Source: an uncultured Acidiferrobacteraceae bacterium
GTDB taxonomy: Bacteria > Pseudomonadota > Gammaproteobacteria > Acidiferrobacterales > SZUA-150
Length of the DNA stretch: 64,000 bases
Assembly (NCBI GenBank): GCA_913009895.1
Contig: CAJVXY010000007.1
Coordinates: 15,862-79,861, forward strand
Direction: 5' to 3'
The notes beneath the pieces are model-generated. The model was not told the DNA's origin, searched no databases, and saw only the letters and a program-made list of their open reading frames with translations. Positions 1 to 64,000 of this stretch are shown in pieces. The position numbers and the translations under genes are program-made. Numbering within the stretch: position 1 is the first letter of the stretch; every line of letters starts with the position of its first letter.

Positions 1-3000
1 TGGCGCTTGAACTATTCAAACCTTTTATTTTCAGCAAGCTGGAACTGCGCGGACTGGCCACAACCATCAAGGCCGCCAAGAAAATGGTGGAGGCCGCCAC
101 CCCGGAAGTCTGGGATGTGCTCGAAGAAGTTATTCGTGAGCACCCGGTCATGTTAAACCGGGCACCGACATTGCACAGACTGGGCATCCAGGCATTTGAG
201 CCGGTATTGATTGAAGGTAAGGCGATCCAGTTACATCCCCTGGTTTGTGCTGCCTACAATGCCGACTTCGATGGCGACCAAATGGCTGTCCATATTCCAC
301 TTTCACTGGAAGCCCAGCTGGAAGCGCGTACCTTGATGATGTCTACCAACAATGTGTTGTCACCAGCAAATGGCGAACCCATTATTGTGCCTTCCCAGGA
401 CATCGTGCTTGGTTTGTATTACATGACACGCTCGCGTATCAACGCCCAGGGCGAAGGTCACATTTATTCTGATGTGGCAGAAGTGCATCGCGCCTATGAG
501 TCACGCTATGTATCACTACACGCTAGCATAAAAGTTCGTATCCGCGAATTCATTCTGGATGAAGATGGCAATACCGAGGAACGCTTTGAGCTGCATGAGA
601 CCACTGCCGGTCGTGCACTATTGTCAGAAATATTGCCAAAAGGCCTGCCGTTTGATGTGTTAGATCGTGAAATGAAGAAAAAGGCAATATCCGAGTTAAT
701 TAATATCTGTTATCGCAAGGTTGGCCTCAAGGCCACCGTAATTTTTGCTGATAAGCTGATGTATACAGGTTTTCGGTATGCTACCCGTGCCGGTATTTCC
801 ATTGCTGTCGACGATATGCAAATACCTGCCGAGAAAGCAGAAATCATGGCTGCATCAGAAGCTGAAGTGAAAAGTATTACCGAGCAATACCAGTCAGGTC
901 TGTTGACCGATGGTGAGCGCTACAACAAGGTTGTAGATATCTGGACCCATACCAGTGAGCGTGTAGCCAAATCCATGATGGACTTGATTGGTACCGAAGA
1001 AGTTGAGGATGCTGAAGGCAAGATGGTTAAGCAAGATTCCTTCAACTCTATTTATATGATGGCAGATTCAGGCGCACGTGGTAGCCCCGCCCAGATTCGT
1101 CAGCTCGCCGGCATGCGTGGTCTGATGGCGAAACCGGATGGCTCAATTATTGAAAACCCGATCACGGCAAATTTCCGTGAAGGCCTGAATGTGTTGCAGT
1201 ATTTTATTTCCACTCATGGCGCGCGCAAAGGCCTGGCCGATACCGCACTCAAGACCGCGAACTCCGGGTATTTAACACGACGCCTGGTGGATGTTTGCCA
1301 GGATCTGGTCATCACGAAAGATGATTGTGGTACCAAGGTCGGTGTCACCAAGTCGGCATTGGTAGAAGGTGGTGAAGTGGTGATCCAGTTACGAGACCGT
1401 ATCCTCGGTCGTGTGGTTATTGGCGATGTCATTGATCCGGCCAATAAAAAGAATGTTTTGATGACCGACGGCACATTGCTTGATGAAAGAATGGTGACCT
1501 TGCTGGAAGATAATAATATTGACCAGTTAGATGTCCGTTCGCCGGTCACTTGTGCAACTCGCTTTGGCGTTTGTGCCAAATGTTATGGCCGTGATCTGGG
1601 TCGTGGACACCTGATTAACATGGGTGAAGCGGTTGGCGTCATTGCTGCCCAGAGTATTGGCGAACCTGGCACCCAGTTGACCATGCGTACTTTCCATATT
1701 GGTGGTGCCGCATCACGTGCCGCAGCAGTCAGTAATATAGATGTAAAAACTGCCGGTACGGTCAGGCTCAAGACCGTGAAACTGGTCAAACACGCAAGCG
1801 GCCACTCTGTGGTGGTCTCCCGCTCTGGAGAAGTCATTGTCCAGGACGAATTTGGCAGAGATCGGGAACGCTACAAGGTACCCTATGGTGCCGCCCTGTC
1901 TACAAACGACGGTGACCAGGTCAAAGCTGGCCAGATGATTGCTAACTGGGATCCCCATACACACCCGATCATTACCGAGCTGGATGGTATTGTTACTTTT
2001 ACCGATATTGATGAAGGCGTCACCGTCAATAAACAGACTGATGATTTAACGGGTTTGTCGACCTATGTGGTTATGGAAGCCAGTGAGCGTCGTAGCAGCA
2101 AAGATGCCAAGCCGGTGATTGGTCTTGTCGATAAAAAGGGGGAAGAAATAATTTTCCCCGGTACCAGCATCCCGGCCAAGTACATGTTACCACCGGGCGC
2201 GGTGATTACGGTCGATAATGGGGCCAAGGTAGGTATCGGTGACGTACTCGCTCGTATACCGCAGGAAGTTTCTAAAACCCGTGATATTACCGGTGGTTTG
2301 CCCCGGGTAGCTGAGCTATTCGAGGCACGTAAACCCAAAGAAGCCGCTATTTTGGCAGAACTTGCCGGTGTTGTGTCTTTCGGTAAAGAGACCAAGGGCA
2401 AACAGCGCCTGGTGATTACCGATTCTGACGGGGTCCAGCATGAATGGCTGATCCCCAAAATCAGGCACATTAATGTGTTTGAGGGTGAAACTGTTGAACA
2501 GGGCGATGTCATTGTCGATGGCGCCTCGGTTGCGGGCGATATTCTCAGGTTACTGGGGGTTGAGGCGTTAACCAATTACATTGTTGATGAAATTCAGGAT
2601 GTGTATCGACTCCAGGGTGTGAAAATCAACGACAAGCATATTGAGGTGATTATTCGCCAAATGTTGCGCAAGGTTGATATTAAAGTACCTGGCGACAGCC
2701 GTTTTCTGCCAGGCGAGCAAGTAGAATGGGCCACGCTACTGGGTGTAAATGAGGAATTAGAAGCCAAGGGTGAAGAGCCTGCTGAATATGCCCGGATATT
2801 GCTGGGCATCACCAAGGCATCCCTGTCCACCGAGTCATTTATCTCGGCTGCTTCCTTCCAGGAAACCACCCGGGTACTGACTGAGGCCTCGATAAACGGC
2901 AAGCGCGACCAGTTACGGGGTTTAAAGGAAAACGTCATTGTTGGCCGTTTGATCCCGGCGGGTACTGGCCTGGCATATCACCAGGAACGGCGCCGACAGC

Positions 3001-3098
3001 GTAGCGAAGACCAGCAAGAAGCCCTTGATTTAAAAGAGGCTTTATCTGGTATGGCGCCACCACCGGAAAACGACGAGGAAGAAGTCGCCAGCGTCTGA
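1..3098 (+). CDS. rpoC: RNA polymerase beta' subunit (5' truncated by window edge)
   Basis: [12 protein letters not shown] catalytic motif; frame open from window start (..[28 protein letters not shown]..). Confidence 0.99.
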
Positions 3099-3116
3099 AT
3101 GACAGACTGAAATACC

Positions 3117-3145
3117 TTGACACTTAAGGGGTGTGTGCCTAGTAT
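3117..3145 (+). promoter_or_regulatory. sigma70 promoter of str operon
   Basis: TTGACA-N17-TAGTAT followed by GC-rich discriminator CGCGCCCC. Confidence 0.75.
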
Positions 3146-3157
3146 CGCGCCCCACCT

Positions 3158-3197
3158 GACAGGCCGGAATGGCTCCGGCCTGTCGTTTTTTGTTTTT
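3158..3197 (+). terminator. Intrinsic terminator-like hairpin between rpoC and rpsL
   Basis: 11-bp stem GACAGGCCGGA/TCCGGCCTGTC followed by GTTTTTTGTTTTT. Confidence 0.75.
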
Positions 3198-3214
3198 AAA
3201 GGCGGAGTGAATTC

Positions 3215-3589
3215 GTGCCAACGATTAACCAACTGGTCAGAAAACCCCGGAAAAGGGCTGTTAAAAAGTCTACTGTTCCGGCACTGGAAGCAAGTCCCCA
3301 AAAAAGAGGGGTTTGCACCCGTGTTTACACGACAACACCCAAAAAGCCGAACTCGGCTTTGCGTAAAGTTGCCCGTGTTCGCTTGACCAACGGGTTTGAA
3401 GTAACCACTTACATTGGTGGTGAAGGCCATAATTTGCAAGAACACTCCGTGGTACTGATTCGGGGTGGTCGTGTCAAGGATTTGCCCGGTGTGCGATATC
3501 ACACGGTCCGTGGTTCATTAGATACCTCCGGTGTCGCGGATCGTAAGCAAGGGCGCTCTAAATACGGCACCAAACGTCCCAAGTCTTAA
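3215..3589 (+). CDS. rpsL: 30S ribosomal protein S12
   Basis: [20 protein letters not shown]; GTG start. Confidence 0.99.
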
Positions 3590-3613
3590 ACTGGGGGCGT
3601 AGATTTTTTAGTC

Positions 3614-3640
3614 ATGCCGCGCCTTAACCGGGCGTGGCAT
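3614..3640 (+). promoter_or_regulatory. rpsL-rpsG intercistronic hairpin (possible S7 control or processing element)
   Basis: ATGCCGCGCC/GGCGTGGCAT stem; same location as the E. coli S7 target, but function is inferred. Confidence 0.35.
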
Positions 3641-3690
3641 TTTAGTCCCTAGATTATTTAGATTATTTAGATAATTTAGGGTATTTATAG

Positions 3691-4191
<501 letters not shown>

Positions 4192-4207
4192 TAAAGGAAT
4201 ATGAGTC

Positions 4208-6307
4208 GTGGCACGTAAAACCCCAATTGAACGTTATCGCAATATCGGCATTATGGCCCATATTGACGCGGGTAAAACAACGACCACCGAGCGTGTTCTT
4301 TTCTATACCGGCGTTTCTCACAAGATTGGTGAAGTCCATGATGGTGCGGCCACCATGGACTGGATGGAACAGGAGCAAGAACGCGGTATTACGATTACCT
4401 CAGCTGCCACCACCTGTTTCTGGAAAGGTATGGAGCAGCAATATGACGAGCATCGTATCAATATAATAGATACCCCTGGCCACGTTGACTTCACAATTGA
4501 AGTTGAACGTTCTTTACGTGTCCTTGACGGCTCGGTGGCTGTGTTTTGTGCAGTAGGCGGGGTTGAGCCACAATCCGAGACTGTTTGGCGTCAGGCCAAC
4601 AAATATCATGTACCCCGCATGGCTTTCGTGAACAAAATGGATCGGGCCGGCGCAGATTTTCTGCGCGTCATTGAGCAGCTCAAGACCCGTCTCGGTGCGA
4701 ATCCCGTGGCAATGCAATTAAACATTGGTGCCGAAGAGAATTTTAAGGGCGTCATTGACCTGGTTAAAATGAAAGCCATCAACTGGAATGAGGACGATCT
4801 GGGCGTCAGTTTTGTTGAGGAAGATATCCCGGCCGACTTGTTAGACAAAGCTACCGAGTTGCACGAACAAATGGTCGAGGCGGCTGCCGAATCATCTGAA
4901 GTCTTGATGGACAAGTACCTGGAAGAGGGTGATCTCAGTCCTGAAGATATCAAGGCCGGTATTCGTATGCGTACCCTGGCTAATGAAATTATTCCTGTAT
5001 TTTGTGGTTCCGCATTCAAGAACAAAGGTGTCCAGGCGATGCTGGATGCGGTTGTTGACTACATGCCATCACCGACAGATGTGCCTGCCATTAAGGGCAT
5101 TCTTGATGACAAGGACGAGACTGAGGGTGAGCGTAAATCATCCGATGACGAGCCTTTTGCGGCCCTGGCATTCAAGATTGCCACCGACCCTTTTGTTGGT
5201 CAGCTGGTATTTTTCCGTGTTTATTCCGGTATCATGAAATCAGGCGATACTATTTATAACCCGGTGCGTGGCAAAAAAGAGCGCATTGGCCGTATTTTGC
5301 AAATGCATGCCAATAGTCGTGAAGAAATTAAAGAGGTACGTGCCGGTGATATAGCCGCCGCAGTTGGGATTAAAGATGTCACAACAGGCGATACCCTTTG
5401 TGCGCTTAGTGATATCATTACGCTGGAACGTATGGAGTTTCCGGAACCGGTTATTTCCCAGGCCGTAGAACCTAAAACAAAAGTTGACCAGGAAAAAATG
5501 GGTTTGGCTCTAGGCAGGTTGGCCCAGGAAGATCCGTCTTTTCACGTGCGCACTGATGAAGAATCCGGTCAGACCATTATCTCCGGTATGGGTGAATTAC
5601 ACCTGGATATTATTATAGATCGCATGAGACGTGAATTTGGTGTTGAAGCCAACGTCGGTGCGCCACAAGTGGCATACCGGGAGACGATTCGCAGCCCTAT
5701 TGATATTGAACACAAGTACGTCAAACAGTCGGGTGGTCGAGGGCAATATGGCCATGTTTGTATTAAATTTGAACCACAAAAAGCAGGTGATGGCTTCGAA
5801 TTTGTCGACAAGATCAAGGGCGGTGTTGTACCCAGGGAATATATTCCGGCAGTCCAGAAAGGACTGATCGAGGCAATGGAGCGTGGTATTCGCGCCGGTT
5901 ACCCGGTTGTCGATATTAAAGCTACGTTACATTTTGGCTCATACCATGATGTGGATTCATCTGAAAACGCATTTCGCATGGCCGCCATTATGGCTTTCAA
6001 GGAAGGTGCAGCCAAGGCTGATCCGGTGTTGCTCGAGCCGATTATGGCCGTTGAAGTTGTTACGCCTGAAGATTACATGGGCAGTGTCAATGGTGACTTG
6101 AGCTCAAGACGGGGCATCATTCTTGGTATGGATGATGCGCCTGCCGGCAAGATCATTCAGGCAGAAGTGCCATTGGCAGAAATGTTTGGTTATGCCACTT
6201 CCCTGAGATCGGCAACCCAGGGACGTGCAAACTATACAATGGAATTTAAGAAGTATGCAGCAGCACCAAATAATGTTGCAGAAACCGTAATCAAGAAAGC
6301 AAGTTAA
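4208..6307 (+). CDS. fusA: Elongation factor G
   Basis: [21 protein letters not shown]; 699 aa. Confidence 0.99.
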
Positions 6308-6367
6308 ATTTATTAAGCAATATTTATTAACTAATTAATATAAGAAATTAGAGAAGAGGCACCCACG

Positions 6368-7558
6368 ATGTCCAAGGAAAAATACGAACGCAACAAACCC
6401 CACTGTAACGTGGGCACCATCGGTCACGTCGATCATGGTAAAACGACTTTAACCGCTGCCCTGACCAAGGTCCTGGGCGAGAAACATGGCGGTGAGTTCA
6501 AGGACTATGCCGACATCGATAATGCCCCGGAAGAGCGGGAACGTGGTATTACCATTGCCACCGCCCACGTGGAGTATGAAACCGAGAACCGTCATTACGC
6601 CCACGTGGATTGCCCGGGCCATGCGGATTACGTCAAGAACATGATCACCGGTGCTGCCCAGATGGATGGCGCTATTTTAGTGGTCTCGGCCGCCGATGGC
6701 CCCATGCCCCAGACTCGCGAGCATATCCTGCTGGCCCGTCAGGTCGGCGTCCCTTATATCGTGGTTTACCTGAATAAAGCCGACCAGGTCGATGATGCTG
6801 AATTATTAGAACTGGTGGAAATGGAAGTACGGGAATTACTCGATGCCTATGATTTCCCGGGTGATGACACCCCGATTATTATCGGCTCTGCCTTAAAGGC
6901 CCTGGAAGGGGATAAAAGTGATATTGGTGAGGCCAGTATTCTCAAATTAGCCGAAGCCGTTGACTCTTATATCCCACAACCGGAACGCGCCATTGATGGC
7001 GACTTCCTGATGCCCGTCGAAGACGTGTTCTCTATCTCCGGTCGCGGCACCGTGGTCACCGGTCGGATTGAGCGTGGCATTGTCAAAGTCGGGGATGATA
7101 TCGAGATTATCGGCATTAAAGATACCGCCACCACCACCTGTACCGGCGTGGAAATGTTCAGAAAACTGCTCGACGAAGGTCAGGCAGGGGACAATGTCGG
7201 CATTCTCCTAAGGGGCACCAAACGGGAAGAAGTCGAACGTGGCCAGGTCCTGGCCAAACCGGGTTCCATTACCCCCCATACCCATTTCGAAGCCGAGGTC
7301 TATATCCTGAGCAAAGAAGAAGGGGGCCGTCATACGCCTTTTTTCAGTAACTACCGACCCCAGTTTTACTTCCGTACCACGGACGTCACCGGTGCCGTTG
7401 AATTACCTTCTGGCACAGAAATGGTGATGCCCGGTGACAATATTAAAATGACGGTCAAACTCATTGCCCCCATCGCCATGGAAGATGGCCTGCGCTTCGC
7501 GATTCGTGAAGGCGGTCGTACCGTGGGTGCCGGTGTGGTGGCGAAGATAATAGAGTAA
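6368..7558 (+). CDS. tuf: Elongation factor Tu
   Basis: [27 protein letters not shown]. Confidence 0.99.
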
Positions 7559-7578
7559 GGATTGAATAGCAGGGTAAA

Positions 7579-7899
7579 ATGATGGCAGTAACAAACCAGA
7601 AAATTCGTATTCGTTTAAAGGCTTATGATCATAGGCTGATTGATCGGTCTGCGACTGAAATTGTTGAAACGGCAAAACGTACCGGTGCAATGGTAAAGGG
7701 ACCGATCCCGTTACCCACCAAGATTGAACGTTTTACCTTGTTGCGGTCACCCCATGTGAATAAAGATGCGCGCGACCAGTTCGAGATTCGCACGCACAAA
7801 CGCATTATGGATATTGTTGAGCCGACAGAAAAAACTGTTGATGCATTGATGAAGCTGGATTTGGCAGCTGGCGTTGATGTGGAAATTAAACTGGGTTAA
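7579..7899 (+). CDS. rpsJ: 30S ribosomal protein S10
   Basis: [26 protein letters not shown]. Confidence 0.99.
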
Positions 7900-7905
7900 T
7901 GACAG

Positions 7906-8589
7906 ATGGCTTTAGCTAACACATTAGGATTAATAGGGCGCAAGATCGGCATGACCCGTGTTTATGCTGATGATGGCGCTGCTGTGCCGGTAACTGTACT
8001 CGAAGTTGCCGCTAATCGTATTACACAAGTAAAAGATATAGACAATGACGGTTACCGTGCCGTCCAGGTCACAGTTGGTGAACGACGACCGAGTCGTGTC
8101 ACCAGGGCAATGGCGGGTCATTTTGCCAAGGCTAGTGTAACCCCGGGCCATAATACCTGGGAGTTTCGACTCGGTACTGCCGATACAGAAGAATTGACTG
8201 CCGGCAGTGAGCTCAAGGTAAACAGGTTTAACGTTGGCCAGATGGTTGATGTGCAAGGAACCAGCATCGGTAAAGGTTTTGCCGGTGTCATGAAAAGACA
8301 CGGGTTTAAAGGGGGTCGCAAGACTCATGGTTGTTCATTGTCCCACCGGGCACCAGGCTCTATTGGCCAGAACCAGACACCAGGCCGTGTATTTCCTGGT
8401 AAAAAAATGGCCGGCCAAATGGGCAACGTTATTCGTACCCAACAAAACCTGGAAGTTATCCGGATTGATGAAGAAAAGAATTTAATGCTGGTGAAAGGAT
8501 CTATACCTGGCCCCAGGGGTGCAGATGTTTTTATTCGTCCTTCACAAAAAGCAAAACCAGTTACAGCAAATAAAAAGGCCGAAGGTTAA
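7906..8589 (+). CDS. rplC: 50S ribosomal protein L3
   Basis: [20 protein letters not shown]. Confidence 0.99.
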
Positions 8590-8592
8590 GCA

Positions 8593-9210
8593 ATGAAACT
8601 TAGCGTTATTGATAAATCAGGCAAGGCCAAATCAGAGGTCGAGGTTTCTGACGCTATTTTTGCGGCAAAATTTAATGAATCGCTGATTCACCAGTTGGTG
8701 GTAGCCAGTCATGCAGCTCGCCGCCAGGGTACACGGGCACAGAAAAATCGTGCTGCCGTCAGTGGCGGCGGTGCCAAGCCCTTTGCCCAAAAAGGAACAG
8801 GACGGGCACGAGCTGGTACAATCCGCAGTCCAATCTGGCGTGGTGGCGGCAAGGTTTTCCCGTCACAGACAGCAAATTTTACCCAGAAGCTTAACAAGAA
8901 AATGAGACGTGCCGGTTTACGTTCGATCTTTGGCGAACTGGTACGCCAGGAACGATTAATTGCCATTGAAGATTTCAAGATTGATGCCCCAAAGACAAAA
9001 AATTTGGCCGAGAAGTTAGCTAAATTGAATGCCGGAGATGCGCTGATTCTGGTCGATAGTCTCGACACGAATTTGTCATTATCTGCTCGCAACATACCGC
9101 ATATCGGTGTTTGCACGATTGATGAGCTGGATCCGGTCAGCCTGATTGGATATGAAAAAGTCCTGATCACAAAAGAGGCAATCAAAAAATGCGAGGAGTT
9201 ACTGGCATGA
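8593..9210 (+). CDS. rplD: 50S ribosomal protein L4
   Basis: QKGTGRARAG..WRGGG. Confidence 0.99.
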   Translation: MKLSVIDKSGKAKSEVEVSDAIFAAKFNESLIHQLVVASHAARRQGTRAQKNRAAVSGGGAKPFAQKGTGRARAGTIRSPIWRGGGKVFPSQTANFTQKLNKKMRRAGLRSIFGELVRQERLIAIEDFKIDAPKTKNLAEKLAKLNAGDALILVDSLDTNLSLSARNIPHIGVCTIDELDPVSLIGYEKVLITKEAIKKCEELLA

Positions 9211-9500
9211 GAGATGATCGCCTGTATCAAGTGCTGATAGCACCGCGTATTACTGAAAAAACAACGGATATTGCCGAGAAACACGGGCAGTACGTTTTCC
9301 GTGTCCAGGAAGCTGCAACCAAGCCGATGATCAAGGCAGCGGTTGAGAAAATTTTCAGTGTCAATGTTATGTCTGTGCAGGTTTTGAACGTGCGCGGCAA
9401 AATGAAGTACGGTAAACACCCAGGAAAACGTGCGAACTGGAAAAAAGCATTTGTTCGACTCCAGTCAGGTCAGGAAATTGATTTCCTGGGTGTGAAATAA
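9207..9500 (+). CDS. rplW: 50S ribosomal protein L23
   Basis: APRITEK..WKKAFVRL; start placed at ATG overlapping the rplD stop (ATGA). Confidence 0.97.
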   Translation: MRDDRLYQVLIAPRITEKTTDIAEKHGQYVFRVQEAATKPMIKAAVEKIFSVNVMSVQVLNVRGKMKYGKHPGKRANWKKAFVRLQSGQEIDFLGVK

Positions 9501-9518
9501 GCGTAGAGGATTACAGAG

Positions 9519-10346
9519 ATGCCAATCATAAAAGCCAAACCTACTTCAGCCGGTCGTCGTGCCCTGGTTAAAGTTGTGCATCCGCATCTCCATAAGGGAA
9601 AACCTTATGAACCTTTGCTTGAGCCACAATCAAAAACAGCCGGTCGTAATAACCACGGTCGAATTACTGTTCGTCATCGTGGCGGCGGCCATAAGCAACA
9701 CTATCGCGTTATTGATTTTAAACGTGACAAGGACGGTATCCCCGGCACAGTTGAACGCATTGAATATGATCCAAACAGGAGCGCCCATATTGCACTGGTA
9801 TTATATAAGGATGGCGAGCGTCGTTATATTATTGCCCCGAAGGGTTTGCAAAATGGTGATGTAGTAGTGTCTGGTGCTGACTCGGCAATCAAGACAGGCA
9901 ATACCTTACCCATCAGAAAAATTCCAGTGGGCAGCACAATTCATTGTATTGAAATGAAACCTGGTAAAGGCGCACAAATTGGTCGATCTGCTGGCGCGTC
10001 AATACAACTGGTCGCGCGTGAAGGCAGTTACGCCCAGTTACGGTTACGATCTGGCGAGGTGAGACAAATTCATATTGACTGCCGGGCAACAATTGGTGAG
10101 GTCAGTAACTCTGAACATTCACTTCGTAAATTAGGCAAAGCCGGCGCCAAAAGATGGCGTGGCATTCGACCCACGGTTCGAGGTGTTGCAATGAACCCGG
10201 TGGACCATCCCCATGGTGGTGGTGAAGGCCGTACATCTGGTGGCCGTCATCCTGTATCACCTTGGGGTACACCAACCAAGGGATACAAAACCCGATCAAA
10301 CAAACGTACAGACAAAATGATTGTCCGTCGTCGCAAGAAGAAATAG
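9519..10346 (+). CDS. rplB: 50S ribosomal protein L2
   Basis: [17 protein letters not shown]. Confidence 0.99.
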
Positions 10347-10357
10347 AGGTAATTATT

Positions 10358-10627
10358 GTGCCACGTTCAGTATACAAAGGACCTTTTATTGATCACCACT
10401 TGATGGTGAAGGTTGAAAAGGCGCAATCTGAAGGCAGTAAAAAGCCGGTCAAGACCTGGTCACGCCGGTCAATGATATTGCCAGATTTTATTGGTTTGAC
10501 GATCGCAGTTCATAACGGTCGTCAACATGTGCCGATTCTGATTAACGAGAATATGGTGGGACACAAGTTGGGTGAGTTTGTACCTACTCGCACATTTAGA
10601 GGCCATACTGGCGACAAGAAGAGTTGA
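10358..10627 (+). CDS. rpsS: 30S ribosomal protein S19
   Basis: GTG start after GAGG; [16 protein letters not shown]. Confidence 0.98.
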
Positions 10628-10645
10628 AGGTTTTAGGACACTGAC

Positions 10646-10990
10646 ATGAACGCAACAGCTATTGCAAAAACAATTCGTTTATCTGCCCAAAAAGGCAGAT
10701 TGGTTGCCGATCAGGTTCGTGGCCTGAATGTTGCCAAGGCGCTGGAACTCTTGCAGTTCAGTGATAAAAAAGCCGCGTTGCCAATTCGGAAAGTCCTGGA
10801 GTCAGCAATTGCAAATGCTGAACATAATGAAGGCGCAGATGTTGATGAACTGCGTATTGAAAGCATATTTGTAGATGAAGGCCCCACACTAAAACGCTGG
10901 CGTGCACGTGCTAAAGGTCGGGGCGCAAAAATTTTGAAACGTACCAGTCATATTAAAGTGACGGTAGGCGACAGCAAGGGAGTCAAATAA
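10646..10990 (+). CDS. rplV: 50S ribosomal protein L22
   Basis: [20 protein letters not shown]. Confidence 0.99.
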
Positions 10991-11670
10991 TGGGCCAGAA
11001 AGTACACCCAATTGGTATGCGCCTGGGAATTATCCGGGACTGGACATCCAGGTGGTACTCCAATAGTCGTAATTTTGCGGATACGCTGACAACAGATTTA
11101 AAGGTGCGTGATTTTCTGAAAGCCAAGCTTAAACACGCTGCTGTAAGCAAAGTAATTATAGAGCGCCCGGCACAGAGTATGAATATTACAATTCACACTG
11201 CCAGACCTGGTATTGTTATTGGTAAAAAGGGCGAAGACATTGAACGGTTACGGCAGGAAGTTAGCAAAATGGCTGGTTTGCCGGTGCATTTGTCGGTGGA
11301 AGAAATTAGAAAACCTGAGCTGGATGCGCAGTTGGTTGCAGAAAATATTGCCCAACAACTGGAAAAACGTATTATGTTCCGGCGCGCCATGAAACGTGCC
11401 GTGACCAGTGCCATGCGTTTGCGTGCCGAAGGCGTCAAGATAATGCTGGGTGGTCGATTGAATGGCGCCGAGATTGCGCGTTCTGAATGGTACCGTGAAG
11501 GTCGCGTGCCATTGCACACATTACGTGCCGATATAGATTATGGTTTTGCGGAAGCACTCACTACCTATGGCATCATTGGTATCAAGGTCTGGATTTTCAA
11601 GGGAGAAATCATCGACCAGGATGAATCGGTAGCAGCAAAGGCCGACGTTGCCAAAAAAGCAACGGCCTGA
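10990..11670 (+). CDS. rpsC: 30S ribosomal protein S3
   Basis: [21 protein letters not shown]. Confidence 0.99.
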
Positions 11671-11685
11671 TTGAGGAATAGTTAA

Positions 11686-12102
11686 ATGTTACAACCAAAA
11701 CGTACCAAGTTTCGCAAAATGCATAAAGGCCGTAATCGCGGTCTGGCACAGCGTGGCAGTAAAGTGAGCTTTGGTGAGTTTGGCCTGAAAGCGACAACAC
11801 GTGGCCGTGTTACCGCACGCCAGATTGAAGCCAGCAGGCGCGCCATTACTCGCCATATTAAGCGTGGCGGACGAGTCTGGATTCGCATGTTTCCTGACAA
11901 GCCTATTTCCAAGAAACCATTGGAAGTACGTATGGGTAAAGGAAAAGGCAATCCGGAATACTGGGTTGCGCTGGTTCAGCCAGGTTCAGTGTTATTTGAA
12001 ATGGAAGGTGTGGCAGAAGATCTGGCCAGGGAAGCATTCCAGCTGGGTGCTGCAAAACTTCCTGTACGCACCACGTTTGTTAGCAGGCAGGTAGGACAAT
12101 GA
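11686..12102 (+). CDS. rplP: 50S ribosomal protein L16
   Basis: [18 protein letters not shown]. Confidence 0.99.
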
Positions 12103-12311
12103 AGGTGAGTGAATTACGAAATCTGGATTCAAAGACACTCCAGCAAGAGCTGGAAGGTTTATCTAAAGAGCAGTTTAATTTGCGTATGCAGACAGCGACA
12201 CAGCAGCTGGCAAACACAGCGCAATTAACCAAGGTCAGAAAAGATATTGCACGGGTTAAAACAGTTATGAATGAATTGATTACAGGATTGAAAGCAGGTA
12301 AGGCAGAATGA
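12099..12311 (+). CDS. rpmC: 50S ribosomal protein L29
   Basis: [17 protein letters not shown]; operon position. Confidence 0.97.
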
Positions 12312-12574
12312 GTGAGCAGGCAAAAACTGCACGTTCTGAGACTGGCAGAGTAGTAAGCAGTAAAGCGGAAAAGACAATCACCGTGAAGATTGATAGACGG
12401 GTGAAACATCCACTTTATGGAAAGTTTATTAGTCGCACCACCAAACTACATGCCCATGACGACAAAAATGAGTGTGACGAAGGTGATTTGGTATTAATTG
12501 AAGAATGTCGACCTCTCTCTAAATTAAAGAGCTGGCGACTGGTTAAAGTACTTGAAAAAGCCGTAAAGGTTTAA
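12308..12574 (+). CDS. rpsQ: 30S ribosomal protein S17
   Basis: KHPLYGK..ECRPLSK. Confidence 0.98.
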
Positions 12575-12614
12575 ATCAGGTTATTTGTTAAAGAATTTTT
12601 TGGAGTAGTAGAAA

Positions 12615-12983
12615 ATGATTCAGATGCAGAGTGTATTGTCAGTTGCTGACAATAGCGGAGCAAAGAGAATTCAGTGCATTAAAGTACTGGGTGGCTCTAA
12701 ACGCCGTTATGCCGGTATTGGCGATGTCATCAAGGTCAGTATCAAGGAAGCTATTCCACGTGGACGTGTAAAAAAAGGTGATGTTTACAATGCAGTTATT
12801 GTCCGCACCGCCAAAGGCGTTCGCCGTAGTGATGGTTCTGTTATACGTTTCGACAGCAATGCCGCTGTTCTGTTAAATCCCCAGAACCAGCCCATTGGTA
12901 CTCGAATATTTGGGCCTGTTACACGGGAATTGCGTACCGAAAATTTTATGAAAATTATTTCTTTGGCACCGGAAGTATTGTAA
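12615..12983 (+). CDS. rplN: 50S ribosomal protein L14
   Basis: [21 protein letters not shown]. Confidence 0.99.
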
Positions 12984-12992
12984 GGGTCTATC

Positions 12993-13310
12993 ATGCGAAA
13001 GATTAAAAAAGGTGACAAGGTTATCGTCCTTACTGGTAAGGATAAAGGTCGTGAAGGCACTGTTTTACAGGTTAAGCCTAACGAACGTGTTTTGGTTGAA
13101 GGCATCAATATGATAAAAAAACACGTCAAGCCAAATCCAAATAAGAGTGAAACCGGCGGTATTATTGATAAGGAAGCAGCATTGCATATTTCAAATATTG
13201 CACTGGTGAATCCTGCTACTGGCAAAGCAGATCGGGTTGGAATCAAAACCCTCGAGGATAACACCAGGGTTCGTTTTTTTAAGAGCGATGGCGAGTCAGT
13301 AGACGCCTAG
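12993..13310 (+). CDS. rplX: 50S ribosomal protein L24
   Basis: KOW motif [16 protein letters not shown]. Confidence 0.99.
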
Positions 13311-13374
13311 AATTAATAGAACCCGGTATTTACAGTACATATATATAGTTTAAGGATATTTCAGGATCGGCAAA

Positions 13375-13914
13375 ATGAGCAGGTTACAGGAAACATACAA
13401 AAAAGAGATCGTTCCGGCACTCCAGAAAAAGCTGGGTGTAAAGAGCGTAATGGAAGTGCCAGCAATCACCAAGATCACCATAAATATGGGTGTCGGTGAA
13501 GCCATGTCCGACAAGAAACTAATTGATCATGCGGTCAGCGATATGATTAAACTTGCCGGTCAAAAACCGGTAGTGACATTGGCCAGAAAGTCTGTAGCGG
13601 CTTTTAAGGTTAGAGAAGGCTGGCCAATTGGTTGTAAGGTTACTTTGCGCCGGGAACGTATGTACGAATTTTTTGATCGACTGGTCAGTATTGCGATTCC
13701 AAGAATTCGGGATTTTCGTGGCTTGCCAGCCAAGTCTTTTGATGGCCGCGGCAACTATACGATGGGCGTAAAAGAGCAAATCATATTTCCCGAAATCGAT
13801 TATGATAAAATTGACCGAATCCGGGGCATGGATATTGTTATTACTACCAGCGCCAAGACCGACGATGAAGGCAGGGCCTTGTTGCAGGCGTTTAATTTTC
13901 CGATCAGGAGCTAA
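13375..13914 (+). CDS. rplE: 50S ribosomal protein L5
   Basis: [15 protein letters not shown]. Confidence 0.99.
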
Positions 13915-13920
13915 AAGAAG

Positions 13921-14226
13921 ATGGCAAAAAAATCCATGGTAGCACGTGATAAAAAACGCGAGGCAATTGTTGCCAAGTATGCGGAGAAAAGAAGCGCGCT
14001 TAAAAAATTGATATTTACAAAAACCACCTCTGATGACGAGCGTTTTGCTGCTGTGATTGCATTACAAAAAATGCCACGCAATGCCAGCCCATGCAGGGTC
14101 AGGAACCGTTGTCGAATAACCGGTCGTCCCCGTGGTTATTATCGAAAATTTGGTTTATCACGCAACAGGTTAAGAGAAGTGATGAACCGTGGTGAAGTGC
14201 CAGGTGTCGTTAAGGCAAGCTGGTAA
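13921..14226 (+). CDS. rpsN: 30S ribosomal protein S14 (long, zinc-independent form)
   Basis: [21 protein letters not shown]; 101 aa. Confidence 0.99.
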
Positions 14227-14273
14227 TTTAGTTAAATACAGAGACTGTACAGGATTAAAGCGAGAAAATTGTT

Positions 14274-14666
14274 ATGATGACCGATCCAATAGCTGACCTA
14301 TTAACACGCATCCGTAATGCCCAAAAGGCAGATAAGGTAAGCGTGCAAATGCCTGGTTCACGTACCAAGTCGTCAATTGCCAATGTTTTGAAAAGCGAAG
14401 GTTACATTAAAGACTTTGCAGAGAAAAATGTTGAAGGTAAGCCGGTTTTGAGTGTCGAGCTTAAGTACTATAATGGCGAACCTGTTATTACAACTTTACA
14501 AAGAGTAAGCAAACCTGGTCGTCGCCAGTATAACGGTAAAGACTCACTGCCTCGTGTAGCTGGTGGCCTGGGTGTAGCAATTATTTCTACATCAAAGGGT
14601 GTTATGTCTGATCGCGAAGCCCGTGCTGCGGGTATCGGTGGCGAAATCCTGTGTGTGGTTTCCTGA
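14274..14666 (+). CDS. rpsH: 30S ribosomal protein S8
   Basis: [20 protein letters not shown]. Confidence 0.99.
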
Positions 14667-14678
14667 TAGGGTAAAACG

Positions 14679-15212
14679 ATGTCAAGAATTGCAAATAATC
14701 CTGTCACACTCCCGTCCGGTGTTGAGTTTAACATTGCCGGGGGTATTGCCAGTGTCAAAGGTCCCAAGGGTGAAATTTCTCACAAGGTTCATGAGTTGGT
14801 CGAAGTAAAAAAAGACGATAATACCTTGAAATTTTCAGCCAAAGACGAATCTACCAGTGCCAAGGCGCTGTCAGGTACAACCCGGGCAATACTCAATAAT
14901 ATGGTCACCGGTGTTAATACAGGTTTCGAAAAGAAGCTGACAATTATTGGTGTTGGTTACCGTGCGGCAGTACAGGGAAAGAGCCTGAATTTAACACTGG
15001 GTTTTTCACACCCGGTCAATTACCCGATCCCGGCTGGTATTACTATTGAAACACCGAGCCAAACTGAGGTAGTCGTGAAAGGTATAGACAAGCAACGTGT
15101 TGGTCAGGTTGCTTCTGAAATTCGCGCTTATCGACCACCTGAGCCTTATAAAGGCAAGGGCGTGCGATACACAGACGAACACGTGGTTCGCAAAGAAGCG
15201 AAGAAAAAATAG
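14679..15212 (+). CDS. rplF: 50S ribosomal protein L6
   Basis: [13 protein letters not shown]. Confidence 0.99.
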
Positions 15213-15221
15213 GGCATAGAT

Positions 15222-15581
15222 ATGGCAATTAGTAAATTACAACGTCGCAAGCGTCGCGCAGGATCAATCCGCCGTCGTATCAGCGAGCTGGGCGGTAATC
15301 GTTTGAGCGTATTTCGTACTCCCAGGCATATTTATGCGCAGGTGTTTGATGAAACAGGTAGTCGTGTGCTGGCTAGCGCTTCAACACTGGAAGCGGGTGT
15401 CAAACAAGGCATCAAGACTGGTGGTAATTCCGAGGCTGCTGCTGTGGTCGGCAAACTGATTGCCGAAAAAGCAAAAGCAGCTGGTGTGACAAGAGTGGCA
15501 TTTGATCGCTCTGGTTTTTCTTATCATGGCAGGATCAAAGCACTGGCAGAAGCTGCCAGAGAAAGCGGACTAGAGTTCTAG
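15222..15581 (+). CDS. rplR: 50S ribosomal protein L18
   Basis: [16 protein letters not shown]. Confidence 0.99.
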
Positions 15582-15606
15582 TTCCCGATAATGAGGCATA
15601 TATATA

Positions 15607-16107
15607 GTGGCAATGCAAAACGATAGTCGTTCTGACAATTTAATGGAGAAACTGGTTAGCGTACGCCGGGTAGCCAAAGTGGTTAAAGGTGGTCGCCAAT
15701 TCGGTTTCAGTGCACTGACAGTTGTTGGTGATGGTAATGGCAAGGTCGGTATTGGTCGCGGAAAAGCGCGCGAAGTACCCATTGCCGTTCAAAAAGCAAT
15801 GGAAAGTGCGCGCAAGAATATGGTCACTATCGATTTGAAGGGCGTGACACTTCACCACGGCACGACCGCTCGCCATGGCGCAGCAAAAGTCATTATGCGT
15901 CCGGCCTCTGAAGGCACAGGTATTATTGCTGGTGGTGCCATGCGGGCAGTGCTGGAAGCCGTCGGGGTCCACGATGTATTGGCCAAGTGCATTGGCTCTC
16001 GTAATCCGGTGAACGTTGTACGCGCAACATTAAACGGTTTAATGGGTATTCATAATCCTACCCAGGTATTGGCCAAGCGCGGCAAGAAACTCCAGGATAT
16101 TACATAA
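15607..16107 (+). CDS. rpsE: 30S ribosomal protein S5
   Basis: [19 protein letters not shown]. Confidence 0.99.
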
Positions 16108-16120
16108 AGCAGGCTAAAAA

Positions 16121-16306
16121 GTGGCAGCAAAAAAAATTAAAGTAACATTGGTTAAGAGCACAATTGGCGTTGGCCGCAGGCACCAGGCTTGTGTGCGTGG
16201 TCTTGGGCTCAGGCGAATACATCATACTGTTGAGGTACAGGACACGCCCGAAAATCGTGGCATGATCCATAAAGTATCTTACATGGTTAAGTGCGAGGAT
16301 ATTTAG
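16121..16306 (+). CDS. rpmD: 50S ribosomal protein L30
   Basis: VTLVKS..LGLRRI..NRGMI. Confidence 0.97.
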
Positions 16307-16308
16307 TA

Positions 16309-16743
16309 ATGCGACTCAATACATTAAAACCGGCTCAAGGCAGCAAATTTACGCGTAAACGTGTTGGCCGTGGCATTGGTTCCGGATTTGGCAAAACAGC
16401 TGGTCGTGGACATAAAGGACAAAAATCCAGGTCAGGCGGTTTTCATAAAGTCGGGTTTGAAGGTGGCCAAATGCCACTCCAGCGACGACTGCCAAAGCGT
16501 GGTTTCAGTTCACGTGTCGGTATCACCACCGCAGAGGTCAGGTTACACGAATTGGCCAAGGTTGATGCTGACGTCATTGACATTGAAGCCTTGAAAAAAG
16601 CGGACATCATTGGTGAAAACATTAAACGCGCCCGGGTCTTTTTGTCTGGTAAGCTTGAAAAAGCGGTAACGCTTCGCGGTCTGGTTGTAACCAAGGGCGC
16701 AGCTGATGCCATTGGCAAAGCTGGCGGGAAAGTCGAGAGCTGA
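16309..16743 (+). CDS. rplO: 50S ribosomal protein L15
   Basis: [21 protein letters not shown]; ATG at 16309. Confidence 0.98.
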
Positions 16744-18095
16744 TGGCCAGACGCGCTGCAGGAAAAGGTGGCTCTGGTGCATCGGGTAAATTTTCCGACC
16801 TAAAGCGGCGCATATTATTTTTGCTAGGCGCATTAATTGTTTATCGCATGGGCACCTACATTCCAGTGCCTGGTATCAATGCAGCAGCCTGGGCATCGAT
16901 TTTTGAACAATCTCAAAATACGATTATAGGGTTGTTCAATATGTTTTCCGGTGGCGCGCTATCGCGTATGTCGGTTTTTGCGTTGAATGTGATGCCGTAT
17001 ATTTCTGCATCCATCATCATGCAATTACTGACGGCAGTTATGCCATCGATGATGCAACTTAAAAAAGAAGGCGAAGCTGGACGTCGTAAAATTACGCAGT
17101 ACACTCGTTATGCCACGGTTGCGCTGGCAACCTTCCAGTCGCTTGGTATTGCAATTGCGTTAGAGAGCCAGGTAGTTGGCGGCTCAAATGTCGTGGTCGC
17201 ACCAGGTATAGGTTTTAAACTGGTTACGGTTGTTACGCTGGTGACAGGCACCATGTTTTTGATGTGGCTGGGAGAACAGATAACAGAGCGTGGCATCGGT
17301 AATGGCATATCGATGATTATTTTCGCAGGTATTGTTGCAGGCCTGCCGTCAGCAATTGGTAATACGCTGGATCTGGCTAGCCGGGGCACGTACTCACCAC
17401 TGTTTGTATTGTTGTTATTTGTTGTTGCCGTGTCAGTGACGGCGTTTGTGGTTTTTGTTGAGCGGGGGCAAAGGCGTGTTACCGTGAATTATGCCAAGCG
17501 GCAACAGGGTAATCGCATGATGGGTGGTCAGACCAGTCACTTGCCGCTCAAGCTTAATATGGCAGGTGTGATACCACCAATTTTTGCCTCAAGTATTATT
17601 TTATTTCCGGCAACAATTGGCAGCTGGTTTGCTAATGCAAGTGGCATGGGCTGGTTGAAAGATGTTGCCACGTCAATTTCGCCGGGTCAGCCGCTTTATG
17701 TAATTTTGTATGGCGGTTTGATTATATTTTTCTGCTTTTTTTATACGGCACTGGTTTTCAGCCCGAAAGATATGGCAGATAATTTGAAGAAATCAGGTGG
17801 TTTAATTCCGGGGATACGTCCCGGCGATCAAACGACACGTTATCTTGATGGTGTGACGTCGAGGTTAACATTCTGGGGTGCCATGTATATTACCGCGGTT
17901 AGTTTAATCCCGGAATTTATGCGGGTTCAGTGGAATGTGCCGTTTTATTTTGGTGGTACGTCCTTATTGATTATTGTGGTGGTGTGTATGGATTTCATGT
18001 CCCAGGTCCAGAATCATATAATGTCCAGCCAATATGAGAGTTTGTTGAAAAAAGCCAATTTGACCGGTAATACCGGTTTTGGGATGCCCCGATAG
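16743..18095 (+). CDS. secY: Preprotein translocase SecY
   Basis: [37 protein letters not shown]. Confidence 0.99.
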
Positions 18096-18146
18096 CCATC
18101 GCAGGCTATCTATAGTTGAGAACAGGGGTACGACAGGAGAAATGTT

Positions 18147-18260
18147 ATGAAAGTAAGAGCATCAGTCAAGAAATTATGCAGAAATTGCAAAATTGTGCGC
18201 CGGAAACGGGTTGTTCGAGTGATTTGCTCGGATCCGACCCATAAACAGCGACAAGGTTAG
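18147..18260 (+). CDS. rpmJ: 50S ribosomal protein L36 (zinc-ribbon form; too short for the ORF track)
   Basis: Hand translation [45 protein letters not shown]. Confidence 0.98.
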
Positions 18261-18270
18261 GGTTATTTGG

Positions 18271-18299
18271 TTGATTTTTGCCAATCTAATCAGTATTCT
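18271..18299 (+). promoter_or_regulatory. sigma70 promoter of alpha operon
   Basis: TTGATT-N17-TATTCT then GCGCG, upstream of rpsM. Confidence 0.55.
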
Positions 18300-18407
18300 T
18301 GCGCGTTTTCGCGCACCAGGCAGATCTTAAGGTAGTTTTTGGGATCAGGCAGACTTCAGGCCAGAAAAGATTTTGGCTGTATAAATGTAGGTGGAGATTT
18401 AAGGTAA

Positions 18408-18764
18408 ATGGCACGTATTGCAGGTGTAAATATCCCGACCCATAAGCACATCGAGATCGCTTTGACCTCGGTTTATGGCATCGGCCGCGCGCGAGCACAA
18501 AAAATATGTGCTTCTACCGGCATTAAAATTGATACCAGGGTTCAGGATTTATCCGAGAGTGATCTGGAGTCATTGCGTACCGAAGTTGGCAAATACACCA
18601 TTGAGGGTGATTTGCGTCGCTCGGTAACAATGAATATCAAGCGTCTTATGGATTTGGGTGCATACAGGGGCATACGCCATCGTCGTGGTTTGCCTGTCAG
18701 GGGTCAGCGTACCAAAACAAATGCGCGCACCCGCAAGGGACCAACCCGTCCTATTCGTAAGTAA
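18408..18764 (+). CDS. rpsM: 30S ribosomal protein S13
   Basis: [28 protein letters not shown]. Confidence 0.99.
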
Positions 18765-18809
18765 GAAATCGACAACTGAATATATAATATATAGATACGG
18801 TAAATTAAT

Positions 18810-19211
18810 ATGGCAACCACTCCTCCAAAAACTCAATCTCGCAAAAAGCGTGCAAAAAAGAATGTCGCCGAAGCTGTGGCCCACATTCATGCATCTTTTA
18901 ATAATACGATTATCTCTATCAGTGATCGGCAGGGAAATGTATTGACCTGGGCAACAGCGGGTGGCTCTGGCTTCAGGGGCTCACGCAAAAGCACCCCTTT
19001 TGCTGCTCAAATTGCAGCCCAGCGAGCAGGCGAAGCCGCAAAACAGGACTACGGTGTTAAATCACTGGAAATAAGGGTAAAGGGTCCGGGCCCAGGCCGT
19101 GAATCAGCAGTTCGTATGTTGAACAACCTGGGGTTTGAAATTAATAATATTCTGGATGTGACGCCAATTCCACACAATGGTTGTCGTCCTTCCAAGAAAC
19201 GTCGGGTTTAG
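18810..19211 (+). CDS. rpsK: 30S ribosomal protein S11
   Basis: [23 protein letters not shown]. Confidence 0.99.
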
Positions 19212-19223
19212 AGAGGGTTTCGC

Positions 19224-19850
19224 GTGGCAAGGTATACAGGTTCAAAGTGCCGATTATGTCGTCGTGAAGGCGGCAAGTTATTTCTTAAAGGCGAGAAATG
19301 TTTTTCATCAAAGTGTGCTGTTGATAAACGCGCTTACCCACCGGGTATGCACGGCCAGGCACGTCGCCGGACATCAGATTACGGCCTGCAGTTGCGTGAA
19401 AAGCAAAAATTGCGACGCATTTATGGTGTCTTAGAAAAACAATTCGCCGCTTATTATGACGAGGCAGATCGACGCAAGGGTTCAACCGGTGAAAATCTGT
19501 TAAAGCTGCTGGAATGCCGTACTGATAATGTTGTTTATCGCATGGGTTTTGGCGTATCTCGTTCAGAAGCAAGACAGTTGGTAAGACACAATGGTGTGCT
19601 GATAAACGGGACACGAACCAACATTCCGTCTTACCAGGTAAAGCCCAGTGATAAAATTGAACTTACCGCCAAGGCCCGTGAACAGTTAAGGGTTAAAGCT
19701 GCTGTTGAAGCCGCCGAACAAAGAGGTTTACCGGAATGGCTTGAAGTTGACACCAAGTCAATGTCAGGCGTATTCAAAGCCATACCTGATCGTTCTGAGT
19801 TACCTTCAGAAATTAATGAAAGCCTAGTTGTAGCGCTTTACTCCAAGTAA
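19224..19850 (+). CDS. rpsD: 30S ribosomal protein S4
   Basis: [21 protein letters not shown]. Confidence 0.99.
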
Positions 19851-19877
19851 CAGTCAAGGATCAACCGAGGACCCAAT

Positions 19878-20879
19878 ATGCAGAATTCTGCTACCGAGTT
19901 TTTGACACCACGTCTTGTAGATGTGCAGACCATGAGCGATACCCACGCGCGGATCACCCTTGAGCCCCTGGAGCGAGGCTTTGGCCATACGCTTGGTAAC
20001 GCCCTGCGCAGAATTTTACTTTCATCAATGCCAGGCTGTGCCATTACTGAAGTCAAGATTGATGGCGTCCTGCATGAATATTCCACTATCGAGGGCGTCC
20101 AGGAAGATGTGATTCAGATTTTGCTTAACCTTAAGACGGTTGCCCTGCGTATGCATAATCGTTCTGAGGCAGTTCTCAAGTTAAGCAAGCAAGGACTTGG
20201 CGTGGTTACTGCCAGTGATATTGTACTGGATCACGATGTTGAAGTTGTCGATCCAGATCAATATATATGCACACTTACTAAAGACACTTCCATTGAAATG
20301 GAGTTAAAGGTTGAAATGGGGCGTGGTTACGTGCCTGTTATGCCAACCAAGGACGAAGAAGGTCGCACAATAGGTGTGATGTTGCTGGACGCATCATATA
20401 GCCCGGTCCACAGAGTCTCCTATGAAGTTGAAAATGCCCGTGTTGAGCAAAGAACTGACCTGGACAAACTGGTTCTGGATATTGAAACCAATGGTGCAAT
20501 TGATTCCGAAGAAGCCGTCCGACGGGCAGCCAATATCCTGCAGGGCCAGATTTCAATTTTTGTTGATCTCAAAAGTCCTGATACCGAAACAGAAGAAACA
20601 AAAGAACCTGAAATGGATCCCATCCTTCTGCGTCCGGTTGACGACCTGGAACTTACAGTTCGATCTGCAAACTGCCTGAAGGCAGAAAATATATTTTATA
20701 TTGGTGATTTAATTCAACGTACCGAATTCGAATTGCTGAAAACACCGAATCTTGGCAAGAAATCATTAACCGAAATTAAAGACATTCTGGCGCAACATAG
20801 TCTTTCGCTGGGTATGAAACTGGAAAATTGGCCGCCAGCAGCATTGAAAGAAAAAGTTGGCGAAGTCGAGCCAGTTTAA
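19878..20879 (+). CDS. rpoA: RNA polymerase alpha subunit
   Basis: [27 protein letters not shown]. Confidence 0.99.
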
Positions 20880-20933
20880 AAAAACCGGTTTATAAAAAGT
20901 TTATTAACAGTTTAACAAGCACGAGGAATTATC

Positions 20934-21530
20934 ATGCGTCATCAAAAGAGCGGAAGAAAGCTCAATCGGACAAGTAGCCATCGTCAGGCTATGTTCAGGA
21001 ATATGACAGCATCCCTGATTCAGCATGAGCAAATCAGGACGACATTGCCCAAGGCAAAAGAGCTGCGCCGTGTTGCCGAGCCCTTGATCACACTGGCAAA
21101 AACAGCCACTGTTGCTAATCGTCGCCTGGCATTTTCACGATTAAGAGATCGTGCTGCTGTTACAAAGCTTTTTAATGATCTCGGTGAGCGATTCAAGTCA
21201 CGCCCGGGCGGTTATTTGCGTATTCTCAAATGTGGCGTCCGGACTGGCGATAAAGCGACAATGGCGATTGTTCAGTTAGTTGATCGCAAGACTGATGATG
21301 AACCGATTAAGGAAACAAAAACTGCCAGGAAAGAAAAGACAGTAGCAGCCAAGCCTAAAAAAGAAGCTGGCGAGAAAGAGAAAGCGCTCGCCAAAAAAGT
21401 TAGTAAAAAGACAGCGGACAGCAAGAAAACTGCCAAGAAAAAGACTACAAAAAAAGCAGCCGCTGGCAAAACAGTAGCAAAGAAAACTGCCAAGAAAAAG
21501 GTTGCCAAAAAGAAAACAACTAAAAAATAA
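20934..21530 (+). CDS. rplQ: 50S ribosomal protein L17 with Lys/Ala-rich C-terminal extension
   Basis: [25 protein letters not shown]; about 80 extra basic residues. Confidence 0.99.
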
Positions 21531-21571
21531 TTAATAAATTTTATCTGATTTAAAGTCGTGTGTAGATTTAT

Positions 21572-21599
21572 AAAAAGGCCGGTTTATCCGGTCTTTTTT
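21572..21599 (+). terminator. Terminator of alpha operon
   Basis: AAAAAGGCCGG-TTTAT-CCGGTCTTTTTT. Confidence 0.75.
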
Positions 21600-21735
21600 A
21601 TTGGAAATTAGTTACACATCTGGAGAGCTCTTTATATAGATGGTTTTGGGCAATAAAAGTAGCACAAGATATTGGTGTCGGAATTGATTTCACATATGAT
21701 GCATAAAGTAGTTTAAATAAAAAAAGGCCGGGGTT

Positions 21736-23283
21736 ATGGATACTCTCGATAGTATTGTTTTGCTGCTTTACGTATTGGCGATCACGGGTTTTGGTCTGCT
21801 GTTTTATCGACGGGCGAGCAATACAGAAGGGTTCACCGTTGCCAACAGGCGCTTGCCGGGCTGGGTAATTGGCCTGTCAATTTTTGGTACTTATTTATCG
21901 TCTATTTCATTCCTGGCTTTACCCGGCAAAGCCTATAGCAGTAACTGGTCGATACTGGCATTTGCACTTTCATTACCGATCGCCGCTTATGTGGCAACAC
22001 GCTGGTTTATTCCCCTTTATCGAAGTACCCGTGACATCTCAGCTTATGCCTATCTTGAACGCAGATTTGGTTTGTGGGCAAGAATGTATGCCGCACTGTT
22101 TTATTTGCTGACGCAACTGGCACGTATGGGCACCATTATATTTCTCGTTGCCCTGGCCCTGCAGTCACTAACAGACTGGAACATCGTTTATATTATTCTC
22201 ATCACGGGTGTAATTATCACACTATATACCGTTGTTGGTGGCATCGAAGCGGTTATCTGGACTGATGCATTGCAAAGTATTGTTTTGACACTGGGCGCGA
22301 TTACCTGTGTGGTCATTTTGTTCGTGGCTATGCCCGGCGGTGCTGAGCAAATTTTTATCATTGCCAACACCCAGGAGAAATTTTCTCTGGGTTCATTTCA
22401 GCTGGTTTTCACAGAACCTACTTTTTGGGTGATCCTTATTTACGGTCTTGCCATAAATCTCCAGAACTTTGGTATTGACCAGTCCTATGTGCAGCGATAC
22501 CAGGCCGCGGTTTCAACCAAAGAAGCCTGTAAGTCGGTCTGGATTGGAGCATTAATTTACATTCCAGTGGGCATGTTATTCCTGTTTGTTGGCAGTGCAT
22601 TGTTTTCATTTTACCAGGCACAGCCTGAGTTATTACCAGTGGCCTTGCAGGCCGCAGAAGCTGCCGACAAGATATTTCCCTATTTCATTGCTACGGAATT
22701 GCCATCTGGTGTGCGGGGTTTATTAATTGCGGCACTATTTGCGGCCGCTATGAGCTCGGTGGATACCTCAATAAATTCTTCAGCAACCATACTAATGACA
22801 GATGGTTACCAAAGGCTTTTTAATCCAGCAGCGGATCAGCGCAAACAAATAATGTTTTTAAGGACTGCCACTTTAATATTGGGTTCGCTCGGTACCGGTA
22901 CGGCGTTATTGATGATATCAATCAAGAGCGCCCTGGATGTGTGGTGGAATCTTGCCGGCATATTTTCAGGCGGCATGATTGGTCTGTTCCTGCTGGGCAT
23001 TCTTTCACGTCGGGCGCGTTCTACTGAGGCAGGATTCGCCGTGGTGATTGGGCTGATTATAATTGTCTGGGCAGCCTTATCGAGTAAACTGGGCTGGCCT
23101 ATAAAGAATCCCTTGCACCCGTTGATGACGACAGTCATCGGCACGCTGATTATATTTCTTGTGGGTGTATTGTTGTCACGCCATCGAAATCGTAAATCAT
23201 ACAAAAAACCAGCGCAGACAATTTACGACCTGCGGGAGATTGAATTTGCTGATGAAACAACGGTGATTAATGATGACCATTAA
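21736..23283 (+). CDS. Sodium:solute symporter (SSS) family protein
   Basis: About 13 TM helices; SAYAYLERRFG, GGIEAVIWTD, DQSYVQRY, AAAMSSVD. Confidence 0.92.
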   Translation: MDTLDSIVLLLYVLAITGFGLLFYRRASNTEGFTVANRRLPGWVIGLSIFGTYLSSISFLALPGKAYSSNWSILAFALSLPIAAYVATRWFIPLYRSTRDISAYAYLERRFGLWARMYAALFYLLTQLARMGTIIFLVALALQSLTDWNIVYIILITGVIITLYTVVGGIEAVIWTDALQSIVLTLGAITCVVILFVAMPGGAEQIFIIANTQEKFSLGSFQLVFTEPTFWVILIYGLAINLQNFGIDQSYVQRYQAAVSTKEACKSVWIGALIYIPVGMLFLFVGSALFSFYQAQPELLPVALQAAEAADKIFPYFIATELPSGVRGLLIAALFAAAMSSVDTSINSSATILMTDGYQRLFNPAADQRKQIMFLRTATLILGSLGTGTALLMISIKSALDVWWNLAGIFSGGMIGLFLLGILSRRARSTEAGFAVVIGLIIIVWAALSSKLGWPIKNPLHPLMTTVIGTLIIFLVGVLLSRHRNRKSYKKPAQTIYDLREIEFADETTVINDDH

Positions 23284-23509
23284 TGTGCGCCCATTTAAAT
23301 ATAAAGTAAATTCAACCTGGTAGAGCTATAAGCACTAACTAATGTAATGTTTTCCTGGTATTACAATTGTGATTCTGCTTCGGGTTTTTAGGGGTTGGCT
23401 GGATAAACGCTACTTTGTTTCGGAAGAATGGTCTAAAAATTGCGGTTTTTCATTGCATAATCACCCTGTAACGCAAGACAGCATTTTTAAAATATCACAA
23501 AGGAGCGAA

Positions 23510-24274
23510 ATGACTATGTTAATTTTTGGCAAGGGTTCCAGATCTCGTTTTTTAATTACTTTTAGTTTGGCTGGCTTAGCATTAATTACATTATCGGGCT
23601 GTGTCACCCAAGGCACCTATGACAACCTTTTAAAAGACCACAATGCCCTGATCGAACAAAACAGTAAGCTGGCCAAAAGCTATGCCGAAGAAAAAGGGAT
23701 TGGCAGGGATAAGGCCGAAGAAAGTGAACGATTGAAACAGGTGCTGGACAATACTTCCCAGGAATTGTCAGCAAGCAATAAGCAACTTGAGGATATTCAG
23801 TCGAAGGCCGATGAAGACAAGGCCTTGTATGCAAAATTGGTGCAAGAACTATCCGGCGAGCTAGATACCAATAAACTTACTATAAAAAAATTAAAAAATG
23901 GTATTAATGTTAACCTCACGGAGGATATATTATTTGCCTCAGGGTCAGCTCGTATCCGTAAATCCGGTCAGGAAGTACTGGGCAAGGTTGGCAAGCAGCT
24001 GGAAAAAGTACCGTATCAAATTATTGTCTCAGGATTTACTGATAACCTGCCGATTAAAGGAAAACTGGCAAATCGTTTTCCGACAAACTGGGACCTTGCT
24101 GCTGCCAGGGCTACCAATGTAGTAAGAATTCTGGAAGAGAATAATGTGCCCAGTGAAAAGCTTATAGCCGCTTCTTATGGCGAAAATCAGCCAATTGCCG
24201 GCAACGAAACTGCCGAAGGCCGTGAGCAGAACAGGAGAATCGAAATTCGCTTAAGACCCGTGGCAGTTAATTAA
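23510..24274 (+). CDS. OmpA/MotB-family peptidoglycan-binding lipoprotein with coiled coil
   Basis: AGGAG RBS before ATG 23510; lipobox LSGC; ILFASGSA, NWDLAAARA, NRRIEI. Confidence 0.88.
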   Translation: MTMLIFGKGSRSRFLITFSLAGLALITLSGCVTQGTYDNLLKDHNALIEQNSKLAKSYAEEKGIGRDKAEESERLKQVLDNTSQELSASNKQLEDIQSKADEDKALYAKLVQELSGELDTNKLTIKKLKNGINVNLTEDILFASGSARIRKSGQEVLGKVGKQLEKVPYQIIVSGFTDNLPIKGKLANRFPTNWDLAAARATNVVRILEENNVPSEKLIAASYGENQPIAGNETAEGREQNRRIEIRLRPVAVN

Positions 24275-24323
24275 TTTGGTATATAAAAGAATACCAGTTT
24301 AAAATTTAGATTTTAATATATTT

Positions 24324-24354
24324 AAAAGGGCCGGTGGTTCACCGGCCCTTTTTT
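24324..24354. terminator. Bidirectional intrinsic terminator
   Basis: AAAAGGGCCGGTG-GTT-CACCGGCCCTTTTTT between convergent genes. Confidence 0.85.
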
Positions 24355-24359
24355 ATTGC

Positions 24360-27218
24360 CTAGCTTACTTTACGTTTCATTTCTTCGTGCCGAGCCAGTA
24401 CCGGCGCCAGGAACTGACCGGTATAGGAATGGGCTTGCCGGGCAACTTCTTCCGGGGTGCCGGTGGCAATTACTCTGCCACCGCCATCACCACCTTCCGG
24501 CCCCAGGTCAATAATCCAGTCAGCCGTTTTAATGACATCAAGATTGTGCTCAATAACCACGATGGTGTTGCCGTGATCCCGCAGTCGATGCAGGACTTCC
24601 AGCAAGTGTCTAATATCATGGAAGTGTAACCCGGTCGTGGGCTCATCCAGTATATATAGTGTATTGCCGGTATCGCGCTTCGATAGTTCACGGGAAAGTT
24701 TAATACGCTGGGCTTCGCCACCAGAAAGCGTCGTGGCACTCTGGCCCAGGGTGATATAGGACAAACCCACATCCATCAGGGTGTCCAGCTTACGTTTAAT
24801 GACGGGTACGGCACTAAAAAATTTTGTTGCATCCTCGACCGTCATTTTTAATACATCGTGGATATTCTTGCCTTTAAAAGTTATATCCAGGGTTTCACGG
24901 TTGTAGCGTTTGCCATTACAGACATCGCAGGGCACATATATATCCGGCAGGAAATGCATTTCAACTTTTATCAGTCCATCGCCCTGGCAGGCCTCACACC
25001 TGCCGCCGCGTACGTTAAATGAAAAACGACCTGGCGAATAACCACGGGCCCGCGCTTCCTGGGTGTTGGAAAATATTTCTCTTAAAGGCGTGAACAGGCC
25101 AGTATAAGTTGCCGGGTTGGAGCGGGGGGTGCGCCCAATCGGGCTTTGATCAATATCAACCACCTTGTCGAAATGATCCAGGTGTTTTATTTCATCACAG
25201 GGCGCCGGTTCCAGGCTACTGTTATATAAATGCACGGCCACCGACGAGTAGAGCGTATCGTTAATCAAGGTCGATTTACCGGAACCGGATACGCCAGTAA
25301 CACAGGTCAATAAACCGACCGGGATACTGACACTTATATTTTTTAAGTTATTGCCACGGGCATTTTCGATGATCAATTGTTTGTCAGGTTCCTGGATGGA
25401 ACGGGTTCCTGGTAACGGTATGGTTTCAATGCCAGATAAATAACGACCGGTAATAGAGTCCGGGTGGCTGATGACTTCAGCCGGTGTGCCCTGGGCAATA
25501 ATCTGGCCACCATGAATACCGGCACCGGGTCCGATATCTACAACATAATCAGCCGCCCGGATGGCGTCTTCGTCATGTTCGACCACAATTACCGTGTTAC
25601 CCAGATCGCGCAGGTGTTTCAGCGTAGATAACAACCTCTCATTATCACGTTGGTGTAAACCAATAGAAGGTTCATCCAGCACGTACATGACGCCAACAAG
25701 CCCGGCGCCAATTTGTGAGGCCAGGCGAATGCGCTGGGCCTCGCCACCGGAAAGGGTGTCGGCAGAACGGGACAGGGAAAGATAATCCAGGCCAACATTA
25801 ACCAGGAAACCCAGGCGACTTTTTATTTCCTTGATAATCTTGTCCGCAATTTCTGCGCGGTGTCCGACCAGGCTAAGGCCTTCAAAAAATGCCAGGGCAT
25901 CACCAATCGAGTACTGGGTAACTTCGGTCAAGGATCGTTGCTGGATAAAAACATTCCTGGCCTCTGTGCGCAGGCGTGTGCCGTGACAGGCATCGCAGGG
26001 TTGTTTGCTCTGGAACTTGGCCAGCTCATCCCGGACATGACTGGAATCTGTCTCGCGCATGCGCCTTTCCATGCTTGGGATGATGCCCTCAAAAGCGTGC
26101 TTGCGTTTGTAACTAGAGCCGCGATCGTTCTGGTAAACAAAATTAATGGCCTCATCACCGCTGCCATAAAGAATTATTTTTTGAACTTTTTTTGGAATAG
26201 CAGAAAATGGTTTCTCAATATCAAATTTATAATGTTTTGCCAGTGATTCCAGCATGCTGAAGTAAAAGCCATTACGCCGGTCCCAACCCCGTATGGCACC
26301 TGCTGGCAGGGGCAGGTCGGGTTCATGAACCACTCTTTCCAGGTCAAAAAACTGGCGCATCCCGAGCCCATCACACTCGGGGCAGGCACCGGCGGGGTTA
26401 TTAAATGAGAACAGGCGGGGCTCCAGTTCTGAAAGCGAATAGCCACAATGGGGGCAGGCAAAACGGGAGGAAAATAATATCTCTTCCTGTTTTTCACCCG
26501 CCTCGTCCAGCACAACTACCTTGACCAGGCCTTCGGCCAGCTCAATTGCGGTTTCAAATGATTCGGCCAGGCGTTGTTCCTGGCCAGGTTTAATGACGGC
26601 CCGGTCGACTACCGCTTCAATGCTATGTTTGAAATTCTTTTTCAGTTTTGGTGCCTCGTCGAGACTGGTAACAATGCCGTCTATGCGAGCCCTGATATAT
26701 CCCTGTGTGCGTAAACCCTCCAGGATATGCAGGTGTTCACCCTTGCGATCCTGTATCAGTGGGGCCACCAGCAACAACTTCGTACCGACGGGCAACTCCA
26801 TGACGTGATCCACCATTTGGCTGACTGTCTGCGCCTCCAGGGATACGTCATGGTCAGGACAGCGGGGATCGCCTACCCGGGCGTATAACAACCGTAAGTA
26901 ATCATATATTTCAGTAATCGTACCCACGGTGGAGCGGGGGTTGTGGGAGGTGGATTTTTGCTCAATGGAAATGGCCGGACTCAGGCCCTCGATTAAATCC
27001 ACGTCCGGTTTTTCCATTAAGGACAGGAATTGGCGGGCATAGGCCGACAATGACTCGACATAACGGCGCTGGCCCTCGGCATACAGGGTATCAAAGGCGA
27101 GTGACGATTTGCCCGAGCCAGACAGGCCTGTAATGACAATTAACTTGTCCCGTGGCAGTTCCAGATCGATATTTTTAAGGTTGTGGGTGCGTGCGCCGCG
27201 GATTTTAATACTGTCCAT
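24360..27218 (-). CDS. uvrA: Excinuclease ABC subunit A
   Basis: Start at [17 protein letters not shown]; two Walker A motifs, LSGGEAQRI twice, zinc fingers. Confidence 0.99.
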
Positions 27219-27360
27219 CAGTGTTCCTGCTTGAAAGTGAACCTGATATATTACGCCGTCCCCGGTGGTCATAGCAAAGGCCATGTGTAGCACCGATAAA
27301 TATAGAGACTGGCATAGTGAGATTGGTAAGTGGTAAACAGGAATATTAAGGTTATCCCCC

Positions 27361-28734
27361 ATGGGCAGTAAAACCCGATCCGGAATCCCGTTGAATGCAC
27401 TGGAAAAACGTGCCCTGTCAGGCCTGGGCACCATATTTGCCTTACGCATGGTGGGGTTGTTTATGGTACTGCCGGTGCTGGCTATTTATGCCCATGACCT
27501 GGCAGGCCAGACCCCGTTATTGATCGGGCTGGCTGTGGGGATTTACGGGCTGACCCAGGCCGGTCTCCAGATACCCATGGGCATGGCCTCAAACTATTGG
27601 GGCCGCAAACGAATCATCGCCATTGGCTTGTTAGTGTTTATTGCCGGTAGTGTCTTAGCCGCCCTGGCTGACTCCATTTACATGCTGATCCTGGGCCGGG
27701 CAGTGCAGGGGGCCGGTGCCATTGCCGCGGCCATGGCAGCCCTGACAGCGGATATGACACGGGAAAACCAGCGCACCAAGGCCATGGCCATTATCGGCGT
27801 GACCATTGGCGGGGCCTTTATGGTGGCCTTGCTGGTGGGGCCATTATTGCAGGTTGTTACCGGCGTTAGCGGTATGTTCTGGCTGGCTGCCGCCATGGCC
27901 ATATTGGCTTTGTTAGTCCTGTTTTTCTGGGTACCAAAACCCGCTCAACTGCCAAAACCCACTGGTGATATTATTGGCCAATTACGCGCTGTTTTTTACA
28001 ATGGCCAGCTCATGCGCATGAATGTGGGCATCTTTTTTCTCCATAGTGTCATGACGGCGCTTTTTGTCGTGATCCCCCTCAGTTTGCTCCATTATGCTGA
28101 TATGCCTGTGGAAGTGCATTGGCAGGCTTATTTGCCCACCATGATTGGCGGGGTGTTGATTATGATCCCCATGATCGGGCTGGCGGAACGCAAACAAAAA
28201 ATGCGCTTAATGTATCTGAGTGCAATATTTTTCGTATTAATTTCACAGGTTATTCTTGGGGCGGCCTATCAGTCACTGACCGGCCTGTTATTAGGCCTGT
28301 GGATTTTCTTTATTGGGTTTAATTTCCTGGAAGCGTCAATTCCCTCGCTGATTTCGAAAGCGGTCGGGCCTGCCAATCGTGGTACGGCCATGGGTGTTTT
28401 TAGTACTTTTGAATTTTTTGGCGCTTTTGCCGGTGGTGCCCTGGCTGGTCTGTTTTATGGCCAGTTTGGTATTGGCAGTGTATTTATTTTGGGCGCTGTT
28501 TTAATGCTGTGCTGGATACTGCTTGCCTGGAACATGGTGGTCGTGGCGCCATTGCAAATGCAGACCGTACCGGTTGTAGATATGGCTGACGACCAGTTGG
28601 CAGAATTGATAAAAGCCCTGGACGAGATTACCGGCGTATCCGAGGTGGTCACTGAAACAGGGGTTCTGCATTTGCGCGTCGATGAAAAAATTCTCGACCG
28701 CCAAAGCCTGGATAAACTTTTAGCCCAGACATAG
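27361..28734 (+). CDS. yajR: MFS transporter, YajR-like
   Basis: 12 TM MFS with small C-terminal domain; conserved uvrA-MFS-ssb arrangement. Confidence 0.85.
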
Positions 28735-28955
28735 ATTTTCCTTGTTTTTAAATAACCGGGCCTGATGATTTCTCTCATTTGCCTGGAGTCTGGTAATGAC
28801 ACTTCCTAAGCCACGGAAATATTGAGATAAATACACAGGCATTGTTTCGCTTGTGGGACTCGGGCTAAACTAGCACCGGTTCCGCGAGGCGATCGGTTTT
28901 ATCACATTAACTTAGTACCTTGCGGTTGTGTTAATACTTAAAAAGGAGAGCATCT

Positions 28956-29420
28956 ATGGCTCGCGGAGTTAATAAAGTCATTCTGGTCGGTAATCTCGGC
29001 CGCGACCCCGAAGTACGTTATTCAGCCAATGGCCAGGCCATTGCCAATGTCACCATTGCCACCACTGAATCCTGGAAAGACAAAAACACCGGCGAAAAAC
29101 AGGAAAAAACCGAATGGCATCGTATTGTCTTTTTCGGGCGTTTAGGCGAAATCGCTGGCGAATACCTGAAAAAAGGTTCCCAGATTTATGTCGAGGGTCG
29201 TCTGCAAACCCGCAAATGGCAAGATAAGGAAGGCAAAGATCGTTATACCACTGAGATCGTGGCCAACGAGATGCAGATGCTGGGCAGTAAAGGCGGCGCG
29301 GCTTCTGGTGAGTACGCCGGTCAATCGTCATCTCAGGCATCTGATTCGAAATCAGCACCAGCTCAGCCTGCTACACAGACAACAGGCGCCGATGATTTTG
29401 ATGACGATATCCCGTTCTAG
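28956..29420 (+). CDS. ssb: Single-stranded DNA-binding protein
   Basis: [19 protein letters not shown] tail. Confidence 0.99.
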
Positions 29421-29430
29421 CAGACATCAC

Positions 29431-29553
29431 GTCACACCGGTGTACACCTACAGGGATGTAGGTGGTACGAGCCCACGGATGGGCGAAGGTAGAACAATGC
29501 AGGAGCAATTGTCGAGAGCGACGTAGGATGCTAAAGCCGAAACCGGTGTCCAG
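29431..29553 (+). repeat. REP-like palindrome interrupted by two nested 48-nt cassettes
   Basis: GTCACACCGGTGTA|..|AACCGGTGTCCAG host; cassette A 29445-29467 plus 29516-29540; cassette C 29468-29515. Confidence 0.8.
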
Positions 29554-29585
29554 TTGTAAAGTCTAAATTACCAAATGTATTATCC

Positions 29586-29613
29586 AGGCCCCTATTGTTT
29601 AGGGGCTTTTTTT
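29586..29613 (+). terminator. ssb terminator
   Basis: AGGCCCCTA-TTGTT-TAGGGGCTTTTTTT. Confidence 0.75.
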
Positions 29614-29657
29614 ATATTTAAAAAATACAGCAGGTAAAGATAGCCGACGGAGGGTAC

Positions 29658-29692
29658 TTGACTTGCCCGTTAATTTGGGAAATAATTCCCAA
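29658..29692 (+). promoter_or_regulatory. sigma70 promoter overlapped by a palindromic operator
   Basis: TTGACT-N17-AATAAT; TTGGGAA-ATAA-TTCCCAA (29675-29692) covers the -10 box. Confidence 0.6.
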
Positions 29693-29777
29693 TATCGATG
29701 ATAGCTGAAAGGAATTAGCAATCTCGCATTTTATAGAATTTTTAAAACCTAATACGATCGATCAAGGAGAAGGGAAA

Positions 29778-30719
29778 ATGGAAAAAAATGGTATTAAACT
29801 GATATTTTCAGTATTTTTAGCGCTCATTTTGGCTGGTTGTGGCACTTCAGGCACAGATGGCGGTACAAATGGCACGAAAAGCATTTCAAAAGGTGAAATC
29901 ACCACAAAAACTACAACTTCTATCACAGTCAATAAAACACAATTCAGCTCTACCAGTGCTGATATTGTGACTGAAGATACCGGTGGTAGTGCTGAGTCTG
30001 AAATTGTGGTCGGCATGGTGGTCAAGGTGACCAGTGAAGATGGTGTGGTTGAAGAAATTGAGTATGACGAAGAGCTGGAAGGGCCGATTGCCGATGATCC
30101 TACAGGTGTTGGCACACTAGACAGAACATTCACTGTACTAGGCACTACTGTGGTTGTTGACGGCAGTACTGTTTACGGCAGCAACGATGTCGGTGTCCCT
30201 TACGCAGCAGCTGATATCGTCAAGCATCACGTGGTCGAGGTGAGTGGTTTTTATCAAATGGACGGCAGTTTGCTCGCCACCTATATTGAAATGAACGGTA
30301 CCCACCCTGCTAATAGTGAAGCAGAAATTAAAGGCGTAATCACACTTCTGAGTCCAACTCAGTTTACAATTGGTGGTGCCACCATCAAGTATGATTCAAG
30401 CATTATAAAACCGGACGAATTCCCATCTGGTTTGGACAATGGTATTTATGTTGAAGTTGAAGGCACACTTGATGGCGCAAGTTTCACAACCATTGTTGCC
30501 AAGGAAATCGAAAACGAAACTGAAGATGAAGGCAGCGAAGTTGAAGTTGAGGGCGTAGTCACAGGTTATGTGTCCGATGCTGATTTCATGGTCAACGGTA
30601 TTAAGGTGGATGCCTCTGGCGCAGACATAAGCGTAACGATTGCTGATGGCGTGATGGTCGATGTTGAAGGCACCATGGTCGGCGGTGTACTGGTAGCGAC
30701 TCAAGTTGAGGGTACCTAA
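29778..30719 (+). CDS. DUF5666-domain lipoprotein
   Basis: Lipobox LAGC; repeated GMVVKV / VEVSG / VEVEG units; very acidic. Confidence 0.8.
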   Translation: MEKNGIKLIFSVFLALILAGCGTSGTDGGTNGTKSISKGEITTKTTTSITVNKTQFSSTSADIVTEDTGGSAESEIVVGMVVKVTSEDGVVEEIEYDEELEGPIADDPTGVGTLDRTFTVLGTTVVVDGSTVYGSNDVGVPYAAADIVKHHVVEVSGFYQMDGSLLATYIEMNGTHPANSEAEIKGVITLLSPTQFTIGGATIKYDSSIIKPDEFPSGLDNGIYVEVEGTLDGASFTTIVAKEIENETEDEGSEVEVEGVVTGYVSDADFMVNGIKVDASGADISVTIADGVMVDVEGTMVGGVLVATQVEGT

Positions 30720-30769
30720 GACAAGCCTGGATTATTCAACAGGATTCCTCCAGTAAATGGGAGGGGGAG

Positions 30770-30814
30770 AGCTGCCGGTGACAAGGATACGTTGTCGGCG
30801 GCTTGTTTTTGTTT
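30770..30814 (+). terminator. Intra-operon terminator-like hairpin
   Basis: AGCTGCCGGTGAC-AAGGATAC-GTTGTCGGCGGCT then TGTTTTTGTTT. Confidence 0.5.
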
Positions 30815-30850
30815 GGCAGATAATTGATTTTCTTATTAGCTTTTTAAAAA

Positions 30851-31684
30851 ATGACTGAATCAAAATTACATCAGTTGTTGTCAGCAGCAGTCGTCAGGCT
30901 GCTAAGGCCGTTGGTACGCCTGTTAATACGCAATGGTATGTCTTTCGGAACTTTCTCTGACCTGGCAAAAAGAGTGTTTGTCGATATTGCCGATAAGGAT
31001 TTTGCCATTGATGGCAAAAAACAAACGGTCTCCCGTGTTTCAGTGATAACTGGCCTGTCACGTAAAGAAGTTTCACGAGTGTTATCCCTGCCCGCAGTTG
31101 CCGACGATTCAGCCCAGCAAGAACAGTACAACCGTGCTGCCCGAATTATCAGTGGCTGGGTCAATGATCCGGATTTTCAGAATCAAAATGACCAGCCCGC
31201 CGAGTTATCAATTGAGGGCAATGAAAAAAGTTTTTCCAGCCTGGTGAAAAAGTACAGTGGTGATGTGCCTGTGCGTGCCTTGCTGGATGAGTTGCTTAGG
31301 GTAGGCGCAGTCATAAAGCAGAAAAATAATATGTTGTTATTGAAGGAACGTGCATACGTGCCGCGGGCCGGTGACCTGGAAAATGTCGCCATACTCGGGG
31401 TTGATGTGGCCGGGTTACTCAACACCATTGATAATAACCTGCGGCCTGATGAACGGCAGTCATTATTTCAGCGCAAGGTTTATTATGACAATTTGCCGGA
31501 AGAGGCATTACAAGAGTTGCGGGAGATGACGCGAGAACATGGCCAGGCCTTACTGGAAAAACTGAATAAATGGATGATGCAACAGGATCGCGATACCAGT
31601 GCAAACAGTAGTGGTACCGGTCGTATGGCCGCCGGGGTGGGTGTGTATCTTTTTGAGGAAAGGATTAACGAGGAGATAAAGTGA
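30851..31684 (+). CDS. DUF6502 family protein (predicted HTH-containing)
   Basis: LLRPLVRLLIRNG, SRVSVITGLSRKEV, ISGWVNDPDF, SFSSLV..DVPVRALLDEL, FQRKVYYD, GVGVY. Confidence 0.82.
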   Translation: MTESKLHQLLSAAVVRLLRPLVRLLIRNGMSFGTFSDLAKRVFVDIADKDFAIDGKKQTVSRVSVITGLSRKEVSRVLSLPAVADDSAQQEQYNRAARIISGWVNDPDFQNQNDQPAELSIEGNEKSFSSLVKKYSGDVPVRALLDELLRVGAVIKQKNNMLLLKERAYVPRAGDLENVAILGVDVAGLLNTIDNNLRPDERQSLFQRKVYYDNLPEEALQELREMTREHGQALLEKLNKWMMQQDRDTSANSSGTGRMAAGVGVYLFEERINEEIK

Positions 31685-33159
31685 TGAACACACAAAGAAT
31701 GATCAAATATAGTTTGGTGTTGGCGATCTCCTTGCTAACTGCCTGTAATGGCGGCATTGGTGGAACCGGTGGCAAGGGCGGCGGCGGTGGCTCAAAAAAT
31801 GATATTTCAATTGGCACCGTCACAGCCACGGGTAGTGTCCAGGTAAACGGCGTTACTTTTAATACTTCCTCGGCGACAGTCACAATTGATGAGCTTGGTG
31901 CCCTTGAGACAGATCTTAAACAGGGCATGGTGGTAGAGGTCCGGGGCAGCATCAACAGCGAAACCGCTGGTAGCGCCGATACTGTGGCCGCTGAAGCGGT
32001 TGTCAAAGGACCAATCACTGCCATGCCTGTGAGCAACACACTGCAAATAGAGGTGTTAAAACAACTGGTCTTGCTTGATTCAGCAACCATTTTTATCGAT
32101 AGCAGTGGCGTTGTTATAACGTTGGACGTTTTTATTACCAATACAACTAATGGCGAACTGGTCGAGGTCAGCGGATTTGTCAAAGATAACGGTGTAATAG
32201 CGGCAACCCGAATTGAAAAGAAAACCAGTCTCGATGATTATAAGCTTAAGGGCATGATAACAAGAAAGTCAGCGACCACGTTTAATATCGGTACCCAGCT
32301 TGTGAATTTCTTTGGCGCGGATGTCAGTGATTTGCCTGGCGGCGCACTACCAGTTGATGATTCGTTGGTTGAAGTCAAAGCATCAATACCGTTGGGCGGT
32401 GGCGGTGAACTAGTCGCCATCCGGGTAGAGCTGGAAACAATACGCAATTCTGAAGGCTCAAAAATCGAACTGGAAGGTTATGTCACTGATGCGACTAGAG
32501 CGCCGGGGACTTTTTTCATTGGTAGCCAGGAGATACAAACCAATGGCGCAACAATATTTACTGGCGGTTTGCCTGCTGATATAAGATTGGGTGCTGAGGT
32601 CGAAGTGGAGGGCCAGATAACCCTTGGCATATTGATCGCCGATCAAGTCGAGTTTGAGTCCAATACCGAGGTTGAGGCGAAAACAACTGGTGTAACTATA
32701 GATGCTACAGGCGGTGGCATCATTACGCTTGATCTAGGTGGTGTGGATGATTTGGTTGTAGTAGTTACTGAGAATACAGAAATATCTACCCTTGACCTTG
32801 CAGGCAATAACCTGCTCTCGGATCTGGCAGCCAACGGTGGTAACCATATTCAGGTTAGCGGTAGTTATGATGCCGCTGCTCGAAACATTATTGCCACGAG
32901 TATTGAGGAAAAGACTGCCGACATTGATATTATTTTACAGGGTTCGGTCACCAAAATAACAAATACCGCACCACGATCAATAGAGATAATGGGTGTTACC
33001 GTCATACCTGATGGATCAGCGGTATATCGGGACGTGAATGACTTGCTAATTACCGACTTTGCTGCATTTCAGATACGGGTCTCCGTGGGGTCAATCGTAA
33101 AAGCAAAGAGCAAACAAAATGCACCTGTCTTATGGGATAAGCTAAGACTGAAATATTAA
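31684..33159 (+). CDS. DUF5666-domain lipoprotein
   Basis: Lipobox LTAC then GGIGGTG; repeated GMVVEVRG / VEVSG / VEVEG units; start overlaps the upstream stop. Confidence 0.82.
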   Translation: MNTQRMIKYSLVLAISLLTACNGGIGGTGGKGGGGGSKNDISIGTVTATGSVQVNGVTFNTSSATVTIDELGALETDLKQGMVVEVRGSINSETAGSADTVAAEAVVKGPITAMPVSNTLQIEVLKQLVLLDSATIFIDSSGVVITLDVFITNTTNGELVEVSGFVKDNGVIAATRIEKKTSLDDYKLKGMITRKSATTFNIGTQLVNFFGADVSDLPGGALPVDDSLVEVKASIPLGGGGELVAIRVELETIRNSEGSKIELEGYVTDATRAPGTFFIGSQEIQTNGATIFTGGLPADIRLGAEVEVEGQITLGILIADQVEFESNTEVEAKTTGVTIDATGGGIITLDLGGVDDLVVVVTENTEISTLDLAGNNLLSDLAANGGNHIQVSGSYDAAARNIIATSIEEKTADIDIILQGSVTKITNTAPRSIEIMGVTVIPDGSAVYRDVNDLLITDFAAFQIRVSVGSIVKAKSKQNAPVLWDKLRLKY

Positions 33160-33196
33160 TTTAATATTATATTTGCGATTTGATTCACACTTACAT

Positions 33197-33541
33197 TTAC
33201 CCGGGCGGCCAATGCATCTGGCGGCCGGCCAGCAAGTGCAGGTGGATGTGATAAACGGATTGACCTGCTTCGGCATTACAATTGATTACTGTTCGATACC
33301 CTGAGTCTGCCACGCCTTCATCTTCAGCAATTTTTTTTGCCGCCGTAAAAAGGTGACCAATTAACAGGCTATGCTCCTGTTGCAGATCGTTAAGGGTGGC
33401 AATATGAATTTTGGGAACAATCAGGACATGCAGGGGTGCTTGTGGATTGATATCACGGAAGGCAAAGACGTGCTCATCCTGATAAACACTATCGGTCGGA
33501 ATTTTGCCCGCGATCATTTTGCAAAACAGACAGTCACTCAT
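33197..33541 (-). CDS. hinT: HIT family purine nucleoside phosphoramidase
   Basis: DCLFCK..AGQSVYHIHLHLL histidine triad. Confidence 0.93.
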   Translation of the reverse strand: MSDCLFCKMIAGKIPTDSVYQDEHVFAFRDINPQAPLHVLIVPKIHIATLNDLQQEHSLLIGHLFTAAKKIAEDEGVADSGYRTVINCNAEAGQSVYHIHLHLLAGRQMHWPPG

Positions 33542-33649
33542 TGATACTTACCCGCGGTTTTAAAGATAACATAAAATCCCGATGCCAGAACGCCTCTGGA
33601 TAAGTCTTACGAATAATCTGCCACAACTTTAACACAGCACCCGCCAAAG

Positions 33650-34294
33650 ATGGTATTTTCAATGTTTAGTATTGCCAGTGAAATAAGTGCCGTGAGTCAA
33701 CTACGTGTAAAAGCCCTGGGGGGTCCTGAATTTGGCCCAATTGATCTTGATGTCGACCAGGGTCAATGTGTTTGTTTATCCGGGCCATCGGGTGCCGGCA
33801 AAACCATGTTAATGCGGTCTATTGTTGATCTCGATGATCATCAGGGCGAGGTGTGGGTGAATGGACAAACCGCATCATCAATGAGCGGGCCTTGCTGGCG
33901 AAAACAGGTCGGTTTTTTGCCAGCCCATAGTCACTGGTGGTTTGAAACCGTGGCGGAGCACTTGTCTGAGGTTGAACCTGCTTCCCTGGGAGCACTTGGA
34001 TTCGAGAATGACATTTTAGACAAGCCTGTTACCCGGCTTTCCACCGGCGAACAACAACGACTGGCTCTAATTCGGCTACTGGCAAACAAGCCGACAGTGC
34101 TTTTGCTGGATGAGCCTACCGCCAGTCTCGATCGGGAAAATGTGGCGCGTATTGAGTCGCTGGTTAAACAATATCGGCAGCAGCACAACGTTGCTGTCCT
34201 GTGGGTCAGTCACGATCAGGACCAGATTAAAAGAGTGGCCACACGGCAGCTCACCATTGAGCAAGGACAGCTAACAGGCGAACAATCATGGTGA
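33650..34294 (+). CDS. fetA: ABC transporter ATP-binding protein, FetA/YbbL-like (start uncertain, GTG 33692 possible)
   Basis: GPSGAGKT, LSTGEQQR, LLLDEPT, VSH. Confidence 0.75.
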   Translation: MVFSMFSIASEISAVSQLRVKALGGPEFGPIDLDVDQGQCVCLSGPSGAGKTMLMRSIVDLDDHQGEVWVNGQTASSMSGPCWRKQVGFLPAHSHWWFETVAEHLSEVEPASLGALGFENDILDKPVTRLSTGEQQRLALIRLLANKPTVLLLDEPTASLDRENVARIESLVKQYRQQHNVAVLWVSHDQDQIKRVATRQLTIEQGQLTGEQSW

Positions 34295-35088
34295 TTACCC
34301 TGACGCCCATCGACCTGGCCGTGGCGGCCTTGCTGGTGATTGCCCTGGCGGCGGTTTCGTGGCGGATGAAGCTGGGTGTGAGCAGTCAGCTGCTTGTTGC
34401 CGGGATCAGAACCATAATCCAGTTGCTGTTAGTCGGGTTGGTACTCAAGGTCCTGTTTGCCAATGCGGATTTGGGCTGGGTATTAATTATGGCAGTGGTG
34501 ATGTTACTGGCCGCGGGCCGGGAAGTGGTTGCTCGCCAACAACGCAAATTCAAAGGGGCCTGGGGTTTTGGTGTCGGCGTCAGCTCCATGTTTGTCTCCA
34601 CTTTTGTTATCACGTTATTTTCCCTGGTGGTCATTATTGGTGTAAAGCCCTGGTATGACCCGCAATATTCCATTCCGTTATTAGGCATGATGCTGGGCAA
34701 TACCATGAACGGTATTGCATTAAGCATGGATAGATTGCTGTACAGCTGCTGGCAACAAAGAGACGTTATTGAGGCCCGTTTATTAATGGGCCATTCAAGA
34801 GATGATGCCATTGGCAGTATACGCAAAGAAAGTATGCGCACAGGTATGATGCCAATGATTAATGCCATGGCTGCGGCCGGGATCGTTAGCTTGCCTGGCT
34901 TGATGACCGGCCAGATTCTCAGCGGTACAGAACCCCTTGAAGCGGTGAAGTATCAAATCCTGATTATGTTTATGATAACTGCCGGTGCCGGTTTTGGTAC
35001 CCTGGTTGCGGTCCAGTTAACAAGCCGTAGATTGTTTGATGAACGACACCGGTTACGACTCGACCACCTGGAGACTGTCAAGTCCTGA
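34288..35088 (+). CDS. fetB: ABC transporter permease FetB/YbbM (UPF0014)
   Basis: IPLLGMMLGN, GIVSLPGLMTGQILSG, AVKYQI. Confidence 0.88.
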   Translation: MVITLTPIDLAVAALLVIALAAVSWRMKLGVSSQLLVAGIRTIIQLLLVGLVLKVLFANADLGWVLIMAVVMLLAAGREVVARQQRKFKGAWGFGVGVSSMFVSTFVITLFSLVVIIGVKPWYDPQYSIPLLGMMLGNTMNGIALSMDRLLYSCWQQRDVIEARLLMGHSRDDAIGSIRKESMRTGMMPMINAMAAAGIVSLPGLMTGQILSGTEPLEAVKYQILIMFMITAGAGFGTLVAVQLTSRRLFDERHRLRLDHLETVKS

Positions 35089-35308
35089 CCAGGACTGGAA
35101 ATTACTTTTTTTGTTCAGGAACTTGCCACAGGTGCCAAAGTCGAAGTTAATGTCGGTTTTTTGGCGATGGTCATGGGCACAAATAAGTTGGAATAAATGC
35201 CCGTACTTGTGAATCTTATCTCAATAAACAAAAGTCTCGTATTATTTTATTGGTTATAACCTATTGATTATTAACATTATTAAAAAAGATAACAAGATGG
35301 AGAAAAGA

Positions 35309-35956
35309 ATGAATAGTAGATATTTTATGGTTTTGCTCTTTAGCATGGTCGTGACCATGCCGGTATCGGCAGCAGATACAGTACGGCCCCTCGATCCCAA
35401 CGTCGACCATGTTACGCGCTGGATCTGGTTCGTGGATGCGGTTCACGCACTCCATGAAAAGCAAATCAAGGGCAAAGACATTAAAATCGAAACCACTAAG
35501 GGCGGTTATGCCCGCTTACCTGATTTTTACCAGGAAAAAAAATATACTGATAAAAAAACCGGCCGTCTGTTAAGTAAAGTTTTGTGGGAGACAAAGAATG
35601 ATGATTTGCTGCATTCAATAGAAGTTTATGTCTACGATAAAAAAGGTCGTGTGATCCGTGACTTTGGTGGATCGTACCTGACCCATAGCCGCGCCGCCCC
35701 GCAGCAGACGTTGATTAGTTTGCACGTTTATAATCAGGGTTTGCATGCCATTCGACAATTTGATGCCACCGATGCCCGTATTTTTGAACTCTGTGAGGGG
35801 ACATTTCGTGGCAAAAAAATTGCAATGAGACTGGGTGATATGGAAATTCTTGAGTATGAGGATGAGCCCGTATCGCCAATGACAACCCCGCTTTACAAGG
35901 CGTGTTTTAAGGGCTTGCCGGTTAAAAGTGCCGGTAAGTATCTGACACCCCAATAA
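35309..35956 (+). CDS. Hypothetical exported protein
   Basis: GGAG RBS; signal peptide ending VSA|ADT; long ORF followed by terminator. Confidence 0.75.
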   Translation: MNSRYFMVLLFSMVVTMPVSAADTVRPLDPNVDHVTRWIWFVDAVHALHEKQIKGKDIKIETTKGGYARLPDFYQEKKYTDKKTGRLLSKVLWETKNDDLLHSIEVYVYDKKGRVIRDFGGSYLTHSRAAPQQTLISLHVYNQGLHAIRQFDATDARIFELCEGTFRGKKIAMRLGDMEILEYEDEPVSPMTTPLYKACFKGLPVKSAGKYLTPQ

Positions 35957-36016
35957 TGCTGGAAGGCCTGACTGCGCCGGGCTAGTTAACAAGGTTTGGC
36001 CGAATAACCCGGGCAA

Positions 36017-36049
36017 AAAAAAGCGTCTGAAAAATTCAGACGCTTTTTT
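36017..36049. terminator. Bidirectional intrinsic terminator
   Basis: AAAAAAGCGTCTGAA-AAA-TTCAGACGCTTTTTT. Confidence 0.85.
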
Positions 36050-36094
36050 ATTTCAGGGATAAGGCCGGCGAGAGCTGGCCTGATCCGGTCTTGC

Positions 36095-36124
36095 CCAGAT
36101 GTTGGTCTACCAGATGTTGGTCTA
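36095..36124. repeat. Exact 15-bp tandem duplication
   Basis: CCAGATGTTGGTCTA x2, second copy contains the HU stop codon. Confidence 0.8.
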
Positions 36125-36439
36125 TAAGACCATATCTTTCAGGCCTTTCAAAGGCGTGACCTTAACCACATTGCGGGCAGGTTTTGCCTTAAACATCATT
36201 TCTTCACCTGTGAATGGGTTGACACCTTTACGTGCCGCCACTGCAGGTTTTTTTACAACCTTGATTTTCATCATACCCGGGATACTGAAAATGCCTGGGC
36301 CTTTTTTAAGGTCGCTGCCAATCATGCTTGATAGGGCGTCAAATACGGCACCAACCTGTTTTTTTGTAAGCTCGGTTTCTTCAGAGATATAAGACATTAT
36401 CTCGGACTTTGTGCTGGGTTTTCCTGTTTTAGTTGCCAT
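36122..36439 (-). CDS. HU/IHF family DNA-binding protein (divergent HU-like subfamily)
   Basis: TKSEIM..LTKKQV..ARKGVNPFTGEEM..KPA. Confidence 0.9.
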   Translation of the reverse strand: MATKTGKPSTKSEIMSYISEETELTKKQVGAVFDALSSMIGSDLKKGPGIFSIPGMMKIKVVKKPAVAARKGVNPFTGEEMMFKAKPARNVVKVTPLKGLKDMVL

Positions 36440-36941
36440 TCATCACTCCTGCATCTTTGTTTTATTTAAGTGAGTAAATTCCCCTGAGGGTGGTAAATTC
36501 CTAGTGGGCATTACTAGTGGTATCAGTTTGTTTATGTTTTTAGTAATTCGATTATATAAAGACTTGTGTATATCAAAGAATTAAGATTCTAAAAAATTTA
36601 AATTTTATATATAAAGTAAATTTATAATTTACATTACAAATAAAATCGGTGTTTCAAGATCCTTTGTCAACGCCGGCGCCTAAAGTAGCACAACTTTATA
36701 CTGAAATGGTAGGGTCAAATGCACTTTTCGTCGGTTATATTTCACTTTTTTTCAAAAAAAAGTCTTTACAGAGTTTAGAATCGAGGTGTAGGCAGGTTTC
36801 GGTCAGAAATATTAACGAGTAATGTACAAAATTTAATGTAAATTCATGAAGTGGGTTGCCTGGATTATTTGGAAACTGTCTATATTATAATTAGTCCAGA
36901 TTAGCTCAGAAATCATTTTGGGGAAATAAGAAGATAGTGAT

Positions 36942-38720
36942 ATGGCTGTGACATGGTTTAAGTGGATGGTTCGTCAAATCTTCAGGGTACTGTATCGCGT
37001 TGAAATCAAGGGAATGGCACATTATCGTGCTGCCGGTGATCGTGTACTCATTATAGCGAATCATACTTCCTTCCTTGATGGTCTTTTTATGACCCTGTTT
37101 TTGCCTGACCGACTGGGTTTTGTGATTAATACCTATATTGCCCGGCTCTGGTGGGTGAAGCCTTTTTTGCGGTTCGTGGATATATTTGTACTTGACCATA
37201 CCCGCCCCATGGCGATACGAACCGTGATCGATTATGTGCGTAGCGGTAAACGAGCGGTCATTTTTCCAGAAGGCCGAATCACGTTAACCGGTTCATTGAT
37301 GAAGGTTTACCAGGGCAGTGGTCTGGCCGCCGATCGATGCCAGGCGGTCATCCTGCCAATTCGAATCGATGGGGCACAATATACGCCGCTCTCGCGACTG
37401 GAAGACCAGGTTCGGATTCGCTGGTTCCCCAGGATACGCATGACAATTATGCCGCCGCAGTCCCTGCAGTTGCCTGACGATATGAAAGGTCGCGCCAGGC
37501 GCGCCCGTGCCACATTATTTTTATCCGATTTAATGTCCGATATGGTATTCAGGACATCCCTCACCATCCGGTCCCTCAATGAGGCCATGCTGGTAGCCCG
37601 TGAAGTCCATGGCAAGAACCATATTATTCTGGATGATATTCATCGTCGCACCCTGGATTACGATACTTTTCTCGGCATAGTCTGGTCCTGGTCAGGAACA
37701 GTAAAAGCCCAGAAATTAGCACGTGCCGGGCTACTCACAGGCAACAGTATCTCAGCTGCTATCATTTTTTATGGATTGCAATGGACAAACACAACACCCG
37801 TACTAATCGATATTAATCTGGATGCGAGAAAAATAAAAAAAATGTTAATCAGTTCGGGGGTGACAACCGTTTACACATCCCTGAGCATAATGAAGACACT
37901 CCGTCGCGAACACCTTATCGAACAACTGGCTGATACATTGAAGGTTATTGATGTTGACCAGGAAATTCAAAAACTGATCCAGGATCCACCGTCAAAATTA
38001 TCAACCCGACTGAAGGTTTTCAGCGCCCGAATTAAATTGAACGAAAAAACTCCAAATTCACCTGCGGCAATTTTATATGCCAGGGACGAGGCAGGTGAAT
38101 TTCATGAACGAATTTACAGCCACGAAAACTTGTTGGTAGCACGGCAACAATTTGTAACCAGGTTCGATTTTAATTCTACAGATGTCATGTTTTGTGCCTG
38201 GCAGCCATATCACATTAATGGATTATTGATGGGCCTGGTTTTGCCTGTCCTCTCTGGCATTAAATCCTATTGTTACCCGGTGCCGGAACGATATCGTATT
38301 GCATCAGAGCTGATTTATGATGCTGGCACCACATTGCTGGCAGCACCAGAATCCTGTTTTGCCGGTTATGAAAAATATGCCCATGCCTACGATATGTATC
38401 ACGTGCGTTATGCGTTTTTATTTGACGCGAGTTCAGTTGAGTTATTAAAAAAAATCTACCGGCGATTCGGCGTCAGGATTTTGCAGGGTCATGCCGATGC
38501 ATTCAATGGCCTGATAGTTTCAATTAACACACCAATCGAAAACAAGTGGGGCTCGCTGGGCAAACCACTTCCAGGTATAACCTTGTCCAGTACCGGGCAG
38601 GGCAGTAATAATGACTATCTTTTAAGCAGTGACTCTGTGCCAGTCAATATCAGGGAGGACCCGGGTATTCCTGTTAAAAATATTTCGATAGATGACGATG
38701 GTTACCTGGTCCCGCGTTAA
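36942..38720 (+). CDS. aas: Aas-like protein: intact PlsC acyltransferase plus degenerate, truncated acyl-ACP synthetase domain
   Basis: ANHTSFLD, IFPEGRIT, PIRIDGAQY; adenylation-domain remnants SHENLL, YDAGTT, AHAYDM, RFGVRILQG. Confidence 0.75.
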   Translation: MAVTWFKWMVRQIFRVLYRVEIKGMAHYRAAGDRVLIIANHTSFLDGLFMTLFLPDRLGFVINTYIARLWWVKPFLRFVDIFVLDHTRPMAIRTVIDYVRSGKRAVIFPEGRITLTGSLMKVYQGSGLAADRCQAVILPIRIDGAQYTPLSRLEDQVRIRWFPRIRMTIMPPQSLQLPDDMKGRARRARATLFLSDLMSDMVFRTSLTIRSLNEAMLVAREVHGKNHIILDDIHRRTLDYDTFLGIVWSWSGTVKAQKLARAGLLTGNSISAAIIFYGLQWTNTTPVLIDINLDARKIKKMLISSGVTTVYTSLSIMKTLRREHLIEQLADTLKVIDVDQEIQKLIQDPPSKLSTRLKVFSARIKLNEKTPNSPAAILYARDEAGEFHERIYSHENLLVARQQFVTRFDFNSTDVMFCAWQPYHINGLLMGLVLPVLSGIKSYCYPVPERYRIASELIYDAGTTLLAAPESCFAGYEKYAHAYDMYHVRYAFLFDASSVELLKKIYRRFGVRILQGHADAFNGLIVSINTPIENKWGSLGKPLPGITLSSTGQGSNNDYLLSSDSVPVNIREDPGIPVKNISIDDDGYLVPR

Positions 38721-38763
38721 GATAATTTTTATTGCAATGTTAATAGTCGTTTAAAATTAAATC

Positions 38764-40050
38764 ATGAACAGAAGATCGTTTGTCGCGCTACTGGCCGGTG
38801 CCGGTGTATTAGCCGGTGCCTATGCCCTGATCCGACCCCGGGGCGGGTTTATTAACCCCTGTCTGCAGACACCCATGCCAGACGCCCTTGGCCAACATGA
38901 AATCGTACAGGCCGCCTGGCAAGGCATCGATATAAAACAGTTCTGGGATGTCCATGTCCACCTTGTTGGTCTCGGTCACGGCAATACCGGTGCCCGGGTC
39001 AACCCGGATATGCAAAGTCCTGATCATCCATTGCAATATGTGCAATATCAATTTTATTTGAACGCATCCTGCGCGCAAAACGCAAAAAATATTGATGCCG
39101 AGTATGTGCGACAGCTAAGACGATTACACGAAGGCCTCCTTAAATCTTTTGAAAATTCCTCTGCTAATACGATGGCCAAATTACCTGGTAAACCAGGCGC
39201 GGCCAAGTTGATGTTGTTGGCCTTTGACCAGGTATACGATGAGGCAGGGTACAAACAGCCTGACGCCAGCGCCTTTTACATACCAAACGAGTATGCTCAA
39301 TCCGTGACCAGGTCTTACCCAGATCAATTCGAATGGATTGCATCGGTTCATCCCTATCGCAAAGATGCCCTGGAACAATTACAGTGGTCAGTCAGTCGTG
39401 GTGCCCGGGCAATCAAATGGTTGCCCTCGGCCATGGGGATTAATCCTGGTTCACCATTGTGTGATGCTTTTTACGAGGCATTGGCCAGGTTCAATTTACC
39501 ATTATTAGTCCATGCCGGTAGTGAGATAGCTGTGTCCGGTCCTGGCGGCCAGGATTTAGGTAATCCGCTGCTCCTGAGAAGACCCCTGGAACGAGGTGTG
39601 AGAGTCATTGTTGCCCACAGCGCGTCATCCGGTGAAGGTGTTGATCTTGACCGGGGTAGCAACGGGGAGATGAAAACGAATTTTGAGTTATTTGCCCGGT
39701 TGATGGACGACAGTAATTACCAAAAGAATTTATTTGGTGAAATATCTGCCATCACCCAGGTAAATCGGGTTGGCCTGCCCCTGGAAACTATACTCAAAAA
39801 AGAAAGTTGGCGGGGTCGAATTCTTAACGGCAGTGATTACCCCTTGCCTGCCATTTTGCCTTTATTTTCTCTCGAATGGTTACAGCTTAAAGACTACATA
39901 TCTGCCAGCGAAGCCAGTGTCCTGGCAGATATTCGACTTTATAACCCGTTATTATTTGATTTTGTGTTGAAAAGGACCATACGTTTCCAGGGGCTCAGGC
40001 TGGCCACTGAAATCTTTCACACCAGGCGTTTTTTTATTGCCGCAAGTTGA
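38764..40050 (+). CDS. Amidohydrolase-2 family protein with Tat-like signal
   Basis: MNRRSFVALL; DVHVH, SVHPY, IKWLP, LVHAG, VAH, NGSDYP. Confidence 0.85.
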   Translation: MNRRSFVALLAGAGVLAGAYALIRPRGGFINPCLQTPMPDALGQHEIVQAAWQGIDIKQFWDVHVHLVGLGHGNTGARVNPDMQSPDHPLQYVQYQFYLNASCAQNAKNIDAEYVRQLRRLHEGLLKSFENSSANTMAKLPGKPGAAKLMLLAFDQVYDEAGYKQPDASAFYIPNEYAQSVTRSYPDQFEWIASVHPYRKDALEQLQWSVSRGARAIKWLPSAMGINPGSPLCDAFYEALARFNLPLLVHAGSEIAVSGPGGQDLGNPLLLRRPLERGVRVIVAHSASSGEGVDLDRGSNGEMKTNFELFARLMDDSNYQKNLFGEISAITQVNRVGLPLETILKKESWRGRILNGSDYPLPAILPLFSLEWLQLKDYISASEASVLADIRLYNPLLFDFVLKRTIRFQGLRLATEIFHTRRFFIAAS

Positions 40051-40251
40051 ATAATTGTGAATCGTCATGTCACGCTGCATGGTTATTGGGTTGTAGATCG
40101 TCTATTTGCCCACAATAATTCCGATTTAATACTGTTTCCTGTTGCCAGCAAGGCTATAATCCGGTCAAATTTTTAGACCTGTTTTTAGACTTGGCGCTGG
40201 TTATGAGCCCTTGGTTTTTACCGGAATCTTAACCAGTTGGAGATTTTTTAT

Positions 40252-40518
40252 ATGCCGATTTACGAATACCGTTGTCAAAGTTGTGGCCATGAATTTGAGT
40301 CTATGCAAAAAATGAGTGAGCCACGGCTCACCGATTGTCCTGAGTGTGGCAAGGCCGAACTCAAAAAAATGGTATCGGCAGCTGGCTTCAAACTTAAAGG
40401 GACTGGCTGGTATGAGACCGATTTTAAAAATTCTGGCAAAGCCGGTAAAAAAGAAACCAGCGCCAAACCTGCTGAAAAAAAGGCAGCGCCAAAAAAATCC
40501 AGCGGCGATGCCCATTAA
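40252..40518 (+). CDS. FmdB family zinc-ribbon protein
   Basis: MPIYEYRCQSCG..CPECG..FKLKGTGWYETDF. Confidence 0.92.
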   Translation: MPIYEYRCQSCGHEFESMQKMSEPRLTDCPECGKAELKKMVSAAGFKLKGTGWYETDFKNSGKAGKKETSAKPAEKKAAPKKSSGDAH

Positions 40519-40551
40519 TATTTTAACTATTTCGAGTCAGGGAGCCTGCCC

Positions 40552-41184
40552 ATGCGTCGATATTTGATCGCAGGACTGCTTGTCTGGGTGCCGTTGGGAG
40601 TAACCTTTTTCATCATTAAGTACCTGGTGGATTTGCTGGATCAGACCCTGTTATTGTTACCCCTTGCCTATCGACCAGAAACCCTCACGGGTTTTCATAT
40701 CCCTGGTCTGGGCGTAATCCTGACCGTGATCGTGCTGCTGGTCACAGGCATGGTGGCTGCCAATTTATTTGGCCGCACACTAGTGAATATCTGGGAAAGC
40801 CTGCTGGCACGGATTCCCCTGGTGCGATCAATTTATTCCGGGGTCAAACAAATAATGGCCACCTTGTTTTCAGATTCCAGCAAATCTTTCAAGGAAGTGG
40901 TGATGGTCGAGTACCCGCGTCGTGGCGCCTGGACTCTGGCTTTTGTCACGGGGGCAGGCTGGCAGCCAGCCAAAGCGCTGGTAAATGAAGATTTAGTGAA
41001 TATTTATGTGCCAACCACGCCGAATCCTACCTCGGGATTCTTTCTTATGGTGCCCCGTAAGGATATTATGGCGCTCGACTTATCGATTGATGATGGTCTA
41101 AAGATGATATTATCTTTGGGGTTGATCGAGCCACCCGTTGCAATGGGTCAAGTGGTAACAACTGACAATAAGCCAGCCGATTAA
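40552..41184 (+). CDS. DUF502 domain membrane protein
   Basis: RIPLVRSIY, VEYPRRG, VPTTPNPTSGF. Confidence 0.92.
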   Translation: MRRYLIAGLLVWVPLGVTFFIIKYLVDLLDQTLLLLPLAYRPETLTGFHIPGLGVILTVIVLLVTGMVAANLFGRTLVNIWESLLARIPLVRSIYSGVKQIMATLFSDSSKSFKEVVMVEYPRRGAWTLAFVTGAGWQPAKALVNEDLVNIYVPTTPNPTSGFFLMVPRKDIMALDLSIDDGLKMILSLGLIEPPVAMGQVVTTDNKPAD

Positions 41185-41222
41185 TATTAGATGGGTTTTC
41201 CCTCGCAGATTACTTCAAATAC

Positions 41223-41370
41223 TGTCATTCCGGCAAACGACTGCAGGGACGCAGGAGGTAGAGCGACGCAGGAAGCCAAAGCCGAAGCCGGAATCCATGT
41301 TGGAGCGGAGTGTCGTAATAAAGGTGGATGCAATTTTTTGAAATGGATACCGGCATACGCCGGTATGACA
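41223..41370. repeat. REP doublet (GTCATTCCGGC..GCCGGAATCCA type) with a 48-nt cassette in the first loop
   Basis: TGTCATTCCGGCAAA|B 41238-41285|AGCCGGAATCCA ... inverted TGGATACCGGCATACGCCGGTATGACA. Confidence 0.85.
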
Positions 41371-41452
41371 AACAAAGTAAGTGTCCTGTCGGATTGTTAC
41401 CGAGCAATTTAATTTTTAGAGAGTGAATCATAGAATGACGGAAATAACCGGC

Positions 41453-43225
41453 ATGCGTAGCCATTTTTGTGGCCAGGTTAACGAAGACCTGGTGGATGAG
41501 ACGATTACAGTCTGTGGTTGGGTGGATACCCGGCGCGATCATGGTGGTGTGATTTTTATTGACATGCGTGACCGTGAAGGTTTGTTGCAGGTTGTTTTTG
41601 ATCCCGATAGCCCTGAAACATTTAAAATCGCTGAACAGGTGCGCAATGAATTTGTCCTGCAGGTTGAAGGCAAGGTCAGGCGCCGACCGGAAGGCACGAC
41701 CAATAGCCAGCTAAAAACCGGCATGGTGGAAGTCCTTGCCAAAAAAGTAGAGGTGTTAAACCGGTCAGAGCCTATTCCATTCCAGCTTGATGATACCGAG
41801 ATCAGTGAGTCCGTACGTTTGAATTATCGATTTCTGGATTTACGTCGCCAGTTTATGCATAACAATATTCGCCTGCGCCACAAGGTGACACGTTGCATGC
41901 GACATTTCCTCGATGATCATGGTTTCATTGATATTGAAACACCCATGCTGACGCGCTCAACCCCGGAGGGCGCCCGTGATTACCTGGTGCCAAGCCGGGT
42001 TTACGGTGGTCAATTTTTTGCCTTGCCGCAATCACCCCAGATTTTTAAGCAATTACTCATGATTGCGGGCTTTGAGCGTTATTACCAGATCGCCCGTTGT
42101 TTTCGCGATGAAGATTTACGTGCTGACCGGCAACCGGAATTTACCCAGCTGGATATCGAACTGGCATTTGTAGATGAAGAAACCATTATGGGTCTCATGG
42201 AAAACATGATGCGGACACTCTTTGAGTCGGTCATAGACGTCAAACTAGTCGATCCTTTTCCGCGCCTGACCTGGCACGATGCCATGTCCCGTTACGGTTC
42301 TGACCGGCCTGATTTGCGCAACCCACTGGAATTGGTCGAGCTTGGCGATGTCATGCAGGACGTGGAATTTAAAGTTTTTGCCGGACCGGCAAAAGACGAA
42401 AACGGCCGCGTAGCCGCCTTGCGAGTACCTGGTGGTAACGAGCTGTCACGCAAACAGATTGATGAGTATACAAACTATGTAGCGGAATACGGCGCCAGGG
42501 GTTTGGCATACATCAAGGTAAATAAAATTGATCAGGGGCGGGAAGGCCTGCAATCACCGATTCTGAAATTTCTGCCCGATGAAGTCGTGACCACTATTCT
42601 TGAACGAACGTTGGCCGCTGACGGTGATTTGATTTTCTTCGGCGCCGATAAAACCAGCATCGTCAATGATGCCCTGGGTGCGTTACGCGACCAGTTGGGC
42701 GCGGACCTGGGCCTGATTGCAGATGGCTGGAAACCCCTGTGGGTGGTCGATTTCCCCATGTTCGAATATGACGCAACTAACAAACGCTTCAAGGCCCTGC
42801 ATCATCCTTTTACGGCACCCCAGGAACAAAGCAGTGTTGATAAAGAACCGGCCGCGGCCTTGTCCCGTGCCTATGATTTGGTGCTTAATGGTTCAGAATT
42901 GGGCGGTGGTTCAATTCGTATTCATCAACCCGACGTACAGCAAAAAGTATTTGCGGCGTTGGGCATTGAAGATGAGGAAGCCAACGAAAAATTTGGTTTT
43001 TTGCTTAAGGCCCTGAAATTTGGCGCACCCCCCCATGGCGGTATTGCCTTTGGCCTGGATCGCATCGTCGCCATGATGGTGGGCGCGGAATCGATCCGTG
43101 ATGTAATTGCGTTTCCGAAAACACAAAAAGCATCTTGTTTGCTCACCAACGCGCCGAGTGTGGTAGATGACAAGCAACTGCGTGAACTCAATATCAAATT
43201 GCGCCGCATCCCAACTAACGAATAA
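41453..43225 (+). CDS. aspS: Aspartate--tRNA ligase, probably non-discriminating Asp/Asn
   Basis: [41 protein letters not shown]. Confidence 0.98.
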
Positions 43226-43233
43226 GGATCAAT

Positions 43234-43395
43234 GCAGCCCGTATGCAGCGCACGAGCCCATGGAAGGGCGAGGGTACAATTCCAGGAAAGGAATCGGTAG
43301 AGTCGAGTCAGGAACAGAGACCGAGCAATTATCGAACGTAATCCGGGGCTTATATAAGATCTTTTCCGGATTCCATTTTATTTCATCCAGGCTAC
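43234..43395. repeat. GTAG-family REP doublet with nested 48-nt-type cassettes
   Basis: GCAGCCCGTATGCAGCGCA|C'[D]|ACGTAATCCGGG and inverted partner TCCGGATTCC..CATCCAGGCTAC. Confidence 0.8.
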
Positions 43396-43486
43396 GTTTA
43401 CCGGAGTAATCGCGCCATGATTAAACGTGTGCAGATTTTAATGTAAACACCTGCCAGACTATTCCCGCAGCCCGGTGCCCCTTGCG

Positions 43487-44491
43487 TTATTGCAATAACC
43501 CATCCATGCCTATGGCCGCCAGGCGATTGCGGGCAGTGCCGCCAATAGTGGTGAAGGCCCCGCCGGCATAGACCGTGCTGCCGTCAATGGCCAGGACCCA
43601 AACTGCATTATTGGCATCGGGATTCCAGGCGGTGCTCAACACGCCATCCGTTCCTATGGCCGCCAGGCGACTGCGGGCAGTACCGCCAATAGCGTTGAAG
43701 AACCCGCCGGCATAGACCGTGCTGCCGTCAATGGCCAGGGCCGAAACCCTACTATTGGCATTGGGATTCCAGGCGGTGCTTAACACGCCATCGGTACCTA
43801 TGGCCGCTAACCGATTGCGGACAGTGCCGCCAATAGTGGTGAAGTCCCCCCCGGCATAGACCGTGCTGCCGTCAATGGCCAGGGCAAAAACCTCATTATT
43901 GGCATTGGGATTCCAGGCGGTGCTCAACACGCCATCCGTTCCTATGGCCGCCAGATTATTGCGGGCAGTGCCGCCAATAGCGGTGAAGGCCCCCCCGGCA
44001 TAGACCGTGCTGCCGTCAATGGCCAGGGCCGAAACCGTACTATTGGCATCGGGATTCCAAACGGTGCTCAACACGCCATCGGTACCTATGGCCGCTAACC
44101 GATTGCGGACAGTGCCGCCAATCGTGGTGAATGCCCCGCCGGCATAGACCGTGCTGCCGTCAATGGCCAGGGCCCAAACCCCATCATTGGCATCGGGATT
44201 CCAGGTGGTGCTTAACACGCCATCGGCGCCTATGGCCGCCAGATTATTGCGGACAGTGCCGCCAATAGTGGTGAAGTCCCCCCCGGCATAGACCGTGCTG
44301 CCGTCAATGGCCAGGGCCCAAACCGCATTATTGGCATCGGGATTCCAGGCGGTGCTTAACACGCCATCCGTGCCGATGGCCGCTAACCGATTGCGGACAG
44401 TGCCGCCAATAGCGGTGAAGAGCCCGCTGGCATAGACCGTGCTGCCGTCAATGGCCAGGGCCCAAACCGCATTATTGGCATTGGGATTCCA
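43487..44491 (-). repeat. 144-bp coding tandem repeat x7
   Basis: 31-nt core GGCATAGACCGTGCTGCCGTCAATGGCCAGG is identical in all 7 units at a 144-bp period. Confidence 0.95.
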
Positions 44492-44941
44492 GGCGCCCAG
44501 GGTGCCATCGGCCTGAATGTGGGCCAGCCGATTGCGGGTTTGGCCAGCCACGATGGTAAAATTGCCACCGATATACCAGCCGCCATTGCCATCGGCAACG
44601 GTGGCACGGATGGCGTCATTGACCTCGGGAAAACCGGTGGCGGTGATGCCGGTGGTCGCATCCAGGGACGCCCCCCGGCCGGTCACATAATGGACGCTGG
44701 TGAAACTGCCGCCAATATATGTGGTGCCAGCGCCGTCCCGGGCGATAGCATTCACGGTTCCATTGGTGCCAATGCGTAGGGCCGAGGGCAGGACGAGTCC
44801 GCCACCGCCACCACCATCACCGCCACTACTGCCACCACCACCGCAGGCAGCCAGAATAAAGATGAAAAAGAAGAGAAACCAGGCCTGACAGCGCCGGCGG
44901 CCTGGGCTTGTAGCATCGAGACAGGTGCGTATGAACATCAT
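43487..44941 (-). CDS. Lipoprotein with tandem 48-aa beta-propeller-like repeats
   Basis: Lipobox LAAC, Gly linker, 2 degenerate plus 7 near-identical WNPxAN..AIDGSTVYAGGxF..RNxLAA repeats. Confidence 0.85.
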   Translation of the reverse strand: MMFIRTCLDATSPGRRRCQAWFLFFFIFILAACGGGGSSGGDGGGGGGLVLPSALRIGTNGTVNAIARDGAGTTYIGGSFTSVHYVTGRGASLDATTGITATGFPEVNDAIRATVADGNGGWYIGGNFTIVAGQTRNRLAHIQADGTLGAWNPNANNAVWALAIDGSTVYASGLFTAIGGTVRNRLAAIGTDGVLSTAWNPDANNAVWALAIDGSTVYAGGDFTTIGGTVRNNLAAIGADGVLSTTWNPDANDGVWALAIDGSTVYAGGAFTTIGGTVRNRLAAIGTDGVLSTVWNPDANSTVSALAIDGSTVYAGGAFTAIGGTARNNLAAIGTDGVLSTAWNPNANNEVFALAIDGSTVYAGGDFTTIGGTVRNRLAAIGTDGVLSTAWNPNANSRVSALAIDGSTVYAGGFFNAIGGTARSRLAAIGTDGVLSTAWNPDANNAVWVLAIDGSTVYAGGAFTTIGGTARNRLAAIGMDGLLQ

Positions 44942-45256
44942 TTCATAATCCTTCGCGGGATAAATGGGGTTAGTCGTATTTGCAAAGACAAAGACTAGGA
45001 AATGATTGAGGTTATTGCAATAGAGCGCTGGTGAAATCAGGTGAATTACACCGCACATTTTATTTCATCCAGTCTACGTTTACTGTGATGACCGCATAAA
45101 AAAAAGAATATTGTGGTTGCCAATGCGTATAAAGTGCTGCCCCAGCGGCAATACTATTACAAACTTGGCGTGAATTTGAACAAAGAGCATGCTTTTGTCC
45201 TTGAAATGACAGTCGAAACAGGGGTAACGTTAAATCTACAGGAACATGAAACGGTG

Positions 45257-45303
45257 CAGTCAATGCAGGGTGAGCAGCCGCTTCCGGCGTCCCTGCCTGA
45301 CTG
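45257..45303 (+). promoter_or_regulatory. Structured element in nadA leader
   Basis: CAGTCA..GCAGGG..GCCG-CTTC-CGGC..CCCTGC.TGACTG nested stems, 38 nt before the ATG. Confidence 0.4.
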
Positions 45304-45341
45304 AGAGCGAGATTACTAAATTAGGGGTTATATAGACCGAG

Positions 45342-46445
45342 ATGGCAGCACACGCACTTATTTACGATGATTATGACTGCATTCCTGATGCGGAATGTGA
45401 GCAGCGTATTATTGATGCCAAGGCAGCGTTGGGGGAACGGCTCGTTATCCTCGGTCATCACTACCAGCGCGATGAGGTTTTTCGACACGCCGATTATACC
45501 GGTGACTCTTTAAAACTGTCTCGAATAGCGGCCGCATCAAAGGCCGATTATATTGTTTTTTGTGGCGTGCACTTCATGGCCGAAGTGGCCGATATCCTGT
45601 CCCGGGATAATCAAATGGCCATTTTGCCGGATTTGTCTGCCGGCTGCTCTATGGCTGATATGGCCAACCTGGCCAATGTCAACCGCGCCTGGCGGGAACT
45701 GAACACGGTGCTTGATGTTGAGTCCCAGGTCACCCCAATTACTTATATCAACTCGGCTGCAGACCTGAAGGCTTTCTGTGGCAAGCACGACGGTATTGTC
45801 TGCACCTCTACCAATGCCGGTGAGGTGATGCAATGGGCATTTGAGCAACGGGAAAAGATATTGTTTTTCCCCGATCAGCATTTGGGCAGGAATACCGGTT
45901 ACTCAAAACTGGATATTCCCCTGGCGGATATGGTGGTGTGGGACTTCGATCTGCCACTGGGCGGGCTTACCAAGGACCAAATTTTGAATGCCAGGCTGAT
46001 TCTTTGGAAAGGTTTTTGCTCAGTACACCAGGTATTCAAACCCGAACATATTACTGCTTTTCGTGCGCGCCACCCCCAGGGAAAAGTGATCTCCCATCCC
46101 GAGGCAAGTTTTGAGGTTTGCCAGTCCTCAGATTTTGTTGGCTCAACGGAATTTATTATTAGAACGGTTGCTGATTCGGCGCCGGGCAGCCATTGGCTGG
46201 TAGGGACTGAGCTCAACCTGGTGAATCGATTACAGGCCAACCACGCCCATGAAAATAAACATATCGAATTTATGTCGCCCACGGTCTGCATGTGTTCCAC
46301 CATGTTTCGTATCGATCCCCAACGCCTTGTCTGGACCCTGGAAAACCTGGTCGAAGGCAATGTGGTTAATCGTATTCATGTCAGCCAACAGGAAGCTGAG
46401 TTGGCCCGCCTGGCGCTGGATCGCATGTTGACGGTTTCTCACTGA
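45342..46445 (+). CDS. nadA: Quinolinate synthase
   Basis: GHHYQ, FCGVHFMAE, AGCSMA, YINS, FCSVH, HPE, CMCSTM (Fe-S Cys). Confidence 0.97.
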   Translation: MAAHALIYDDYDCIPDAECEQRIIDAKAALGERLVILGHHYQRDEVFRHADYTGDSLKLSRIAAASKADYIVFCGVHFMAEVADILSRDNQMAILPDLSAGCSMADMANLANVNRAWRELNTVLDVESQVTPITYINSAADLKAFCGKHDGIVCTSTNAGEVMQWAFEQREKILFFPDQHLGRNTGYSKLDIPLADMVVWDFDLPLGGLTKDQILNARLILWKGFCSVHQVFKPEHITAFRARHPQGKVISHPEASFEVCQSSDFVGSTEFIIRTVADSAPGSHWLVGTELNLVNRLQANHAHENKHIEFMSPTVCMCSTMFRIDPQRLVWTLENLVEGNVVNRIHVSQQEAELARLALDRMLTVSH

Positions 46446-46655
46446 AATTTTCACTGCCCCAATTTTCACACACCTTTTCTGGATCACTTTCCCGGGGCAT
46501 GGTTCAAATCCAGCCAGTTCCAAAATGCCTCGTTACTCGATTTTGTTTGGTCGTGCCGTCTGGTGCAATATTCGAGCTATGGTAAACTGCCAGCCATACC
46601 TAAATGAGGTATGCACGATAAACGAAATTAACTATTTTGAATTACGGGAGTAGTC

Positions 46656-47399
46656 ATGGCCGGTCACAGTAAATGGGCCAATATCCGGTTCCGCAAAGGC
46701 GCACAAGACGCCAAGCGCGGTAAAATATTTACCAAGCTTATACGAGAAATTACGGTCGCTACCCGTATGGGTGGTGGCGATTCCAGTGCCAATCCGCGCC
46801 TGCGCACGGCCATTGACAAGGCCCTTGGTCAAAATATGAACAAGGACAGGATCGAAAAAGCAATCCAAAGGGGCACAGGTGAAATTGAAGGCGCCCATTA
46901 CGAAGAAGCACGTTACGAAGGTTATGGCCCCAGCGGCGTCGCGGTCTTGGTAGAGTGCACCACTGATAACAAAAACCGGACCGTGAGCGAAGTGCGACAT
47001 GCCTTTTCCAAACATGGGGGCAATCTGGGCACCGATGGTTCGGTGGCATATTTGTTTAATCGATTGGGCATCCTGACTTATCCTGCTGGCAGTGATGAGG
47101 ACGCGATTATGGAGGCAGCCCTTGAGGCCGGGGCCGAAGATATTGTGACTGAAGATGACGGCACCATTGAGGTCACTATGCCGGCCGATCATTACCATGC
47201 CGTGCTGGCAGCGATGGGCACAGCAGGCCATGTACCCGAACATTCAGAAATAACAGAACGGGCAACCACTGAAACCAAACTGGACGCAGAAGGTGCCGAG
47301 AAAATGCTGCGCATGCTCGATGCCCTGGAGGAACTGGATGACGTACAGAACGTATTCAGTAATGCCGACATCCCTGAAGAGTTGCTGGAACCACAATAA
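46656..47399 (+). CDS. yebC: YebC/PmpR family protein
   Basis: MAGHSKWANI..YEGYGP..TDNKNRT..DDVQNV. Confidence 0.97.
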   Translation: MAGHSKWANIRFRKGAQDAKRGKIFTKLIREITVATRMGGGDSSANPRLRTAIDKALGQNMNKDRIEKAIQRGTGEIEGAHYEEARYEGYGPSGVAVLVECTTDNKNRTVSEVRHAFSKHGGNLGTDGSVAYLFNRLGILTYPAGSDEDAIMEAALEAGAEDIVTEDDGTIEVTMPADHYHAVLAAMGTAGHVPEHSEITERATTETKLDAEGAEKMLRMLDALEELDDVQNVFSNADIPEELLEPQ

Positions 47400-47402
47400 C
47401 CC

Positions 47403-47921
47403 ATGCGCATCCTTGGCATTGATCCCGGTTCCAGAGTGACAGGATTTGGTGTCATTAATACTGATGCTCGCGGCAAACCTGGCTACCATGCCAGTGGTTG
47501 TATTCGTATCCCCGCAACTGAATTACCAGCAAGGTTAAAAGTCATTTTTGACGGCATCACAGAATTAATCCAGTTACATGAACCTGATGTGGTGGCAATC
47601 GAGAAGGTGTTTATGGCCCGCAATGCTGATTCTGCCTTGAAGCTGGGGCAGGCCCGGGGGGCCGCGATTTGTGCGGCCACCCAACACGATTTGCCCGTGA
47701 CTGAATATACTGCCCTGCAGATTAAACAGGCCACCGTCGGTCGTGGTCACGCGGGCAAGGACCAGGTCACGCACATGGTGGTGGCGTTGCTTGGTCTATC
47801 TGCTGCGCCCCAGGTGGACGCGGCCGACGCACTGGCGTGCGCCATTTGCCATGCCCATCATCAGAAAGGCCAGGCGATGCTGGAGCAGGCATTACCACTG
47901 AATGCCGGACAGCATTCATGA
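47403..47921 (+). CDS. ruvC: Holliday junction resolvase RuvC
   Basis: [24 protein letters not shown]. Confidence 0.98.
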
Positions 47922-48520
47922 TTGGCCGCTTGCAAGGTGTGTTGCTGGTTAAAGAACCACCGTTGCTGCTGGTGGAGGTTGGCGGTGTGGGCTATGAGCT
48001 GGAGGCGCCCATGACCACGTTTTATGACTTGCCGGCAGTGGGCGAGAAAATCATTTTGCATACCCATATGGTGGTGCGGGAAGATGCCCAATTATTGTAT
48101 GGCTTCTCAAAATTATCCCAAAGGCGATTATTCAGGGATTTGCTTAAGGTCAATGGCGTGGGTCCGCGCATGGCATTGGCGGTTTTATCCGGTATGTCTG
48201 ACCAGGAATTTGCCGACTGTATCATTCGTGAAGATGTCACTCACTTAACCAAAATCCCGGGTGTTGGCCGAAAAACTGCGGAAAGATTAATTGTCGAAAT
48301 GCGGGACAAGATGACAGCGCTCAAGGCAACGGTGGCCTCCGCGACGGGTACCGTGACCCCTGCCGTTCAGGATCCAGTGAGTGAGGCTGTCAGCGCCCTG
48401 GTTTCACTAGGTTATAAATCCCAGGAGGCCAGTCGCCTGGTGCGGGCAGTGGACGCCAATGAGAAAACAACCGAACAAATTATTCGTGAAGCCTTAAAGA
48501 GCATGACAGGCGTCGCATGA
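47918..48520 (+). CDS. ruvA: Holliday junction DNA-binding protein RuvA
   Basis: [29 protein letters not shown]. Confidence 0.98.
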
Positions 48521-48555
48521 GTATTAAAACGCAGCATGAATATTAATTCGATAAT

Positions 48556-49617
48556 ATGATTGAAAACGACAGATTAGTGTCAGCCCATGTGTTGGCTCAC
48601 GATGAAGAAGTGATGCAGGATCCAGGTCTGCGTCCTTTGAAGTTAACTGACTACATTGGTCAGCCCCATATCCACGAGCAGTTTGAGGTGTTTATCCCTG
48701 CTGCCCGGGCCCGTAAGGAAGCCCTGGATCACGTGCTGTTATTTGGTCCGCCCGGACTGGGTAAAACCACCCTGGCCCATATCATTGCCCACGAGATGGG
48801 ATCAAACCTGCGTTCGACTTCGGGTCCGGTACTGGAGCGGGCGGGGGATCTGGCTGCATTGTTGACCAATCTCGAGGCCCACGATGTTTTGTTCATTGAC
48901 GAAATTCACCGCCTGAGCCCCGTTGTCGAGGAAATACTCTACCCGGCCCTGGAAGACTACCAGCTGGATATCATAATCGGCGAAGGGCCGGCTGCCCGTT
49001 CCATTAAACTGGATCTGCCACCATTTACCCTGATTGGCGCCACAACCCGCGCCGGTTTACTGACCTCACCCCTGCGGGATCGTTTTGGTATTGTCCAGCG
49101 CCTGGAGTTTTACTCGCAACCGGATTTAGCCCATATCGTCAATCGCTCCGCGAGTATTCTCGGTATCAAGTCAGAACAAGCTGGTGTCGAGGCGATTGCC
49201 TCACGTTCCCGCGGTACACCCCGTATCGCCAATCGTTTATTAAGGCGGGCGCGAGATTATGCGGAGATTAAAGGAGACGGGGTACTGACCGGTGACATTG
49301 CCGCTGCGGCTTTAGACATGTTAGATGTAGACCCCAATGGCCTGGATACGCTGGACCGGAAATTCATGCTGACTTTACTGGAAAAATTTGATGGCGGGCC
49401 AGTGGGCATTGATAACCTGGCGGCGGCCATTGGGGAAGAAAAAGGCACGTTGGAGGATGTCATCGAACCTTACTTGATTCAACAGGGCTTGATCATGCGT
49501 ACCGCCCGTGGCCGACAGGCAACCCGCCATGCCTGGCAGTATTTTGGATTAAACATGACGAGTGATGCCAAGGGACAAAATGAATTGTTTGACAATGAAA
49601 ATGAAAGTATTAAATAA
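48556..49617 (+). CDS. ruvB: Holliday junction helicase RuvB
   Basis: [36 protein letters not shown]. Confidence 0.99.
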
Positions 49618-49700
49618 ATTATCTTGTAACCATTTTATTTTGACCCTTTTTATTAAACCTGACGTTTACCTGTTATCAACCACAATACAGTCTGGCATAC

Positions 49701-50126
49701 GTGAAGTTCGTGAGTAATAGTGTTTTTTCCATTCCGGTGCGCATTTATTATGAAGACACTGATACTGGTGGCGTGGTTTATTACGCCAATTATTTGCGTT
49801 TTATGGAGCGTGCCCGCACTGACTGGTTGCGGCATCAGGGTTTTGAGCAAACAGCATTGGCAGATGAGCATCAAATCGTGCTGGCTGTGAAACAAGCCAA
49901 CATCAAATATATCAAACCGGCAAGACTGGATGATTCATTAGAAGTGAGCGCAAAAATAACCCGCATCGGCAGTGCCAGTATTACTTTTAACCAGCAGGTG
50001 AGCCGGGCCCGGGAATTGTTATGTGATGGCGAAGTCAGAATTGTTTGTCTGGACACAATAACATTCAGACCAAAAGCGATCCCGGATTTTTTCCTGGATA
50101 AAATACAGGTAGACCAGAATTCATAA
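49701..50126 (+). CDS. ybgC: Tol-Pal associated acyl-CoA thioesterase
   Basis: RIYYEDTDTGGVVYYANYL..ERART. Confidence 0.95.
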   Translation: MKFVSNSVFSIPVRIYYEDTDTGGVVYYANYLRFMERARTDWLRHQGFEQTALADEHQIVLAVKQANIKYIKPARLDDSLEVSAKITRIGSASITFNQQVSRARELLCDGEVRIVCLDTITFRPKAIPDFFLDKIQVDQNS

Positions 50127-50180
50127 TGAAAAAATTTAAACAAAAATTAGATTAATACAATTTAGTGATGGGAGTTAAGT

Positions 50181-50873
50181 ATGGTATCGGCCACTGAGGG
50201 CATCGAATTTTTTACACTGATCACGGAAGCCAGCCTGTTGGTGCAGTTGGTGATGTTATTACTATTAATAGCTTCACTCATGTCATGGACCATGATTTTC
50301 AGAAAATGGTTTGCCATCAAATGGGCTACACGGCAGGCCACACGTTTTGAAGATAAATTCTGGTCAGGCGGTAACTTGTCACAAATGTTCAGTGAACTTA
50401 CAGAGAAGGATTCACAGCCCACTGGCATGGCCAGTTTGTTCGTGGATGGGTTCAGGGAGTATCGACGACTGCAACAAGCCAATGCCCCGGCGGGTGATAT
50501 CCTCAGCGGTGTCCAACGCGCCATGCGGGTGGCCTTGATGCGCGAAGCCGATTACATGGAAACCAACCTTGCGTTTCTGGCGACCGTCGGCTCTACCAGC
50601 CCCTACGTGGGTTTATTTGGGACGGTTTGGGGTATTATGAACTCATTTCGATCATTGAGTCTTTCCCAGCAGGCTACAATCGCCCAGGTGGCGCCGGGCA
50701 TCGCCGAAGCACTGGTGGCCACGGCCATGGGTCTGTTTGCCGCAATCCCGGCAGTGATTGCTTATAATCGATATTCCAACCAGGTGGAACGGTTATTGAC
50801 CCGCTACGAGGTCTTTAGCGAGGAGTTTTCCAGTATCGTCCATCGTCAGGCCAGGAGTGAAAACAAGCCATGA
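50181..50873 (+). CDS. tolQ: TolQ
   Basis: SPYVGLFGTVWGIM..APGIAEALVATAMGL. Confidence 0.97.
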   Translation: MVSATEGIEFFTLITEASLLVQLVMLLLLIASLMSWTMIFRKWFAIKWATRQATRFEDKFWSGGNLSQMFSELTEKDSQPTGMASLFVDGFREYRRLQQANAPAGDILSGVQRAMRVALMREADYMETNLAFLATVGSTSPYVGLFGTVWGIMNSFRSLSLSQQATIAQVAPGIAEALVATAMGLFAAIPAVIAYNRYSNQVERLLTRYEVFSEEFSSIVHRQARSENKP

Positions 50874-51313
50874 CTGTGAGTTTGCGGCCTAAAAAACGCC
50901 TGATGAGCGAGATTAATGTCGTGCCCTACATTGATGTCATGCTGGTACTATTGGTAATTTTCATGATAACTGCGCCCCTGCTCACCCAGGGCATAAAAGT
51001 AGAGTTACCCCAGGCCTCGGCAAAACCGGTTGATACCCAGGACCAGGAAATCCTCGTGGTCACTGTCAATCGTAAGGGCAGGCTTTATCTTGATGACAGG
51101 AAAATTAGCAAAAAAAACTTAAAGAAAAAAGTGGCCAAAATATTAAAATTACGACCCAAAACACCGGTTGTCGTCCGCGGCGACAAACGTGTGGCCTATG
51201 GCAAAGTGATAGAGACTATGGTTTTGTTACAGGAGGCCGGGGTGCCGAATGTCGGTTTGGTTACCGAGAACCCACCAAACAATAGTTCAACAAACAGAAA
51301 AAAGCGTAAATGA
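50870..51313 (+). CDS. tolR: TolR
   Basis: SEINVVPYIDVMLVLLVIFMITAP. Confidence 0.97.
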   Translation: MTVSLRPKKRLMSEINVVPYIDVMLVLLVIFMITAPLLTQGIKVELPQASAKPVDTQDQEILVVTVNRKGRLYLDDRKISKKNLKKKVAKILKLRPKTPVVVRGDKRVAYGKVIETMVLLQEAGVPNVGLVTENPPNNSSTNRKKRK

Positions 51314-51398
51314 TTTGTTTAAATTCAGTCAGGTTTGATTTAGCTGATTTGTTTCAATAAAGTCTGATTTAGGTTGTTTGATTCGGAACGGGCCGTAA

Positions 51399-52133
51399 AT
51401 GATTGCAAGTAGAGAAAGGGTTACCAAAAAGGGGGGGTCACGCACCGGTGGACGCAAACCTATTTACTATTCAGTGGCAATCCATGTGGCCTTGCTGGTT
51501 TTATTGGCGATTAGTGTTCACTGGAGCTGGAAGGATGACAGCCCCGGGGTGATGAAGGCCAGGGTGATCGATATTAAACCTGCCAAACAAAAGACGATCG
51601 TAAAAACTGAAAAGAAAAAACAGGCCAATACCGAAAAAGAAAACAGGAAAAAACTGGAGAAAAAAAAGAAACAACAGGCGGCGCTGAAACTAAAAAAAGA
51701 AGCTGATCGTAAACGCACGGCCAAAAAAAAACGCAAACAGGAAGCTGAAGCGCGCAAACGTGTGGCTGAGCAGTCTCTGCAAGAAAGCCTGGTTGCAGAA
51801 GAAGCAGAACGTGTGGAAGCAGAGCGCCGGGCGCGGGCCAATGAATTTGCCGATAAGTACCGGGCCATTATTCGACAAAAGGTTAGTCGCAACTGGGTGC
51901 GGCCGGGCGGGTCAAGAAAAGGGCTCCAGGTCATAGTTCGGGTCAGGTTGCTCGCCAGCGGTGATGTGCTTGAAGTATCAATTATTCAATCAAGTGGGGA
52001 TGCATTATTTGATCGATCAGTAGAGAATGCAGTGCGCAAGGCATCACCATTACCAATACCGCAAGATAAGGATTTATTTGATTACTTCCGTGAAATTAAA
52101 TTTTTGTTTAATCCCGAGGACAATAGCCGTTAA
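51399..52133 (+). CDS. tolA: TolA (short form)
   Basis: SxxxH TM helix, K/E/A-rich helix, C-terminal SSGD..FDRS..A..KASPLP. Confidence 0.9.
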   Translation: MIASRERVTKKGGSRTGGRKPIYYSVAIHVALLVLLAISVHWSWKDDSPGVMKARVIDIKPAKQKTIVKTEKKKQANTEKENRKKLEKKKKQQAALKLKKEADRKRTAKKKRKQEAEARKRVAEQSLQESLVAEEAERVEAERRARANEFADKYRAIIRQKVSRNWVRPGGSRKGLQVIVRVRLLASGDVLEVSIIQSSGDALFDRSVENAVRKASPLPIPQDKDLFDYFREIKFLFNPEDNSR

Positions 52134-53464
52134 TGCGTAAAACACTTTCTATTATTTTTGTTTGTTTAATTAGTTGGCCCGCCCTGTCTCAGGCAATTTT
52201 AACGATAGAAATTACCCAGGGCGAAGCAACAGGACTGCCCATTGCCGTGGTTGAATTTGGCTGGAACAGTAAAGGCAAAGTGCCGCACCAGGTACCGCAA
52301 AATATTGGCCAGATAATTGAGTCTGATCTAAGGCGTAGCGGTAAATTTAACCCGGTTGCCCAAAAGGATTTTGTCTCCCAGCCCCATACCAATAGCGATG
52401 TGGTTTTCAAGGACTGGCGAATTGCCAGGGCCGAGGCATTGCTGATAGGCAATGTCACCGAAGTCTCAGGCAAACGTTACCAGGTTGAGTTCCGTTTATA
52501 CGACGTATTCAAACAAACCCAGTTGGCGGGTTTTCGCTATACCGTCTCGGCGGACATGTTGCGCCTGGTGGCCCACCAGATTAGCGACCTGGTCTACGAG
52601 AAATTGACTGGCGAGCCGGGCGCATTTACTGCCCAGATTGCTTATGTGACCAAGGAAACCCGTCGGCAACAGGGGCGTAACCGCGTTGTCTACAAGCTCC
52701 AGGTTGCGGATTCTGACGGATATGGCCCACGCACGGTGGTGACCTCAAAAGAGCCCCTGTTATCACCAAGCTGGTCTGTTGACGCCAGGCAGGTTGCTTA
52801 TGTTTCTTTTGAGCGCAAACGGCCGATTGTTTATATCCAAAATCTGGCATCGGGCAAACGACAAAAATTGTCCGGATTTAAGGGTATCAATAGCGCACCT
52901 GCATTCTCACCGGACGGTAAAAATATTGCATTAACATTATCAAAAGATGGCAATCCGGAGATATATGTCATGAATCTGGCCACTCGGCGCCTGCAACGGT
53001 TAACGAGAAACAGGGCCATTGACACCGAACCAGCCTGGTCTCCTGACGGCCAGCGTCTTGTTTTTACGTCTGATCGGGCAGGTAAACCCCAAATTTATAT
53101 GATGGATAGTGATGGCGGTAATGTCGAAAGAATGACCTTCGAGGGCGGTTATAATGCCCGCGCGTCATTTTCACCCGATGGCAAGAGATTAACACTGGTG
53201 ACGAGGGAAAATGGCAAGTATCATATCGGCGTGCTATATCTGAACGATCGATCATTGCATATGGTCACGGATACCCAATTGGATGAGTCGCCCAGTTTTT
53301 CACCCAATGGTGCCATAATCATTTATGCTACTGAAGTCAGGGGACGTGGCGTACTTGCCTCTGTATCATCAGATGGGCGAACGCGACAGTTATACCGATT
53401 CGAGACAGGTGATGTGAGAGAACCTGCTTGGTCACCAATTAACCAACAATTAAGATACCAATGA
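52133..53464 (+). CDS. tolB: TolB
   Basis: Signal peptide, PIAVV, PD40 repeats (SPDG). Confidence 0.97.
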   Translation: MRKTLSIIFVCLISWPALSQAILTIEITQGEATGLPIAVVEFGWNSKGKVPHQVPQNIGQIIESDLRRSGKFNPVAQKDFVSQPHTNSDVVFKDWRIARAEALLIGNVTEVSGKRYQVEFRLYDVFKQTQLAGFRYTVSADMLRLVAHQISDLVYEKLTGEPGAFTAQIAYVTKETRRQQGRNRVVYKLQVADSDGYGPRTVVTSKEPLLSPSWSVDARQVAYVSFERKRPIVYIQNLASGKRQKLSGFKGINSAPAFSPDGKNIALTLSKDGNPEIYVMNLATRRLQRLTRNRAIDTEPAWSPDGQRLVFTSDRAGKPQIYMMDSDGGNVERMTFEGGYNARASFSPDGKRLTLVTRENGKYHIGVLYLNDRSLHMVTDTQLDESPSFSPNGAIIIYATEVRGRGVLASVSSDGRTRQLYRFETGDVREPAWSPINQQLRYQ

Positions 53465-53476
53465 GAGGAGTAGGAG

Positions 53477-53956
53477 ATGAAAAAAGCAATTTGGATGATC
53501 CCTTTAACAATACTGGCACTTGGCCTGAGTAGTTGTGGCGGTGACGAGGCGGTAAAACCGGCAGTGGATGACCAATCTGGCGCCCAGACAACACCTGCAG
53601 ATACCGGCTCTTCAGCTGGTGCAGATTTATTGTCAGAACGCCGTGTTTACTTCGAATATGACAGCAGCGCTATCGATGGTGAATACGCAGCTATCGTTGA
53701 AGCCCATGCCAAACATTTATCCAGTAACACGAGCCTGAATGTAACGCTGGAAGGACATGCCGATGAGCGTGGTACCCGCGAATATAACCTGGCTCTAGGT
53801 GAAAGACGTGCCAAAGCGGTAGCCCGGATGATGAAAGCACTGGGTGTATCAGGCAGTCGTATCAATGTTGTTTCTTATGGTGAAGAAAAACCATTGGCAC
53901 TTGAGCATAATGAATCAGCATGGCGCCAGAATCGTCGTGTGGAAATAATTTATTAA
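53477..53956 (+). CDS. pal: Peptidoglycan-associated lipoprotein Pal
   Basis: Lipobox LSSC; GHADERGTREYNLALGERRA. Confidence 0.98.
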   Translation: MKKAIWMIPLTILALGLSSCGGDEAVKPAVDDQSGAQTTPADTGSSAGADLLSERRVYFEYDSSAIDGEYAAIVEAHAKHLSSNTSLNVTLEGHADERGTREYNLALGERRAKAVARMMKALGVSGSRINVVSYGEEKPLALEHNESAWRQNRRVEIIY

Positions 53957-54009
53957 GCACCAGTTTGCTTGATATTATTCTCAAACGTTTTTACTGTGGT
54001 ACTGACACT

Positions 54010-54930
54010 GTGATATCAAACAAGACACCGCGCAATTTTGCGCGGTGTTTTTTTTTGGTGATAGTTCTATTGGCTTGGCAGGGTGCAGTGTTTGCGATTG
54101 ATCGTTTGCCAGATCGCCGTAGCTCTAAACATTCTACTTCCAAGTCTGCCGCCTCATCTGCTTCTGGCCAGCTCTCGGCCTCATCCGAATCCCTGATTGA
54201 ATTGTTGGGCCAGGTGGACAGTCTCCAGAATGAACTTCAGGAATTGCGCAATCAATCCGAAGTGCAGGCCTACGAGATTGAACGGCTCAAGAAACAGCAG
54301 AAGGATGTGTTGCGGGATCTGGATCAAAGATTGGGGCGCCTGGAACGAGGCGAGAAAGGCACTGCCGGTGCCGGGATACCAGGTCCAACCGGGACCATAA
54401 GTATACTTGAACGGCCGTCAGGAAAGACAGGTACCGGTAGTGCCATCAGCAGCGGTACTAAATCGGCAAGTAAACCCGGGACAACAGGCAAGCGACCGGC
54501 AGCAAAACCACCTGGCACAAAAACCAAGCCAGCTTCACAGGCACAAAAAGAATACGATGCCGCTTTTGCATTATTAAAGCAGGGCTTGTATGAAAAGGCG
54601 GCCAAGTCTTTTCGATCATTCGTGAAACGCAATCCAAATCATAAGTTGGCTGGAAATGCCCAGTACTGGATCGGGGAAGCAAATTACGTCATGCGTAATT
54701 TTAAAGTTGCCCTGAAAGAATTTAAAAAAGTACCGGCCAATTATCCGAAAAGTAACAAAGTAGCTGATGCCGAATTAAAAATTGGTTATGTTTATTTTGA
54801 GATGGAAGACTGGAGCAAAGCGAGCAAGACATTAAAGAATGTAATCAAGTCTTACCCAAATACCCGGGTAGCAAAATATGCTGAAAACAGGCTTGCTAAA
54901 ATCAAAAAGAGCAAAAAAAAGAAAAAGTAA
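54010..54930 (+). CDS. cpoB: Cell division coordinator CpoB (YbgF)
   Basis: Signal peptide, coiled coil, TPRs (NAQYWIGE, DAELKIG); start at GTG 54010 is inferred. Confidence 0.9.
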   Translation: MISNKTPRNFARCFFLVIVLLAWQGAVFAIDRLPDRRSSKHSTSKSAASSASGQLSASSESLIELLGQVDSLQNELQELRNQSEVQAYEIERLKKQQKDVLRDLDQRLGRLERGEKGTAGAGIPGPTGTISILERPSGKTGTGSAISSGTKSASKPGTTGKRPAAKPPGTKTKPASQAQKEYDAAFALLKQGLYEKAAKSFRSFVKRNPNHKLAGNAQYWIGEANYVMRNFKVALKEFKKVPANYPKSNKVADAELKIGYVYFEMEDWSKASKTLKNVIKSYPNTRVAKYAENRLAKIKKSKKKKK

Positions 54931-54947
54931 TATTGTCTCCGCAATAA

Positions 54948-55583
54948 ATGCAATTACGTATCACTGAAATATTTTATTCCTTGCAAGGTGAATCCAGGAC
55001 AGCGGGATTTCCGACGGTATTCATCCGACTGACCGGTTGTCCGTTACGTTGTAAGTATTGCGATACCAGTTATGCCTTCAAGGGTGGTGACAAACAAACA
55101 ATTACAAGCATCATAGAGAAAGTCACATCTTACGAGACATCATTTGTAACTGTGACGGGGGGTGAACCATTGGCCCAGTCGGGCTGCCACCATTTACTCA
55201 CCAAACTTTGTGACCAGGGATTTCAGGTCTCCCTGGAAACCAGCGGTGCGCTTGACATATCGGGGGTAGATCAAAGAGTGTGTATTGTAATGGATCTGAA
55301 AACGCCTGATTCCGGTGAATCAGGTAAAAACCTGTATTCAAATATTGAATTCCTCAAAAAAGATGACCAGGTAAAATTCGTTATCGGCAGTCGTGATGAT
55401 TATCTCTGGAGTCGTGATTGTCTGGCACAATACAATCTTTCTCGATTTGAGGTTTTATTTTCGCCTGTACATGAAAACTTGCCAGCAGCTGATCTGGCCG
55501 ACTGGATATTGGCAGATCAGCTAAAAGTTCGTATGCAGGTACAGTTACATAAAATCCTTTGGGGAGACGAGCGTGGCCGCTGA
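54948..55583 (+). CDS. queE: 7-carboxy-7-deazaguanine synthase
   Basis: EIFYSLQGE, CxxxCxxCDT, TGGEP, QLHK. Confidence 0.97.
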
Positions 55584-56292
55584 AAAAAGATCAAAAGGCG
55601 GTTCAGGTAATTTGCCACGGGCGGTGGTACTTGTATCCGGCGGCCTGGATTCGGCCACGGTACTGGCGATCGCAAAAGCAGATAATTTTGATTGTTATGC
55701 ATTGAGTTTTGATTACGGTCAGCGACATCGGGCAGAGCTGGTAGCAGCAAAAAACATCACGCAGGCACAGACTGTTAGCCAGCACCATATTATGTCACTG
55801 GATCTGACCTGGATGGGTGGTTCGGCCCTCACAGATAATGCGATTCCTGTACCTGCACACACACAGGCAGATACAGCACAAATACCGATTACTTATGTAC
55901 CAGCCAGAAATACCATTTTCCTGTCGGTGGCATTGGGATGGGCCGAGGTATTGGGCGCCAACCGTATCTATCTTGGCGTCAATGCGGTGGATTACTCGGG
56001 TTATCCTGATTGCAGACCCGAGTTTCTCAGCCAGTTTCAGGCAACAGCCAGTCTCGGGACTCGTGCCGGCGTCGAGGGACAGCAAATTCAAATTCTTGCG
56101 CCATTGATTACCCTGAGTAAAAAAGAAATTATTATCCGTGGCCTGTCCATGGGTGTTGATTATAGCCTGACCTTGTCTTGTTATGATCCGGATGCGCAAG
56201 GGCGGGCCTGTGGTCGATGTGATTCATGTGGGCTGCGCAGGCAGGGTTTTGAACAAGCAGGTGAGGATGACCCCACCCAATATCAGGTATAA
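55573..56292 (+). CDS. queC: 7-cyano-7-deazaguanine synthase
   Basis: SGGLDS, YVPARN, GYPDCR, CGRCDSC. Confidence 0.98.
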
Positions 56293-56432
56293 CCCTATTA
56301 GTAGTACCGAAAAAGTCCGACAGTTAGCATTTCCGTATGGCAGTCTCTCCAGAAAATCAGTAGAATCCGGCCCCATTGACAATTTCACAATAATAACAGG
56401 CCCATCAGGCCGGATTTGAGAGAGGCAGTATT

Positions 56433-57641
56433 ATGGAATTTACCATCCACAACCAGGTTCTACTCATCATTTTTCTTACTGCTGCTGTTATGGGCGCAGT
56501 GGTGAACAAGACCAATTTCTGCACCATGGGTGCCGTGTCTGACTGGGTGAACATGGAAGACCTGGGCCGTATGCGGGCCTGGTTACTGGCAATAGCAGTC
56601 GCCATGCTGGGTGTTGTGATACTCGAGGCCACGAGCACAATTACATTGCCGACTAACACATTTCCTCCCTACCGAACGGCAAATTTCGCCTGGTTACGTT
56701 ATGTGCTCGGCGGCCTCATGTTTGGTATCGGCATGACACTGGGAAGTGGTTGCGGCAATAAAACCCTGATTCGTGTCGGTACAGGTAATTTAAAATCTGT
56801 ATTTGTGCTAATTATTATCGCTTTTATGGCTTACTTGATGTTGTGGGGCGAAGATCCTTTTTCACCCGGAGAAGGTATTTTCACTAATTATTTTTTGCCC
56901 TGGATTAGCCCCACCACGATCGACCTGGGGAGCAGAGGATTTGATAGCCAGGAATTGGGTGCGCTGGTTGGCGGGGCCATGGGCCAGGAGGACACCAGTG
57001 GTTACCATACCGGGATTGGCCTGTTGATTGGCATCAGTATTCTGTTTTTTGTATTCAAGTCAGGTGATTTTCGCAGCAGTTTCGATAAAGTTCTCGGTGG
57101 TGTCGTGGTTGGTCTGGCTGTACTCATTGGCTGGTATGTCACTGGCGGCAGTATGGGCGTCGAATGGAAAGAGTATGCCGATTTTGCCCCTGAGATTCCG
57201 AGTCGGGTTGCTGTCCAGTCCTTTACTTTTATCAGTCCCACGGGCGATTCCTTTCGCTATGCATTATCGCCGAGCAAATTGTCGTTCATTAACTTCGGTG
57301 TCATGGCGCTCGCGGGCGTCATTGTCGGTTCGTTTGTGTATTCTCTGTTCAGCCGTACTTTTCGCATTGAATGGTTCGCCAATAAATCAGATGTCATTAA
57401 TCATGCCGCAGGTGGCGCGTTAATGGGTGTCGGTGGCGTCTTGTCCATGGGTTGCACCATTGGCCAGGGAATTACCGGGGTCTCAACCCTGGCGCTGGGT
57501 TCTTTTCTGGTGTTTGTATCCATTGTTTTCGGCTCGGCACTGACCATGAAGGTGCAATTCGCCCTGATGGATGACATCGGCTTTTTTGCGGCCTTGCGGC
57601 AATCCCTGGCCGAAATGAAATTGTTGCCGAAAAAGGGGTAG
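56433..57641 (+). CDS. YeeE/YedE family sulfur-compound (thiosulfate) transporter
   Basis: Three conserved Cys motifs NFCTMG, GSGCGNK, MGCTIG; multi-TM. Confidence 0.88.
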   Translation: MEFTIHNQVLLIIFLTAAVMGAVVNKTNFCTMGAVSDWVNMEDLGRMRAWLLAIAVAMLGVVILEATSTITLPTNTFPPYRTANFAWLRYVLGGLMFGIGMTLGSGCGNKTLIRVGTGNLKSVFVLIIIAFMAYLMLWGEDPFSPGEGIFTNYFLPWISPTTIDLGSRGFDSQELGALVGGAMGQEDTSGYHTGIGLLIGISILFFVFKSGDFRSSFDKVLGGVVVGLAVLIGWYVTGGSMGVEWKEYADFAPEIPSRVAVQSFTFISPTGDSFRYALSPSKLSFINFGVMALAGVIVGSFVYSLFSRTFRIEWFANKSDVINHAAGGALMGVGGVLSMGCTIGQGITGVSTLALGSFLVFVSIVFGSALTMKVQFALMDDIGFFAALRQSLAEMKLLPKKG

Positions 57642-57674
57642 TTAATCAGGTTCTGGCGAATTGGGCTTATCTGA

Positions 57675-57703
57675 TTGACAGTTCGCCACTGGCCTTGGAT
57701 AAT
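57675..57703 (+). promoter_or_regulatory. sigma70 stable-RNA-type promoter
   Basis: TTGACA-N17-GATAAT with GC-rich discriminator GCCGCCGC. Confidence 0.65.
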
Positions 57704-57855
57704 GCCGCCGCTTTTAGTCGTTCCTTTCCCTTATGGTGCTTAATGATGCCGGGAACTAATTCCAGGGAATATTTTCAAGTGTTCTATCCTGACCAGTCAA
57801 AGAGTTGCTGGTCAGGCGATTTACCCCAAAGTTAACCATCAAAGTTAATTCTACG

Positions 57856-57931
57856 GGGGCGTTAGCTCAGTTGGTAGAGCACCGGACTTTTAATCCGATG
57901 GTCGCAGGTTCGATTCCTGCACGCCCCACCA
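57856..57931 (+). tRNA. tRNA-Lys(UUU)
   Basis: GGGGCGT/ACGCCCC acceptor, CTTTTAA anticodon loop, GGTTCGATTCC, encoded CCA; 76 nt. Confidence 0.97.
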
Positions 57932-57941
57932 TTTTCTATTT

Positions 57942-57970
57942 AAAAAAGCGCGTCAGTGACGGGCTTTTTT
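57942..57970 (+). terminator. tRNA terminator
   Basis: AAAAAAGCGCGTC-AGT-GACGGGCTTTTTT. Confidence 0.6.
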
Positions 57971-58028
57971 CTTGCCTGTTACCTAAGAATCAATCAGGGT
58001 GTATTATATTCATTGTGGGTTTTGAGCC

Positions 58029-58193
58029 TAATGGCGCTGACTTAAGCCTAATATCAGGTTTAAACATGGTTCCCCGTAGGTTGGACTGAGGAACGAAGTC
58101 CAACAGTGGCGCTTTATTTAACACTTGTGTTGGACTTCGTTCCTCAGTCCAACCTACAAAAAAAGACTTATTGGGCTTAAGTCAGCGCCATTA
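58029..58193. mobile_element. 165-bp IS4-type MITE with 11-bp target duplication
   Basis: 25-bp TIRs TAATGGCGCTGACTTAAGCC(T/C)AATA (24/25 match); GGTTTTGAGCC at 58018-58028 and 58194-58204. Confidence 0.88.
58076..58157. repeat. GTAG-family REP doublet (REPIN) inside the MITE
   Basis: Perfect 30-bp inverted repeat GTAGGTTGGACTGAGGAACGAAGTCCAACA with a 22-nt spacer. Confidence 0.88.
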
Positions 58194-58482
58194 GGTTTTG
58201 AGCCGGGTTTCGAGCTCTAGTCAGAGAGGGTAACCATCGCAGCGTCGGGTTCAGAAAACAGCAGGGCTGGATTGCCAGTGGTTTTAATCGAGTCTGGAAT
58301 ACTTCCATTTTCCCTTTTATTAGCAGAGCAAGAAAAGAATTCTATGTCTGTGTTTTTACTGGAATTACGGCAAAGTTTTAAAAATCCCCGGATCCGTCAG
58401 CCAGGGACAAGAAATATTTTTAGTCTTTCGCGCCCAAATTTGATATAAATTTACAAGTCATTAACAACAAAGAAGAAAACAG

Positions 58483-59496
58483 ATGTCAATTACAGCCAGA
58501 GAGATCCAGGAAAAATTTGGCGGAGAACTTATAGGTGATCGCGATGTAAGTTTGTCCGGTGTTAATAACCTGGAAAATGTTAAAGAGGGCGAGATTACTT
58601 TTGCGGAGAAGAGTAAATACCAGGAGCAAGTAGCGGCATCAGCTGCGGGGCTGGTTATCGTTACAGAAGACTTCCCGGAAACAAAAAACAAAAATTTATT
58701 AAAAGTAAAGAAACCGAAAGTGGTTTTTGCCCAGATTATGCACTTGTATCAGGAAGACGATGGCCCCGTGAACGGCATACACCCAACGGCTGTAATCGAT
58801 TCTGATGCCGAGGTCGCCAATAATGTCGCCATTGCTGAATATGTCGTAATACGCGCGGGTGCAAAAGTAGGCAAGGGGTGCCGTATTGATTCCGGCTGTC
58901 ATATTGGCGTCAATGTAACCCTGGGTGAGGATTGCTGGATTGGGTCGAATGTAACCTTGCAGGCCAGGTGTACAATTGGTGACCGTGTCATTATTCATGC
59001 TGGCACTGTCGTTGGTGCTGATGGTTTTGGTTATGCCTGGGACGGGGAGAGGCACAACAAGATTCCACAGCTTGGTAGTGTTGTGGTTGAAGATGACGTA
59101 GAAATGGGCAGCAATGTTTGTATCGACCGGGCAACGTTTGGCCTCACCCGTATTGGCCGTGGCACCAAGCTCGATAACCTGGTGCAGATTGCCCATAACG
59201 TGGATATGGGCGAACACATAGCTGTGTCAGCACAATCTGGCGTAGCGGGCAGTGCGACTATCAAAAATGGCGTGTTTGTGGGTGGTAACGTTGCAATATC
59301 CGATCACGTTACTGTCGGTGAAGGTGCCATGATTGGCGGTGCTTCGGGAGTGGCGCAAGATGTGGAAGCCGGTGATTTCGTCTGGGGTACACCTGCCCAT
59401 AACATAAAAAAGGTAATGAAAGAACAAGCTTGTGTTAGCAAGCTGCCCGGGATGATGAAAGATTTACGTTCTTTGATAAAAAAGAATAAAGAATAA
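58483..59496 (+). CDS. lpxD: UDP-3-O-acyl-glucosamine N-acyltransferase (LpxD family)
   Basis: Hexapeptide repeats; GADGFGY, KIPQLG, IDRA, KLDNLVQIAHNV. Confidence 0.92.
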   Translation: MSITAREIQEKFGGELIGDRDVSLSGVNNLENVKEGEITFAEKSKYQEQVAASAAGLVIVTEDFPETKNKNLLKVKKPKVVFAQIMHLYQEDDGPVNGIHPTAVIDSDAEVANNVAIAEYVVIRAGAKVGKGCRIDSGCHIGVNVTLGEDCWIGSNVTLQARCTIGDRVIIHAGTVVGADGFGYAWDGERHNKIPQLGSVVVEDDVEMGSNVCIDRATFGLTRIGRGTKLDNLVQIAHNVDMGEHIAVSAQSGVAGSATIKNGVFVGGNVAISDHVTVGEGAMIGGASGVAQDVEAGDFVWGTPAHNIKKVMKEQACVSKLPGMMKDLRSLIKKNKE

Positions 59497-59584
59497 TGAA
59501 CGGGCTGGTTTCCGCTCAAGACCACGCTGGTATCAAAAGAACTTTTTGTGTGGTCAGCCGGATTGTAAAAAATTCATGTTGCGC

Positions 59585-59626
59585 CCAAAACCTTCGATCC
59601 AAAACCTTCGATCTAGAACCTTCGAT
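59585..59626. repeat. 14-bp tandem triplication
   Basis: CCAAAACCTTCGAT x2 plus CTAGAACCTTCGAT, overlapping the stop of the OMP gene. Confidence 0.8.
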
Positions 59627-60257
59627 ATAAACTGGGAAATTCAAACCAGTGAACAATGCCAAAGCTGATGGCATCGTGGTTCAGGCCATTGGGGTCAAAC
59701 ATGTAACGGGTCCAGTTAATATTAAATGCGGTATATTCGCCACCATAAATCTCAACACCACCACCAAATGCTGGCGCGAATGATGTTTCCCTGATTTGGA
59801 TTGTGCCACCAGCCAGAATCGGTTTTTCGTAACGCCAGTTCATGTAACTGCCACCCGCGAGCACATAAGGCACAACACTTCGAAATGGGAGATCAAATCG
59901 AAAAAAGGCAGAACTCAGAAAATCAATATCAAAAGTGGTGCCATCATCAAGTTCCACTCCCTGTACTTTGACATATTGCACTTCTGCTGCAAAAAAATTG
60001 GTGAAGTGATAACCAAACTTTAACGCGAGCCCACTAACTTCACCATCACTTGGAAACGATTTATCAATAGTAATGGGGATGGTAACGCCCAATGGGTCGT
60101 CATATTCGGTTTCATATTTACTGAAATCCGAGCTGGTGCTTTGCAGGTCAATGCCAAAATAAAACCTTGGTGTTTCTCTGCTGAAGTCGCCCCGCGCGTA
60201 TAGGGAAGGCGCAACAAGCCACATCAGCAAAGCGCTAAATGTGATGATTGCCCGCAT
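59613..60257 (-). CDS. Outer-membrane beta-barrel protein (OmpA-like/porin family)
   Basis: AAGGAG RBS, signal peptide, amphipathic strands (FGYHFTNFFAAEVQY, PYVLAG, AFGGGVE), C-terminal Phe. Confidence 0.75.
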   Translation of the reverse strand: MRAIITFSALLMWLVAPSLYARGDFSRETPRFYFGIDLQSTSSDFSKYETEYDDPLGVTIPITIDKSFPSDGEVSGLALKFGYHFTNFFAAEVQYVKVQGVELDDGTTFDIDFLSSAFFRFDLPFRSVVPYVLAGGSYMNWRYEKPILAGGTIQIRETSFAPAFGGGVEIYGGEYTAFNINWTRYMFDPNGLNHDAISFGIVHWFEFPSLYRRF

Positions 60258-60550
60258 AATTATCTCCTTCAACAGTTAAAAATTGTCTATAAACGTCATA
60301 AAAACAACGAATATCTAATTTGAGAATAAGCTAGGGATTTGTCTTTGTAAAGAAAAAATATAAGAAAATTCGTTATATAGCGCGGATACTTCATTTACTT
60401 GCTCAAGTTAATTTACGGAACTGATCTATAAACACTAAAATAGTAATGAATATATCAATTCTTTATGCCTTTTATTTTATCTGGCATTTATCTGGTTTTT
60501 TGTCAGGGCAGGGCAGGCTCAATTTCATGAGACTTAATGAGTCAGCTATC

Positions 60551-61861
60551 TTAGCTGGATTTGAACAAGTCCTCCCGGATAGGCAGAAAATCGGTAGGAT
60601 TGATGTCGTGGGTCCCGGAGGGTAATACGGCCTTGATGGCCAATGGTTTGCCCTCCACACCAGGCAGGTTCGCCATTAAATCAATGACTTTAGGAGGTTT
60701 CATAGGTATCTTGCTTTCGGTCAGAATCATGACCACCTTGGGCTTCAGGCGCCGCTCGCGGTTAATAGTGGCCACGACACCAATACTGCCCGTAGTCATC
60801 TCAACCAAGCTGCCAATGGGGTAAATGCCCATACATTGAATAAATTGTTCAATTAGTTTGGGATCGAAATCCTTGTGTCGCCATTCATACATTTTTTTCA
60901 AGGCACCGTGGGAGGACATACCCTCGTGATAGGCGCGATCACTGGTGATGGCGTCATAACAATCCACGATACCGCCTATTTTGCCAAAGTGTGATATCTG
61001 CCCTTCTTTCAGGCCCTTGGCGTAACCCTCACCTGATGATCGTTCATGGTGGTAACGGGCAACGTCAATAGCAACCGTGTGGACGCCAGAGGTTGCCTCC
61101 AGGATTTTAACGCCTTCAGGTACGTGGCTACGCATAATATCGAACTCTTGTTCTGTCAGGCGCCCAGGCTTGTTGATTATGTCGTTAGGCACCTTCATTT
61201 TGCCGACATCATGCAGGAGCGCACCCAAGCCCAGTAGATTTAGCTGTTCTTCATCAAATCCCAAATGGCGACCAAATGCCAGGGCCAGTATTGAGACCCT
61301 GAGACTGTGGAGCGCGGTATATTCATCTTTTACTTTTAGCTGGCTCAGGCAGACCATGGCGTCCGGGTTGCGAATAATACTTTGTACCATGCTACCCACG
61401 GCTTTTTTGGCGCCCTCGGTATCGATACTTTTGCCAAGTCTGACATCATCAAGAATGCTGCGAATAACATTCCTGGTTTTAACAGTTGTTTCTGAAGCAA
61501 CCTCCAGCTCATCTTCCAGGGAGGATTTATCCTGATACCTGGGAGGTCGTGAGGCTGAAGATGACACGGTGGCTTTCATTTCCTGTTCCAGGCGCCGTGA
61601 AGTGTCGGCTTCAGACTCCTGTGAAGTTAAATCAATATGCCAATTCCCTAATTTATCGCCATCGCCATTGCTGTGATCAATATCCAGGCCTTGTTCAGTG
61701 TCTATAAATACGTATTCACAGTGTTTATTTAACTTGGCTATGTCTTCATCATCCAGTACTGCAAAGCCCTGGAAGAGAAAGGAGGTTTCGATCCAGGGTC
61801 GATCCAGCTCAAGGATATACATACCTATCTTGATTGCAGAAACAGGGATTTTTTTTCTCAT
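60551..61861 (-). CDS. HD-GYP domain protein with N-terminal DUF3391-like domain
   Basis: IGMYILELDRPWIET.F; HSLRV, LLHDVGK, HHER..G.GYA, DCYDAITSDRAY. Confidence 0.9.
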   Translation of the reverse strand: MRKKIPVSAIKIGMYILELDRPWIETSFLFQGFAVLDDEDIAKLNKHCEYVFIDTEQGLDIDHSNGDGDKLGNWHIDLTSQESEADTSRRLEQEMKATVSSSASRPPRYQDKSSLEDELEVASETTVKTRNVIRSILDDVRLGKSIDTEGAKKAVGSMVQSIIRNPDAMVCLSQLKVKDEYTALHSLRVSILALAFGRHLGFDEEQLNLLGLGALLHDVGKMKVPNDIINKPGRLTEQEFDIMRSHVPEGVKILEATSGVHTVAIDVARYHHERSSGEGYAKGLKEGQISHFGKIGGIVDCYDAITSDRAYHEGMSSHGALKKMYEWRHKDFDPKLIEQFIQCMGIYPIGSLVEMTTGSIGVVATINRERRLKPKVVMILTESKIPMKPPKVIDLMANLPGVEGKPLAIKAVLPSGTHDINPTDFLPIREDLFKSS

Positions 61862-61920
61862 AGATCTTTTGAACGCACATTCCCGGGTGGTTTGGATAAC
61901 GACCAGTAAACTTTAGCACA

Positions 61921-61937
61921 TGCAGGGATCGTGCCGG
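61921..61937 (-). promoter_or_regulatory. Candidate sigma54 promoter of HD-GYP gene
   Basis: Minus strand CCGGCACGATCCCTGCA (GG-N10-GC), 60 nt above the start. Confidence 0.4.
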
Positions 61938-62019
61938 TGATTTGTGCTTGTAAAGCAATGAGATAAGCGGGGGAAGCTCAGAATAGCAAGCGTTTCCCCC
62001 GTATTTTGGGAAAGATTCG

Positions 62020-62883
62020 TTATCCGCGCTTGTTTTTCATGAGATCATGAATCATGGGTGTCAGGATGATTTCCATGGCAAAACCCATTTTCCCGCCTGG
62101 TACGACCAAAATATTGGGTCGCGACATAAAGGAATCACTAATCATATTCAATAAATATGGAAAATCCTGTTTTTCCCCATCTCTGAAACGGATGACCACA
62201 AAACTTTCATCCGGGGTAGGAATATCCCTGGCAATAAAAGGGTTTGATGTATCAACTGTGGGCACGCGCTGGAAATTAATATGGGTGCGGGAAAATTGTG
62301 GCGTAATGTAAGTCACATAATCAGGCATACGACGCAGGATGGTATCGGCGACTGCCTCTGGTGAATAACCTCGTTCAGCGGTGTCACGATGGATTTTCTG
62401 GATCCATTCCAGGTTGACGATCGGCACGACACCAACCAGTAAATCCACCCATTGGGCAACATTTGATTTGTCGGTTGCGACACCGCCATGCAAACCTTCG
62501 TAAAATAATAAATCTGTGTTGTCAGGCAGTGGTTCCCAGGGGGTAAACGTGCCAGGGTCCTGTTTATAGGGCTCTGCCTCCTCATCGCTATGTAAATAGT
62601 AACGGCGTTCACCGGTACCATCTTTGCCATATTGATGAAATACGTCCTCTAGTTTGTCAAACAGGTTGGCATCTTCACCAAAGTGACTAAAGGGTTTTAC
62701 GCCTTCTGATTCAGTCACCTTTTGTTTCATTTCATTGCGGTCATAGCGGTGAAAACTGTCACCTTCAATGATGACCGGGTGTATTTTTTCACGCCAGAAA
62801 ATGTGTTCGAATGCCCTTTTTACTGTTGTTGTACCGGCGCCTGAAGAGCCTGTGATAGCAACAATTGGATGTTTAGCTGACAT
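62020..62883 (-). CDS. prkB: Phosphoribulokinase (proteobacterial class)
   Basis: ITGSSGAGTT, EGDSFHRYDR, YEGLHG, PQFSRTHINFQRVP. Confidence 0.96.
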   Translation of the reverse strand: MSAKHPIVAITGSSGAGTTTVKRAFEHIFWREKIHPVIIEGDSFHRYDRNEMKQKVTESEGVKPFSHFGEDANLFDKLEDVFHQYGKDGTGERRYYLHSDEEAEPYKQDPGTFTPWEPLPDNTDLLFYEGLHGGVATDKSNVAQWVDLLVGVVPIVNLEWIQKIHRDTAERGYSPEAVADTILRRMPDYVTYITPQFSRTHINFQRVPTVDTSNPFIARDIPTPDESFVVIRFRDGEKQDFPYLLNMISDSFMSRPNILVVPGGKMGFAMEIILTPMIHDLMKNKRG

Positions 62884-63101
62884 GAATAGTCTCCAATAAC
62901 CTTAAATTCGCGAACGCGCATTCTACAACAAGGTGTGAAACAGATGCCATGATCAGGGGCTAATAATTGCATTTTTTTTTACTTAAATATTTGATAAAAA
63001 ACAATAGCTTACGTTTTTTGCCCTACTTTGATTAAATGCGGCTTGAGTGTAAGCCGGGATTATCGCCATAATCGACCACAATCAATAATAACCAAACAAT
63101 C

Positions 63102-63527
63102 ATGGGGAACAGGATGTTATTTAAATCTAAACTAGCGATAAAAACCTTAATATTTTTAGTTTTTTCTGGTTTTATTGGCAGCCAACTGCTGGCGGGCGAG
63201 GTCACGATAAAAAGGGTCGTTTTTGAAAAACATGCAAATGGTTGGACGGTTGATACCACCCTGTTGCACCAGGACACCGGCTGGCAGCATTATGCCGATG
63301 CCTGGCGCGTGGTTGATGGCAAAGGCAATATCCTTGGCACCAGGACCCTGGTGCACCCACACGTGGATGAACAGCCTTTTACCCGGAGCCTGAGCAATAT
63401 CAAGATTCCAGCAGCCCTGGACATTGTTTACGTGGAGGCCCATGACAAGGTACATGGCTGGTCTGCCGACAAGGTCAAGGTTCAACTCGGCAAAAAGCAG
63501 GGTGACCGGTTTAAAGTAATAAGATGA
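63102..63527 (+). CDS. Conserved-looking exported His-rich hypothetical protein
   Basis: Signal peptide; HQDTGWQHYADAW, RTLVHPHVDEQPFTRSL, AHDKVHG. Confidence 0.75.
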   Translation: MGNRMLFKSKLAIKTLIFLVFSGFIGSQLLAGEVTIKRVVFEKHANGWTVDTTLLHQDTGWQHYADAWRVVDGKGNILGTRTLVHPHVDEQPFTRSLSNIKIPAALDIVYVEAHDKVHGWSADKVKVQLGKKQGDRFKVIR

Positions 63528-63550
63528 TTTTTGATCAGGAATCATAAGCC

Positions 63551-63581
63551 AAAAAAAACCCGGCACGAGGCCGGGTTTTTT
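63551..63581. terminator. Bidirectional intrinsic terminator
   Basis: AAAAAACCCGGC-ACGAG-GCCGGGTTTTTT. Confidence 0.88.
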
Positions 63582-63602
63582 AAAAGTTTTTACTGAGTAC
63601 TA

Positions 63603-64000
63603 CTAAAGCTTTTTATAACCCGGGTTTGCTCCCAGCCCTTTTAATTTTGGCGTATTGAGCTCCTTAATAGAGACAGTTTTCTGGTCCCGTAAGTACTCGG
63701 AGACCACGTCCCATATTTTTTTACCTTCTGGTTGTTCCCTGACACTGGCCCAACCGGCAACGGAATATTTTTTGTTGGCATCCAGCGGTTTGCCATTTAA
63801 TTCCATATCCGAGATGCGGCTGCCAATCTTGTTATTAGGTGCGATTGAGTATTTTAACCCGCCAATCCTGACCATATCCCCACCCATTTGATAATAGGGG
63901 TCCGGATGGAACAGGTTATCGGCCACATCCTCGAGTATAATCTTGATTGTTTCACCGCTAAGTTTGTTTAGCGTTGACTCACCATAAGTAATCGCTGTTT
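63603..64000 (-). CDS. soxB: Thiosulfohydrolase SoxB (3' end; start lies outside the window)
   Basis: TAITY..ILEDVADNLFHPDPYYQMGGDMVRIGG..VAGWASV. Confidence 0.9.
   Translation of the reverse strand, partial: TAITYGESTLNKLSGETIKIILEDVADNLFHPDPYYQMGGDMVRIGGLKYSIAPNNKIGSRISDMELNGKPLDANKKYSVAGWASVREQPEGKKIWDVVSEYLRDQKTVSIKELNTPKLKGLGANPGYKKL

What the first reader, a model, noticed from the sequence alone, without database searches (positions are those of the whole stretch)
29431..43395. Family of 48-nt mobile cassettes that insert into REP loops and into each other
Seen: three intergenic loci hold five related units. A is 29445-29467 plus 29516-29540, C is 29468-29515, B is 41238-41285, D is 43277-43324, and C' is 43253-43276 plus 43325-43335. 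A, B, C and D are each exactly 48 nt; C' lacks 13 nt. The complete units start with C, end with CGA, and have an A(N)GGA-loop hairpin, a central GGTAGA and a second AGGA. A and B match at 39/48 with a compensatory stem change (CTAC/GTAG vs CTGC/GCAG). Removing them restores intact REP palindromes of two unrelated families with no target duplication. Insertion points are GTA|A, AAA|A and GCA|A in REP loops, and GGTA|G inside another cassette (twice), so each cassette carries its own target. Inference: a minimal, site-specific, non-autonomous element mobilised in trans by a TSD-less mechanism. Candidates are an HUH/RAYT-type enzyme (GTAG is the known REP guide motif) or an IS110-type recombinase. 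I know no name for this element.
Basis: partly seen in the sequence, partly recalled or inferred. Interest (0 to 1): 0.85.

Follow-up and report, generated by a model that had tools for sequence, protein, structure and literature searches.

The report
Tiny 48-base mobile hairpin cassettes
A 47-48-base DNA unit with two small hairpins has been copied into hairpin loops, other repeats, its own copies and even protein genes in many Gammaproteobacteria, and none of the enzyme families tested here tracks with it.

Summary
They belong to a real family. A covariance model built from 16 copies finds 28 hits in this 2.85-Mb draft genome, 19 of them full length. It finds the unit in 43 of 103 genomes of the same order, almost always at exactly 47-48 nt. 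An exact 20-mer from the core occurs in at least 120 stretches of named Gammaproteobacteria and Mariprofundaceae.

Matched filled and empty sites show a precise 48-nt insertion with no target duplication. One pair is an E. coli BREX pglX gene, where the unit is in frame and adds 16 residues. Another is a Pseudomonas TIR-MITE.

The target is loose. It is an A|R step, usually in an unpaired loop, at four different points inside other cassettes. Head-to-tail arrays reach eight units.

Y1/RAYT, IS110 and DUF559 genes neither co-occur with the cassette nor sit beside it, so the mobilising enzyme is unknown.

Both hairpin loops match the CsrA-binding consensus. However, 5 of 20 informative copies lie antisense to their genes, so an RNA role cannot be general.

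Verdict: a real, widespread, non-autonomous mini-element. It is a new variant of the REP/MITE kind.

The parts
29434..29444 (+). Left arm (ACACCGGT) and first three loop bases of the palindrome that encloses units A and C
   Evidence: Read. The whole block is absent at the orthologous site of the same-genus genome.
29445..29467 (+). Unit A, 5' part (23 nt), ending in GGTA
   Evidence: nhmmer matches model positions 1-23.
29468..29515 (+). Unit C, complete and 48 nt, nested in A at GGTA|GA
   Evidence: R1 hit at G000:C7:45329-45376, E 8.6e-14. A 98% identical copy lies on contig C10.
29516..29540 (+). Unit A, 3' part (25 nt)
   Evidence: model positions 23-48.
29541..29549 (+). Last loop base and right arm (ACCGGTGT) of the enclosing palindrome
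29586..29613 (+). Probable intrinsic terminator of ssb (G+C hairpin followed by a T run). The cassettes lie between the ssb stop codon (29420) and this hairpin.
   Evidence: Read. The hairpin and T run are conserved in the same-genus genome. No terminator scan was run.
41218..41369 (+). Composite repeat of about 150 nt that contains the locus-2 palindrome, unit B and a second small palindrome (41347-41366)
   Evidence: 83% identical to G000:C35:26648-26794. Flanks compared.
41227..41237 (+). Left arm (ATTCCGGC) and loop AAA of the palindrome that encloses B
   Evidence: The 74-nt palindrome+B composite recurs on 6 contigs of the same-genus genome at 89-93% identity.
41238..41285 (+). Unit B, complete and 48 nt
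   Evidence: R1 E 3.1e-16. 46 of 48 letters identical to copies in Pseudomonas sediminis by my own count. Metagenome contigs lose similarity exactly at 41237 and at 41285 or 41297.
41286..41294 (+). Loop base and right arm (GCCGGAAT) of the enclosing palindrome
43253..43276 (+). Unit C', 5' part (24 nt, ending in GGTA)
   Evidence: 88% identical to the start of C.
43277..43324 (+). Unit D, complete and 48 nt, nested in C'
   Evidence: R1 E 2.0e-12. Related copies on contigs C6 and C55.
43325..43335 (+). Unit C', 3' part (11 nt). 13 nt of the C-type unit are missing between the two parts.
   Evidence: The same right junction (D-type unit followed by GCAATT) is seen in contigs of other organisms.

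Best explanation
The units are copies of a miniature, non-autonomous mobile DNA element of 47-48 nt. Its layout is CGA, then a 4-5-bp hairpin with an NGGA loop, then an invariant linker containing GGTAG, then a second hairpin with an A(N)GGA loop, then CGA.

Shown:
- It enters DNA precisely, without duplicating the target and without terminal inverted repeats.
- It enters at an A|R step, most often A|G.
- That step usually lies in an unpaired stretch. Examples are the loop of a palindrome, the centre of a larger MITE, the linker or a loop of another cassette, or the right end of another cassette, which gives tandem arrays.
- Neighbouring and nested copies are nearly always co-oriented.
- Composites of a host palindrome or MITE plus a cassette then spread as units.

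Inferred:
- It moves as a folded single strand, cut and rejoined in trans by a structure-guided enzyme that reads the two similar hairpins and the GTAG linker. This is the way IS200/IS605 ends and REPs are handled by HUH/Y1 enzymes.
- That enzyme was not identified. The Y1 family itself shows no linkage or co-occurrence with the cassette.
For: Family and unit length:
- 28 hits, 19 of them full length, in this genome.
- 43 of 103 genomes of the order carry it, and hits are almost all 47-48 nt.
- 97 hits in 80 named loci.
- At least 120 stretches across Gammaproteobacteria and Mariprofundaceae hold the exact 20-mer.

Precise insertion without target duplication:
- E. coli ZF34 pglX reads ..GCAGA|48 nt|CAACC.., while two plasmid pglX alleles read ..GCAGA|CAACC...
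- Copies of a Pseudomonas MITE read ..ACGCA|GGTAG.. when empty and hold 48 nt at that point when filled.
- An intact unit on contig C2 matches a C16 unit that is split by a 48-nt insert at GCA|GGA.

Presence or absence at orthologous sites.

Target:
- Base -1 is A in 61 of 67 copies. Base +1 is G in about 58 of 67, by my own count.
- Nested sites seen are GGTA|GA, GGA|GGTAG, GCA|GGA and GGA|GC.

Structure: 9 of 11 pairs covary.

Co-orientation of adjacent copies.

In-frame copies in two genes, both in the same frame.

The core is near-identical between Methylococcales-like genomes and Pseudomonas: 46 of 48 letters by my count.
Against: - No mobilising gene was found.
- Y1_Tnp is present in 31 of 43 cassette-bearing genomes and in 47 of 60 cassette-free genomes. 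Genomes with 37 copies (95% complete) and 11 copies (94% complete) have no Y1 match.
- None of 33 Y1 loci is flanked by cassettes on both sides. Four have one cassette within about 1.5 kb, which is near the background density.
- Target specificity is far looser than the fixed short target words recalled for IS200/IS605 elements.
- On the one-contig Shewanella chromosome, the strands of 56 listed loci show no clean two-domain pattern by eye. The origin was not located, so this is weak evidence.
- Many copies sit in larger repeats, so they may owe their spread to those hosts.
- No within-species polymorphism, excision product or circle junction was seen.
Confidence: 0.5

Rival explanations
1. 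The cassette has no transposition of its own. It spreads only as a passenger of larger mobile repeats (palindrome composites, TIR-MITEs), by tandem slippage, and by recombination or gene conversion among repeats.
For: - The 74-nt palindrome+B composite and a composite of about 150 nt are themselves repeated.
- A 214-nt TIR-MITE carrying a cassette is present in P. sediminis and absent at the same site in E. toyotomiensis.
- Tandem arrays of up to 8 units occur in Shewanella.
- 5' and 3' halves are recombined between subtypes, with loose ends at 41270-41276.
- No enzyme was found.
Against: - The bare 48 nt sits in an otherwise collinear pglX gene with no host repeat around it.
- It sits in a second gene in G072.
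- It sits at four different points inside other cassettes, and at one point inside MITE copies whose paralogues are empty there.
- The borders are the same to the base in unrelated contexts.
Confidence: 0.2
2. The cassette is the cognate REP of one particular RAYT (Y1/HUH) lineage, and that enzyme moves it.
For: - The 3' half has REP layout: GTAG, two unpaired bases, a hairpin and a 3-nt tail. That layout is described for families GTAG-1 and GTAG-2 in passages of PMC3733652.
- The same paper reports REPs inside palindromes and inside genes.
- This genome has 7 Y1_Tnp matches.
Against: - There is no co-occurrence: 31 of 43 against 47 of 60.
- None of 33 Y1 loci is flanked on both sides.
- None of the 7 Y1 matches of this genome shares a contig with a cassette hit. 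Their flanks hold other short repeats.
Confidence: 0.15
3. The unit acts mainly as RNA. It would be a portable dual binding site for CsrA/RsmA that places the host transcript under Csr control or titrates the protein.
For: - Invariant hairpin-1 letters are C7, A8, G10, A12 and G14, with GGA in a four-base loop. Hairpin 2 also shows GGA in its loop.
- The SELEX consensus RUACARGGAUGU has ACA and GGA fully conserved, GGA in short hairpin loops, and dual-site bridging at 10-63 nt. I read this in passages of PMC7652899.
- The two GGA motifs of a unit lie about 25 nt apart.
- CsrA genes occur in 93 of 103 genomes of the order, and this genome has 2.
- Copies lie about 40-50 nt upstream of the purD-like and leuB-like start codons.
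Against: - 5 of 20 informative copies are antisense to co-directional flanking genes.
- Copies inside coding sequence need no RNA role.
- CsrA is as common in the family with 0 of 19 cassette-bearing genomes.
- No Csr/Rsm family of Rfam matches.
- The linker is as conserved as the loops.
Confidence: 0.12
4. An IS110-type (DEDD, bridge-RNA) recombinase inserts the cassette.
For: This family inserts without target duplication or inverted repeats and often into REPs. That is recalled knowledge. This genome has 2 matches.
Against: - IS110 is present in 21 of 43 cassette-bearing genomes and in 32 of 60 cassette-free genomes.
- Genomes with 49, 60, 59, 37 and 35 cassette hits have none.
- The target is only an A|R step, not a long programmed site.
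Confidence: 0.03

Closest known systems
REP / REPIN elements of the GTAG super-family and their RAYT (Y1/HUH) enzymes
   Same: - Short, mostly extragenic, hairpin-forming and multi-copy.
- A GTAG word lies 5' of a hairpin, with two unpaired bases and a 3-nt tail.
- REPs are known inside other palindromes and in frame inside genes, and known to form clusters. I read this in passages of PMC3733652.
   Different: - The unit has two unlike hairpins in tandem on one strand. It is not a single palindrome or an inverted doublet.
- It has a fixed length of 47-48 nt and near-identical sequence across classes.
- It nests in itself and forms head-to-tail arrays.
- No RAYT linkage or co-occurrence was found.
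- The consensus sequences of the published GTAG families are in figures and supplements that I could not see. Overlap with GTAG-1 or GTAG-2 of Shewanella is therefore not excluded.
IS200/IS605 ends and their ORF-less derivatives (palindrome-associated transposable elements)
   Same: - No terminal inverted repeats and no target duplication.
- Subterminal hairpins on one strand.
- Oriented insertion next to a short target, and precise borders.
The family properties are recalled.
   Different: - It is several times smaller than any such element I recall.
- Only one base of the target is near-constant.
- Only 3 nt lie outside each hairpin.
- No autonomous partner with matching ends was found.
Small dispersed repeats of heterocyst-forming cyanobacteria (very small mobile repeats that insert into one another). 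Recalled; the paper itself is not in the searchable library, and it appeared only among citing papers.
   Same: Tiny structured units that nest inside each other and have no known enzyme.
   Different: The phylum, sequence and length differ.
Rickettsia palindromic elements
   Same: A short structured repeat found in frame inside protein genes, adding a peptide. This is mentioned in PMC3733652.
   Different: Those elements are longer, belong to a different lineage and are not known to nest. Here 2 coding copies were found by chance inspection, not by a census.
TIR-type MITEs
   Same: Small, non-autonomous and multi-copy.
   Different: The cassette has no terminal inverted repeats and makes no target duplication. 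In Pseudomonas it is a passenger inside such a MITE.

Membership tests
REP/RAYT (REPIN) system | GTAG-tagged imperfect palindrome | tested here: met
   GGTAG is invariant in 16 of 16 copies, and also in the 67 aligned copies, where it lies inside the 20-mer used to collect them. It is followed by AG and hairpin 2, whose pairs covary. Hairpin 1 has no such tag.
REP/RAYT (REPIN) system | The cognate RAYT gene is flanked by its repeats | tested here: not met
   None of 33 Y1_Tnp loci from 5 genomes (about 90 kb) has cassettes on both sides. Four have a single cassette between 0.3 and 1.4 kb away.
REP/RAYT (REPIN) system | The repeat family and a Y1 gene are present together | tested here: not met
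   Y1 is present in 31 of 43 cassette-bearing and 47 of 60 cassette-free genomes of the order. 12 cassette-bearing genomes have no match, some of them incomplete.
IS200/IS605-derived non-autonomous element | No inverted terminal repeats, no target duplication, hairpins near both ends | tested here: met
   Filled and empty pairs. Structure.
IS200/IS605-derived non-autonomous element | Insertion 3' of a fixed 4-5-nt target word | tested here: not met
   Only base -1 (A, 61 of 67 copies) is near-constant. Bases -3 and -2 vary.
IS200/IS605-derived non-autonomous element | Strand bias that follows the direction of replication | tested here: inconclusive
   56 listed loci on a one-contig Shewanella chromosome give 22 plus and 34 minus, with no clean switch by eye. 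The origin and GC skew were not determined because the script machine was lost.
IS200/IS605-derived non-autonomous element | Ends shared with an autonomous element | not tested
   No search for genes bounded by cassette halves was possible without scripts.
TIR-MITE | Terminal inverted repeats and a target-site duplication | tested here: not met
   The ends are CGA...CGA in direct order. The junctions show no duplication.
IS110 / bridge-RNA recombinase cargo | Presence of a DEDD IS110 transposase together with the element | tested here: not met
   21 of 43 against 32 of 60.
Csr/Rsm-binding RNA | Several GGA motifs in short hairpin loops at bridging distance | tested here: met
   Two per unit, about 25 nt apart. 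The consensus was taken from PMC7652899.
Csr/Rsm-binding RNA | Transcribed in the sense orientation | tested here: inconclusive
   15 sense against 5 antisense among 20 copies with co-directional flanking ORFs or inside genes. No RNA run was available.
Csr/Rsm-binding RNA | Match to a described Csr/Rsm sRNA family | tested here: not met
   Rfam gave no match at gathering score on the window, nor at E<=1 on three cassette loci.

The most novel reading that the evidence does not exclude
The cassette is both things at once. It would be a self-propagating DNA module that invades unpaired loops by an enzyme class not yet linked to mobile DNA, since Y1, IS110 and DUF559 do not track it. It would also be a portable pair of consensus CsrA sites that rewires post-transcriptional control wherever it lands in the sense orientation. 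That dual role could explain why its sequence is held almost constant from Methylococcales-like genomes to Pseudomonas, Shewanella and Mariprofundaceae.
Probability: 0.12. Interest if true: 0.85.

Novelty: new variant of a known kind. Interest (0 to 1): 0.6.

Why it matters
At 47-48 nt this is near the lower size limit for a discrete mobile DNA.

Its borders are defined to the base. It occurs in many Gammaproteobacteria and is kept almost letter for letter across them. It inserts into hairpin loops, into itself and in frame into genes, including a phage-defence methyltransferase.

That makes it a compact system for asking how REP-like DNA is moved, which is still an open question. It also shows that the usual suspect enzymes are not obviously responsible.

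Practically, it breaks assemblies, creates spurious ORF extensions (seen) and adds 16-residue inserts to proteins.

If its loops really bind CsrA, it would be a mobile regulatory site.

Tried and rejected
Candidate enzymes and partners
- RAYT/Y1 as the partner: no linkage and no co-occurrence.
- DUF559 endonuclease: it was suggested by one gene flanked by inverted cassettes. It is present in 23 of 43 cassette-bearing genomes against 16 of 60 cassette-free ones. It is absent from this genome, and only 2 of 31 loci have an adjacent cassette. Rejected.
- IS110: rejected.
- CsrA phyletic profile: uninformative, because CsrA is present in 93 of 103 genomes.

Database searches
- Rfam: no match.
- Phage records: no match to a 48-nt unit.
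- Plasmid and E. coli records: only the pglX copies and a few Pseudoalteromonas and Catenovulum hits.

Comparisons that did not give a clean answer
- Orthologues of the G072 protein that carries a copy: none found in 25 relatives with this query, so there is no second empty coding site.
- Same-genus comparison at loci 2 and 3: the spacers hold other repeats or other genes, so they are not clean empty sites.

Sequencing runs
- No RNA holder was listed.
- The laid contigs do not bridge the three loci in the likely source run, so nothing can be said on excision in this strain.

Folding energies
- They are only modestly better than shuffles, with z from +0.1 to -3.2.

Literature
- Searches found no description of this unit.
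- Of PMC3733652 and PMC7652899 I read passages only. Figures and supplements were not available.

Tool losses
- The script machine was lost. As a result there is no genome-wide flank logo, GC-skew test, gene-association screen or proper gene calling. Orientation was judged from ORF lists by eye.
- My notebook gives 17:6 for orientation. The stricter recount used in this report is 15:5.

Full report
**Observation**

The three loci read as described. Slicing by coordinates gives A, B, C and D at 48 nt each and C' at 35 nt. A and B are identical at 39 of 48 positions.

All three loci are intergenic.
- A/C lies between the stop codon of an ssb-like gene, whose product ends in DDDIPF, and a hairpin with a T run.
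- B lies between two plus-strand ORFs.
- C'/D lies between convergent ORFs.

**Is it a family?**

In this genome:
- blastn-short and nhmmer found about 25-30 further copies on many contigs of the 2.85-Mb, 73-contig genome.
- An alignment of 16 contiguous copies has 15 invariant columns, among them the GGTAG core and the terminal CGA.
- RNAalifold and a hand-set structure give two hairpins. 9 of 11 pairs change on both sides, 84% of cells are paired, and none of 500 shuffles reached this. Slid controls fall to 16-49% paired.
- The covariance model R1 finds 28 hits in the genome, 19 of them full length.

Beyond this genome:
- R1 finds hits in 43 of 103 genomes of the same order. Counts reach the scoring cap of about 60. 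The distribution is patchy: 0 of 19 in one family and 8 of 9 in another.
The records were titled Methylobacter, Methylococcaceae, Shewanella, Pseudomonas, Sedimenticola, Thiomicrorhabdus, Neptunomonas, Endozoicomonas, Lysobacterales, Cellvibrionaceae, Zhongshania, Ectothiorhodospiraceae and Mariprofundaceae.
- In 80 of those loci R1 gave 97 hits, almost all 47-48 nt long.
- Unit B differs from Pseudomonas sediminis copies at 2 of 48 positions, by my count.
- In four metagenomes, contig depth piles up exactly on the three cassette bins. Similarity is lost at the unit borders.

**Mobility**

- pglX. Two E. coli chromosomes of 5,426 genomes, and two enterobacterial plasmids, carry a full unit at 94% identity inside the BREX gene pglX. 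It is in frame and adds DCMDAGGRATQDAKAD. Two plasmid pglX alleles at 87-88% identity read straight through the same point. The filled site is ..GCAGA|48 nt|CAACC.. and nothing is duplicated. An unrelated 30-nt indel lies just upstream.
- Second coding copy. A copy in G072 adds DSRDGGGRATHGAVAD in the same frame.
- Pseudomonas MITE. At a site where flanks are 90% identical, a 214-nt element with terminal inverted repeats holds a cassette in P. sediminis. The element is absent from E. toyotomiensis. Four cassette-free paralogues of that MITE read ..ACGCA|GG.. where the filled copy has the 48 nt; three of them continue GGTAG.
- Paralogous split unit. A unit on contig C16 is split by another unit at GCA|GGA. 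An intact near-identical unit lies on contig C2.
- Same-genus comparison. That genome has 49 hits but lacks the whole palindrome+A+C block after ssb, while keeping the terminator.

**Target**

In 67 aligned copies with 20-nt flanks, base -1 is A in 61. Base +1 is G in about 58, by my own count.

Because the unit also ends in A, its borders can be shifted by one base. A one-base duplication therefore cannot be excluded.

Flanks are very often short inverted repeats of unrelated sequence, so the unit sits in a loop.

Sites seen inside other cassettes:
- GGTA|GA: window A/C, and contigs of other organisms.
- GGA|GGTAG: two loci.
- GCA|GGA: contig C16.
- GGA|GC: other organisms. This also matches the right junction of C'/D.

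The right junction CGA|G recreates an A|G step. This fits the head-to-tail arrays, which reach eight 47-nt units in a Shewanella genome with at least 117 hits.

Adjacent copies are nearly always co-oriented.

**Hitch-hiking**

The locus-2 palindrome plus B recurs as a 74-nt composite on six contigs of the same-genus genome, and as a block of about 150 nt in this genome.

Another two-hairpin repeat regularly carries a unit in its central loop.

Empty forms of the two window palindromes are not over-represented.

**Which enzyme?**

| Candidate | Cassette-bearing genomes with it | Cassette-free genomes with it | Physical linkage |
|---|---|---|---|
| Y1_Tnp (RAYT/IS200) | 31 of 43 | 47 of 60 | 0 of 33 loci flanked on both sides |
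| IS110 | 21 of 43 | 32 of 60 | not tested |
| DUF559 | 23 of 43 | 16 of 60 | 2 of 31 loci with an adjacent cassette |

This genome has 7 Y1_Tnp matches, none on a contig with a cassette. A 95%-complete genome with 37 cassette hits has no Y1 match. DUF559 was raised by one flanked gene and is absent from this genome.

**DNA or RNA?**

Both loops fit the CsrA consensus. In hairpin 1 the letters C, A, any base, G, G, A, any base, G are fixed. The two GGA motifs lie about 25 nt apart, within the bridging range quoted in PMC7652899. CsrA is near-universal in the order.

Orientation, for copies with co-directional flanking ORFs or inside genes:
- 15 are sense and 5 are antisense. A two-sided binomial test gives about 0.04, computed by hand.
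- In Shewanella alone the split is 4 to 3.
- Ten further copies lie between convergent genes.
- Four lie in 5' regions, all sense to the downstream gene.

ORFs were judged by eye from ORF lists, so these counts are rough. An obligatory RNA role is therefore unlikely. A mild sense bias remains unexplained.

**Comparison with known kinds**

The 3' half has the layout of GTAG-tagged REPs. REPs inside palindromes and genes are in print (PMC3733652, passages read). I could not see that paper's consensus figures.

The two-hairpin architecture with fixed length, the self-nesting, the tandem arrays, the conservation across classes and the lack of a RAYT link all set this unit apart.

I class it as a new variant of the REP/MITE kind.

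Confidence that it is a mobile, non-autonomous cassette is about 0.85. Confidence in the single-strand, HUH-like mechanism is much lower. The combined statement is scored 0.5.

Noticed in passing
G000 genome-wide (12-mer counts); not located in the window: The commonest long repeat of the genome, with about 65 copies by overlapping 12-mers, is a GTAG-tagged hairpin. Its loop also holds a GGA motif, so it looks like a classical REP family distinct from the cassette.
   Followed up: no
L021-L024 (G000 contigs C25, C9, C23), L241 1800-1847, and many loci: A second two-hairpin repeat with GGA loops regularly carries a cassette in its central loop at CA|GGA or CA|AGA. In G000 one such composite lies about 40 nt upstream of a purD-like start codon. 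In the same-genus genome one lies about 50 nt upstream of a leuB-like start. ORF callers would extend both genes through it.
   Followed up: partly
L280 456-669; L287-L290: A Pseudomonas MITE of about 120-214 nt with terminal inverted repeats of about 16 nt. It has many copies in E. toyotomiensis, and some copies carry the cassette near the right end.
   Followed up: partly
L238 669-716 (+) and 1222-1269 (-): Two cassettes in inverted orientation flank a 121-residue DUF559 endonuclease-like gene. A second DUF559 gene (L242) has a cassette directly beside it. The other 29 DUF559 loci have none.
   Followed up: yes
L038 (G000:C34:6608-7107): A cassette is interrupted after its GGTAGAG linker by an insert of about 52 nt. 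The insert is of a different repeat type, has its own GGA-loop hairpin, and lies in the opposite orientation.
   Followed up: no
L027 (G000:C2, just 3' of the cassette at 141159-141206): A run of about six heptamer repeats (TCCCTAG-like) follows the cassette within 35 nt.
   Followed up: no
L200 3960-4000 compared with L201 and L202: The pglX alleles also differ by a 30-nt in-frame indel immediately upstream of the cassette insertion point.
   Followed up: no
G000:C11:15810-15965 and C10:2541-2696 (L048, L049): This genome has two CsrA paralogues. Some relatives have 10-15 matches.
   Followed up: no
L002 3400-3530 (same-genus genome, spacer orthologous to window 41185-41422): The orthologous spacer holds other short repeats instead of B. 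These include GTCATTCC-type words and a GGA-loop hairpin, and the same repeats are seen elsewhere in G000. Intergenic repeat content turns over quickly between the two species.
   Followed up: no
L230 and L231 (G072): The cassette-encoded peptide also matches inside two other long open frames of this G+C-rich genome. These may be further coding insertions or chance open frames.
   Followed up: no
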